This document shows, piece after piece, positions 1-64,000 of a stretch of 64,000 nucleotides of DNA (position 1 is its first letter; every line of letters begins with the position of its first letter). Source of the stretch: Pristiophorus japonicus (lineage: Eukaryota). The notes under the pieces were generated by a model, which had not been told where the DNA came from, did no database searches, and saw nothing but the letters and a program-made list of their open reading frames with translations. The stretch covers positions 44,640,001 to 44,704,000 of the forward strand of contig NC_091999.1 in the NCBI RefSeq assembly GCF_044704955.1, in the 5' to 3' direction. Both the position numbers and the translations under genes were made by a program.

Positions 1-1859
1 GATTCCTGGGAAGGGGGGATTGTCCTATGAGAGATTGAATAGACCAGGCCTATATTCTCCAGCGTTTAGAAGAAGGAGAGGTGAGAGGCGACACACACAT
101 TCCATGAACACATTTTTAAAAAGATATGAGATTTTTAAATTTGATGAAGGACGCCAGCCAAATTATTAGAGAAACTCCCTGCCCTTAAGGACATGTATTC
201 AGGGGAGAAGCTGATGGGTTTATTTAATCATCTTTGGGTTAAATGTTGTGCTCCTCGAGCTGAGCAGCCCATGTCAGCATCAAACACTCTCCAGTCGGGC
301 ACAGCACAGGTCAGATACAGAGTGAACCCATCGGTCCCTCTCCGACACAGATACTGAGGGACAGGCAGTTTCCGGGACACTGACATTTCTCACTCGATAA
401 GGTATACATTGATCCTGTACCTCTCCCCATTAATCCTGGGTTCCACACGGCTCGAATCCTGCTCCTGTTTCCCTTCCTGCAACAGCACTGTGCTCAACCC
501 AGCCCATAATGAGCAGGGCTCAGGGAGGGTGGTTGCCAGGCGCTGCAGTGATGTCATAAAGCAGGGCCATTCATCCCAGCTGGTCCTCTCCTTGTCCCTT
601 TAAAGATGGAGAGCTGGGACATCCTGTCTCAATACACATCCTCCTGTTCATACTGACAATCCCCGGGGAAGGCCCAAGGCCCAGAGTGTGGAACACAATC
701 AAGGGGGAAAGAGGAGGAGAGAAGGGGAGGTAAATGAAGGAGTGGGGACTGAGGGCCACCAAGCTTCAGTTTTAGAGCCTGTAGATTTCAGGAGGGACCA
801 GTAAGTTCTGTAGCTTCAGGATCCAAGGAGAGAACAAGGAGAAGATGGAGAGTCTGGTGTGGATTCCAGCACAGTGTGGATGTAGGGGGTGGGATATTTT
901 GTCGGGCCATGTATTAGGGGTATAGGAGGAACGAGACAGGAAATGTCAGAGGAGCAATTACTGCAGCAGTGTCCATCAATAGTGAGAGAGAGAAGGTGGG
1001 GGTCAGAGTGGGCCCTGGACAGGCCGGTAAACTGTCTGTTTGCTGTGACCAGCTTTCCTTTTGTCACAAATAGCCTCCTGTAGCCCAGTGACACAAACAG
1101 CCAACTAAACGCCACCAATGTCCTTTAGTCTGGTGAGGTCTCCGTTTTTGAAACATCGGCTGTTGTTAAAGCTTCTCATTCTGAGTAGCTCACAGTGAGA
1201 CAGTATACACTGTCCCTTTTATTCCAGGGTCTTCATCTTTGCTGGTATTGGTAACACGCCCGGGATCACTAAACACAAAACCCAGTCTGTTAATCACTTT
1301 CAGCTACTGGACTTAGCGTGTGCCCCATAGCATCTCTCTCACCTTCAATGTGAGTAGAGCATCACGCCTGCAAAGCTGGTTTAAGTTTGTATCGATGCAG
1401 CAAATCTATTTAAGAAAAGCCTGTAGGCCAATGAGACACTGTTCAGGGGCCAGTGTGCTGCTGATTTGTCCGGCATTTTGCCTGTAATGGAAAATAACTG
1501 AACATTTCTCCCAGTGTAAACTTTGCTCTAATGAAATGTGTCTTTTAATAAGCCTCATGTCCTTGCTCATATCTGCTGCAATTGTGTAGAAAGAGGATGT
1601 GTGAAGTGATGATGTTTGTATGGAGATGTGAAACAAGAAAACGGTATCTGTGTGTGGCAGTGACACAGTCTTGTGGTCACAGGCAGAACCATGCACCGAT
1701 ATCCTTGTGGTTATGGTTTGAACAGGGTCAGCTCATGAATGCTCAAGCTAAGAGGTACCAGGGATCGGGAGCAGATGCAGTAAATAAAATCTAAATGTAA
1801 ATTCCGATGTAATTTATCTTCATTTATTCCTATTTTAATAGCTTTTGCTGAACGTGGCC

Positions 1860-2280
1860 CATGCCAAGTGCCAGGATATTGGATCAGGCCCACCATAGAA
1901 AGTGAGTTTGACAATGTCAACTGGATTCCCCCATCGACCAATCTAACAACTTCTTTACAAACTCTATCTAGATTGTAAGACGTGACCATATTTACGGGAA
2001 TCCGTGTTCAGTATCTGTAATGGCCCCTTCCCTTTCCCCATGATTGAAAACAGAATCTCTCACGATCCCTTCAAGCACCTTCCCGGTGATCGAGGTCACG
2101 TTGATGGGCCTTCTGTTACCGAGCTCTGACTGGTGCCCAAGTTGAAAAATGGGAACTACATGTGCTACCTTCCAATCTCAGGGAACATCCCATGACTCTA
2201 CTGAGCTGTTGGAGATCTAGGCAAGGGGCTGACAGAGCACCCGTCCCATGTCTTTAAACACCCTTGGGTGGATATCATCC
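1860..2280 (-). mobile_element. Old CR1 RT fragment
   Basis: Minus strand translates VPEDWKVAHVVPIF...RPINVTSITGKVLEGI-like sequence. Confidence 0.6.
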
Positions 2281-2619
2281 ACACCTTACACGTCAAGATT
2301 AACCCGCACGGTGACTTTGCTGACAGTGAAGAGAGATGGTAAAGACCAAAGTGCCATTTGCCCCTCTCAGTATGACCCTGAAGGACTGTGTCCAGGCTGA
2401 AGTTCTCCCCCCATTCGATCCTCCCCCAGATTGTCCTCACTGAGCTCCAGCCAGGTGATGCTAAACACTCGGGAAAGACAAAAATCTACAGCAAAGTGTT
2501 GAAAGCAACACGAATTTATTTCTCTATATTCCAAATATTAAACTCCAGTCCAGTTACAGGAGTTATTAACATCAGCGGAAACAAACCCCAACTGTCAGAA
2601 TGAACATGGTATAATCAGG

Positions 2620-3126
2620 ATGCGATTAACAGCAGCAATAAGAGCAGATCCCAACCCCTACAGTCACTTGTGAACTTGCTGGTGTCTGAATAGATGCAAT
2701 GACTGAATAAATCCCTTCCCATACACAGAGCAGGTGAATGACCTCTCCCCACTGTGAACTCGCTGGTGCCTCAACAGATGGAATGACCGAGTGAATCACT
2801 TCCCACATTCAGATCAGGTGCACGGCCTCTTCCCGGTGTGAACTCGCTGTTGTGTTTCCAGCTGCGATGGGTAGTTGAAACGTTTCCCACAGTCCCCACA
2901 TTTACACAATTTCTCCCCAGTGTGACTGCACTTGTGCCTCTCCAGGTTGAAGCATTGTCCACACAGAGAGCACTTGTACCGTTTCTCCCCGCTGTGAACG
3001 GTGCTTTTTGCTTCCATGGTCAAAGGCCAATGATATTCCATTCCCGATGTATCGAGTGACTCTGTCAGATCTTAATGTGATGATTGGTTTGAGTCTCCAG
3101 TCGACAAATCGTCTCCTTTTAATACC
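2620..3126 (-). pseudogene. Degenerate C2H2 zinc-finger exon, paralogue of the 6.9-8.0 kb exon
   Basis: [12 protein letters not shown]...[16 protein letters not shown]...QRVHTGKRP* then broken fingers; AG acceptor 3127-3128; 3' flank homologous to 6760-6880. Confidence 0.82.
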
Positions 3127-3649
3127 CTGTAAAGTGAATTTCAGACAGGAAAAAGGGTGGGTGAGAGAGAATCCACAAAAACACAAAGGCAGGTTGAGAA
3201 ATTGAATTTAATGAACTTGGTCATTTGTGGGGCCAGCACTAGAAATAGTAACCAAGAAAGCTGCCAGTTTGTGGTAAAACCCAACTGGTTCATTAATGTC
3301 CTGGGGTTGTCATCAGGGAAGGGAACCCACCTCCATTGATAGCCCCACATGGGGAATTGTTGGTCCCACTGTGTACAGATTTACTGGGGGTGAATCCCAG
3401 CAGCTTCTCCTCCATCTCCACTCCAGCTCAAACTGATGCAACAAACAGACCCACACAGGAGGCCAGGTATCCAAAGCATCTTTCTAAAATTTGCAGCATA
3501 GTTGAGAGGCGATCTACTCCAAATTGCCCGAGATTTGGAGATTTGAGAATCTAGATTTTGCTTTGTACCGGAATCCAGGTCACCGATTGGAGCATGGGCA
3601 GGACCATCGGAACGGCCCAGGTACAGCAGGCGATGCTGCAAGCAGCAGA

Positions 3650-3870
3650 AGATTGGTGAGGTCGGGGTGGAGTACCGCTGAGAGATTGGGGCCCTCAAGT
3701 GGAGCGAATTCGGGGCAGAGAGATTGGGGCCAAGGAGAGGCGATAGTTCGGAGCAGAGAGATTGGGGCCAAGGAGAGGCGAGAGTTTGGAGCGGAGAGAT
3801 TGGGGCCACAAGAGGCGAGAGTTCGGGGCGGAGAGATTGGGGCCCATGAGAGGCGAGAGTTCGGCGCCTG
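3650..3870. repeat. Minisatellite, about 38-bp unit
   Basis: GGAGAGGCGAGAGTTCGGAGCGGAGAGATTGGGGCCCA-like unit, about 5 copies. Confidence 0.85.
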
Positions 3871-4351
3871 GAAGAGGCAAGGGCCCAGGGACAGAATGGG
3901 CCGGACCACACTTCGATCGATGGGCAGTCGGAGCATGTGCAACAGAGATTGGTCTCCAGTCGTCTTGATTAACACTTGCCACTGGACCAAGACGTCGCTT
4001 TGTCCAGCCCGTGTGGTTGTTGGTGTGCAATGGACACATACATTAAAATAATCCACGCACGGGCATCTTCCACCCTTCAATATGTAGTTCGGGATCGAAA
4101 TATCAGGTCTCATATTGAAACATCTGTTAAATCATCCTTTTTGGTGTGGAAATGGGTCATCCTCCATTCAAGGGACTGCCTAATACTATACTGTACAGGA
4201 GGACTGGGAGTGACTTCGCATCCAGCACCCACCCTGATACAGAGCGGCTGGGAATTGCTGGGTCTGCTGTATAAATGCAAGTAGTTGTTTTCATGGTTTG
4301 GGGGAGGCACTGCCCCCGGGGTTTGCTGCTGCAAGGCCCGGCTCTCCGTCT

Positions 4352-4715
4352 CGGGGCCTGAGAGCCACAGTCGGTGTTGCCCGCGGCCTGAGGGCCGCAC
4401 TCGGTGTTGTCCGGGGCCTGAGAGCCGCATTCCGTGTTGTCTGGGGCCTGAGAGCCGCACTCGGTGTTGCCCGAGGCCTGAGGGCCGCGCCCGGTGTTGT
4501 CTGGGGCCTGAGGGCCGCACTCGGTGTTGCCCGGTGCCTGAGAGCCGCACTCGGTGTTGCCCGGGGCCTGAGGACCGCACTCGGTGTTGTCCGGGGCCAG
4601 AGAGCTGCACTCGGTGTTGTCCGGGGCCTGAGAGCCACACTCGGTGTTGCCCGGGGCCTGTGGGCCGCACTGGGTGTTGCCCGGGGCCTGAGAGCTGCAC
4701 TCGGCATTGTCCGGC
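4352..4715. repeat. 30-bp GC-rich minisatellite, about 12 copies
   Basis: GGGGCCTGAGAGCCGCACTCGGTGTTGCCC unit. Confidence 0.95.
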
Positions 4716-4869
4716 ACCGTGCTCGCTCTGCTCATTGGCGGGGAGCCTCTTCGCACAGGGAGATGCTCTCTGGGAACCAGCCCTTCCCGCATGTTGCCTC
4801 GCTGCTGATGGACATAGGGCATATTCCCCGGGTGGTGCACTCTGGGTACAATCATTCGCCATTGTCAGG

Positions 4870-5425
4870 GAGTGGTACAGCACAGAAGGCCATGCAGCCC
4901 ATCGTGTCTGTGCCAGTTCTTTGGTGGAGCTGTTCATTCAGTCTCACTGCTCTGCTCTTTACCCATAGCTCGGTATATTTTTCCCGGCAAGTATTTATCC
5001 AATTCCCTCTTAAAAGTTACTATTGAATCTGCTTCCACCACCCTTTCAGACAGTGCATTCTGGACCATAACAATTCGCTGGGTAATAAATGATCCTACAT
5101 CTCATCTCTCGTCATTTTGCCAATCATCGGAAGTCTGACTCCTCTGGTTACCTCCCCTAATGCCACTGGAAAAAAATTCCATATTTACTCAATCTTCTAA
5201 ATCATTCATAATTTTGTACATCTCCCTCAAATCTCCTTTTGCCCTTTCCTACACTCTGGAGAAAACTTCACCAGGTTCTCCTCATCTAGGAAGTCCCACA
5301 TCCCTGGCACTGTTCCTTCTGCACCTTCTCTAAAAGCTGAGCATCATTCTGAAAGTTTGGAGCACAAACTTGAACACAATTCTCCAGCTGAAGCCTAACC
5401 AGTTTTATATAAAGGTTTGGCAAAC
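4870..5425 (-). mobile_element. Old CR1 3' fragment
   Basis: Similar to the CR1 3' ends elsewhere in the window. Confidence 0.6.
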
Positions 5426-5759
5426 TAAACATCAAATGCTGATATTTCTGTGAGGCGGTTTATAGGGCGAGGTCCATCCAGTCAGTTGGATGTGTCAATG
5501 AGAATGCGAACCTAAGGAAGTGCATTTGGAGTGGAGAGCCATGGACATGCTGTGTAACTGGGCGCAAACTCTCCTGCGCTCACCACACATCACTTGTTTC
5601 CCATTTGGCATGAAAGGAACGTGTTAGTTGCAACAATTCATTTGATTTGATTTCAAATAGTTTAGTATAGAAATTGAATTATGTTTCTATGATTTTTTTT
5701 CCCAACTCAGATTTAAGGCCTCAATATTTTCTCTTCGACTGTGTACAGTCACAGCATTC

Positions 5760-6265
5760 CAACTCTGCAACTGTACATTGCGATTCCAATCCTGGGAGAG
5801 TACATGGGGATTCTAACCCTGGCACTGTACATGGGGATTCTAACCCTGGCACTGTACAGAGGGATTCTAACCCTGGCACTGTACATGGGGATTCTAACCC
5901 TGGCACTGTACATGGGGATTCTAATCCTGGGACTGTACCTGGGGATTCCAACCCTTTGACTGTACATGGGGATTCTAACCCATGGACTGTACATGGAGAT
6001 TCTAACCCTGAGAGAGTACATGGGCATTCTAAGCCTGGGACAGTACATGGGGTTTCTAAACCTGGGAGAGTACATGGGGATTCTAAACCTGGGGGAGTAA
6101 ATGGAGATTCTAAACCTGGCAATGCACACGGGAATTCGAACCCTAGAATTGTACATGGGGATTCTAAACCTGGCACTATACACGGGGATTCTAAACCTGG
6201 GAGAGCACATGGGGATAATCAACCTGGCACTGTACACGGGGATTCTAACCATGGAACTGTATATG
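5760..6265. repeat. 27-bp minisatellite, about 18 copies
   Basis: GGCACTGTACATGGGGATTCTAACCCT unit. Confidence 0.95.
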
Positions 6266-6874
6266 GTGTCCAGGCGTTCGGGCCCCCTTCGGAGACGACC
6301 AGGCCTCTACTTCCCCGCAGTACTCCAGGTGTGGTCTAGCCAGGGCTTTGTGCAGCTGCAGAGGGCTGGCAGCGCCCATGGAATAGTATCAAAGGAGGTA
6401 GCTTAGTACTGACTTTCATTTTAAACTTTGAATCAACTTGGGAAACTTATAAATAACTTGCAAAAGCTTTTTAAATACTCCACAAGAAACTTGTAAAACT
6501 TCTGAAAAAACTTTTAGCCAACGTGGAAGAGCATTCAAGAATTCCTTTCTTTTAATTTTTCATTTATTGAGGAATTGAATACTATACCCCAATCTAACTA
6601 GAAAATAGTTTGGTGTGTTTTATTAGCATCATTTTCAGTCATTTGAAACCGGGATACTCACGACAACGCTTGGCGAATAGGTGTGCCTTCCACCAGGAGA
6701 CTGGGCAAGAACCCCCTACCTCCTGCATCCCTCCATTTATTTATTTATTTTTATATATCCCAAATATTAAACTCCAGTCCAGTTACAGGAGTTATCAGTA
6801 GAAACAAACCTCAATTGTCAGAATGAACATGGTTCAGTCAGGATGTGATTAACAGCAGATTCCAGCCCCTGCAG

Positions 6875-7975
6875 TCAGTTGGGAACTCGCTGGTGTCTCA
6901 GCAGGGTGGAATACTGAGTTAATCCCTTACTACACACAGAGCAGGGGAACGGCCTCTCCACCGTGTGAACTCGCTGGTGGCCCAGTAGCTGGGATGATCG
7001 AAAGAATGCCTTCCCACACTCAGAGCAGGTGAATGGCCTCTCACCAGTGTGAACTCGCTGGTGTGTCGTCAGGGCGGATGACCGAGTGAATCCTTCCCAC
7101 ACTCCGAGCAGGTGAACGGTCTCTCCCCAGTGTGAACTCGCTGGTGTGCCAGCAGGTCAGATGACAGAAATAATCCCTTCCCACACCCAGAGCAGGTGAA
7201 CGGTCTCTCCCCAGTGTGAACTCGCTGGTGTGCCAGCAGGTCAGATGACAGAAAGAATCCCTTCCCACACCCAGAGCAGGTGAACGGCCTCTCGCCAGTG
7301 TGAACTCGCTGGTGTGACTGCAGGTGGGATGACTGAGTGAATCCCTTCCCACACGTAGAGCAGGTGAACGGCCTCTCCCCAGTGTGAACTCGCTCCTGTG
7401 TCAGCAGGGTGAATGAAGTAATGAATCTCTTCCCACACTCTGAGCAGGAAAACGACCTCTCCCCAGTGTGAACTCCCTGGTGTGTCAGCAGGTGGAATGA
7501 CTGAGTGAATCCCTTCCCACACACGGAGCAGTTGAACGGCCTCTCCCCCGTGTGAACTCGCTGGTGAACTACAAGGTCGGAATACCCAGTGAATCCCTTC
7601 CCACACATGGGGCAGGTAACTGGCCACTCCCCACTGTGACTGCGTCGATTAATTTCAAGATCTGATGCCGATCTGAATCCCTTCCCACAGTTGCCACATT
7701 TCCATGGTTTCTCCATGGTTCGGCTATCCTTGTGACTCTCCATGGTTGGACGATCAGTTGAAGCTTAACCCACGCACACAACACATTTACAGTTTCTCCG
7801 CGCTGTGAATGGAGCGATGTTTCTTCAGGCTGTGTAACTGATTAAAGCTCTTTCCACAGGCAGTGCACTGGAACACTCACTCGGGTGTGTATGTCTCGGT
7901 GCCTTTCCAGTCACACTGATATTTGCAATATTTTCTCTAAGGCAGGACAGACAAACATTTCTGCTTCCACTTTCA
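6875..7975 (-). pseudogene. Tandem C2H2 zinc-finger exon (about 10 or more fingers), frameshifted
   Basis: Repeated CxxCGKGF...[11 protein letters not shown] units in ORFs 7069-7743 and 6875-7102; 1-nt deletion near 7092; several fingers lack a His; upstream fingers broken. Confidence 0.88.
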
Positions 7976-9359
7976 AAGGCTGATGATATTATGTCCTGAT
8001 GAATGATTGACTCCGTCAGATCTGGACGCGATGTTTGGTTTGTGTTTCCTGTCTGAAAATCTCCCCTTTTAATACGCAGCAAAAGGAGATAACATAACTC
8101 ATCACTGTCAGTACAAGACACAAATTCAGGATAGGCACATCTAGAGTCCAAGTTTCGACAGGAGTAAACTCCTATTGTTTTGGAGTATCCAATAAATCAC
8201 AATTGTCCACGTTTAGTTTGTTCCACTTTCAGTCAGTTAGTTCAGTTTCTTTTTCCAGCCACTTATGCCGATTTTGGCCAGTTAAGCAAGTTTAGACAGC
8301 GAAAAGTAACTCCAAACTAACTTAGGCCTGAGTCAGTGCTCCCTTTTGTACGCTCAGAAAAACCTTGCGAACACTTTAAAAATCAGGCGTCGGTAGCCAG
8401 AAATAGTGGGCGGGGAAGGTGTTGTGGAGGGATGGGAAGTTAGAGGATTTTCCAAAACAGTAAGCACTTCACTTGTAAAAATCGAGAAGCATTATCAATA
8501 ATAAATGGTCAATAACTCAATCAATAAAAAAATTTAAATATAAATTAAAAATCAATCAATAAATAAAAAATTAAACGTTGCCACCTCACCTACTGCAGCA
8601 CCTAACCGTTCCGGAACACTGCGAGCCCTCCAGCAGCACACACAGCCCTGCCTGTCCGATTACATTTTCAAGGTCGAAGAGTTCGGGCGGGGCCCCGCCG
8701 GGGAAGAGTTCGGGCAGGGCCCGCTGCCAGGGAAGAGTTCGGGAGGGGCGCTCCACCAGGGAGATGGATGCGTGGGGCCCGTTAAGAGATAGGGAAGGAC
8801 GAGACCCTGGAGAGATTTGAACAAGAGAATGCGTATTTTAAAGGCTGATGCCACCAGCCATCTCGCCCAGCACAGAATGTAACTCACTACCAAGAGGAAG
8901 GATGTTACTTCAACTACGAATGCATAATGCGGGGAAATCAATATCTATCCCTTTAACTAACAGCGACATGGAAAGAGATAAATGAATGACCTTTAAACAC
9001 CTGATTAACTTGGCACTGAAGTGTCTGAAACTCATAATAGGAACTCCAGGAAAACAAAATACTGACAAATGTTAAATTGTTTTGTTAACAAAAGAAATCT
9101 CGATTTAAATTTTAAAAGATAAATTGTTTAACAGGGATTCACATGGACTCACCTGACAGGCTGACTCAGGATCCACCCCTCAAGCACCACGATTGTTTGT
9201 AGAACACGCTGCTCTCTGGGCCCACCGGCCCCTGACCTCTCTTCCTGTTGGTTCCCAGGGCAATCAATCACCAGTCGCCAATATTACGCTGCCAGATTAA
9301 GTTGAGAGGCTCGGAGAAAGAAATAAAACAAGAATGTGAACCTGAGTTAAGAAATACAA

Positions 9360-10100
9360 TTAGAAAAGCATGTTAAATAAACAAGGAGAGACAATATAAA
9401 CTGAAGGGTACAATCCGAAAGGGGTGCATGAACAGTGAGACCTGCGGGTATATATGCACAAATCGCTGAAGGTGGCAGGACAGGTTGAGAAACCAATAAA
9501 AAATCTTACAGAATCCTGGGCACCACAGAGTACAAAAGCAAGGAGATTATGATGAGCCTTTGTAAAACACTGGTTCGGTCTCAACTGGAGCATTGTGTCC
9601 AATTCTGGGCACCGCAGATTAGGATGTGATGGCCTTAGAGAGGGTGCAGAAAAGATTGACAAGAATGATTCACGAGATGAGGGACTTTGGTTACGTGGAT
9701 TGACTGGAGAAGCTGGGGTTGTTCTCCTTGGAGCAGAGAAAGTTGAGAGGAGAATTGATAGAAGTGTTCAAAATCATGAGGGGTCCAGATATAGTAGATA
9801 GAGAGATACTGTTCCCACTGGCAGAAGGGTAGAGAATCAGAGGAGATGGATTTAAGGTGAATGGCAAAAGAACCAAGGGTGACATCACAAAATCTATTTT
9901 ACACAGCGAGTGGTTAGAATCCGGAATGCATGGCCTGAAAGGGTGGTGAAGACACTCTCAATCACATCTTTCAAAAAATAAATCTGGATAAGTATCTGAA
10001 AAAAATCATTTGCAGGGCCAGGGGAAAGGGTGGGCAGTTGGATTAACTGGGAGCCGGCAAGGGTGACGGGCTGAATGGCATTCCGTGCTGTAACCATTCT
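9360..10100 (+). mobile_element. CR1 3' fragment (part of the inverted duplication)
   Basis: LVRSQLEHCVQFWAP-like sequence; reverse-complement copy at about 24170-24900. Confidence 0.75.
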
Positions 10101-10349
10101 CTGATTGTGTGAGCAGAACCACTCTGTTCCCTGACTCAGTCTAAAGCCGTCCTGATTGTGAGCACCTCTGTTAAACCTGCCCTGCACCTTCACTGCTCCA
10201 AGGGAAACCACCCCAGATGCTGCAGCCATCATCTTATTGAATGGCGGCAGGCTCGAGGGGCCAAAGGGCCGAATCATCTCCTATTTCTGATGTTCTCATG
10301 TATTCATGTCACTGGTCCCCATCCTGCATCTTCCCTGCAGCGGGACAAT

Positions 10350-11635
10350 GGAAAATATTGTGACGTCGAGGAAGCCCCGCCCCTGTTGCTCCCTGCTCCC
10401 CGTGGCGGGCGGATCCGTGATGCCCAAAGATGGCGGTCGAACTCCCGGCAACCCCCGACAGAAACCAAGGGCCGTCCCCGCCCGAAGGTGCCCCACCCAC
10501 CGACTCGGCGGCCAAATCTCACCGCCCGTGCATGTCCGTGAGTATGTGAGTCCTCAGCGAAGCTGGGCGCACTGCCTGGGCTGCTCATCCATCCTCCGCG
10601 GGGGGGGGGGGGGTGGCAAAACGTCGTCCGTCCACAGCTAATCTCCCACAATTGACTGGCCCCGAGCCTGCGCAGAACTCCGCCTCACCTCACCTGGACC
10701 CCGAGCTCAAAGGCTGCGAGTAGAGCCCACCCACAAATCCCGCAACCGCCCGCCCGCAACACTCAGCTCTGGCTGGGTTCATTTCTACACTCACTGGTTC
10801 CTTTCCCCTGAAGGTATTGACTCTGGCTGGGTTCAGTTCTACACTCACTGGTTCCCCTCCCCTGAAGGTACTGACTCTGGCTGGGTTCATTTCTACACTC
10901 ACTGGTTCCTTTCCCCTGAAGGTATTGACTCTGGCTGGGTTCATCTCTACACTCACTGGTTCCCCTCCCCTGAAGGTACTGACTCTGGCTGGGTTCAGTT
11001 CTACACTCACTGGTTCCCCTCCCCTGAAGGTACTGACTGTGGCTGGGTTCAGTTCTACACTCACGGGGTCCTCTCCACTGAAGGTACTGACTTTGGTTGC
11101 GTTTAGTTCTACACTCACTGGTTCCCCTCCCCGAAAGGTCCTGACTCTGGCTGGGTTCAGTTCGACACTCACTGGTTCCCCTCCCCTGAAGTTACTGACT
11201 CTGGCTGGGTTCAGTTCCAGACACTGACATCATTGACGTTGTTCCTGCACCGAGATGGCCGCGCATGCGCTGTGCTACTCACTGAATCAAGATTTTGGGG
11301 TGCTGAACCTGCCTTCCTGTACGAAGATGGCCACCGTCAGCCTGGGCCTGTGACCAATAGAAACCCACGAAGCTGCAACCGCCGATATTCCGTTTATTAT
11401 TCCGGGCTTGCGGCGAACACCGGTTGTTTATGAAGCCTCCACGACTCCCTGCTGGTCGATTACTCCCCTCCGCCCCGCCGATATGGACACTTCCCATGAA
11501 CCTCTCAAAAACATGTCTCCTCCGCCATTACAAGCACTGTGCATGCTCCAAACACTGCCTGGGCCCACGCCTGCGCACTGAGCTCCTGTAGTCTGGGTGC
11601 GGTACATTCTCCCCCGCGGGGCATGCTGGGTACAT
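10350..11635. promoter_or_regulatory. CpG-island promoter, likely of the zinc-finger gene(s), split by a 54-bp VNTR
   Basis: CpG-dense; NRF1-type GCGCATGCGC at 11261, YY1-type AAGATGGCGG near 10428, CRE-like TGACGTC at 10361, ZNF143-like half sites near 11585-11630; splice donor-like sites at 10693 (-) and 10538 (+). Confidence 0.65.
10766..11222. repeat. 54-bp VNTR, about 8.5 copies
   Basis: CTCTGGCTGGGTTCAGTTCTACACTCACTGGTTCCCCTCCCCTGAAGGTACTGA unit. Confidence 0.95.
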
Positions 11636-11669
11636 AGAACCATGATAAATAGGAACAGGAATGGGCCAG

Positions 11670-11955
11670 ATACTGCACGGTTATATACAGAGTAAAGCTA
11701 CCTCTACACTGTCACATCAAACACTGCCAGGATATGTAAAGCACCGGTTAGATACGGAGTAAAGCTCCCTCTACACTGTCCCATTAAACAGTCCCAGTGC
11801 AGGTACAGCATGGGTTACATACAGAGTGAAGCTCCGTCTACACTGTCCCACCAAACACTGCCAGGGCATGTACAGTATCATTTAGATGCAGGGTAAACGT
11901 CTTTCTTAACAGCCAATCCAAAAATGCACAGGACAGGCACAACACAGATTAGGAA
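11670..11955 (+). repeat. 67-bp satellite block (other plus-strand blocks at 13563-13634, 18107-18340, 21510-21600, 22260-22800)
   Basis: GGGTTAGATACAGAGTAAAGCTCCCTCTACACTGTCCCATCAAACACTCCCAGGGCAGGTACAGCAC unit. Confidence 0.9.
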
Positions 11956-11956
11956 C

Positions 11957-12480
11957 ACATCATCATCATCTCAGGCAGTCTGTCAAAATCGAGGAAAACT
12001 TGCTTACACTCGAAATGTGAGTTCTTACGTGACTAAACAGTCCGGTACGGAAATTACAGCCTCTGTCACAGGTGGGACAGAAGTCGTTGAACGAAAGGGT
12101 GGGTGGGACTGGTTTGCCGCATGCTCCTCCGCTTGGTTTCTGCATGCTCTCGGCGATGCGACTCGAGGTGCTCAGAGCCCTCCCGGATGCACATACTCAA
12201 CTTAGGGTGAACGTTTGTCAGGGATCCCCAGGTATCGGGGGGTTGTTGAATTTTATCAAGGGGGCTTGAGGGTGTTGTTGAAAGGTTTCCTCTGCCCATT
12301 GTAGGCTCGCTTGCCGTGTAGGAGTCCCGAGTAGAGCCTTGCTTTGGGAGTCTTGTGTCAGGCATGTGAACAATGTGTCGAGCCAGGGTATCCCTGGAGA
12401 TTGAGCATGCAGTGTCCACCGGTAGACTCGTGGCCTTCCATGAGAGGTGAGCACCAGAGAGACTGGACTGAATCATTCCA
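11957..12480 (-). mobile_element. RTE-clade LINE 3' fragment
   Basis: (CAT)n tail followed by AGGCAGTC; HIVHMPDTRLPKQ motif. Confidence 0.75.
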
Positions 12481-12754
12481 GAGGGAACAGAATTGTAATT
12501 TTAATTAATTTGATTTGATTTGACAAAAGTTACCTTTATGTTGAATTGTTAATTTGTGTTTTTGGTTCCCTAAAAAAAAACAAGGGGGCACTTTAATGAA
12601 ACTTTCTGGAGTGTGAACCCCCTCCACCCTTTAATCATGGGGAACTTGATTATTGTTCTACTTAAAATAGCTGTGAACAATGTGGCCAACCCAATGAAGC
12701 TGGTCGAGTGTGGTCAGTGCTTCGATGCTGGGGATGTTGGCCTGATCGAGGAAA

Positions 12755-13562
12755 CACCAGGACTGGTTTGATGAGAATGACCAGGAGATGCAAGAGCTAA
12801 TTAATCACAAGCACAAGATATTTCTGAACCTAAAACAACAACCCAACTCTGGAGCAGTAAAGCAGCATTACAGACAGCTTAAGGCAGAGGTCCAAGAAAA
12901 AAACTGTGAGCGAAAGCAAGGTGGTGGCTGGAGAAATCACAGGAGTTTCAGCAGCTGGCTGACAGCCATGATGTGCAAGGATTCTTCATCGGAGTCAAGG
13001 CCACCTATGGCCCAAGCACCCAAGGCATCGCCCCACTGCTGGCCAAGAATGGGGAAACACTCATTAAGGACACTGTGGCAGTCAGGACCCGCTGGAAGGA
13101 TCACTTCTAAGATGTCCATAACCGAGACTCTGCCTTTGACTCGAGTGTCCTCGACTCCATCCAGCAGCATGCTACCCGCCACCATCTCAGCAAAACCTCA
13201 GCCCTGCACGAGATAGAAAAGGCCATTCGCCAGCTCAAGAACAACAAGGCAATGGTAGCGGATGGAATCCCCGCTGAGGCACTAAAGTATGGTGGAGAGG
13301 CAATATTGGCATGCATGCATGACCTCATCTCTCTCATCTGGAAGGAGGAGAGCAGGCCTGGAGATCTCAGAGATGCAGTAAACGTGACCATCTTTAACAA
13401 AGGAGACAAGTCCGACTGTGGCAATTACAGATGAGCCTCCCTATTACCAGCCACTGGGAAAGTCATCGCTAGAATCCTCCTCAACCATCTTCCCCTGTGG
13501 CTGAGGAGCTCCTCCTGATGTCACAATGTGGATTTCGTCCTCTACGGAGTACAACGGACATG
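12755..13562 (+). mobile_element. RTE-clade LINE ORF fragment
   Basis: DWFDENDQEM, ADGIPAEALKYGG, KGDKSDCGNYR motifs. Confidence 0.85.
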
Positions 13563-13634
13563 GAGTAGATATAGATCAAAGCTCCCTCTACACTGTCCCA
13601 TCAGACATTCCCAGGGCAAGTACAACATGGGTTA

Positions 13635-16600
13635 TGTTATGTATGCAACCCAATGTAACCAGCAATCTACTCGATCAGAGGGCATATCTGTTGGAGTCCC
13701 AAGGGATCCCAGCATCCCTTGGGAGCACTGTATATAAGCAGGCCTCCCATGCTGTACGTGCACTCTGGAGTTAGAAAAAAGAGACCAAGATCACACTTAC
13801 TCATGTCTACAGTACTCAATCACATTAATCTATTCTGGACATAACATTTGACGACGAGATAATGAACCATCATGTGAAAATGCAGAGAACTGTTGATATC
13901 CTGGAAAAATTCTCAGAAGGGGACGATTGGGAGGTCTTCATGCAGCGACTCGACTAATACTTCATGGCCAACGAGCTGGCAGGGAATGTGAACGCTGCCA
14001 AACAAAGGGCGATCCTCCTCACTCTCTGCGGGGCAACAACCTATGGCTCATGAAGAATTTTCATGCTCCGGTGAAACCAACAACCAAATCGTATGAAGAA
14101 CTGTGTAGGCTGGTCCAGGAGCACCGAAATCCGAAGGAGAGCATTCTGATGGCAAGGTATCGGTTTTACACATGTCAACGGTCTCAAGGCCAGTAAGTGG
14201 TGAGCTACGTCGGCGAAATAACGCACCTTGCAGGACATTGCGAATTTGATGGATGCCTGGAGTAAATGCTGAGAGATTTTTTGTGCTTGGCATTGGGCAT
14301 TAGGATATCCTTCGCAAACTATTGACTGTTGAAACACTGCACCTGAGCAAAGGCATAATGATAACCTTGGCATTTATGTCCACCAGCGATAAAACCAAAC
14401 AAATTTCGCAACAATCAGATGTTTCGGCAAGTATTGTACACAAAGCAACATCGTTTCCAGGCAGGAATGCATATGGCAGAATGTACACGATTGCAGCTGC
14501 ATGATCTCAGATGACTCAGAGTCTGCCATCAAGCGTTAATGCGAGGCAGTTAACAGCTTGTTGGCACTGCAGAGCTGATCATCGAGCCCATCAATGCAGC
14601 TTCAAACACTATGCGTGCAAAAGCTGTGAAACAATGGGACACCTCCAGCGAATGTGCAGATGAGCTGCAAACACTGCAAAGCACCACATTGCAGTGGTAG
14701 ACCGATCCATGGTGGATCAAACTGAACTAGAGACTCAAACCGAGGAGGCAGAAGTGTATGGGGTACACACCTTCACCACGAAATGTGCACCGATCATGTT
14801 AAATGTTGAACTGAACGGAATTCCAGTATCCATAGAATTGGACATGGGTGCGAGTCAGTCCATCATGAGAAAAGGGCCTTCGACAGGCCCAAGCTGAGCC
14901 CCATCACACCAAGCTGAAAACTTACATGAAAGAGCTGATCCCTGTAATTGACAGCACCGTATTCAAAGTCTGTTATGATGGAACAGTACATGAAACACCA
15001 TTAAGGATAGTGTCAGGAGATGCCCCCACATTGTTCGGCAGAAGCTGGCTGCGAATAATACGCTGGAACTGGGATGACATCCGAGCGCTTTCATCGATCG
15101 ATGACGCCTCATGTGCCCAGGTTCTGAGCAAGATTCCATCATTGTTTGAGCCAGGGATCGGAAGTTTCTTGAGGGGAAAGGTGCAGATCCACTTGATTCC
15201 CGGTACATGACCCATCCATCACAAGGCACGGGCAGTGACATATATGATGCGAGAGAAAGTGGAGATCGAGTTAGACAGGCTGCAATGAGAGTACATCATC
15301 GCACTGGTGGAGTTCAACGAGTGGGCCAGTCAGATTGTTCTGGTTTTCAAGGGCAATGTCACGGTCAGAATAGGCGGGGACTATAAATTAACGATTAACC
15401 ATTTTTTGCTGCAGGACCAGTACCAGCAACCCAAGGCAAACAAACTATTTGCGACACTGGCAGGAGGAAAGATATTTACCAAATTGGATCTGACCTCGGC
15501 CCACATGACACAGGAGCTGGCGGAATCTTAAAAAAAGACCTCAACTGCATCAACACGCACAAAGGTCTGTTCATCGACATTAGATGCCCATTTGGAATTC
15601 GATCGACCGCGGCTATTTTTCAAAGGGACATGGAGAGTCTGCTAAAGTCTGTGCTGCACATCGTGGTTTTCCAGGATGATATACTGGTCACAGGTCGGGA
15701 CACCATCGAGCACTTGCAGAACGTGGAAGAGGTTCTAAGTCAGCGAGATCATGTGGGTCTCAGGTTGAAACGCTCGCAGTGTGCTTTCCTGGCGCCAAAG
15801 GTTGAGTTCTTAGGGAGAAGAATTGTGGCAGATGGCATCAGACTCACTGACGCCAAGATGGAGGCCATGAAGAACGCGCCGAGACCACAGAACGTGACGG
15901 AGCTGCGGTCGTTCCTGGGGCTCCTCAGTTATTTTGGTAATTTCCTACCCTGGTTGAGCACCTTGCTAGAACCTCTACACATGTGGCTGCACAAGGGAGA
16001 TTATTAGGCATGGGGGGAGATCAAAAGAGACTGCTTTTGAGAAAGCCTAAAATCTGTTATGTTCCAACAAACTGCTTGTCCTATATGATCCATGTAAACG
16101 TTTAGTGCTAGCTTGCGATGCATCTTTGTACAGGGTCGGGCGTGTGTTACAATTAGCAAACGAATTGGGAACATTGCAACCGGTCGCCTATGCGTCCAGG
16201 AGTTTGTCCAAGGCCGAAGGGACCTACAGCATGATTGAAAAAGAAGCTCTGACATGCGTTTACGAGGTGAAAAAATGCACCAGTATCTGTTTGGGCTTTA
16301 GTTCGAGTTAGAAACTCACCATAAGCCGCTCATATCGCTATTCACAGAGTGCAAAGGTATTAAAACCAATGCTTCTGCTCGCATTCAAAGATGGGCGCTC
16401 ACGCGGTATGCATATAAGTATGTAATTAACCACTGGTCAGGCACAGAGAACTGCGCTGATGCCCTCAGTCGGCTACTTTTCCCACCACCGGAGTGGAAAT
16501 GGCGCAGCCTGCAGACTTGCTCTTGATGATGGATGCATTTGAAAATGAAAAGTCACCCGTTACAGCCGCCAGATCAGGACCAGGACCAGCCAGGATCCTT

Positions 16601-18106
16601 TACTGTCCCTTGTAAAAAGTGTATCCTCCATGGGAGCTGGTCCAGCGTCCCAGCGGAGATGCATGAAGAGATCAAGCTCTTCCAGCAGCGTAAAGGCGAA
16701 ATGTCGAGACAGACGGACTGTCTTTTGTGGGGTAATCACGTGGTTTTGCCCAAGAAAGGCAGGGAAATGTTCAAACGCGACCTACACTGTGCCCACCAAG
16801 GCATAGTAATGATGAAAGCTATAGCCAGACCCTATGTGTGGTAGCCCAATATCAACTCAGATTTGGAGTCTTGTGTGCGCCAATGCACCACTTGCTCGCA
16901 ACTGAGCAGTGCACCCAGGGCACCCAAGTTTGTGGTCATGGCCCTCCAAACCGTGGTCTAGGATTCACGTTAACTTTGCTGGCCCATTTCTAGGCAAAAT
17001 GTTCTTCGTTCTTGTGGATGTTTATTCTAACTGGATTGAGTGTGTAATAATGTCTGTAAGCACGTCCACTGCCATCCTCCCGAAAACCTACCAGCCACGC
17101 ACGGCCTGCCTGATGTCCTTGTCAGCGACAACGGGCCATGCTTCACCAGCGCTGAATTCAAGGAATTCATGACACGCAATGGGATCAAGCACATCACATC
17201 TGCCCCGTTCAATCCCGCATCCAATGGCCAGACAGAACACGCAGTCCAAACCATCAAGCAAAGCTTGAAACACATGTCAAAAGGCTGCCTGCAGACCCAC
17301 CTGTCCCGAGTCCTGCTCAGCCACTGCATCAGAAACCATTCTTTCACCGGGGTTCCCCTGCTGAGCTGCTCCTGGAAAGGATGCTCAAAACAAGGCTTTC
17401 TCTCGTTCACCCTGATCTCCATGATCAAGTCGAGGGCAGGAGGCATCAACAAAGCATGTTCTGTGATCGCACAAATTTGCAACGCAATATTGATGTCAAT
17501 GACCCTGTATTTGTACTCAACTATGGACATTGTCCCAAATAGCTTGCTGGCAGTGTCATAGCCAAAAAGGGAGGAGGGTGTTTCAGGTAAAACTCGCAAA
17601 TGGAATAACTTGCAGAAAGCATTTGGACCAAACCAAACTGCGATTCACAGACAGCCACAAGCAACCAACTTCGACCCTTCGACGCACAGACAAGTTGCAA
17701 CCAACATCATGGCAGACCACGAAGCTGAACTCAACATCCCCAGCAGCCCAGCAAGGTCAGCTGCGCAGCAGCCCAGCGAAGAATCAACCAACTCACCTGC
17801 ATCTGCATTTGTACTGAGATGATCGACTCAGGAGCGAAACGCCCCAGATCGTCTCAACTTGCAAATAAGTGTACTATTGACTTTTGGAGGGAGTGATGTT
17901 ATGTATGCAACCCTATGTAACCAGAATTCTACCACCATCACAGGGCGTATCTGTTGGAGTCCCAAGAGATCCCAGCGTCCCTTGGGTGCACTGTATAGAA
18001 GCAGACCTTCCATGTTGTACGTGCACTCTGAAGTTAGAATAAAGAGACAGATCACACTTACTCAAATCGACAGTACTCAATCATATTACTTTTTCTGGAC
18101 TTAACA
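13635..18106 (+). mobile_element. Full-length degenerate Gypsy/Ty3 LTR retrotransposon
   Basis: LTRs 13635-13846 and 17897-18106 (TG...CA); TSD GGTTA on both sides; PBS-like after the 5' LTR, PPT GGAGGGAG before the 3' LTR; gag, protease (LDMGA), RT (FQDD), RNase H (CDAS), integrase (SDNG) remnants with many stops and frameshifts. Confidence 0.95.
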
Positions 18107-18339
18107 GGTTAAATATAGAATAAAGCTCCCTCTATACTGTTACACCAAACGTTTCCAGTGCAAGTACAGCACAGAGTAGACACAGACTACATCTCCCTCT
18201 AACTTGTCCCAGCCATTCCAGGGCAGATACAGATCTGTTAGATGTCGAGAAAATCTCCCTCTATACTGTTCCAGCGGATATTCGTGGTACAGGTGCAGCA
18301 CGGGTGAGATACAGAGTAAAGCTCCCTCTACACTGTACC

Positions 18340-21300
18340 ACTATAATAAAAAGGCAAGCATGAAAGCTCGGTGCCTCAATGCGAGGAGTATTTGGAACCC
18401 AAAAGAGGGCTCTGAGCTAGTTAGATTGTGGGAGAGCTCTGATGAACAGGACCCCAATAAAGAATGTAAAAGGCAGGAGGCAACAGCGCAGAGCAGCACT
18501 CGGGTAAGTGTAAACCACAAGGTGATAGGAAGGGACAATATGTATAAATATAAAGGGGCTGCAGGATGGGTCAAAACTAAAAATTATGGTTCAAAAACTA
18601 GCATTAAAACACTCTACCTAAACGCACGCAGCATTCGAAATAAAGTAAATGAGTTGACGGCACAAATCATTACAAATGGGTATGATTTGGTGGCCATTAC
18701 AGAAACGTGGTTGCAGTGGTCTACAAGACTGGAAATTAAACATACAGGGGTATCTGACAAATCGGAAAGATAGATAAGAAGTGAAAGGAGATGGGGTAGC
18801 TCTATTAATAAAGGATGATATCAGGGCAGTTGTGAGAGACGATATTGGCTCTCATGAACAAAATGTTGAATCAATGTGGGTGGAGATTAGAGATAATAAG
18901 GGGAAAAAGTCACTGGTGTGCGTAGTTTATAGGCCCCCAAATTATAACTTCACGGTGGGGCGGACAATAATCAAGGGAACAATGGAGGCATGTGAAAAAG
19001 GAACGGTAGTAATCATGGAGATTTAACCGACATTTCGATTGGTCAAATCAAATCGCACAGGGTAGCCTTCAGGAGGATTAATAGCATGCATACGGGATTG
19101 CTTCTTAGTACAGTATGTTACAAAACCTGCAAGGGAGCAAGCTATCTTAGATATGGCCCTGTATAATGAGACAGGATTAATAAACGATCTCCTCGTAAAA
19201 GATCCTCTCGGAATGAGTGATCACTGTATGGTTGAATTTGTAATACAGATTGAGGGTGAGGAAGTCGTGTCTCAAACAAGCGTACAATGCTTAAACAAAG
19301 GGGACTACAGTGGGATGCGGGCAGAGTTGGCTAAAGTCGACTGGAAACACAGCTAAACGGTGGCACAATTGAAAAACAGTGGAGGACTTTTAAAGAGCTC
19401 TTTCATAGTGCTCAGCAAAATTATATTCCAGTGAAAAAGAAGGGTGGAAAGAGAAGGGATAACCAGCGGTGGATAACCAAGGAAATTAAGGAGAGTATCA
19501 AATTAAAATCCAATGCCTATAAGTTGGCCAAGGTTAGTGGGAAACTAGAAGATTGGGAAAAGTTTAAACGACAGCAAAGAATGACAAAGAAAGCAATAGA
19601 GAACGGAAAGATAGATTACGACAGTAAACTTGCACAAAACATAAAAATGGAAAATAAAAGGTTTTACCGATATATAAAACGGAAAAGAGTGATTAAAATA
19701 AATGTTCGTCCCTTAGAAGATGAGAAGGGGGATTTAATGGTGGGAAATGTGGAAATGGCTGAGACCTCCAACAATTATTTTGCTTCGATTTACACAGTGG
19801 AAGACAGAAAAACCATGCCAAAAATTGCTGGTCATGGGAATGTGGGAAGGGAGGCCTTTGAGATAACCTCTATCACTAAGAGGGTAGTGCTGGACAGGCT
19901 AATGGAACTCAAGGTAGACAAGTCCCCTGGTCCTGATGAAATGCATCCCAGGGTATTAAAAGAGATGGCGGAAGTTATAGCAGATGCATTCGTTATAATC
20001 TACCAAAATGCTCTGGACTCTGGGGAGGTACCAGCCGATTGGAAAGCAGCTAATGTAACGCCTCTGTTTAGGAAATTGGGCAGACAAAAGGCAGGTAACG
20101 AAAGGCCGGTTAGTTTAACATCTGTAGTGGGGAAAATGCTTGAAGCTATCATTAAGGAAGAAATAGCGGAACATCTAGATAGAAATAGTGCAATCAAGCA
20201 GACGCAACATGGATTCATGAAGGGGAAATCATGTTTAACTAATCTACTGGAATTCATTGAGGATATAACGAGCATGGTGGATAGAGGTGTACCGATGGAT
20301 GTGGTGTATTTAGATTTCCAAAAGGCATTCGATAAGGTGCCACACAAAAGGTCACTGCAGAAGATAGAAGTACACGGAGTCAGAGAAAATGTATTAGCAT
20401 GGATCAAGAATTGGCCGGCGAACAGAAAGCAGAGAGTTGGGATAAATGGGTTCTTTTCTGGTTGGAAATCGGTGGTTATCGATGTGCTACATGGATCGGT
20501 GCTGGGACCACAACTGTTTACAATATACATTGATAACCTGGAAGAGGGGACAGAGTGTAGTGCAACAACATTTGCAGATAACACAAAGATTAGTGGGAAA
20601 GCGGGTTGTGTAGACGACAAAGAGAGGCTGCAAAGAGATTTGGATAGGTTAAGCGAATGGGCTAAGATTTTGCAGATGGAATACAATGTTGGAAAATGTG
20701 AGGTAATTCTTCTTGGAAAAAAAAACAGTAAAAAGGAATATTATTTGAATGGGGAGAAATTACAACATGCTACGGTGCAGAGGAACCTGGGGGTCCTTGT
20801 GCATGAGTCCCATAAAGTTAGTTTGCAGGTGCAGCAGGTAATCAGGAAAGCGAATGGAATGTTGGCCTTCATTGCGAGAGGGATGGAGTACAAAAGCAGG
20901 GACGTCCTGCTGCAACTGTACAGGGTATTGGTGAGGCCGCACCTGGAGTACTGCGTGCAGTTTTGGTCACCTTACTTAAGGAAGGATACACTAGCTTTGG
21001 AGGGGGTACCCAAACGATTCACTCGGCTGATTCCGGAGATGAGGGGGTTACCTTATCATGATAGATTGAGTAGACTGGGTCTTTTCTCGTTGGGGATCAG
21101 AAGCATGAGGTTTGATCTTATAGAAACATTTAAAATAATGAAAGGGATAGACAAGATAGAAGCAGAGAGGTTGTTTCCACTGGTCGGGGAGACGAGAACT
21201 AGGGGGCACAGCCTCAAAATACGGGGGAGCCAATTTAAAACCGAGTTGAGAAGGAATTTCTTCTCCCAGAGAATTGTGAATCTGTGGAATTCTCTGCCTA

Positions 21301-21507
21301 AGGAAACAGTTGAGGCAAGCTCATTGAATATATTCAAATCTCAGATAGATAGATATTTAACCAATAATGTAATTAAGGATTATGGGGAGCGGGCGGGTAA
21401 GTGGAGCTGAGTACACGGCCAGATCAGCCGTGATCTTGTTAAATGGCGGAGCATGCTCGAGGGGCTCGATGGCCTATTCCTGTTCCTAATTCTTATGTTC
21501 TTATGTT
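18340..21507 (+). mobile_element. CR1-clade LINE, near-complete ORF2 (endonuclease + RT)
   Basis: YLNARSIRNK...AITETW endonuclease start, MSDH motif; 659-aa RT ORF 19431-21410 ([17 protein letters not shown] in place of FADD); (TTCTTATG)n tail. Confidence 0.95.
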
Positions 21508-21599
21508 ATTATCAAACACTCCCAGGACAGATACAGCGTGGGTTGGAGACAGAGATAAGTTTCCTCTTCACTGTCTCATTAACCATTCCCTGGGCAGGT

Positions 21600-22257
21600 A
21601 CAACCAAGCTCATGGTCTACAGGGCTGTAGTAATACCTGCCCTCCTGTATGTCTCAGAGGCGTGGACAATGTACAGTAGACACTTTTTCTCGTTGGAGAT
21701 ATATCACCAACAATGTCTCCGCAAAATCCTACAAATCACCTGGCAGTACAGGTACACCAACATCAGCGTCCTCGACCAGGCTAACGGCCCCAGCATTGAA
21801 GCACTGACCACACTCGACTAGCTCCGCTACGCAGACCACATAGTTCGCATGCCAGACACGAGACTCCCAAAGCAAGTCCTCTATGCGGAACTTCTTCATG
21901 GAAAATGAGCCAAAGCTGGGCAGCGGAAACGTTACAAGGACACCCTCAAAGCCTCTCTGATAAAGTGCGAGATCCCCACTGACATCTGGGAGTCCCTGGC
22001 CAAAGACCACCCTTAGTGAAGGAAGTGCATCCGGGAGTCTCATCGCCAAGGGCATGCAGAAAACATGTGTAGGCAGTGGAAAGAGCGTGCTGCAAGCCAG
22101 TCCCACCCACCCCTTCCTTCAACGACTATCTGTCCCACCTGTGGCAGAGTCTGTGGCTCTCGTATTAGACTGTTCAGCTACCAAATTAATCACTTCAGGT
22201 GTGGAAGCAAGTCTTCCTCGATTCAAAGGGACTGCCTATGATGATGATGATGATGAT
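21600..22257 (+). mobile_element. RTE-clade LINE 3' fragment
   Basis: TKLMVYRAVVIPALLY motif; GGGACTGCCTAT(GAT)n tail. Confidence 0.88.
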
Positions 22258-22799
22258 TTCACAGGTTAGATGCAGAGTAAAGCTCCCGCTACAATGTCGC
22301 ACCAGACATTCCCAGGCAGATGCAGCTTTGGTTATTGAAGGTTAAATCTCTCTCTCGCCTGACCCAAACACTCCCAGGGTAGTTACAACATTGGTTAGAT
22401 ACAGAATTCAACTCCCGCTGCACTGTCCCATCAAACACTCGCACAATAGGCACAGCAGGGATTAGTCAGACAGCAAAGCTCCCCATAGACTGATCCATCA
22501 AACACTCCCATCGCAGTTACGGCATGATTTAAATATAGAGTACAACTCCTGCAACACTGACCCATCAAATACTCCCAGCACAGGTATAGCACGGGTTACA
22601 TACAATGTAAATCTCCCCGACACTATCCATCAAACACACCCACGGGAGGAACAACACGGGTAAGATACTGAGTAAAGCTCACCCTGCATTCTCCTGTGAA
22701 ACACTCCGTGGAAAGATGCAGCACGGAGTAGATAGAGAGAAAAGCTTGCTCTACACTATCCAATCAATAACTGCTAGGGCAGGTACAGCACGGGCTAGA

Positions 22800-23415
22800 C
22801 AGAAAGGTTTAGGCTGGGTTTTCCAGAACTTGGGGCCTTGGCAACAGAAGGCACAGCCACCAAAGCCATCAATGGTTGAACAATTATAATCAGGGATGCT
22901 CAGGAAGACAGATATCTCATGGGTGGGCGGGGCGGGGGGGGGCGGTGTGGTGCTGGTTGGGGCTGGAGCAGTTTACAGAGCTCGGGAGGGGCGAAGCTAT
23001 GGAGAGTTTTGAAAATGTATTAGAATGTTGAAATCAAGGCGTTGCTGAACCAGAAGCCAATGTAGTTCAGCGAGCAGAGGGCTGATGGGTGAGTTGGACT
23101 TGGTGAGAGTTAGGACATGGGCAACCGAATTTTGGATCAACACTAATTTATGCAGGTGAGAATGTGGCAGGAATGTGTTAGAATAGTCAAGTCCAGAAGT
23201 AACAAAGGCAGGGATGACGGGTCAGCAGCGGATGAGCTGAGGCAACGGCGATGTTACAGAGGTGGAAATATGCATTCTTAATTATGCTGTGGATATGTGG
23301 TCAAACACATACTTCAGGGTTAAGTATGGCACCAAGTTTGCAAACAGTCCGGTTCAGGCACAGACACAAGTTGGGGAGAGGGATTGAGTCGGTGGCTAGA
23401 GAGCTGCGTTTGTGG
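22800..23415 (-). mobile_element. L2-type LINE remnant
   Basis: Resembles the L2 RT C-terminal region (LAELHWLLVQQRLDFNIL-like on minus). Confidence 0.6.
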
Positions 23416-25384
23416 AAATGACAATTACAAATATCAGAATATTTCACAGGCTATCACGTGCAAAATGTGTGGATGCATTTTAAAATTCAATCGGTTCCAA
23501 AACCAGGTTACAGAAAGCAACGGATTTCAAATCTTATGCAAGGCAGTTCAATAAAGGGGCGGTTCAAAGGATTTCAGCTGACTTTAAAGTAAGGCACTGC
23601 AGTTACGTCTACTACAACTACAACTCGTGAACTCAAACGGAACAAGTTTGGAGTTTGATATAATAGAAGGTGAACTAGCTGAGGAGTGATGTAAGTGAGA
23701 TTAAGAAAAAGCACTAAAATGGAACAGTCGGTAACAGAACATCAATTAGTCTCCTCTGATCATGGAGCAATCAAATATTCGACACACTGTGTTTGAAACG
23801 AAGAGAATTTGTTCAACATTTATGCAAGATATTAATCTCCATCTCATATATAGGGGTTATTAAGATAATCAGAAACAAACAAGAGCTGCCAGAATGAACA
23901 TGGTACAGTGCCCAAAGCAATCCCAGTAAATCCAGTTCTGTTTACAAATGCAGTTTTTCTCCTCAGACCATTTAAAACAAAAGATGAGAAGGAATTTCTT
24001 CTCTCAGAGGGTTGTAATCTGTGGAATTCTCTGCCCCAGAGAGCTGTGGAGGCTGGGTCATTGAATTTATTTAAGGCTGAGATAGACAGGTTTAACAGAG
24101 GTGCTCAAACTTAGGAAGGCGTTAGATTGAGTCAGCGAACAGAGTGGTTCTGCTCACACAATCAGAGAATGGTTACAGCACGGAAGGCCATTCGGCTCGT
24201 CGAGCCCTTGCCGGCTCCTAGCTAGTCCCATTACCCGCCCTTTACCCCCGGTCGGCAAATGTTTTCTTTCAGATACTTATCCAATTCCCTTTTGAAAGCT
24301 GTGATTGAGTTTGCCTCCACCAACCAGGCCGTGCTTTACAGATCCGAAAGACTCACTGCATAAAATAAATTTTTCTTTCATTGTCTTTGGTTCTTCTGCT
24401 CATCCACTTTAAATCCGTCTCCTCTGGTTCTCGACCCCTCCACCAATGCGAACAGTATCTCTCTATCTACTCTGTCCGTACCCCTCATGATTTTGAACAC
24501 CTCGATCAACTCTCCTCTCAATCTTCTCTGCTCCAACGAGAACAAGCCAAGCTTCTCCAGTCAATCCACGTAACTGAAGTCACTCATCTCGTGAATCATT
24601 CTTGTCAATCTTTTCTGCACCCTCTCTCAGGCCATCACATCCTAATCTGCAGTGCCCAGAATTGGACACAATGCTCGACTTGAGGCCGAACCAGTGTTTT
24701 ACAAAGGTTCATCATAACCTCCTTGCTTTTGTACTCTGTGATGCCCAGGATCCTGTAAGCTTTTCTAACTGCTTTTCCAACCTGTTCTGCCATCTTCAGC
24801 GATTTGGCCACATATACCCGCAGATCTCCCTGTTCATGAATCCGCTTTAGGATTGTATCCTTTAGTTTATATTGTCTCTCCTTGTTCATTACATCATGCT
24901 TTTCTAATTTTATTTCTCAACTCAGATTCACGGCCTCATTTTATTTCTTCCTCCGAGCCCCTCAACTTAATGTGGCAGTGTCATGTTGGCGAGTGGTGAA
25001 TGATTGCCCTGGGAACCAACAGGAAGAGAGGCCAGAGGCCGGAGGGCCCAGGGAGCAACGTATTCTGCAACCAATCACGGTGCTTGAGGGGTGGATCCTG
25101 ACTCGGCCTATCGCATGAGTATCTGTCAAAAGACACTTCAGTGCCAAGTGGACCAGGTATTTAAAGGTTATTCATTCCCTCTTTCCATGTCGCTGTTAGT
25201 TAATGGACAGAGATTGATTTCCTCTCATTATGCATTTGTAGTAGTAAACATAACATCTTTCCTGTTGGTAGTGGTTTAAATTATGTGCTGGGCGAGATGG
25301 CTGGTGGCATCAACCTTTAAAATACACATTCTCGTGTTCAAATCTCTCCAGGGTCTCACCCGTCCCTATCTCTGTAACCTTCTC

Positions 25385-26925
25385 CAGCCCACCAATCCTC
25401 TTAATAGTTTGTTTTCTTTAGAACAGAGGAGGCTGAGCTCAGACGTTAATGAGGTGTATAAAATAATGAGGGGCCTAGATGGAGTGGATAGGAAGGACCT
25501 ATTTCCATTCGCAGACGGGTCAGCAACCAGCTGAACCTTTTAGCCAGTATGTAGCAAGCCCAGCAAGAGAGGGGGAAGTTCTGGACTTAGTATTAGGGTT
25601 TGAAGGCTGGGCAGGTGGAAGGGGTATCAGTGGGAGAGCATTGGTGCTATTGATCGTAATTCTCTTAGATTAGCGTAGTTATGGAAAAGGACACAGATAG
25701 AACAGGAAAATAGACTGGTAACAGCTACTTGAAATGGTGAGATATTGGGAAATGTTGCTGTGCAGAGGGACCTTGGTGTCCTTGTACACGAATCAATGAA
25801 AGTTAACATGCAGGCACAGCAAGCAATTAAGATAATAAATGATATCTCGGCCTTTAGTACAAGAAGAGTTGAGGATAATAGTAAACATAAGAACAGGAAC
25901 ATAAGAAATAGGAACTGGAGTAGGCCATCCGGCCCCTCGAACCTGCTCCGCCATTCAATGAGATCATGGCTGATCTGATCATAGACTCAGCTCCACTTAC
26001 CCGCCCGCTCTCCATAACCCCTTATCCCCTTATCATTGAAATAAATTATTTTTGTCTCAAATTTATTTAATGTCCCAGCTTCCACAGCTCTCTCAGGCAG
26101 CGAGTTCGACAGATTTACAATCCTCCGAGAGAAGAAATTGATTCTCTTCTGTTTTAAATGGGCGGCCCCTTCTTCTAAGATCATGCCCTCTAGTTCGAGT
26201 CATCCACCATCAGTGGAAACATCAGCTCTGCATCCACCTTGTCAAGCCCCCTCATAATCTTATACGTTTCCATAAGATCACCTCTCATTCTTCTGAATTC
26301 CAATGAGTAGAGGCCCAAACTACTCAACCTTTCCTCATAAGTCAACCTGCTGATCCCTTATATCAACTTAGTGAACCTTCTCTGAACTGCCTCCAAAGCA
26401 ATTATATCCTTTCGTAAATATGGAAACCAAAACTACATGCAGTATTCCAGGTGTGGCCTCATCAAAACCTTATATAGCTGCAGCAAGACTTCCCTGCTTT
26501 TATACTCCATCCCCTTTGCAAAAAAGGTCAAAATACCATTGGCCTTCCTGATCACTTGCTGTACCTGCATACTATCCATTAGTATTTCATGCACAAGTAA
26601 CCCCAGGGCCTGCTCTATTGCGGCACATTGCAATCTTTCTCCATTTAAATAATAACTTGCTCCTCGATATCTTACTGCAATTATATAGGGCCCTCGTCAG
26701 TCTACACCTGGAGTATTGTGTACAGTTTTGATTGCTTACGTAAGGAAGGATGTACTTACCATTGAGGATAGCAACGAAGGTTCGCCAGACTGATTCCTGG
26801 GATGGAGGGATTGTCCTGTGAGGAGAGATTGAGTAGACTAGGCCTATATTCTGTACAGGTTAGAAGAATGAGAGGTGATCTCTATTTAAAACATACAAAA
26901 TTCTTACAGGGCTTGACAGTGTAGA
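25385..26925. mobile_element. Nested CR1 fragments (minus copy about 25885-26665 inside plus-strand pieces)
   Basis: RPHLEYC and VQRDLGVLVHES motifs on both strands; CR1 tail near 25885-25915. Confidence 0.8.
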
Positions 26926-26927
26926 TC

Positions 26928-27070
26928 AGGGGTGTCAAACATACGGCCCGCGGGCCGGACATGGTCCCGCAAGCCCCTTCCTCCGGCCGCCACATGTTTT
27001 AATTTATATGACTCCTCCCCACCGCCCGCCCCCCCCCCGCCCCGATCTTTCGCTTGCTGACTGAAACACA
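26928..27070 (+). mobile_element. hAT/Charlie-like DNA transposon left end
   Basis: CAGGGGTGTCAAAC terminus followed by GGCCCGCGGGCC; no right end found. Confidence 0.6.
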
Positions 27071-27399
27071 ACCTGAATTTGTCAGCCATCACAGAACAGG
27101 AGGAGGGTGGCAGAGGCACGGGGAAGGACAGTCGGTGTCCACGGGGAGCAATTCTGGGACAACGAGGGCAATCACATGGACTGTCAATGGGAGATAAGTT
27201 TTGAGTGAGGCAGTGAGTGGATAAATACCAAGAGAGAGGGTGAGGTGTGTCGCTGGAACTCCAGGTGATGTAACAGGTGATGGGTATTAGTGCAGGGTAG
27301 GTAGTGAGGGGGTTGTGTTCCTGCACATCTCCCCCCTCCTCGGCCCCAGTGAGGCGCTGCCTTTAAAATTCTCAGCTTTCTGTTCACATCCCTCGATGG

Positions 27400-27822
27400 C
27401 CCCGCCCCTCCCTATCTCTGTAACCTCCTCCAGCCACTACACCCTCCCTATCTCTGTAACCTCCTCCAGTCCCTACACCCCTACCTATCTCTGTAACCAC
27501 CTCCAGAGCCTACACCCCTCCCTATCTCTGTGACCTCCTCCAGCCCCTACACCACTCCCTATCACTGTGACTTCCTCCAGCCCTACAGCCCTCCCTATCT
27601 CTGTCACCTCCTCCAGCCCTACAGCCCTCCCTATCTCTGTAACCTCCTCCAGCCCAACACCCCTCCCTATCTCTCTAACCTCCTTGATCCACTACACCTC
27701 TCCATATCTTTGTAACCTCCTCCAGCCCTACACCCATCCCTATCTCTGTACTCACCTCCAGCCCGACACCCCTCCCTATCTCTCTAACCTCGTCGAGCCC
27801 CTCCACCTCTCCCTTTCTCTTT
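27400..27822. repeat. About 37-bp C-rich tandem repeat derived from an L2 segment
   Basis: CCCTCCCTATCTCTGTAACCTCCTCCAGCCCTACA unit; a single copy sits in its L2 context at about 25360-25390. Confidence 0.88.
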
Positions 27823-27826
27823 AACA

Positions 27827-30560
27827 TTGTTAGGGTTAACTTCAACCCACCACAAGGATTCTGTTAGCCTAAAGTAAATGCAAGTTTTATTAATACATGC
27901 CGGCAGGGAAGCTATCCTTGAAGGAATGCTCGAAATAGAGCCAGAGTCATCTTACTTTATACAGTTTCAGATGATAGCGTTCAGTAATTACGAAAGTGAC
28001 ATTTAATACATGCTGATTGATTAATACATGATTGATTGGTACAGCGCTTCCTCCAATCTGGCTTCTATATGCCTTAATTGGCAATTCCAAATACATGTTG
28101 TGATGATTCTTTTTATTTAACTCTTATCTTGTTGTACAATTGAAATTCTATGTTATCTGTTTCCGTGCCCAGCTCTCAATGCCTTTGGTCTATGAATTGG
28201 AACATCTGCTCCTCTGTGGAAGGCATCCCACACATGCTTCCCACAGTCTGAAAAACAGGCTGTGGGTTCCATTTTAAAAACCTGTTAATTCCATTTTAAA
28301 ATATCGCAATTGTTATTATTAATTGAAATTACAATTTGTAATCTGCCCTTTCAGTCCCTCCTGTTGATCCCTGATTATTTCTAAATAATCTGCTGACCAT
28401 ATATATGTTCTGAGCCATCTGCACGAAATGATGATATCAAGTCCATATCCCTGGGATCACTTGTAGTTCCATCTTTTGCCGAGTCTTTACATACTGCCCC
28501 AGACCATTTCCCTGGGATATTGGCACGCCACTCATCTTTCTTTTTGTACAGACAGTGCATAAGCTCTGGGGTCTAGGTTGTTTCCCTAACGCGTTCCAAA
28601 GTCACTCGCCTTCCTATCATGCATACATTACATAATTAACAAAGCTGTTTGCTTTTCGGCTAGAACCACGTGGTTGTATATCTCTCTGATCTTACACATC
28701 AGATATAGTTGGATCACGATACATATCCCTTCCACGACCATTACTACCTCAATTAAATGCCACATCGATTTGAGGACTGCGTAGGCTTCAGGTGACCAGA
28801 CCTTAAAAATATCCCACCATGAACAACAATCTTCCTTTCCATGCCTTATCCTGTCCTGATTCCTATGTCTCCCGCCTCGGTTTCGTTGATCAGGCGATAG
28901 GATTGGGACACTCACGACTCAGATCAGGTGTTCATGCCGTCTTTTTGTTTGATTAACCCTCTTTGGATTAAGCAAAGGCTTTCTGCATTCTTGGTTACGG
29001 GCCTTGGCCAAACTCTTCTTCCTGTATCTTTTGTATCTGCCTGCACAGTCTCCCAGGAGCATCAACACCACTATCAGCAGCACTAGGACTAACACATGGG
29101 ATATAATTCTAATCCCTATCTTTTAACTTTGCTCGGGTAAGCCTTGCCTGTCTTTGCACTTGTTACATAACATCACCAACCAACTCAAGGCTATTACTAT
29201 CTTTACTGCCACTAGGGTAAGGGAAAGGATCCTTATCCAGGGATGTATAATCTCATGTACCAAGGCGGGTTTTTCAAGTTATCCTTTATTTCACTGTCCA
29301 GATCTTTTGCTTTATCCTTCAGCTCTTTATATCTTTTAATGTTATTTCTTGAGCTCAGTTAAATCTTCAAATAACAGGGGAATTGCTCTTCCATGTAAAC
29401 ATCAATATCTTGCTCAATCTCATCGCTTATATTTCATGTCATTGTCTTCCTGGCATGTCATGTTTGCTCTTCTCACTGCCACCGACATTCTTGGAGAAAC
29501 ATAAGATCCCAGGCTAGTTAGAAACATAGAAACATAGAAAATAGGTGCAGGAGCAGGCCATTCAGCCCTTCTAGCCTGCACCGCCATTCAATGAGTTCAT
29601 GGCTGAACATGAAACTTCAGTACCCCCTTCCTGCTTTCTCGCCATAACCCTTGATCCCCCGAGTAGTAAGGACTTCATCTAACTCCCTTTTGAATATATT
29701 TAGTGAATTGGCCTCAACTACTTTCTGTGGTAGAGAATTCCACAGGTTCACCACTCTCTGGGTGAAGAAGTTTCTCCTCATCTCGGTCCTAAATGGCTTA
29801 CCCCTTATCCTCAGACTGTGACCCCTGGTTCTGGACTTCCCCAACATTGGGAACATTCTTTCTGCATCTAACCTGTCTAAACCCGTCAGAATTTTAAACG
29901 TTTCTATGAGGTCCCCTCTCATTCTTCTGAACTCCAGTGAATACAATCCCAATTGATCCAATCTTTCTTGAAAGGTCAGTCCCGCCATCCCGGGAATCAG
30001 TCTGGTGAACCTTCGCTGCACTCCCTCAATAGCAAGAATGTCCTTCCTCAAGTTAGGAGACCAAAACTGTACACAATACTCCAGGTGTGGCCTCACCAAG
30101 GCCCTGTACAACTGTAGCAACACCTCCCTGCCCCTGTATTCAAATCCCCTCGCTATGAAGGCCAACATGCCATTTGCTTTCTTAACCGCCTGCTGTACCT
30201 GCATGCCAACCTTCAATGACTGATGTACCATGACACCCAGTTATCACACAATATTCTCCTCGCACTTCAGAGGTGTAATGTGTGGGTTTGGTTCGGGCAG
30301 GGTTTATTCCAATGACACATCCTTTCGTAGTATTGTCAAACCCGCAGCTATCCTTGCTACCGTTTCCCACTGGGTGAGGGCCTATAGTTAGGCTTCCTTC
30401 TCACCAGCACACGGATAAAGATATTCCCCTTATATTTCCATTCTTCTTGATCTCGTACTGGTCCATCGCGGATGTACTCTTCCCCTTGTATTATGTTTGT
30501 TTCCCCTCACATCCTCCTGTAACAGCATACACCCTTGTCATTCCTTTCAAAAAGGGCCAC
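27827..30560 (-). mobile_element. Endogenous retrovirus 3' remnant: env-like coding pieces, PPT and 3' LTR (27827-28355)
   Basis: Minus-strand PPT AGGAGGGAC then TGAAAG; LTR has AATAAA and ends in CA; env-like CGFDN...GEYCVIT; hydrophobic HPWIRILS... and WWDIFKVWSP... segments. Confidence 0.7.
29520..30240 (-). mobile_element. Young CR1 3' fragment inserted into the ERV env remnant
   Basis: Uninterrupted 204-aa ORF2 C-terminus (29617-30231); (AGAAACAT)n tail. Confidence 0.92.
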
Positions 30561-30569
30561 ATTACAGCA

Positions 30570-31025
30570 AAAGTCTCAAGGGACAAAGTTGTTAAAAAGA
30601 CAAGCCTGAAATCTCTGTGCCTCAATGCGAGGAGTATTCGTAATAAGATGGACGAATTAACTGCACAGGCAGCAATTAGTGAATATGATATAATTTGCAC
30701 CACGTTGACATGGCTGTCCTATGCTGTGTCCCCTGGTTCTGGACTTCCCCAACATCGGGAGAAGCTACCTGCATCTAACCTGTCCCGTCCCGTCAGAATC
30801 TTTATGTTTCTATGAAATCCCCTCTCATCCTTCTAAGCTCCAATGTATAAAAATCCAGTTGATCCAGTCTCTCCTCACATGACAGTCCAACCATCCCGGG
30901 AATCAGTCTGGTGAACCTTCGCTGCACTCCCTCAATAGCAAGAACGTCGTTCCTCACATTAGGAGATCAAAACAGAACACAATATTCCAGGTGAGTCCTC
31001 ACCAAGGCCCTGTATAACTGCAGTA
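30570..31025. mobile_element. CR1 fragments (plus-strand endonuclease start, minus-strand RT C-terminus)
   Basis: CLNARSIRNKMDEL on plus; homology to 29820-30115 on minus. Confidence 0.8.
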
Positions 31026-31767
31026 AGAATCTGTTGAATCTGCATTTTACTGTAACTCTATGACATTCTGAACCGATAAAGAAATGGAATCGTGAAATGT
31101 ATCTCTGTCTTTCAGTCTCTGCCTCACTCTCTACCTCTGTCTCTTTAGAGATATGTACATGTGTTTGCGTGTTTGAGTCTTTGTCTCCCTCACTCTGCCT
31201 CTCTCTGACTCACTCTGTCTTTCCCTGTTTTTCTGATTGTCTCGGTCTCTCAATCTGCCCGTGTCTTTCTCACAGTGTCCAGTTCTGTTCCAAAGGGATT
31301 CTCTCAGTCTCTCTGTCTGATTGTCTGTCGATGTCTCTGCCTGTCTCTCTCTCTTTGCCTGTCTCTGTTCGACCCTGTCTCTTACCTGTTGAGTATTTCC
31401 ATCATTTTCTGTTTTTATCTATCTCTCTCTCTCTATCTTATCTCTCACTATTTCTCTCTCTCTCTCTTTGTCGCTCTCTTTGTCCATATCTTTGTCTTTG
31501 TCTCTGGCTTTCCATTACCATTTGCCTCACTCTCTTTATGGAGCACACACACACACATCTCTGTGTATGTGTGTGTTTGAGTCTTTGTCTCACTCAGTCT
31601 GCCTATCCCTCTCGGTCTCACACTTGCTCTCTATATCTCTAGCTCGCTGTCTGTCTCTCCCTGTTTCTGTTTTTGTGTCTGTCTCTCAATGTGTCTGTCT
31701 CTTTCTCATGGTGTCAAGTTCTTTTCACAGCTCAATTCCTGCTGTCTCAACATCCACACCCGTCAGT

Positions 31768-31812
31768 ACCTCGTTAATATAGTCGTGAGTATCCCCACCT
31801 GTCAGGCGGGAG
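31768..31812 (+). pseudogene. tRNA-Asp(GTC) pseudogene with internal deletion (unit 1)
   Basis: CCTCGTTAATATAGTCGTGAGTATCCCCACCTGTCAGGCGGGAG; T-arm missing. Confidence 0.8.
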
Positions 31813-32030
31813 GAAGCATTTTCGAAATGTAGAATTGTACTTCTGTTATTCGGTATAGATTCATATTAAAAGTTCCAGAGCAACATAGAAGAGTAAAAAT
31901 ACAGCAAGAGGATATTGGCTCTTCCTGATTTTTCGGAAACGGAGACTTTTTCAGGACTCTGTGATGTTCTGATGCAGAGAGATGGATGATTGAGTTTTGT
32001 CTGAGTAACATTTAAAAACGTGCCAACGCA

Positions 32031-32112
32031 GTAGTCGTGGACGAGTGGTTAAGGAGATGGACTCGATATCCATTGGCGTTTACCCGTGTAGGTACGAATC
32101 CTGCCGACTACG
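32031..32112 (+). tRNA. tRNA-Ser-like gene, degenerate (anticodon reads CGA; unit 1)
   Basis: GTAGTCGTGG...CCTGCCGACTACG matches the vertebrate Ser(AGA/TGA) body; TTC changed to TAC in the T-loop; T-run terminator follows. Confidence 0.82.
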
Positions 32113-32847
32113 AATCTCAGCATTTTTCATTCCATTTCAAACTTTAACCAGATCACTGTAAAACGGTTGGGTGGAATAACGTCCCACACCTTTCAACACT
32201 GACATTTTTTTCTCATTTTGATTAATCTGCAATATTCACGATACATACGGATAGAAAAACGCAAATATCAGCTAAATTAGCGACAGTGATTCAGCCTGTC
32301 TATCATTCTATATGTCTGAGGCACTCTGTGTATGCCTATTGGTGCGTGTATATTTTTGGTTATGTGCATGTCTGTCTCTGTGTCTGTCTATCTGTGTATA
32401 TATCTCTGTGTATGCGCAACTGTCTGTGGATATCATCACCATGAATTTGGTATGTCCTCGAACTTTTAAAAAAGATTTGGGGAAAGTAATGCGGTTGTGA
32501 CATTTGATATCGGCTTTGCTACAGCGACAGCATTTTCGACTTCAAGTCCCACTCCTGAGACTTGAGCATATAATCTTGGTTGACACTCAAGTGCAGTACT
32601 TGGGGAATTTTGCATTGTTGAAGCTGTTGACTTTCGGATGAAATGTTAAATTGAAGCTCCGTCTGCTCTCTCGGGTGAATGTGAAAGTTCCCACAGCATT
32701 ATTCGAAAAAGAGTAATGTGTTGTCCCCGTGTAACTTTTATATGTATATTCTGAAATGCTCACTGAAAACCTGTGTGTATGCGTGTGTCTGTCAGGGTGG
32801 AGCTCAAGCCCAGATTCTCACAGAGACAGAATGTGATGGTTCACAAG

Positions 32848-32930
32848 TCCAAAATGGCCGAGTGTATAAGTCGTTGCATTTAAGATCAAATGGGTTTACA
32901 CCCACGTAGATTCGAACCCCACTTCTAGTA
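32848..32930 (+). pseudogene. tRNA-Leu(TAA) pseudogene (unit 1)
   Basis: ATGGCCGAGT...TTTAAGATC...TTCGAACCCCACTTCTAGTA; several stem mismatches. Confidence 0.8.
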
Positions 32931-33114
32931 ACTCTTGAATTTAACACCGATTTTCTCCCATCCTGCTCAGTGATACCCGAATGCCTTCTGTTGAAACTGT
33001 AACTCTGTCACACTCTCAACTGACCAAGAAATGGAATTGTGAAGTGCCTCTCACTCTCTGTCTTTAGAGAGCTCTATATATCTTTACGTGTTTGAGTCTC
33101 TGACTCACTGTGTC

Positions 33115-36100
33115 TGAGGATCAACAAGCTGAATTCAGGGAGCTTGGAGTTAAATTAAAAAGTAGGACTTCAAAGGTCACAAACTCAGCATTGCTGCCAG
33201 TGCCACCTGCTAGTCGGAGCAGGAATCACATGAGAGCTCAGATGAATGTGTGATGCAGATGGGAGGGATTCAAGTTCCTGGGACTTTGGAGCCGGTTCTG
33301 TGGAAGTTGGATCCAGAACGAAACCGGACGGTCTGCACCTGGGCAGGACCAGAACCAAATTTCAAGGGAGAGTGTTTGCTCGAGTTTCTGGGGAGGGTTT
33401 ACAGTAATATGGCAGGGCGACGGGAGACAGAGGGAAGTAGAATGGGCGCAGAAGTGAAAGAATAAAAGTAAAGTTGGAGGGCAGAGAAACCCACGGCAAA
33501 TATCAAATAGGGCCACTTTACAGCAAAATTCTAAAGGGTCCAAGTGTGTTAAAGTAACAAGCCTGGAGGCTCTGTGCCTCATTGCGAGGAGTATTCGTAA
33601 TAAGGTGGACGAATTAACTGAAAAAGCAGCAATTACTGAATATGAAATAATTGGCATCACGGAGACATGGCTCCAGGCTGACCAAGGCTGGGAATTCAAC
33701 ATTCAGGAAGCATAGACAGATATGAAAAGGTGGTCGGGTAGTGTTGCTGGTTAAAGAGGAAATTAAGGCAATAGTAAGGAACGACATTAGCTTGGATGAT
33801 GTGGAATATGAATAGGTGGAGCTGCGGAATACCAAAGGGAATAAAATGCAAGAGGAGTTGTGTACAGATCCGCAGAGAGTAGTAGTGAGGTTGGGGACAG
33901 CATCAAACAAGAAATTAGGGATGCGTGCCATAAAGATACAGCAGTTATCAAGGGCTACTTTACTTTACATGTAAATTGGGCTAACCACAAATGTAGCAAT
34001 ACGGTGCAGGAGGACTTCCTCGAGCGTATGAGGGATGGTTTTCTCACTCAATATAGCGAGGGACCATCTCGAGGGCTGGCCATCCTAGTCTGGGTGATGT
34101 GTAATGAGAAAGGACTAATTAGCAATCTTGTTGTGCGAGGCCCCTTGGGAAAGAGTGACCATAATAAGGTAGAATTCTTTATTAAGGTGGCGAGTGACAC
34201 AGTTAATTCAGAGACTAGGGTCCTGAACTTAAGGAAAGGTAACTTCGATGGTATGAGACGTGAATTTGCTAGAATAGACTGGTGAATGATACTTAAAGGG
34301 TTGAAGGTGGATTGGCCATTGCAAACATTTAAAGATCACATGGATGAACTTCAACAATTATATTTCCCTGTCTGGAGTAAAAATAAAATGGGGAATGTGG
34401 CTCAACCGTGGCTAACAAAGGAAATTAAGGATAGTGTTAAATCCAGGGAAGAGGCATATAAATTGGCCAGAAAAAGCCGCAACCTGAGGACTGGAAGAAA
34501 TTTACAATTCAGCTGAGGAGGACAAAGGTTTTAATTAGCAGGGGGGAAATAGATTATGAGAGGAAGCTTGCTGGGAACCTAATAAAGTTCCACAGATATG
34601 TGAAGACAAAAAGATTAGAGAAGACAAACGTAGGTCCCTTGCAATCTGATTCAGGTGAATTTATAATGGGGAAGAAGGAAATTGTTGAGCAGTTGAACAA
34701 TCACTTTGGTTGTGTCTTCACGAAGGAAGAAACGCATAACCTTCCAGAAATACTAGGGCACCGAGGATCTAGCGAGAAGGAGGAACTGAAGGAAATCCTT
34801 ATTAGTCAGGTAATTGTGTTCGGGAAATTGATGGGATTGAAGGCCGATTAATCCCCGGGGCCTGATAGTCTGCATTGGAAAGTACTTAAGGAAGTGGCCC
34901 TAGAAATAGCGGATGCATTGGTGATCATTTTCCAACAGTCTATCGACTCGAGATCAGTTCGTATGAACTGAAGGGTAACTAATGTAAAACCACATTTTAA
35001 AAAAGGAGGGAGATAGAAAACGGATAATTATAGACCGGTTAGCCTAACATCAGTAATGGGGAAAATGTAGGAAGCAATTATTAAAGATGAAATTGCAGCG
35101 CATTTGGAAAGCAGTGACAGGATCGGTCCAAGCTGCATGGATTTATGAAAGGAAAATCAAGCTCGACAAATCTTCTGAAATTATTTGAGGATATAGCTAG
35201 TATAGTGGACAAGGGGAACCAGTGGATGTGGTGTATTTGGACTTTCAAAAGGCTTTCAACAAGGTCGCACACACGTATTGGTGTGCAAAGTTAAAGCACA
35301 TGGTATTGGAGGTAATGTACTGACGTGGATAGAGAACTGGTTGGCAGACAGGAAGCAGAGAGTCGGAATAAACGGGTCTTTTTCAGAAAAGCAGGCAGTG
35401 ACTAGTGGGGTGCCACAGGGCTCAGTGCTGGGATCCCAGCTATTTACAATATACATTAATGACTTAGATGAAGGAATTGAGTGTAATATCTTCAAGCTTG
35501 CAGATGATACCAACAGGGTGGCGATGTGAGCTGTGAGGAGACGCTAAGAGGCTGCAGGCTGAATTGGACCGGTTAGGTGAGTGGGCAAATGCATGGAAGA
35601 TGCAGAATAATGTGGATAAATGTGAGGTTATCCACTTTAGTGGCGAAAACACGAAGGCAGAATATTATCTGTATGGCAACAGATTAGGAAAAGGGGAGGT
35701 GCAACGAGACCTGGGCGTCATGGTACATCAGTCATTGAAAGCTGACATGCAGTTACAGCAGGCAGTGAAGAAGGCAAAAGGAATGTTGGCCTTCACAGCT
35801 AGGGGATTTGAGTATCGGAGCAGGGAGGCCATACTGCAGTTGTACAGGGCCTTTGTGAGACCTCACCTGGAATATTGTGTTCAGTTTTGGTCTCGTAATC
35901 TGAGGAAGGACTTTCTTGCTATTAAGTGAGTGCAGCGAAGGTTCACCAGACTGATTCCCGGGATGACAGGACTGACAGATGAGGAGAGACTGGATCGACA
36001 GTGGCTTGTAGTCACTGGGGTTTAGAAGCATGAGAGGGGATCTCGTAGAAACATGAACAATTCTGACGGGACTTAACAGGTTAGATGCAGCAAGAAAATT

Positions 36101-36422
36101 CCCGATGTTGGGGAAGTCCAGAATTAGGGGACTCAGTCTAATGATAAGGGGCAGGTCATTTAGGACCGAGATGAGGAGAAACTTCTTCACTCAGAGAGTT
36201 GTTAACCTCTAGAATTTCCTACCGCAGAGAGTTGTTGATGCCAGTTCATTGGATATGTTGAAGAGGGAGCTAGATATTGCCGTTATGGCCAAAGGCATCA
36301 AGAGGTATGGAGAGAAAGCAGGAAAGTGTTACTGAGGTGAATGATCAGCCATGATCTTATTGAATGGTGGTGCAGACTCGAAAGCCCGAATGGCCTACTC
36401 CTGCACCTATTTTCTATGTTTC
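33115..36422 (+). mobile_element. CR1-clade LINE, near-complete ORF2, degenerate, inserted in the tRNA array
   Basis: Endonuclease and RT fragments ([29 protein letters not shown]); TTTCTATG tail. Confidence 0.92.
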
Positions 36423-37111
36423 TCTGTTTGTCGCTGTCTCTCATTCTGTTTCTTTCTTTCGGTGTCAAAGTTCTGCTCCAATGGGATTCTCTCAGTCTCT
36501 TTGTCTATTTGGCTCTCTCTTTCCCATCATCCCTCTCTGTCTGACTGTCTCTCTCTTTCCCATCGTATCTTTCTATTTGTCTATGTCTGTGCCTGTCTGC
36601 CTTTCTTTTCCTGTCTCTGTTCGTACCTGTCTCTAACCTGCTGAGTATTTCCATAATTTTCTCTTTTTATCTCTATCTCTCTTTCTATCTGTCTCTCTCT
36701 CTCTATCTGGCTATCTCTGTGTCTCTCTTTGTCCCTGTCTTCATCTCTGTATTGCTATCACTCTTTCCCTCTCTCTCTTTATAGAGCATGCACATATCTC
36801 TGTGTATGTGTGTGCTTGAGTTTTTTTCTCACTGTGTGTTTCTCCCTCTCAGTATCACACTTTATGTGTCTCTTTGTCTTTATCTCGCTGTCTGTCTCTC
36901 CCTGTTTCTCTGTTTGTCTCTGTCTCTCAATGTTTCTGTCGACTTCTCATGGTGTCCAGTTCTGTTCACAGCTCGATTCCTGCTCTGAGAGAGCAGATAC
37001 CCGTCAGTTCCTCTGTTTGTGTCTGTCTCTCATTGTGTCTGTCTCTTTTTCATGGAGCCCAGTTCTTTTCACAGCTCGATTCCTGCTGTCTAAAAAGCTG
37101 CACCTGTCAGT

Positions 37112-37183
37112 ACCTCGTTAGTATAATGGTGAATATCACCACCTGACACGCGGGAGACCGGAGTTGAATTTCCTGATGGGGAG
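37112..37183 (+). pseudogene. tRNA-Asp-derived pseudogene (anticodon reads GAC; unit 2)
   Basis: CCTCGTTAGTATAATGGTGAATATC...CACGCGGGAGACCGG...GGGGAG; damaged B box. Confidence 0.82.
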
Positions 37184-37400
37184 AAGGCTTTTTCAAAATG
37201 TAGAATTTTACTTTTGTTTCTTGGTATAGATTCATGTTAAAAGGTTCGAGAGCAATATAGAAGAGTAAATATACTGAAAAAGGAGATTGCCTTCCAGATT
37301 TTTTAGCAAACGGAAACTTATTCAAGATTCTGTGGCCGGCTGCTGCACAGAGATAGATGACTGAGTTTTATCTGAGTAACATTTGAAATGCAGCAAACCA

Positions 37401-37483
37401 GCAGTCGTAGCCGAGTGGTTAAGGTGATGAGCTCGATAATCCATTGGGGTTTCCCCGCACAGGTTCGAAACCTGCTGATTACA
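37401..37483 (+). pseudogene. tRNA-Ser pseudogene (unit 2)
   Basis: GCAGTCGTAGCCGAGTGGTTAAGG...CCATTGGGGTTTCCCCGCACAGGTTCGAAACCTGC; extra base in the anticodon loop. Confidence 0.82.
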
Positions 37484-38249
37484 ATTCTCGGCATTTTTCA
37501 TTCCATTTCACAATTTGACCAGGTCTCTACAAAACACATACTGAGACAGGAGGAATAATATCACACACCTATCAAGACTGACATTTTTTTCTCATTTCTA
37601 TTAATCTGCAATATTCACGATACATACGGATAGAAAAACGCACAAATCAGCCTAAGTAGCCAGAGTGATTCAGCCTGATTCTCCCTCTATATGCCTGAGG
37701 CATCTGTGCATGTCCGTTGGTGCGTATATATTTTTGGTTATGTGTTTGTCTGTGTCTCTGTGTCTGTCTATCTCTTTATATGTCTCTGTGTATGTGCAAC
37801 TGTCTGTGGAAATCATCACCATGAATTTGGTATGTCCTGGAACTTATTAATAAGACTTGGGGGAAAATAATACGATTGCGAACTTTGGTATCGGCTTTGG
37901 TTCAGTGGCAGCATTCTCGACTGAATCAGGAGTTTGTGTGTTCAAGTCGCATTCCTGAGACTGGAGCATATAAATCTTGGCTAACACCCAACTGCAGCAC
38001 TTGGGGAATTTAGCATTTTTGAAGCTGTTGACATTCGGATGAAATGTTAAATTGAAGCTCCGTCTGCACCCTCGGCTGGATGGAAAAGTTCCCAGAGCAT
38101 TACTCGAAAAAGAAAAGGAGAGTTGCCACCGTGTCAATATTACTAAAAATGTTCGGAAATGCTCCCTGAAACCCACGTGAGTGTGTTTGTCTGTGGGGGT
38201 GGAGTTGAAGCCCAGATTCTCAGAGATACAGAGTCGAACTGATGACAGG

Positions 38250-38330
38250 ACCCGGATGGCCGAGTGGTTGAGGCGTTGGCCTTAAAATTCAGTGGGTTTT
38301 TCCCGCGTGGGTTCGTATCCCATTCCTTAA
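38250..38330 (+). pseudogene. tRNA-Leu(TAA) pseudogene (unit 2)
   Basis: ACCCGGATGGCCGAGTGGTTGAGGCGTTGG...CCGCGTGGGTTCG; 3' acceptor strand damaged. Confidence 0.8.
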
Positions 38331-39551
38331 TTAAACAGAGATTTTTCCCCTCCTGCTCAGTGACGCCCGATTTTCATGTGTTGCACTTGCATTTTTCTGT
38401 AACTCTGTGAAACTCTGAGCCGATAATGAAATGAATTGTGAAATGTATCTGTTTCGCTGAGTCTCTGCCTCTCTCTCTCTCTTTAGAGAGTTGTGTATGT
38501 GTTTCTGTGTCTGAGTCTTTGTCTCTCTCAGTCCGCCTCTCTCTGATTCACTCTGTCTATCCCTGTTTTTCTGTTTGTCTCTGTCTCTCAATCTGTATTC
38601 TTCTCACGCTGTCCAGTTCTGTTCGAAAGGGATTCTCTCAGACTCTCTGTCTGACTGTCTCTCTCTTTCCCATCATCTCTGTCTGCCCATGTCTTTGCCT
38701 GTCTCTGTTCGTCCTTTTCTCTCACCTGATGAGTATTTCCATAATTTTCTGTTTTTTCTACTTGTTTCTCTCTCTATCTGTCCTTCTCTCTGTTTGTCTC
38801 CCTCTTTTTCTCTCTCTTTGTCCCTGGCTTTTTCTTGTCATTCCATCACTATTTCCCTCCCTCTCTTTATGTAGCACGCAAACACATTTCTGTGTATGTA
38901 TATATTTGAGTCTTTGTCTCATTCAGTCTAATCCTCCCTCTCAGTCTCAAACTTTCTGTCTCTCTTTGTCTCTATCTCGCTGTCTGTCACTCCCTGTTTC
39001 CATGTTTGTCTCTGTTTCTCAATGTGTCTGTTTCTTTCTCACGGTGTCCAGTTCTGTTCCAATGGGATTCTCTTTGTCTCTCTGTCTGACTGACTCACTC
39101 TTTCCCATCATCTCTGTCTGTCTATGTCTCTGCCTGTCTGTCTCTCTTTGCCTGTCGCTGGTAGTTCCTGTCTCTAACCTGGTGAGTATTTCCATAATTT
39201 TCTGTTTATATCTTTGTCTCTCTCTCTCTACCTGCCGCTCTCTCTCTATCTGTCTCTCTCCTTGTTACTGTCTTTATCACTGTCTTTCTCTCAATCTTTC
39301 CCTCTCTCTCTTTATGGATCACACACACACACACACACACACACACATCTCTGTATATGTCTGCGTTTGAGTCTTTTTCTCACTCTGTCTGCCTCTCCTT
39401 CTCAGTCTCACACTTTCCGTCTCTTGTTGTCTCTATCTCGTTGCCTGTCTCTCCTTGTTTGTCGGTTTGTCTCTGTCCCTCAATGTGCCTGTCTACTGCT
39501 CATGGTGTCCATTTCTGTTCACAGCTCGATTCCTGCTCTGATAGAATTCAT

Positions 39552-39623
39552 ATTTGTTAGATTCGTGGTCAGTATCCCTGCTTGTCAAGCGTGAGATGTG
39601 GGGTTCAATGCCCCGATAGGATG
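39552..39623 (+). pseudogene. tRNA-Asp(GTC) pseudogene (unit 3)
   Basis: GTGGTCAGTATCCCTGCTTGTCAAGCG...GGGGTTCAATGCCCCGA; same position as in units 1 and 2. Confidence 0.72.
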
Positions 39624-39828
39624 AGACTTTTTCAAAATGTTGAATATTACTTCTGTTTCGTGGTATAGATTAATCTTAAAAAGTTGAAGAGCAATTTCGA
39701 ACACGAAAAATACAGCAAGAGGGGATTGCCTCTTCCAGATTTTTCACAAACGGAGACTGTTTCAGGATTCTGTGGCCGTCAGTTGCACAGAGTTTTATCT
39801 GAGTAACATTTAACAAGCCAGTTAGCCA

Positions 39829-39911
39829 ATAGCCGTGGCCGAGATGTTAAGGCAATAGACGAGATAATCCATTGGCTTTTCATCACGAAGGATCGAACCT
39901 TGCCGACTATG
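39829..39911 (+). pseudogene. tRNA-Ser pseudogene (unit 3)
   Basis: TAGCCGTGGCCGAG...ATCCATTGG...TGCCGACTATG; heavily substituted. Confidence 0.72.
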
Positions 39912-40665
39912 GTTCTAAGCAATTTTCATTCCATTTCACAATTTAACCAGATCTTTGCAAAACTGATCCTGTGATAGATGGAATAATGTCCCACACCTTT
40001 CAACACTGACACATTTTTTCTCATTGTTATTAATCTGCAATATTCACGATACATACGGATAGAAAAACGCAAAAGTCAGCCAAATTTGCGACATTGATTC
40101 AGCCTGTCTTTCCCTCGAAATGTCTAAGGCACTCTGTGCATGTCCGTTGGTGCGTTTATATTTTTGGTTGTGTGTGTGTGTCTCTCTCTGTCTGTCCATC
40201 TGTATGTATGTCTCTGCGTATGTGCAACTGTCTGTGGAAATCATCACCATGAATTTGGTATGTGCTGGAACATTTTTAAAAAACTTGCGGAAAATAATAA
40301 GGCTGTGAACTTTGGTATCGGCTATGGTTCCGTGGCAGCATTCTCGACTTAATCTGGAGTTTGTGTGTTCAAGTCGCACTCCTGAGACTTGAGCATATAA
40401 TCTTTGATGATTTTCAAATGCAGTACTTGGGGAATTTTGCATTGTCGAAGCTATTGACTTTCGGGTGAAATGTTAAATTGAAGCTCCGTCTGCAACCTCG
40501 GGTGGATTTGAACGTTCCCAGAGCATTACTCGAAAAAGAATAGGAGAGTTGCCCCCTTGTCAACATTACTAAAAATGTTCGTAAATGCTCACTGAAACCT
40601 TTGTGTCCGTGAGGGTGGGGTTCCACCCCAGATTCTCACAGAGACAGAATCCGAATACTGACAGG

Positions 40666-40748
40666 ACCAGGATTGCCGAGTGGTTAAGGCATTGGATTTA
40701 AAATGTAATTGATTTAAACCCGCGTGGGTTCGAACTCAACTCCTTAAT
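40666..40748 (+). pseudogene. tRNA-Leu(TAA) pseudogene (unit 3)
   Basis: ACCAGGATTGCCGAGTGGTTAAGGCATTGGATTTAA...CCGCGTGGGTTCGAAC. Confidence 0.78.
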
Positions 40749-40845
40749 TTAACACAGATTTCCTCCCATCCTGTTCAGTGGTACCCGATTTTCACCTGTT
40801 GAATCAGCATTTTTCTATGACACTCTGAGCCGATTGTGAAATGTA

Positions 40846-42273
40846 GTAGCTGAGGCAAATTGACTCTTCAAAATCTCAGTTTTCTATTTACTGTCTGAAT
40901 CTATTTTTTGCAATTCTTCATTCTTAGCCGAATTTTGTTTTTCCAATTCCGATATTTTATCCTCTAATTCTTTCTTGACCTTTGATTCACGTTCTGCGAA
41001 GTATGAAGGTGCATAGGTTACTAGACTCAGCGCCTTACCCAGCTTCTGTTTCTTAGCTTTAATCTGTTCATCAGTAAAAGTGACCATATCCTTAAGCGAC
41101 ACATTCCGGTTTTCCCCTAGGCAATCTACCAACAGTGTCTGCACTTGCGTTTCGTCACATCTTTTTTATAACTTTTTCTGATACACTTCCCAAAGACACT
41201 CCTCTGGCAATTTAAAATTAATTATTTTTAATTAAGCTTCCTTATCGAAAATAATAGTCATTATCGGTTGATGTAAATTAACCCACCATAAGGTTTGATC
41301 GGTGATCAAACTATCTGCCTTGCGTCTGCTGTTTATACACAACAACCTGTTTTTAAATGGAGAGAAAAAATTACAAGAATCCCCTATTAAATTGGAAAAT
41401 AATATATTGTATTTTGTTTTAAATATCCCTTTGTTTTGTCCCTTCGTGGTCGCCAGATGTAGTTTTTAAATACTGACCAGCGTTTTGCCGCTTGCTAACT
41501 ATAGCAATTCAACTATTCTCAGGGTTTATCTTTAATTAAAACGCGGAGACTTTTGTTCAAATCATAACAAATGCTTTTACTACAGTTATAATGGGTAAAA
41601 AAACAGAGCTTTATAAAGTTAATTATGTTCTGTTACAAAAAGTAATACTTAACAAATTATAGTCACAGCCTACTTCTCGATAGTGACCTCTCGAGATGAC
41701 TGTGGTGCCGACTCCTTATCTCCTGTTCTCTTGATTCGCACTGCATTCTGAGTAGAATAGCTGTTAATTTATACCATTTTTGTCCCATTCAAATGCTATG
41801 AAAATCTGCGGCTGTTTCACCCTTACAGTAGATCATATTGTCTACTGCCTTTGACCTTTTATGTTATCTCTATCTCCCCTCCATCTCTGCGGCAGGAATC
41901 ACTTCGCTGAGAACAGTTATACGAACCATGTCACACAGAATGCATTACAGAGCTTGGCTTTACAAAATTATGACTAGAACTGGTACATGCTGCATACCTT
42001 TATCTGATTGATTAATAATTTTGGCCTCCATCCTTCTAGTTCTAAATTAAGTTCTATCAGCAGTTACAAAAATGGATAACATAATAATGGCTCAGTTTAG
42101 CATGATGCTTTGCTTCTCAGCCTTTGGTCACTTTAAAACGCATTTTAAGCTATACGGCCATTTTCTATCATTTATAAACTAATTTTACAGACTTTTACTG
42201 GAAAGTACAAACATACAAATTATTCATTAATTAAAGACGTGTAAAATAAGCTTCTTAACTCTAACTTCGAACA
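40846..42273 (-). mobile_element. Endogenous retrovirus 5' remnant: LTR (41458 to about 42273), tRNA-Arg-type PBS, coiled-coil gag start
   Basis: 18-nt PBS TGGCGACCACGAAGGGAC at 41438-41455, 2 nt from the LTR-terminal CA; coiled-coil ORF remnant 40884-41144. Confidence 0.75.
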
Positions 42274-42584
42274 TCTGTCAATGGGAGGTATATTAGATTA
42301 GGCAGCAACTCCATCCATTCCCAAACTAACTTCCAAGCCCCTTCAGTAGCGCCGATGAATCTTCTCTCCCACCAACGCTAAGTGTCATTTTACTGCAGGA
42401 GGCTTCAGGCCTAGACCGCATGGGTTTAGTGAAAGAGCAGCGCGGCAACAGGAGGAACACGGGGGAAGATACTCGGGTGTGACCACAAACCGTGGGAGGT
42501 GTTTTTTGGTCGGGGGGCTCCGAATGAAAGTTCAGATGGTAAAGGACAGTGTACACAAAGTTCAGCGAAACAGGGAGCGAATAT

Positions 42585-42935
42585 CACTGGTGGAACCCTG
42601 CGTGATCTTCAGTGAGTTCAGGGAGATGTATCAGAGGGAATGGACTAGAGCAGGGAGACAGAATCCCTGGGATGATGACCAATGAGTTAAGGGAGATGGT
42701 AACAGAGCGAATGCAGTTGAGCAGCGAGGCAGGATCCCCGGGGTGATGATCAGTGAGTTCATGGAGATGGTATCAGGGGGAAAGGAGCAGAGAAGGCAGA
42801 CAGGATCCCCAGTTGATTATCAGTGAGTTCAGGGAGATGGTATCAGAGGGAATGGAGCAGGGCAGCGAGACAGGATCCCTGGGGTGATGATCACTGAGTT
42901 TGGGGTGATGGTATCAGAGGGAATGGAGCAGAGTA
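42585..42935. repeat. About 70-bp tandem repeat, about 5 copies
   Basis: TCAGTGAGTTCAGGGAGATGGTATCAGAGGGAATGGAGCAG recurs. Confidence 0.85.
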
Positions 42936-44725
42936 GAACATAAGAACATAAGAACATAAGAACATAAGAAATAGGAACAGGAGTAGACAATACGGTCCCT
43001 CGAGCCTGCTCCATCTTTCAATAGGATCAGTGCTGATCTGTTCATGGATTCAGCTCCACTTTCCTGCCCGCTGCCCATAACCCCTTATCCCCTTATCGTT
43101 TAAGAAACCGTCTATTTCTGCCTTAAATTTACTCAATGTCCCAGCTTCCAGAACTCTCTGAGGCAGCGATTTCCACAGATTTACAACCCTCTGAGAGAAC
43201 AGATTTCTGCTCATCTCTTTTTTAAATGGGCGGCCCCTGATTCTAAGATCATGCCCTCTAGTTCTAGTATCCCCCATCAGTGGAAACATGCTCGTTACAT
43301 CCATCCTGACAAGCCCCCTCCTAAGATTATACTCTTCGATAAGATCACCTCTCATTCTTCTGAATTCCAATGAGTGGAGTCCCAACCTACTCGACCTTTC
43401 CTCATAACTCACCCCCCTCATTCGCGGAATCAACCTAGTGAATGTTCTCTGAACTGCTTCCAAAGCAAGTATATCCTTTCGTAAATATGGAAATCAAAAC
43501 GTCACGTCGTATTCCAGGTTTGGCCTCACCAATATCTTATATAGCATTAGCAAGACATCCCTGCTTTTATACTCCATCCCCTTTGCAATAAAAGTCAAGA
43601 TACCATTGGCCTTCCTGATCACTTGCTCTACCTGCATACTCTCCTTTAGTGTTTCATGCACAAATACCCCAGGTTCTGCTGTGCTGCGGCATTTTACAAT
43701 TTTTCTCCATTTAAATAATAACGTGCTCTTCGATTTTTTTCTGCAAAAGTGCATGACCTCACACTTTCTAACATTATACTCCATCTGGCAAATTTTGGCC
43801 CACTCACTTAGCCTGTCTACATCCTTTTGCAGATTTTTTGTGTCCTCCTCACACATTGCTTTTCCTCCCATCTTTGTAACGTCATCAAACTTGAATATGT
43901 TACACTCAGCCCCTTCATCCAAGTCGTTAATATAGATAGTAAATAGTTGGGGTCACAGCACTGATCCCTGTGGCGCCCCACTAGTTACTGGTTGCCAATG
44001 AGAGAATTACCCATTTATCCCTACTCTCTGTTTATGTTCGTTAGCCACTTCTCTATCCATGCTACTGTATTACCAACAACCCCGTGAATGTTTATCTTGT
44101 GCATTAACCGTTTATGTCGCACCTTGTCAAATGCCTCCATAAGTCCAAATACACCACTTCCACTGATTCTGGTTTATCCACCCTGTTCGTTACATCCTCA
44201 AAGAACTCCATCAAAGTTGTCAAACCTGACTTCCACTTCATAAGTCCATGGTGATTCTGCCAGACCGAATTTTGCTTTTCAAAATGTCCTGCTACAGCTT
44301 CTTTAATAATGAACTCCAACATTTTCCCAACCACAGATGTTAGTCTAACTGATCTATAGTTTTCTGCCTTTTGTCTACTTCATTTTTTAAATAGGCACAT
44401 TACATTTGCAATTTTCAAATCTCCTGGGATCTCCCCAGAATCCAGAGAATTTTGGTAAATTAAAACCAATACATGCACAATCCCTATCACTACATCTTTT
44501 AAAACCCGAAGATGCAATCTCTCATGTCTAGGGGATTTATCCGCCTTTATTCCCATTATCTTACTGAGTACCATCGCCTTAGTGATTGTGATTGTGTTAA
44601 GTTCCACCCGTCCTATAGGCCCTTTACTATCCACTGTCGGAATATTGCTAGCGTCCTCGACTGTAAATACTAATACGAAATATTGTTCAGAGTTTCTGCC
44701 ATCTCCATATTCCCCATTACTAATT
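42936..44725 (-). mobile_element. 5'-truncated CR1 LINE
   Basis: RT fragments in minus-strand ORFs 43050-44634; (AAGAACAT)n tail at 42936-42970. Confidence 0.9.
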
Positions 44726-45224
44726 CCAGTAGGGCTAACTGCATTATGGAAACAGGAGACAGAATGCTAGTGTTAATGGGTATTGCTGAGATTAGAGCAG
44801 GATGGCTATTTTGCTCCTCGTTCTGTTTAAAACGTTTGGACTCGGGAGTCATTTAAAGAGGACAGTCCAAAACCAAAATTCATTGTACAAATGCTCTCCC
44901 CGAGAGGAGGGCTCCACTCGCATACTTAGCCTGGTCAAAACTAAAATAGTATTAGATCAGAATTGGATTTTCCCCGGCGATCACACACTCTGACCCCACC
45001 TAGCACACCGGCGGAGAGGGTTCCATAATACCCATGGGCACCGTGCGGTGCCGGATCTTATCTGCCTGAAATACTGCCTAAAAAGCTGTTCAACTGGAAA
45101 ATTGAGAGAGTCGACGTGTATAACAGAAAAAGATCGAGAGAGCGTGTGTATGTCTGAAAACCACCGGGCTCTGGGAATGATTCCCCAAGGTTGTGCTCGG
45201 TGTTTGTGTCAGATTTCGAACCAG

Positions 45225-45682
45225 TGCTATCCCTGCCCTGCGACTTTTGCTGGGACAGTGTAGAGGGAGTTTTACTCTATATCTAACCCGTGCTGTACCT
45301 GCCCTGGGAGAGTTTGATTCGTCAGGGTAGAGGGAGCTTTACACTGTATCTAACCCGTGCTGTCCCTGCCCTGGGAGAGTTTGATGGGTCAGTGTAGAGG
45401 GAGGTTTACTCTGTATCTAACCCATGCTGTTCCTGCCCTGGGAGAGTTTGATGGGTCAGTGTAGAGGGAGCATTACTCTGTATCTAACCGTGTTCTCCCT
45501 GCACTGGGAATGATTGATGGGTCGGTGTAGAGGGAGCTGTACTCTGTATCTAATGCGTGCTTTACCTGCCCTGTGAGTGTTTGATTGGACAGTGTATAGG
45601 GGCATTTACCTTATATCAATCCCATGCTGTACCTGCCCTAGGAGATTTGTATGGGACACTGTAGAGGGAAAATTACTCTGTC
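45225..45682 (-). repeat. 67-bp satellite block, inverted
   Basis: TAGAGGGAG recurs with period 67. Confidence 0.9.
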
Positions 45683-46139
45683 GTGTACTGAAATGTGACA
45701 AGCTGTGATGGAGCAGAGTCCTGCTCTTTGATAGAACCTGCCATGTGACTGCGACAGACCATAATATTCGAGGAGGCTGCATGGTGCATCTGGTCGCTGT
45801 GCAGTAATTGCACCTCTGGGACCGGATACAACAAGGCAGCGGTAGAGGTGTCTTTACTCCAGGGACACTGGGTGGCGCAGTGGGTCTTTCACCAATGGGA
45901 CTTAGTTTCAATCACAACCCAGACAGGACGGGTGAAACATACCTGTCAGGTAAATAAAACACAGTGTGACAGGGAAAATGGAGCCATGGAGAAAGGAACA
46001 GAGCAAATTCCAAGTTAGTTTATTTGTGATTCCAGATTTATTAACAATTTCATAGAAAACAACTTACAGGGAAGTTTAAAAAAGTGAACACAAAGTGAAT
46101 ACAACTGAGCAAAACATTGAGAACCGAACTCAGGTGGAT

Positions 46140-46564
46140 TGGGCCTGGACTCTCTGGAGTTTAGAATAATGAGAGGTGATCGGATTGAAACATAAGATTC
46201 TGAGAGCGATTGATAGGGTAAATGCTGAAGCGTTGTTTCTCCCTGGCTGGAGAGTCCAGAACTAGGGAGGCACTGTCTAAAGATAAAGGATCGGCCAGTT
46301 AAGACAGAGACGAGGAGGAATTCCTCCACTCAGAGGGTTCTGAATCTTTGGAATTCTCTGCCCCAGAGGGCTGTGGATGCTGAGTCTCTAAATATATTCA
46401 AGACCCAAATAGATAGATTTTTGGACTCAAGCAGAACAAGGGATATGGCTATCGGGCGGGAAAGTGGAGTTGAGGTCGATAATCAGCCCTGAATGTATTG
46501 AATTGCGGAGAAAACTCTAGGGGCCATTAGGCCTACTCCTGCTCCTATTTCTTATGTTCTTATG
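46140..46564 (+). mobile_element. CR1 3' end
   Basis: FRIMRGDRIET...GKWS*-like sequence and TTCTTATGTTCTTATG tail. Confidence 0.85.
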
Positions 46565-46920
46565 TCGGAGCTGCCAGCTATCTGTACTGTTGTGACAGAC
46601 ACCAGAGAGAGAGAAAACAGGGGTTCAGCATAAAGGGAAGGGAACAATTGTGAATAAAAATGAGTAAAGTTACTTATTTGCACACGATATATTCAAGGCA
46701 CGGTGAAATCCCGAGATACAGTTACATTACAGCCACAATTATCGTACATATTTCAAACACAAAGACGGAAATCCCAGTTATATATTTCTCAGCTACTGAT
46801 TCGGATCTAGTAACTTGAGGCATTTTACTCTGAGAGTCACCAAGAGGACATAGTATATTTTTAGTGACACAGAGATGATAAACAGATGAAGAAAATCCAC
46901 GGCGGCCGAAAGTCAGACAA

Positions 46921-46928
46921 TCACTTGA
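46921..46928 (-). pseudogene. IGHM: Probable IgM TM2 exon start (VK*), apparently missing one G
   Basis: Pyrimidine tract + ttacag then TCAAGTGA, 115 nt after the TM1 donor; the expected form is cag|GTC AAG TGA. Confidence 0.6.
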
Positions 46929-47043
46929 CTGTAATAGAGAGATAAAAGAATGAAGCTGAGGTTTAGTGCTCTGGGGCATTTATCTCAGGGTTTGTCAAAC
47001 GGCTTCCATCAGATGGAAGTGTGAGCGGATTGAATCTTCCCAC

Positions 47044-47171
47044 CTTCACCAGAGTGATGGCTGTACTGTAGGAAATGCTCAGGAAGAACAGGATGATGAA
47101 TGTGGAAGCGGTTGTCCAGATTTTGTCGCTCTCGTCCTAGTACTCTTCACTCCAGATGTGGTCTGAGGAAT
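47044..47171 (-). pseudogene. IGHM: IgM transmembrane exon TM1 with in-frame stop
   Basis: Reads DSSDHIWSEEY*DESDKIWTTASTFIILFFLSISYSTAITLVK, with the conserved antigen-receptor TM motif; TAG at 47137-47139; AG acceptor 47172-47173, GT donor 47042-47043. Confidence 0.9.
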
Positions 47172-47879
47172 CTACGGGGATGTAGGGGAGGAAATATATT
47201 CAGATCGTTTATTAATGCGGGATGTCATACTATTAATTTATTTCCTCTTTTCTTTCCCGTAAGGTATTAGTTTATACTCTAATTTAACATTGAATGTATA
47301 CCTTGTGTTAAGTTAATCACTCTCAGCAACCTCTCTCTGTGCCTCACTCCACAGTCGCTCTTCCATTATGATCCTCTTTTCGTCCGTTTTGGAAAATATG
47401 ATAGTTTTTCTTCAATCTCAGAGGATAATTGATTTTGGATGACTTTGTTACGATTGATCATTCCGGAATAATATGATGAAATATCGAGTGAGGATTACAG
47501 CTGGATCTCTATTGTTTTACCGGTAGGTTAAGGTAGTTAATTATTTGGAGCCTGCCAAAGGGGCTATTTAAGAGATCAGTTGTGAGTTTTTACCTTGTTT
47601 ATTTATTTGTTAAGACAATGGTCTGACCATAATTAACATATCGGTTTGCTAGAACTATACTGATCCAGTGTATGTGTAAGGATAGAATAGTGAAATGTGA
47701 GATATTATGGTATCAGGAATTATTTATTCTGGCCAAGCATTGGTACTTTGTCCGGCCAAAAACTGCATTTTAATTGTCATTCGTCTATACCGGACGTTTT
47801 TGTTTGTGCTCTTTACTGTTTATTTGAGTGCATGACTATCTCTTGTTCTGGATTAGTTCATGTTTCTGTGTCTCTGTGA

Positions 47880-50585
47880 GAGTGTTAATGTGTGTGTTTA
47901 TGTAATTGTGTGCGTGCTTTTCTCTGTGTGTGTACATGTATGTGTAAAAGTGTGTGTGTGTGTTTATGTGTAACTGTGTTTGTTGATGTGTAAGTTTGTG
48001 CACGTGTGCAGTTGTAAGATTGAGTATGCGTGTGTAAATCTTTGTGTTGTTTTGTGTAAGTGGGCCTGTGTCTATATGGAAGCGTGTGTTTATCTGTAAT
48101 TATGAGTGTGCGATTTGGTGTAGTTGGGTGCAGGTAAGTTTATGTATAAGAACGTCCATGTCTAAGGGTTTGTGTATTGATGTTTGTATGTGTATGTTTG
48201 TGTGCAAGTGTGTTCACGTGTGTGCTTATGTGTAAGTGTATGTGTATCCTTGTGTATATGTATGTAAGTTCATGTGTGTGTTTGTCAGTAAGTGTAAGTG
48301 TGTGATTATGTCTGAGTGTTCGTTTATGTTTAGGTGTAAGCGTGTGCATGTTTACATGTAACAGTGGGTTTGCAGGTAAGTTTGTGTGTGTTTGTGTGTG
48401 TGTGTTTTATGTTAGTGTGTGTGTGGATTGATGTTTGTGTTTATGTGTGTGTAAGTGTGTGTAAGTGTGTTTTTGTAAGTGAATGTTTGGATTGATGTAT
48501 GTGGAAGTGTGTGTTTGTAAGTGGGTGTTTGGATTGACGTGTGTGGAAATGTTTGTGTGTAAGTGAGTATAAGTGTGCTTTTTGTAAGTGTGTTTGGATT
48601 GATTTTTGTGTTTATGTGTGTTTAAGTGTGTGTACGTGTGTTTTGTGTAAGTGCATGTGTGGATTCATGTGTGTGTTTATGTGTGTGTAAATGTGTTTTG
48701 TGTAAGTGCGTATAAGTGTTTGCACGTGTGTTTTGTGTAAGTGTGTGTGTGGATTGACGTGTGTGTTTATGTGTGTGTAAGTGTGTGTGTGTGTGTGTGT
48801 TTTGGTAAGTGCGTGTGTGGATTGATGTGTATATTTATGTGTGTGTAAGTGTATTTTGTGTAAGTGCGTGTGTGGATTGATGTGTATGTTTATGTGTGTT
48901 AAGTGTGTTTTGTGTAAGTGCGTGTGTGGATTGATGTGTGTGTTAATGTGTGTGTAAGTGTGTGTACCTGTGTTTTGTGTAAGTGTGTGTGTGGATTGAT
49001 GTGTGTGTGTATGTGTGTGAAAGTGTGTTTTGTGTAAGTGCGTGTATGGATTGATGTGTCTATTTATGTGTGTGCAAGTGTGATTTTTGTAAGTGTGTTT
49101 GGATTGGTGTGTGTGTGTTTATGTGTGTGTAAGTGTGTTCTGTGTAAGTGTTTGTAAATGTGCTTTGTGTAATAGTGTGTTTGGATTGATGTGTGTGTGT
49201 AAGTGTGTGTAAGTGTATTTTGTGTAAGTGTATGTGTGGATTGATGTGTGTAATTATGGGTGTGTAAGTGCGTGTCAGTATGTTTTGTGAAATGTGTGTG
49301 TGGATTGAAGTGTGTCTTTATGTGTGTGTAACTGTGTTTTGTGTAGTGTGTGTTTGGATTATTGTCTATTATTGCTAATGTTCGAAGTTTCAGAGAGTAT
49401 CAATAACTGGATTTTACAATAATGGTTTTCATTATATTCTAGTTATGTACAATATTATGTGTCAGAGTGTTAACGTATGTCTTTATATGTAAGTCTATGT
49501 GTGTTTATGTGTAATTGTGCACTTACCCAAAAACACAAACACTTACACAAAATCATCAACACACTTCCATGTGAACACACACAACCTCACTTTCATATTT
49601 ATTCTCCCCGACTCTGTAAATGTGTTCTGTTTGAGGAATAATGTGACGTCAGCCGAAAGAATGCAACAATTCAACCGATGGGCCTCAGAAACATCAGGGA
49701 CACTGTGAGAAACCCGCAGAGGATTCATTCACCAGTTTAGATATGGCCCGTTAGAATTCAACATGTTTGTTTACAATTAACAGGGACAATTTCACCCCAA
49801 CACTATTTAAAAATATTGCGTGGAATAAATAGTTATTTCAGAATAGAATACTCATTTGGCAAGTATAAAATCTTTACACCATGGGTTAGAATCTCACATT
49901 GTACACAATGTGTTTATGTATGTGTAAATGCGTTTTGTGTAAGTGTGTATAAGTGTTTGTAAGTGTGTGTAAGTGTTTGCATGTGTGTTTTGTGTAAGTG
50001 TGTTTGTGGATTGACGTGTGTGTTTATATGTGTGTGCGTGTGTGGATTGATGTGTATGTTTGTGTGTGTGTAAGTGTGTTTTGTGTAAGTGTGTGTGTGG
50101 ATTGATGTGTGTATTTATGTGTGTGTAAGTGTGTTTTGTGTAAGTGCGTGTGTGGATTGATGTGTGTGTTTATGTGTGTGAAAGTATCTTTTTTGTAAGT
50201 GCGTGTATGGATTGATGTGTGTATTTATGTGTGTGTAAGTATATGCAAGTGTGGTTTTTGTAAGTGTGTGTATGGATTGGTGTGTGTGTGTTTATGTGTG
50301 TATAAGTGTGTTTGGTGTAAGTGTGTGTGTGGGTTGATGTGTGTGTTTATGTGTGTGAAAGTATGTTTTATGTAAGTGCGTGTATGGATTGATGTGTGTA
50401 TTTATGTGTGTGTAAGTGTGTGTAAGTGTGCATTTTGTAAGTATGTGTTTGGATTGGTGTGTGTGTTTATGTGTGTGTAAGTGTGTTTTGTGTAAGTGTG
50501 CTTTGTGTAAGTGTGTGTGTGGATTGGCGTGTGTTTTGATGTGTGTAAGTGTGTGTAACTGTGTTTTGTGTAGTGTGTGTTTGGA
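47880..50585. repeat. TG-rich compound microsatellite blocks in the CH4-TM1 intron
   Basis: (TG)n with GTAAGTGTG and TGGATTGATG subunits; interrupted by unique block 49350-49905. Confidence 0.92.
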
Positions 50586-51937
50586 TTGAGATCTCTTATT
50601 GCTACTGTTCGAAGTTTCAGAGAGTATCAATAACTGGATTTTACAAAGATGGTTTTCATTATATTCTAGTTATGTATAATATTATGTGTCAGAGTGTTAA
50701 CGTATGTCTTTATATGTAAGTCTATGTGTGTTTATGTGTAATTGTGCACTTACACAAAAACACACACACTTACACAAAATCATCAACATACTTCCATGTG
50801 AACACACACAAACTCACTTTCACATTTATTCTCCCCGGCTCTGTGTAAATGTGTTCTGTTTGAGGAATAATATGACGTCAGCTGAAAGAATGCAACGATT
50901 CAACTGATGGGCCTCAGAAACATCAGGGACACAACTGTCAGAAACCCGCAGCGGATTCAATCACCAATTTAGATATGGCCCATTAGAATTCAACATGTTT
51001 GTTTACAATTAACAGGGACTGCTGCACCCCCAACCCTATTTAAAAAATATTACGTGGAATAAATAGTTATTTCAGAATATAATACTCATGTGGCAAGTTT
51101 AAAATCTTTAGACCATGGGTTAGAATCTCACATTGTACTGATGCCAACTTAGTCCATATAAAATAGGCTGGTTCACTTCCCATGTCCCTGCAGGGGGCGC
51201 AGTGGTGATTACATGAATTACACATTGCCCTTTCCCCTCTCGCTGGTGGATGTGAGAGGTCCAGTAAGCTAATAATTACCCTTTACTCTCTCTCTGCTGG
51301 GGGAGTGGGGAGCGACAGTAGATTACCAATTACCCATCACAATCTCTGCTGGGGGAGTGCCTGATACAGTGGGTTAACTATTGCCCATTTCCCTATCTCT
51401 GGTGGAGGAGGGAATGTACAGTGGGTTAACAATTGCTGTTCTTCTCACTCGCTGTTGGGGGAATGGTATTAAAGTGGGCCAACAATTACCCTTTCCCCCC
51501 CTCTCTCTAGTTAGGGAAGTGGGACTAAAGTTGGTTAACAATTACCCTTTCCCCTCTCTCTGGTGGGGAGTGGAGGTACAGTTCGTGTTCGTGTGTGGCA
51601 CTCAGTTCAGTTCCCCGTGGTTGCAATATGAAACTGACTTCAATTATAAATTTGCGATAGACAACCCGAGAAACAGGGACACCGAGATATAAATGTGCTG
51701 CCTTTATTTATCGGAAATAGGAAAGGTAGTAAGTTTGTGAAGTTACTTTCATGAATCCTGTAAAGATAGAGCTTCACGCTGTCTCTAGCCCATGGTGTAT
51801 CTGCACTGGGAGCTCTGGCTGTACAAGCCTTGGACCAGAGACCAGCAAACACCCTACTTCGCCCTCACATTGGCCAAAATAGGAAACACAATTAATTGAG
51901 CGGCAGTGTGTTTAGCTCACTGTTGGAAGGAGAACAC

Positions 51938-51943
51938 TTTATT
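51938..51943 (-). promoter_or_regulatory. Polyadenylation signal of the secretory mu transcript
   Basis: AATAAA on the minus strand about 40 nt after the tailpiece stop. Confidence 0.75.
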
Positions 51944-51981
51944 GGTTTCTATTTAAGAACTGAAATGCAATCGAGAGATTG

Positions 51982-52373
51982 TCATTGACAAGAATTGACG
52001 GTGTCCATCAGAACAAGGGAAATGTTCACAAAACTGGGTTTACCGCTGGATTTATTGACGATTCTGTTGGTGATCTTCAAGGGGATCGCTTCATGTCCCA
52101 CCACACAGGAGTAAGAAGCGCCGCTGGCCCACTCCTCGGCTGCAATGGATAGCAGGCTGTACATGAAGAAGGAGCTGCTGCAGTTCTCCGCCATCACTTC
52201 GGTGTTGTTGTAGTTGCCGGAATCCACCGGCTTGTCATTGACGGTCCATTTGACGAAGATCTCTCGGGGGGTGAAACCTCTCACTAAGCAGGTGAGGCTG
52301 ACCAACCTCTGAGCGGAGACTTCTTCTACCGGGGGCAGGAGGACAGACACGGCCGGTTCCCGCCGATCTTTCG
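51982..52373 (-). CDS. IGHM: IgM heavy chain CH4 exon plus secretory tailpiece
   Basis: [34 protein letters not shown]...[11 protein letters not shown]...[22 protein letters not shown]; internal membrane donor G|GTAAA at 52043; tailpiece has the NIS sequon and penultimate Cys. Confidence 0.96.
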
Positions 52374-53287
52374 CTGTAGAACAGTTAGAATAAAGGCCAA
52401 TGAACTGGACAGTTCCAGAGACAATGGGGGTGAACTTTAACCTAATGCAGCGGGCGGGTTGTGGTCGTGGAGGTGGTTAAATTGGTAAAAATCGGAATCC
52501 CGACCGCAACGCGCCCACTCCAGGTTGTAATATTATATTTGAGTAAAATATTTAAATGAGACTGGAATCTTCTATTTTAACCACCATTTGGTGTTTAACC
52601 GTCGCTGGTCCGGTTTGACACACTGTGTAAATCCCTGCAGTTACAGCGAGGCGGGGACTGCTGCACCCAGGTGGTAATTGCCCTTACACCTACCTCCTGG
52701 ATCCAGGGTCCCTGCCTAACCCACCCCCCGCGATCCGAGACCTCCTCACTCGGCTTCTAATCCTCCCGTTCTCCCGGGTGGCCTGTGAGACCACCGCCCA
52801 CAACTCGCCTTCCTTATTTAATTTTAGCCAATTTCAGGTGGTTAGATGTGAGAGAAATGGATACTGCGTTGAATTTTAACGCTTTTCCTTTTCCCCTCTG
52901 GGGCCTTTCTGGATTTCCATCCCGCAGCAGAGGGAACACAATCTTTCTCTCTGAAATCTTGAAGGGTTGGTCTGGAAAATTATATAGAATTTACTGCACA
53001 GAATGAGGATATTTGGCCAACTGGTCTATGCCGGTGTGTATGTTCCACACAAGCCACCTCCTAGCTCACTTAATTTAATCCTAATAACATACCCTTCTAT
53101 TCCTTTCTCACACATGGACTTATCCACTTTCCCCTAAAATACATAATGTCAGGTCACAGAGTGCAGAGTTCGTGGAATTACCAAACTGAATGATCAAAGT
53201 AGCCCATTAAACATTTTATATAATGATTGGCTCTTGCACATGCCTTAGTCACAGTATCTCACTTATTGCAACAATCTCCCCGCTCAC

Positions 53288-53596
53288 CCTTTTCCTTGTG
53301 GATGGAATCTCTGATCGGAGTCGGCATATCCTGATGGCTCACCACGCAGTAGAACTTATCCCCACTCAGCCAGTCTTGTGTCGAGATGTTTAAGTTGCTG
53401 ATCACACTGTTGGGATCCTCTCCCGATTGGACGGCAATCTCTGATTTCAAAGCCTCCTTTTCTCGGGTCCAGGACACGGTGAGCCCATAAGGAGCATCAG
53501 ACACGACGCAGGTTAAGGTCACCGTCGCCTCCAGTAAGACCTGTTCCAGTGACGGTGGGCGAAGAGTGATTTTTGAATCACTGCATGGGACATCCA
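53288..53596 (-). CDS. IGHM: IgM heavy chain CH3 exon
   Basis: [32 protein letters not shown]...[13 protein letters not shown]; canonical AG/GT; 309 bp, open. Confidence 0.95.
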
Positions 53597-54299
53597 CTGC
53601 GAAACAGGAATGAAAGTCAGGAAAAGCTGCAGCTTCAGAATCAAGACACCAATATTTAGCCTTAACTCTTTCAAGGGGAATATATCACATTTGAGGTATC
53701 AAGCTCCCGCTGTTGCTTTAACACCGTTATTGGAAGGACAATTAATTGGCAACGATTCCAGGAGATCTGTAACATTTCCTGTGTATTTGCAGCCAGAGAC
53801 ACCTGTAACGGGCTGTGAAGCAAATACCCGGAGTAAAATGGGAATACATTGGGGCGCAATTGTGTTAGGCATTGAATAGCGCTCTTCCTGAAATCCCTTG
53901 CTCCTTTACACCCGTCTATAGATCCTTGCACCCAAATTCATCTCTGCTGGTTATAATAGCTGAAGCCCGAATAGCCCGAGGTTCAAGAGTTCTGCACCAG
54001 CATTATACTGGTTCAAAACCAGTGTCAAATTAATTTCAGGATTTATGGGACAACAGGAAACAACGTTAAGTTTCTGGTCTCTTGCTGCGTTTTTTGTTGC
54101 GGTGAAAATGTGCAGTAACCAGTCACAGCCCCCGTCTGAGGAGAAGTGCAAGGTCGGGAGAATGGAGTTCCAAGGAATCTTTATGGTGGGGCATCATTTG
54201 TAATGGTGTGAGGTATTTTTTTTAGTTTCTGTAAGTACTGAATATTTATCATGACTGGTGAGAGAAAGTCAGAGTGAAATATGACCTCAGCGCATTAAT

Positions 54300-54800
54300 A
54301 GCAACATAGGAACAGCAGGTGGCCATTCAGCCTATCCATCCTATCCCGCCATCCAGTTAGATCATGGCTGATCAACACTCAACACCATCTTCCCGCCTTG
54401 ATAACTTGCCTGACAAAAATCTATCAATCACAATTTTCAACTTTTCAATTGAAAGCAAGCATCAGCAGCTTTTGGGGAGGGAAATCCCGACTTGCACTAT
54501 TCTTTCTGTGAGAAAATCCTTTGTAACATCACCTCTGCAAGGCCTAACTCTAATGTTAAGGTTCTGCTACTTGTTCTGGACTCTCCCATCAAACTAAATA
54601 AATGTTTCTATATCTACTCGATCAATTCCATTGATCAACATAAACACCTCAATTGGATCATCTCTTAACGTTCTATACTCGTCTCCAGATCATTTTACAT
54701 TATAAGCCCGGTTTAATTCGGGTAAACGTGCAGTTTAGCGCCTCCACGTATATCCTTCCTGAGGCGCGGAGCCCAGAACTGGGCTCAGTGCTCTGAATAG
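54300..54800 (-). mobile_element. Old CR1 3' fragment in the CH2-CH3 intron
   Basis: AACATAGGAACAG tail and CR1 3'-end similarity. Confidence 0.6.
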
Positions 54801-54984
54801 GGTAGATGCTCATTCTAGCAGGGTTCCTGGACAGTTGGCAGGAAAGGGTTCCAGACTTCTACTGCCACTCCGTATATGATCAGCCAACTCAGGATAAACC
54901 TGTGACTAAGGACACTTCACTCACTGTCTGACATCAGAGCAAGGGGAAAACTTCTTTGGCGAGGTTAATGAAGCCTGAGCAATG

Positions 54985-55420
54985 AGGAATTCTGAACCAG
55001 AAGATAGTGGATTAAATTCACACTCCAGATACTTGATCACAAAATGTAAGCTGTGTCTCCCAGTGCAGTACTGGGAGCATGGCGCACTATCGGAGGTGCC
55101 GTCAGTTGGATCAGGTGTTAAACCGTGGATCCATCTGGCCTCTCAGGTGGAGGTAAAAGATACCTTGGCATTATTTCAATGAAAAGCAGAGGAGTTCTCC
55201 CTGGTAGCCTGGGAATATTTATCCCTCAAGAAATATCACTCAACAAAAAAAAAAGGTCATTATCACACTGTTCTTTTTGGGAGCTTGCTGTGCACTAAAT
55301 GACTACCGGACTTTGTACATTACAACTGTGACAACATTTCACAACTTAATTCATTGGCTGGCAAGCGCTTTGGTTCAGTCTTTGGTCGCTGAAGGCGCTG
55401 TATAAAGGCAAGTTTGTATC
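54985..55420 (+). mobile_element. Deu-domain SINE (SacSINE1/AmnSINE-like)
   Basis: GCAGTACTG...GGAGGTGCCGTC...GTTAAACCG...CTCTCAGGTGGA.GTAAAAGAT...AATATTTATCCCTCAA core; L2-like GGCGCTGTATAAA tail. Confidence 0.75.
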
Positions 55421-55547
55421 GCAAGAATACACAGACTGCATGATTGGAAATTAGGAACAGTCCTCTGATTTTTACTAATTCCAATGAAGCACCTGACTAG
55501 GTCAGCGCTCAGAATGGTCTGGAACCTCCCGGGATTGTATCTCTTAC

Positions 55548-55865
55548 TCTGAGATCTGCTGAAGTTACGGCTTTGCGTGACCCCTTCATGAGTGACTTGG
55601 CAGGTGTAGACCGAGCCGGTGAACCATTCCTCGGCAGGGACTGTCAGCCGACTGGCCGTCGAGAAGTTCCCGTTCACCTCAAAGACGGGAGAGGTGACGA
55701 AGCCCGAATCCATGAGTTGTCCACTCTTCAGCCAATTCACGGTCAGTGACTTTGGCCGGAAATCGATGATTGAACACACGGCGCTTGCATATCTGCTGGT
55801 GGTGATTTGTTCAGTGGAACTCAGCGTGAGGAGAACAGTTGGAGGACCTATGTCCGGTTCAGGAT
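55548..55865 (-). CDS. IGHM: IgM heavy chain CH2 exon
   Basis: [47 protein letters not shown]...[15 protein letters not shown]; canonical AG/GT; 318 bp, open. Confidence 0.95.
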
Positions 55866-55989
55866 CTTCAAAAAAAAACATATTACTGAAATTGCTTGTA
55901 AAATAAATGATTAAGAAATGCAAAGTGTCCTTATATTTTAACAGGTTCTTTGCTATCAGACTAACACTAACCAGGCATTTACAGAGAGC

Positions 55990-56435
55990 AGAACTGTGTA
56001 CAGTATTCTCAGTGTAATATGCAGACCAGAACTGTGCATAATATTCTAAGTGCGATATGGGGTCCAGAACCACGCACTGTATTCTAAGCATGATATGGAG
56101 ACCACAACTTTACACCGTATTCTAAGTATGAGATCGAAACCAGAACTTTAAAGAATATTCTAACTGTGATATGGAGACGGGAACTGTGCATAATATTCTT
56201 TGTATGATATAGAGACCAGAAATTTAGACACTATTCTAAGTATGAGATGGAAACCAGAATTGTGAACAATATTCTAAATGTGATAAGGAGACTAGAACTG
56301 TGCTCAGTATTCTAAGTATTATGTGGAAATCATAACTGCACACAATACTCTAAGTGTGATTTGGAGACGAGAACTGTACACAGTATTCTAAGTATGATAG
56401 GGAGAGCAGAACTGTACACAGTACTCTAAGTGTTG
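55990..56435. repeat. About 39-bp tandem repeat in the CH1-CH2 intron, about 11 copies
   Basis: CCAGAACTGTACACAGTATTCTAAGTATGATATGGAGA-like unit. Confidence 0.9.
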
Positions 56436-56511
56436 TCTTACCAAATTGCTATACAAGTTCAGCATAATTTGTCATCTTATCATTGTTTGCCCTGTAACCC
56501 ACATCACTAAC

Positions 56512-56811
56512 CTGGCATTGTGATAGCCCAGACCGACACACCACGTCGAACCTCGCAGAAGATTGTGCTGCTCCCCACATCTGACTTGGTGATGGTTAAC
56601 TGGCTGCTCTGGGTGTAGATTCCTTTCTTATTGAGCACTGACGGGTAGGTCTTCAATGCAGTGGTGATGGGATCTTTATCTTTCTTCCAGGAAAGGCTGG
56701 TGATGTCGGGGGAGTAGTCCATCGCCAAACAGCCGTACGTGATGGAGCCATCGGTGCTGGGTTGTTCACAGGAGGAGAGCAGGGCGTAGAGATTGGGGGG
56801 AAACGGTGTTA
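56512..56811 (-). CDS. IGHM: IgM heavy chain CH1 exon
   Basis: [44 protein letters not shown]...IFCEVRRG, shark C-mu1 pattern; AG acceptor 56812-56813, GT donor 56510-56511; 300 bp, phase 1/1, open. Confidence 0.96.
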
Positions 56812-57559
56812 CTGAGAAAGAATGGCCCATTGAACAAGTTAGACTCTGTAATCCATGCTTATAAAAGAAAGAAACAACTCTAAATCTGACTGCAGAATAA
56901 ACTAATTCCACCATTTTCCCATCAAAGACTACACGGGCATTTGAGTTTCTGTCAGTTCCTTCATAAGCACCTGTCGATGCCCTGGTCAGGAATACACCTT
57001 TCTCTCCCCGAGCTCTATCACATTACAGACCAAGAACCTTTACACAACTCGCCAATAAAGAATCCTTCATTGGTTCATACAATAGAAGAACAGAGGCGTG
57101 TTCCTGCTTTTTCGGCCTGCATTTATTTCTCAATCAGCACCATTTCTGGTCCTTTATTTAATTGCAGTTTGGGGAAGTTCGCTCTGTGCACATTGCCTGC
57201 AGTGTATCCCAACAAAACAACAATGACTGCACTTCAAAGTAACAGCGGATTTCCTGCTTCGGACGTTAGCAAAAAACCCTCTAAATTTGCCTACCACATA
57301 ATTCAACAGATAGCATTGCCATAGTCTAGTTTCTAAGATTCAAGCTGGAGGTGAATCGCGATTGAGTCGAATTTCTCCCTTATTTCCTCAGCATTTTAGG
57401 AAGAGCGATGTCACTCAGTGCTTGTGATCTGGGCTCTATCCCATCCTATTGAATGCATGTCTCTTGAGTTTCCTCCTCCATCCCATTCAATTAATAATCC
57501 GAATAAAATACCTTTCCAAAATCCGGTTAATTGGAAGTTTCTCCTTAAATGGCCCATTT

Positions 57560-58490
57560 CAGTTCCCATTGCTGTTCTTGTTATATAACAATGACCTGGA
57601 CTTGGTTATAGGGAATACAGTTTCGAAGTTCGAAGATGAGGCAAAACCTGGCAACGTAGCCTATAGTGAAGCATGAAAGCAGCAGACTCCATGAGGAGAC
57701 AGATGGACCAGTGAAATGGGCCGGGACATGGCAATTGCAATTTAATGCGAATCATTGAGAAGCGATGCACATTGGATGGAAGATGGAGAGGCAGTATAAT
57801 CTAAATAGTATTGTTTTGAGGGGATGCACGAACAGAGAGACGTAGATGTACATATTCACAAATCTTTGAAGGGGGCAGGGCAAACTGATAAGACAGTTAT
57901 GAAAGATTATGGGATACTTGACTTTCTAAATGGGGAATTGACTACAAAAACAAGGCGGTTATGCTAAACATACAGATCACGTGTTAGGCCTCAGCTGGAG
58001 TATTGTGCACAATTCTGGAACAACAATGTAGGAAGGATGTCAAGCCCTTGGGGAGTGTAGAGGGGAGGCTTTTACCAGGATTATGCCAGGGATGCGGACT
58101 TCAGTTATGTGGGGAGATTGGAGAAGCAGGGATGTTCTCCTTAGAACAGAGGTTAAGAAGAAACGTAAGAGAGATATTCAACATTATGATAGTTTTTGAC
58201 AGAGCAAGTAGGGAGAAACTGCTTCCGCTGGAAAGTAGGTGGGTAACCAAAGGTCACAGATATAAATAATTGGCAAAAGATCAAAAGGGAAAATTGGGGC
58301 AATTGTTTCACACAGAGGGTTGGTAATTTCTGGAATGCTCCAAGCAGATCCTCCTGTATGTCAGGAGGACACATGTGCCCGTTTACAAGGAAAACCCTGG
58401 GGAGTTGGATTAAATTGGACAGCTCTTTCAGAGCCGGCACAGGCACGATGCTTGAATGGCCTTTACAGAGCTGTGAGATGCTATCATTCT
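57560..58490 (+). mobile_element. Old CR1 fragment in the J-CH1 intron
   Basis: YNNDLD...SKFEDEAK and RPQLEYCAQFW-like remnants. Confidence 0.7.
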
Positions 58491-59199
58491 ACACGAGTCA
58501 GTGTGAATAATGCTTCTAGATTTAATGGAAGGAAACGCTTCATATTTTGGACACCTCTACCAGATCTATTTTTATTGTTCGTTATAATGAAAGAGGATAT
58601 TTAAAATAAAGGGATCTTATAAATCTGACGCAAATTAGTCAATCGCATGCTGTTATAAAGGCTTAAAGTTCATTGCGAATGATTACTTATTGCAGGTTGA
58701 CTCTATCTCTTTAAATGTTTCACAGAATTGCTGCTCAGTTACTGTGCACCTTGTGTTGTGACCCAGACCAATAGCTGCATCTCTCATTGTTTGTCCCTAC
58801 ATTTAACCTGCTCAAGATGAATTGAACAACATAATGTTTCTAAACACGAGGTCCTCATGATGGTTATTTGAAGCGGGAGTCTCGATATCCTCCATTTAAA
58901 TTGTGAAAATAACTTACAGCCTCCCAACAGATCAGAACAGCCGCTGCTTTCTGCAGCGTTATTCACTTCCTGAAACGGTTTGTTCTGAAAGTGAGCTGAG
59001 GGTCAGGCCAATCGTGTTCAATAGTAATCTGATGCTCAGAATGTACAAACATGAATAACTCATTAACAATTTGGCATTTTTAAGAAAGAATATAAACATC
59101 AATGAATGTGCGTTGTTTAATCTGGGCAATCGGACAATTTATTGTTTATATCTGGCACGAGTAGTTTATCTGCTATCTGTTAGACGCAGATAACGGTGC

Positions 59200-60050
59200 C
59201 TTGAACACTGCCTGACCAAGCACTCTCAGGTCAGATACAGCACGGATACAAGAGCAAAGCTCCCGCTATGCTGTCGTGTGGGTCAGGCCAGGTATAGCAA
59301 GGGTTACACACAGAGTAATATGTTATCTGTACTATCCCGTCAAACATTCCCAGCTCAAGTACTGCAGAGATGTGCTACGAAATGTCTCCCCATAAAATGC
59401 ATTATCAAATTGACCGATTAGACTCAGCACAATTATCACACGTACAAAGAAAAGCTTCCCATACACTGCCCCTTTAAAGCACACCAGCTCACCTATAGCT
59501 CTGATTAAATATAAGATCAATCTATATTGAAGGACCCAATTAAGCTCCACGTCCTTGTAAATAAAAGGTTAAATGTTGATTAAAGCTATCTCTGCAATGT
59601 CCCATCAAGCAATGCCAGATAAGGTAAAGTACGGGTTAGTTGCAGAGAAAAGCTCCTTCATCACTGTCATATCAAACAGTCCCAGTGTAGGTAAGGCACG
59701 AGTTAGATAAAAAGTAGATTTCCCTCCACACTGCCAATTAAACACATTCAGGACAGGTCCAGTAAGGCTTGGATAAAAAATAAAGCTTCCTCTACAATGT
59801 CCCATCAAACACTCCCAATACAGGTACAGAATAAAGCTCCCTCTAGAATGTCCCATTAAACATTCCCAGGGCAGGTACAGCATGGGTCAGCACAGAGTAA
59901 CACTCCCTCTACACTGTCCCATCAAACACTCCCAGGGCACGTACAGCATGGGCTAGATACAGAGTAAAGCTCCTTCTGCACTGTCCCATCAAACACTACC
60001 AGGGCAGGTACAACTGGGTTAGAAACTGATTAAAGCTTCTTCTACTGTCC
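59200..60050 (+). repeat. 67-bp satellite block in the J-CH1 intron
   Basis: Same unit as 11670-11955, more degenerate leftwards. Confidence 0.88.
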
Positions 60051-63000
60051 CCCCGTGGTGTTTCGGAACTGCTCCTTCTGACTGTCAAAATCTGGGTTAC
60101 TGATCTCTTTTCTGCGGCGACTCCTCAACCTTAAAGTCAATCTTTTACGTTTCTCACATATACCAGTTTCTTAAATAACTAGTTAAATGACACTCCCCGG
60201 AATACACGATCACAATCCAGAAGTTTTACAACCCGTCAGGAGGACTGCTGATTCTCACACAGTGAGCAGGCGCACAGGAACAGAACTGACAAAAACGGTG
60301 CAACAACGGTGCTCCAGTGAGAGAGACCAGTTCTATCTGTTAATTTCAATGAAGCTCTTTGATTTCTAATGTATTTCTTGTCAATTTCCAACCACCTCAA
60401 CTCTGCAGATTTTTTGAAATTAAACTGATATTTATTTGAGAAACTATTCAACTTCCAGCCATTCCTCCCTCTCGGTCGACTATCTTGTAAACCGTGTAAA
60501 AATTAATTTCCCTGAAAATAATATCTGGAAATAATTCTCATTCCACGGAAAGTGCTGCGCGTTAAACGGGACTAGGTAACAGGGTAAGAATGTCACAATC
60601 CAGGAGACATATACATTGAAACCTGATCACCCACTGATTTGACATATTTGCAATAGTAAATATAACCTGTAAAATCATCGAGGCAAAATCAACTAAAATA
60701 TTAAGCGATAGCTTATCGAACTCAGCACAGCCGAGTTATACATGCATTATCTTCTAAATTAATTAGGAATTAATTAAACATTCTCTCCAACCCTTGTGAT
60801 AATGTAATAACTGTAATGTTGACCAGTATGCAATGCAATTGCCAGAGATCATTTATGTTTAATGAATTAGAACGAATATCACATTCTAAGTTTGTGTTCG
60901 TGTTTGCTGATTATTGGAAATACTCTGAGTACCTGTCTGGCACTTCCTCCTCAGAAGCATACGTACCTGGAACTTTTGAAATTAAATTAATGTGCTTGAA
61001 TTTCAGTCTTACTGATACAATTAATGAATAATAATTTAAAAACCTTTTCTGCCTGGCAACTTGTGATATATTAAGGTTTACTTAACTTACCATAACAATT
61101 CATCAACAGTAAAATTTTAAGCAGCATATTAATACATAAATACAATCAGAAAAATAAATTATTTTTCTTAACTCAAATCACATTTGACTAATTGACGATA
61201 ATTACGCAGTTCTACTTCTGTCCCGTTCTCTACCGATACATTTTTAAATTCTACATATTCTGACATAACAAAAACTGTGTCTATTTTCAGAGTACATTGC
61301 ACATGATGGATTGAGGAGTGGACTATTTTAAATAATTCACTGTCCGGCCCGGGTCACAAGTCCGATGTGCTGTAAACCACTTGTTTACTAAACTGGACTC
61401 TCGAGCTGAAATATTCTCCACAATCTTAACTTCCTAAAAATGGTTTTCTTAATTAAAACCAGTTTGCAGTCAGTAGCAGAGCTTCTGCTATTTAATAACA
61501 CAGACAATCATTTACAGTTCACTCCCATTATTCACACAATGCCCCCAAATTAATTATTAAATACATTCTGCTATTTCTTGAAACTAATTTACAGAATGGT
61601 TAGTGTAAAACTGTAGGATAACAAATCATTCAGACCATCTGCAACACTGAACCTGAATGAGCAAATGGAGGAGAGACTTTGTTCATCAATTTAATATTAA
61701 TAATAATTAACATAATTCTCAGATATGACCTGTGCTTTGTCTACCGTTCTATCCCGTATATAGCACCGCTTTCGGAGAAAGGAAGTTGTGTTAAATTCTA
61801 AACAAGATGAACATTTTTTAAGTAAATTAATCTGCTTGAATTTCAATGGATTATTTGCCTATCTCCAGCCTATGCAGTCTTGAATTTGAATATAATCACA
61901 TGAATAATTCTTTGACTGCCGGTGACGCCTGACTCACAGCCTCTGATCTTGCAAACTGTTTAAGATTAGTTTACTGATAATTCTATCGGTATCAAACAAA
62001 ACACAATAGTGATTCAATAACAAAGTTCGGTTGCACAGTAAGAATTTCATATTAAATTAACAAAATGCAATTTACAACACGGCTTTGAGTTATAATTAAA
62101 GACACTGCTAATCATCTCTGTAAACAGGAGGTAACAAGTAACTGAACTCCCGACTCAAACTGAACACACGGTGGAATCAATATGTTGTCAGTGAACTAAT
62201 TTCAGGCATAATTAATAATTGTATCCAGCCTCTAAAAGTTTCTGCTCCTCTTAATGGAGCCCAGTGTACTGCAGGATTTTGGAATGCGAATAATATTAAG
62301 AAAATTATATTGATATTATAACATATTTTAAGAACATTGGAAGATAGTATCGCATTATAATATTATAATCGGTTTGTTAATAGTAATTTATTTCAGCTAC
62401 AACCTGAATAATTGCTAATTATATAGCTGGTAATTACAGTTACGTTTTACTCAGTAAATATCAGCATCGTAAACATAAATTTATAGTTCAATATATAATT
62501 ATCACCAATAATTGTTGTGTTAAAATATATTTCAATGATTTCTGATTCCTAAAACCTTCCTGTTCTCTGCCTACAATCTGCTTTCAAACAGTTTCAAACA
62601 CATATCTTGTTTGTATTCGATCAGGAACCTGCTGCTGCCCGCTGTCACCGATATTAAACATTGTAGAAACGCCAAATAGTTTCACAAATTTTTGGTATTC
62701 TGAATAACAGCGGCACAAACTCTCCTCAGCAGATCAATACTAAATCACATCACTGAGGGGCGGACAGAACCTTTCATGAACAGATCCTTCATTCTCTAAA
62801 CCATTTCATCAGAATTAAATGTATCATTGCAAAAAGTCTCTTTACAGAATCACCGAAGCCGCCTAACACTAAAATAACTAATGATTGAATTCAACTGAAA
62901 TATAAAATAATGACAGCAGAATTGTGATTTGGTGGATCATGTAAAATACATTAATGTTAATATTATAGCATATTTTAATAATAATGGGTGATATAACTAC

Positions 63001-63595
63001 ATCATTATAATGTTAGTAATATTAATTTAAATCAGGTCCATCTGGAATTTAAATCAGGTCCATCTGGAAATGTGTTAATTTTTCAGTCCTTAATTACAGC
63101 AACACTTCACGTATTGAATCTGTGCATTCGGGAACATTCGGTCAGTAGATGACAAATGTAATTTTCACTAAAATCTTTAAATTCCTTAAGAATATATATT
63201 GAGCGCTAAGGTTTCTGTTATGTGTCTAAAATGTTCTTTCAAAAATATTTAAACACAATGTTTGTATTCGATCAGAAAAACTGCAGCAATCATAGGTCAC
63301 CGAGATTAAACATTGCAGAAGTGTCAAACAGTGTAACAACTTTAAAGTATTTAACGTAACTCAAGCACAGAAACTCGTTAGCAGATAAACACCAAATCAC
63401 TTCAACAACAACTTATGTGGAGAAACAGTTGAATTCTATAATCACATTGTAGCAGAATTACATAAAACATTGAAAAACCTCAATAGAGAACCCACCGAAT
63501 CCAAGTTTCAGTGAACGAAATAATTATTAAAATAAAGAGAAATGTAAAATAAAGGCACAAATACAACAGTTGCAGAATGTATGAATGTTCCTTAC

Positions 63596-63660
63596 CTGCA
63601 ATCACCGTCACCATGGTCCCTGGTCCCCAGTAGCCCATGGCGTCCCTATTCCCGTGGTCC
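63596..63660 (-). CDS. IGHJ: IgH J segment, probably fused to a D segment (DHGNRDAMGYWGPGTMVTVIA)
   Basis: WGxG motif (WGPG) followed by TMVTV; phase-1 donor G|GTAAGG at 63595; heptamer CACAGTG abuts at 63661-63667. Confidence 0.93.
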
Positions 63661-63688
63661 CACAGTGATAGGAACCCGTACACATATT
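63661..63688 (-). promoter_or_regulatory. Recombination signal sequence with 12-bp spacer
   Basis: Plus strand reads CACAGTG + ATAGGAACCCGT (12 nt) + ACACATATT (5/9 match to ACAAAAACC); nothing nonamer-like at 22/23 spacing. Confidence 0.75.
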
Positions 63689-64000
63689 GCATTCAGTCTC
63701 TGCTCAGTACTGATTCTCAACATTCATTCGAAATACACATGCACTTCAAATACAAATTCGCTTCTTATCAAGTTTAGAATTTAGCCAACAGTTTGCAGAA
63801 CAAATAGAAGGAGAACACAGTTCTCACCAGCTCCCTGCAGGTATCGGGCACAGTGAATCGAGCATCATGTCCAGCTCTGCAATTGTTGACACTGTTAACA
63901 TTAAACAGGAGCACAACCGAAACCTCCCTCTGTACATTGGTTAGAGTGTTACATTTTCACCATTGAATTATCAGTGTCTTAGTTTTGTAAGAAGCGGTTT

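Follow-up and report, generated by a model that had tools for sequence, protein, structure and literature searches.

The window, the whole stretch of 64,000 nt analysed here (assembly positions 44640001-44704000 of contig C23), carries on its reverse strand what its sequence identifies as a cartilaginous-fish IgM cluster, a V-(D)-J-Cmu minilocus. The constant exons were matched with shark IgM proteins, and the J end of the cluster is preceded by an RSS near the edge of the window. The features, all on the minus strand, are as follows.

63689-64000, minus strand: V-D1 intervening sequence, assigned by flank alignments
63688-63680, minus strand: nonamer of the D1 5′ 12-RSS, AATATGTGT, assigned from sequence and homology
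63679-63668, minus strand: spacer of 12 nt, D1 type
63667-63661, minus strand: heptamer CACTGTG of the D1 5′ RSS
63660-63650, minus strand: 5′ 11 nt of D1, GGACCACGGGA, by hand comparison
63649-63644, minus strand: putative junction of 6 nt, ATAGGG
63643-63596, minus strand: JH segment, assigned to an older D2-J join, WGPGTMVTVIA
63595, minus strand: GT donor
56516-56812, minus strand: Cmu1 exon, approximate bounds, open
55549-55863, minus strand: Cmu2 exon, approximate bounds, open
53292-53585, minus strand: Cmu3 exon, approximate bounds, open
51985-52377, minus strand: Cmu4 exon and secretory tail, approximate bounds, open
47041-47172, minus strand: IgM membrane exon, with an in-frame TAG at about 47139-47137

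The heptamer is separated from the Trp codon of J (63629, minus strand) by 31 nt, and the fused segment reads DHGNRDAMGYWGPGTMVTVIA in the J frame with no stops. The first-pass annotation had described exactly this, a J segment behind a 12-spacer RSS with extra nucleotides and a stop-free 31-nt interval, and its description is borne out at 63688-63596 of the minus strand. It had also placed the only nonamer-like sequence at 12 nt; the nonamer there differs from the consensus at 4 of 9 positions, against 7 at a distance of 22 nt and 6 at 23 nt. The window contains 21 exact heptamers, and this one alone has a nonamer with four or fewer mismatches at 12 nt. Scored against the consensus alone, the nonamer is weak evidence, and the identity of the RSS rests instead on alignment with the D1 5′ RSS of split and canonical clusters. 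The D1 5′ nonamer reads AATATGTGT in the window, AATATTTGT in eight sister copies, and AGTATTTGT in the canonical D1 of this genome; the window carries one change more than the sister copies.

Within the 31 nt, the first 17 comprise the D1-derived bases and the junction, and the J portion is the last 14 nt, ACGCCATGGGCTAC, which places the boundary slightly away from the division into GGACCACGGGAATAG and GGACGCC... proposed earlier. By hand comparison, GGACCACGGGA matches 10 of 11 positions of the D1 sequence GGACTACGGGAGTGGGT from VD-joined sister clusters, the last 14 nt match the J of sister clusters at up to 13 positions, and the middle 6 nt match the D1 tail at only 2-3 positions. The middle bases are ATAAGG in seven of the nine copies that share this joint and ATAGGG in the window. 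They are likely to be non-templated bases added after 6-nt trimming of D1; a flush join whose D1 3′ end diverged later is a less likely source than trimming with non-templated addition.

The sequence upstream of the RSS also aligns with D1. As the first-pass annotation had anticipated, it matches the 5′ flank of a D segment and not the D2-J interval: against the canonical V-D1 interval it scores 34-38 (shuffle maxima 23-28), while scores against the canonical D1-D2 and D2-J intervals, 16-22, stay at the shuffle level. The split sister cluster L053 has the order V-23, 12-D1(17 nt)-22, 381 nt from the D1 3′ heptamer to the start of J, and a J with 14 nt before its Trp codon, so that D1 (17) and J (14) together give 31. 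This RSS-flanked interval of 381 nt is kept by nine sister clusters and is absent from the window, where homology to the nine split clusters stops at D1 and restarts at J. The distance from V to the J Trp codon is 503 nt here, against 886-901 nt in V-D1-D2J clusters; this upstream V segment has a 23-RSS and falls a short way past the window edge (its RSS is about 130 nt past the end, at locus L021). A free 12-D1-22 element, which would mark a V-D1-D2J cluster, was not found between this V and the window RSS. On these alignments, the cluster is assigned the configuration V-23 / 12-D1(D2)J - Cmu, or V-DDJ. At 63849-63855, about 277 nt downstream of the V RSS, there is an exact heptamer that lacks a nonamer; 13 of the 14 V-D1 intervals aligned have it in the same position, and it is possibly a vestigial D signal.

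The same 31-nt joint occurs in nine copies, termed family A, at separate places on C23, with 96-100% identity over 441 nt and about 12% divergence from split relatives. The suggestion that the genome carries a fixed D-J coding joint stands. In DNA runs X1 and X3, which derive from one sample (S1), a contig of 278-290 nt bridges the joint at a depth like that of neighbouring pieces. It has three differences from the window, every one of them a letter of the sister copies; the assembly may itself have been made from S1, though these letters are the sister copies' and not the window's. Because the same joint is present in nine duplicated copies and is bridged in DNA runs, the family-A joint is read as inherited; copy number, and not DNA from sperm or muscle, is the basis for calling it germline. 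Elsewhere in the window, a 22-nt tandem duplication at about 63024-63068 is absent from X1 and X3.

The genome census combined J and V motif searches with fetched loci; as these are pattern searches, all counts are lower bounds, and 16 loci that were repeat fetches of a place already covered were removed ahead of counting. The census of the window's classical V family covers C23 and small contigs (L001-L082, L090, L097-L104). Copies on small contigs are possible second haplotypes, while all nine family-A copies are on C23. At least 75 clusters carry the window's V family: 20 are V-DDJ, 9 are V-D1-D2J, 35 are VD-DJ, and 11 are fully joined. The V-DDJ clusters divide into family A (9, the window included), family B (7), family C (3), and family D (1). 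In each of the 75 clusters found, D2 and J at the least are joined, and none is fully split. Of 86 V-motif matches, 74 were neighbours of a J already classified and 1, on C15, was left out; the other 11, on fetching, proved to be fully joined (8), canonical (1), or of other V types (2). D-flank comparison scored 40 of 78 candidates and confirmed the nine split clusters among these. A CDR3 of the GRDVGWYSLAEW type is common to seven fully joined VDJ copies (L098-L104), several of which look degenerate.

Sister clusters provide evidence of a join older than the one in the window. All 44 unjoined J segments of this V family lie behind a 12-spacer D2-type flank, with a changed heptamer in 10, and the heptamer abuts the 14-nt J core directly in 12 and is separated from it by TT or TA in 32. 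Canonical clusters have a D2 of 13 nt. The interval before the sisters' J scores 120-140 against the canonical D1-D2 interval (shuffle maxima 22-28) and 26 against the canonical D2-J interval (shuffle maxima 27-33). Given the D2-type 12-RSS flank and the D1-D2 alignment, the unjoined J segments are classed as D2-J fusions in which D2 has nearly all gone. A J placed behind the 12-RSS of D2 explains how a D1 22-RSS could join "to J" under the 12/23 rule. The 12-RSS had been taken as the mark that sets the window's J apart; since all 44 unjoined sister Js lie behind a 12-spacer flank, a 12-nt spacer before J does not single out the window copy. What the sisters lack is the rest of the structure, as none of the 44 unjoined paralogues has the 5′ extension or the flank of the window, a sharing that the first-pass annotation had named as contrary to its reading. 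In ten VD-DJ clusters (L035, L051, L055, L058, L069-L072, L077, L078), the J heptamer is CACTCTG, so their last join is likely blocked.

Taken together, the element at 63596-63688 is very probably the fused D1-J end of a V-DDJ IgM cluster that arose through two successive germ-cell RAG joins, themselves likely, and was then duplicated before the window copy became a pseudogene. In the first step, D2 would have joined J in an ancestor of the V family and been trimmed to 0-3 nt, leaving J behind the D2 12-RSS (V-D1-D2J). In the second, the D1 22-RSS would have joined the D2 12-RSS with deletion of the 381 nt, and its coding joint would have involved trimming and, likely, a few non-templated bases. 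In the third, the cluster would have been duplicated to nine copies, as the common joint and the 96-99% identity indicate. The order of the two joins is suggested by the lack of fully split members among the 75 clusters of the lower-bound count, and RAG activity is deduced from the breakpoints. With one V-23 / 12-DDJ pair left, an intact sister copy would need a single somatic join, with most of its CDR3 fixed.

The first-pass annotation implied a single D2-J coding joint in a V-D1-D2J cluster, a configuration that would supply both the 12-nt spacer and the extra bases before J and that is present in this genome (nine clusters) and described in the accessible text of PMC2193153. That reading is refuted by the flank alignment and is exceedingly improbable: the flank, spacer, and nonamer belong to D1 and not to D2, the free D1 with a 22-RSS is absent, and V lies 503 nt from J instead of 886-901 nt. 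A somatic rearrangement from a lymphocyte, or a misjoin in the assembly, could produce the same layout, and V-DDJ is a normal intermediate in nurse shark lymphocytes according to the available part of PMC2435157. One joint at nine separate places, with derived flanks in common and later divergence, together with a bridging contig at ordinary depth in DNA runs, makes such an origin extremely improbable. An ordinary deletion of the D1-J interval without RAG would fit the six junction bases, which are not assignable with certainty, and the roughly 12% divergence from split relatives; with both of its ends at, or a few bases from, two heptamers, and with those borders used again by joints of 34, 33-34, and 19 nt in families B, C, and D and in L088, it is highly improbable.

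An alternative of a different kind concerns only the first step, which could have been a RAG hybrid joint that linked the signal end of the D2 5′ 12-RSS to the J coding end, swapped out the 23-RSS, and deleted D2 whole. The 0-2 nt before the J core in 44 sisters, against a canonical D2 of 13 nt, favor this possibility, and germline hybrid joints that swap RSSs are proposed for horn shark in the accessible portion of PMC2193153. The extra bases before the J core are ATA or ACA in families B and C and in L090, and these, like the retained TT and TA, are similar to how horn-shark D2 begins, as machine-read from a figure in the accessible part of PMC2191167. The joints of L031 and L088 are also heavily trimmed, to 19 nt, which argues that trimming suffices. 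A hybrid joint is therefore considered unlikely, and a trimmed coding joint is preferred because the retained bases resemble the start of horn-shark D2.

Joining of D1 to D2J appears to have occurred repeatedly. Joints measure 31 nt in family A, 34 nt in family B, 33-34 nt in family C, and 19 nt in family D. AU tests were run on 29 sequences (20 V-DDJ and 9 split), with groups chosen after viewing the trees. A single origin of the 20 V-DDJ copies was rejected (p 0.019 for the upstream flank and 0.008 for the downstream flank), as was the grouping of families A and B (p 0.004 and 0.0002, respectively). The position of family B differs between the flank trees, implying that clusters have recombined and that the number of independent joins is soft. 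As a safe count from these sequences, D1-to-D2J joining would have arisen at least twice in this V family and once in another (L088). By hand check, the joints of families A-D and L088 are stop-free in the J frame and hold D1 in one frame. With as few as three independent events, the shared frame is a weak hint of selection or of homology-guided joining.

The window copy itself shows signs of decay. Its V exon has a 1-nt deletion relative to L024, and it is the only one of nine family-A V exons that is not open. Its membrane exon contains the TAG at a site that is Glu in the sister clusters seen. Among the five family-A constant regions seen, stops are present in the window, L004, and L009, and absent from the aligned parts of L002 and L005. 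Judged by the V frameshift, the membrane-exon stop, and the extra nonamer change, the window copy is a pseudogene. The earlier expectation of an upstream long-spacer partner holds, since 503 nt before Trp there is a V with a 23-RSS; that the window copy could give a product is not supported, in view of the 1-nt deletion in this V and the stop in the membrane exon. The heptamers of the window 23/12 RSS pair are both present, with nonamer mismatches of 2 and 4, and family B has one of the window's nonamer changes in common. In family-A copy L009 (L125-L126), the constant exons begin over 10 kb after J and differ from those of other family-A copies, which suggests insertion or recombination between clusters, and its D1 heptamer is mutated. 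Within the J-Cmu intron of the window, CACAGTG-24-ACAAAAACG at 60258-60297 (plus strand) resembles an RSS, and its heptamer is conserved in both V families. It was rejected as part of the joint structure: the sequence is conserved intron, and of the sequences aligned only the window and L121, its closest sister, match the nonamer.

Use of a V-23 / 12-DDJ pair is hinted at by one contig (depth 6.4) in X6, a run of unrecorded kind that contains J-to-C spliced contigs. This contig joins a V end to a family-B DDJ trimmed by 1 nt, with 4 nt between them, and the join was found neither in the assembly nor among the joints listed for X1. The contig may be an artefact, since it stands alone, is out of frame (37 nt, by hand), belongs to family B and not family A, and combines two V types in a mosaic V part. 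No family-A piece was found among three X6 contigs compared with the window, and no X5 contig aligned to it; neither result means silence.

A second V family comprises 14 clusters at L083-L089, L091-L096, and L107 (on C3, C27, C90, and others). Eleven are canonical, V23/12-D1-22/12-D2-12/23-J, two have a single 12-D-12 element (V-DD-J, with D1 and D2 fused in L087 and probably also in L083), and one is V-DDJ (L088). All 11 fully split clusters found therefore carry second-family V. Downstream DNA was fetched for 5 of the 14, one of each kind included, and all have IgM constant exons; an initial reading of the canonical clusters as IgW, based on their V, was dropped for this reason. The genome search found no J with a perfect GTTTTTGT 22/23-RSS, and canonical J segments in this genome have the nonamer (G/A)GTTATTGT, with 12 matches. 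V-N-J contigs of second-family type are present in X5 and X7. By eye, the second-family V resembles the printed horn-shark 1113 V.

Germline-joined IgH clusters in sharks and skates have been known since the late 1980s. The single joint in the window is an ordinary case of this phenomenon, in a pseudogene, and V-DDJ is a further arrangement. The germline forms described in the accessible text of PMC2193153 for horn shark and little skate are V DD-J, V D1-D2J, and VDJ, and those in the accessible text of PMC5192425 are VD-J, VD-DJ, and VDJ. Clusters of horn shark and skate resemble those described here in having V-D-D-J-Cmu segments fused at RSS borders and mixed with split clusters, and V-D1-D2J (9 clusters) and VD-DJ (35) are present here too. 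The V-DDJ form, in which V is split off and both Ds are fused to J, is absent from the germline forms in these parts of PMC2193153 and PMC5192425. Unlike in horn shark and skate, all classical-V clusters found here are pre-joined, with later joins added on top of an earlier D2-J. The literature searched, a scope that lay outside most subscription journals and supplements, yielded no account of germline V-DDJ, and the available part of PMC12227049 holds nothing further on it. The V-DDJ of nurse shark described in the part of PMC2435157 available is a somatic intermediate; configuration and RSS logic are the same, but it is transient and cell-specific there and inherited and amplified here.

The nurse shark NS4 (kappa) light-chain genes offer another comparison. 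As given in the available part of PMC2193156, they are germline-joined through several independent joins among close split genes, with trimmed junctions, and some joined copies are pseudogenes. The present case differs in concerning the heavy chain, in being only partly joined, so that V must still be added somatically, and in its serial joins within one lineage with likely non-templated bases. RAG-like germline joining with trimming and P nucleotides is documented in the accessible parts of PMC2193156 and PMC2193153, and the former also states that no expression was detected for joined heavy chains of horn shark. Lee et al. (2000) regarded heavy-chain germline joints as hard to dissect for want of close split relatives (PMC2193156, available part). 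In the present genome, close relatives of both kinds, split and joined, are available, which makes it possible to resolve how many germline RAG events occurred at IgH, in what order, and with what junction chemistry; such relatives also allow testing of whether partly joined clusters complete rearrangement in B cells. The genome-wide record of stacked germline joins is for this purpose more useful than the single locus.

In horn shark, about 50% of clusters are joined and 1113 represents a second VH family (PMC2191167, accessible part), and the RSS swap of 1113 is a proposed germline hybrid joint (accessible parts of PMC2191167 and PMC2193153). The likeness to the present case is that germline RAG alters the RSS layout of a cluster, though the D1-D2 interval is inverted in 1113 and the intervals here have been lost by deletion. 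In horn shark the 1113-like family is monotypic, whereas here it is the source of all 11 fully split clusters. A broader and rather doubtful scenario is that a germline RAG event, possibly a hybrid joint, gave J a 12-RSS in the cluster ancestral to the classical VH family, and that germline RAG with TdT-like addition then acted repeatedly on the resulting 22/12 pair. The V-DDJ clusters would be working one-step IgM loci maintained by selection, their CDR3 near-fixed in the Tyr-Gly-Ser D frame, and full junctional diversity would have moved to the second VH family, which is minor in horn shark. Two further loci, L105 (C13) and L106 (C3915), have V exons of another type whose 23-RSS is good; in the fetched DNA, roughly 2 kb, neither D nor J was detected, and these are possibly TCR-delta-associated or IgW V segments.
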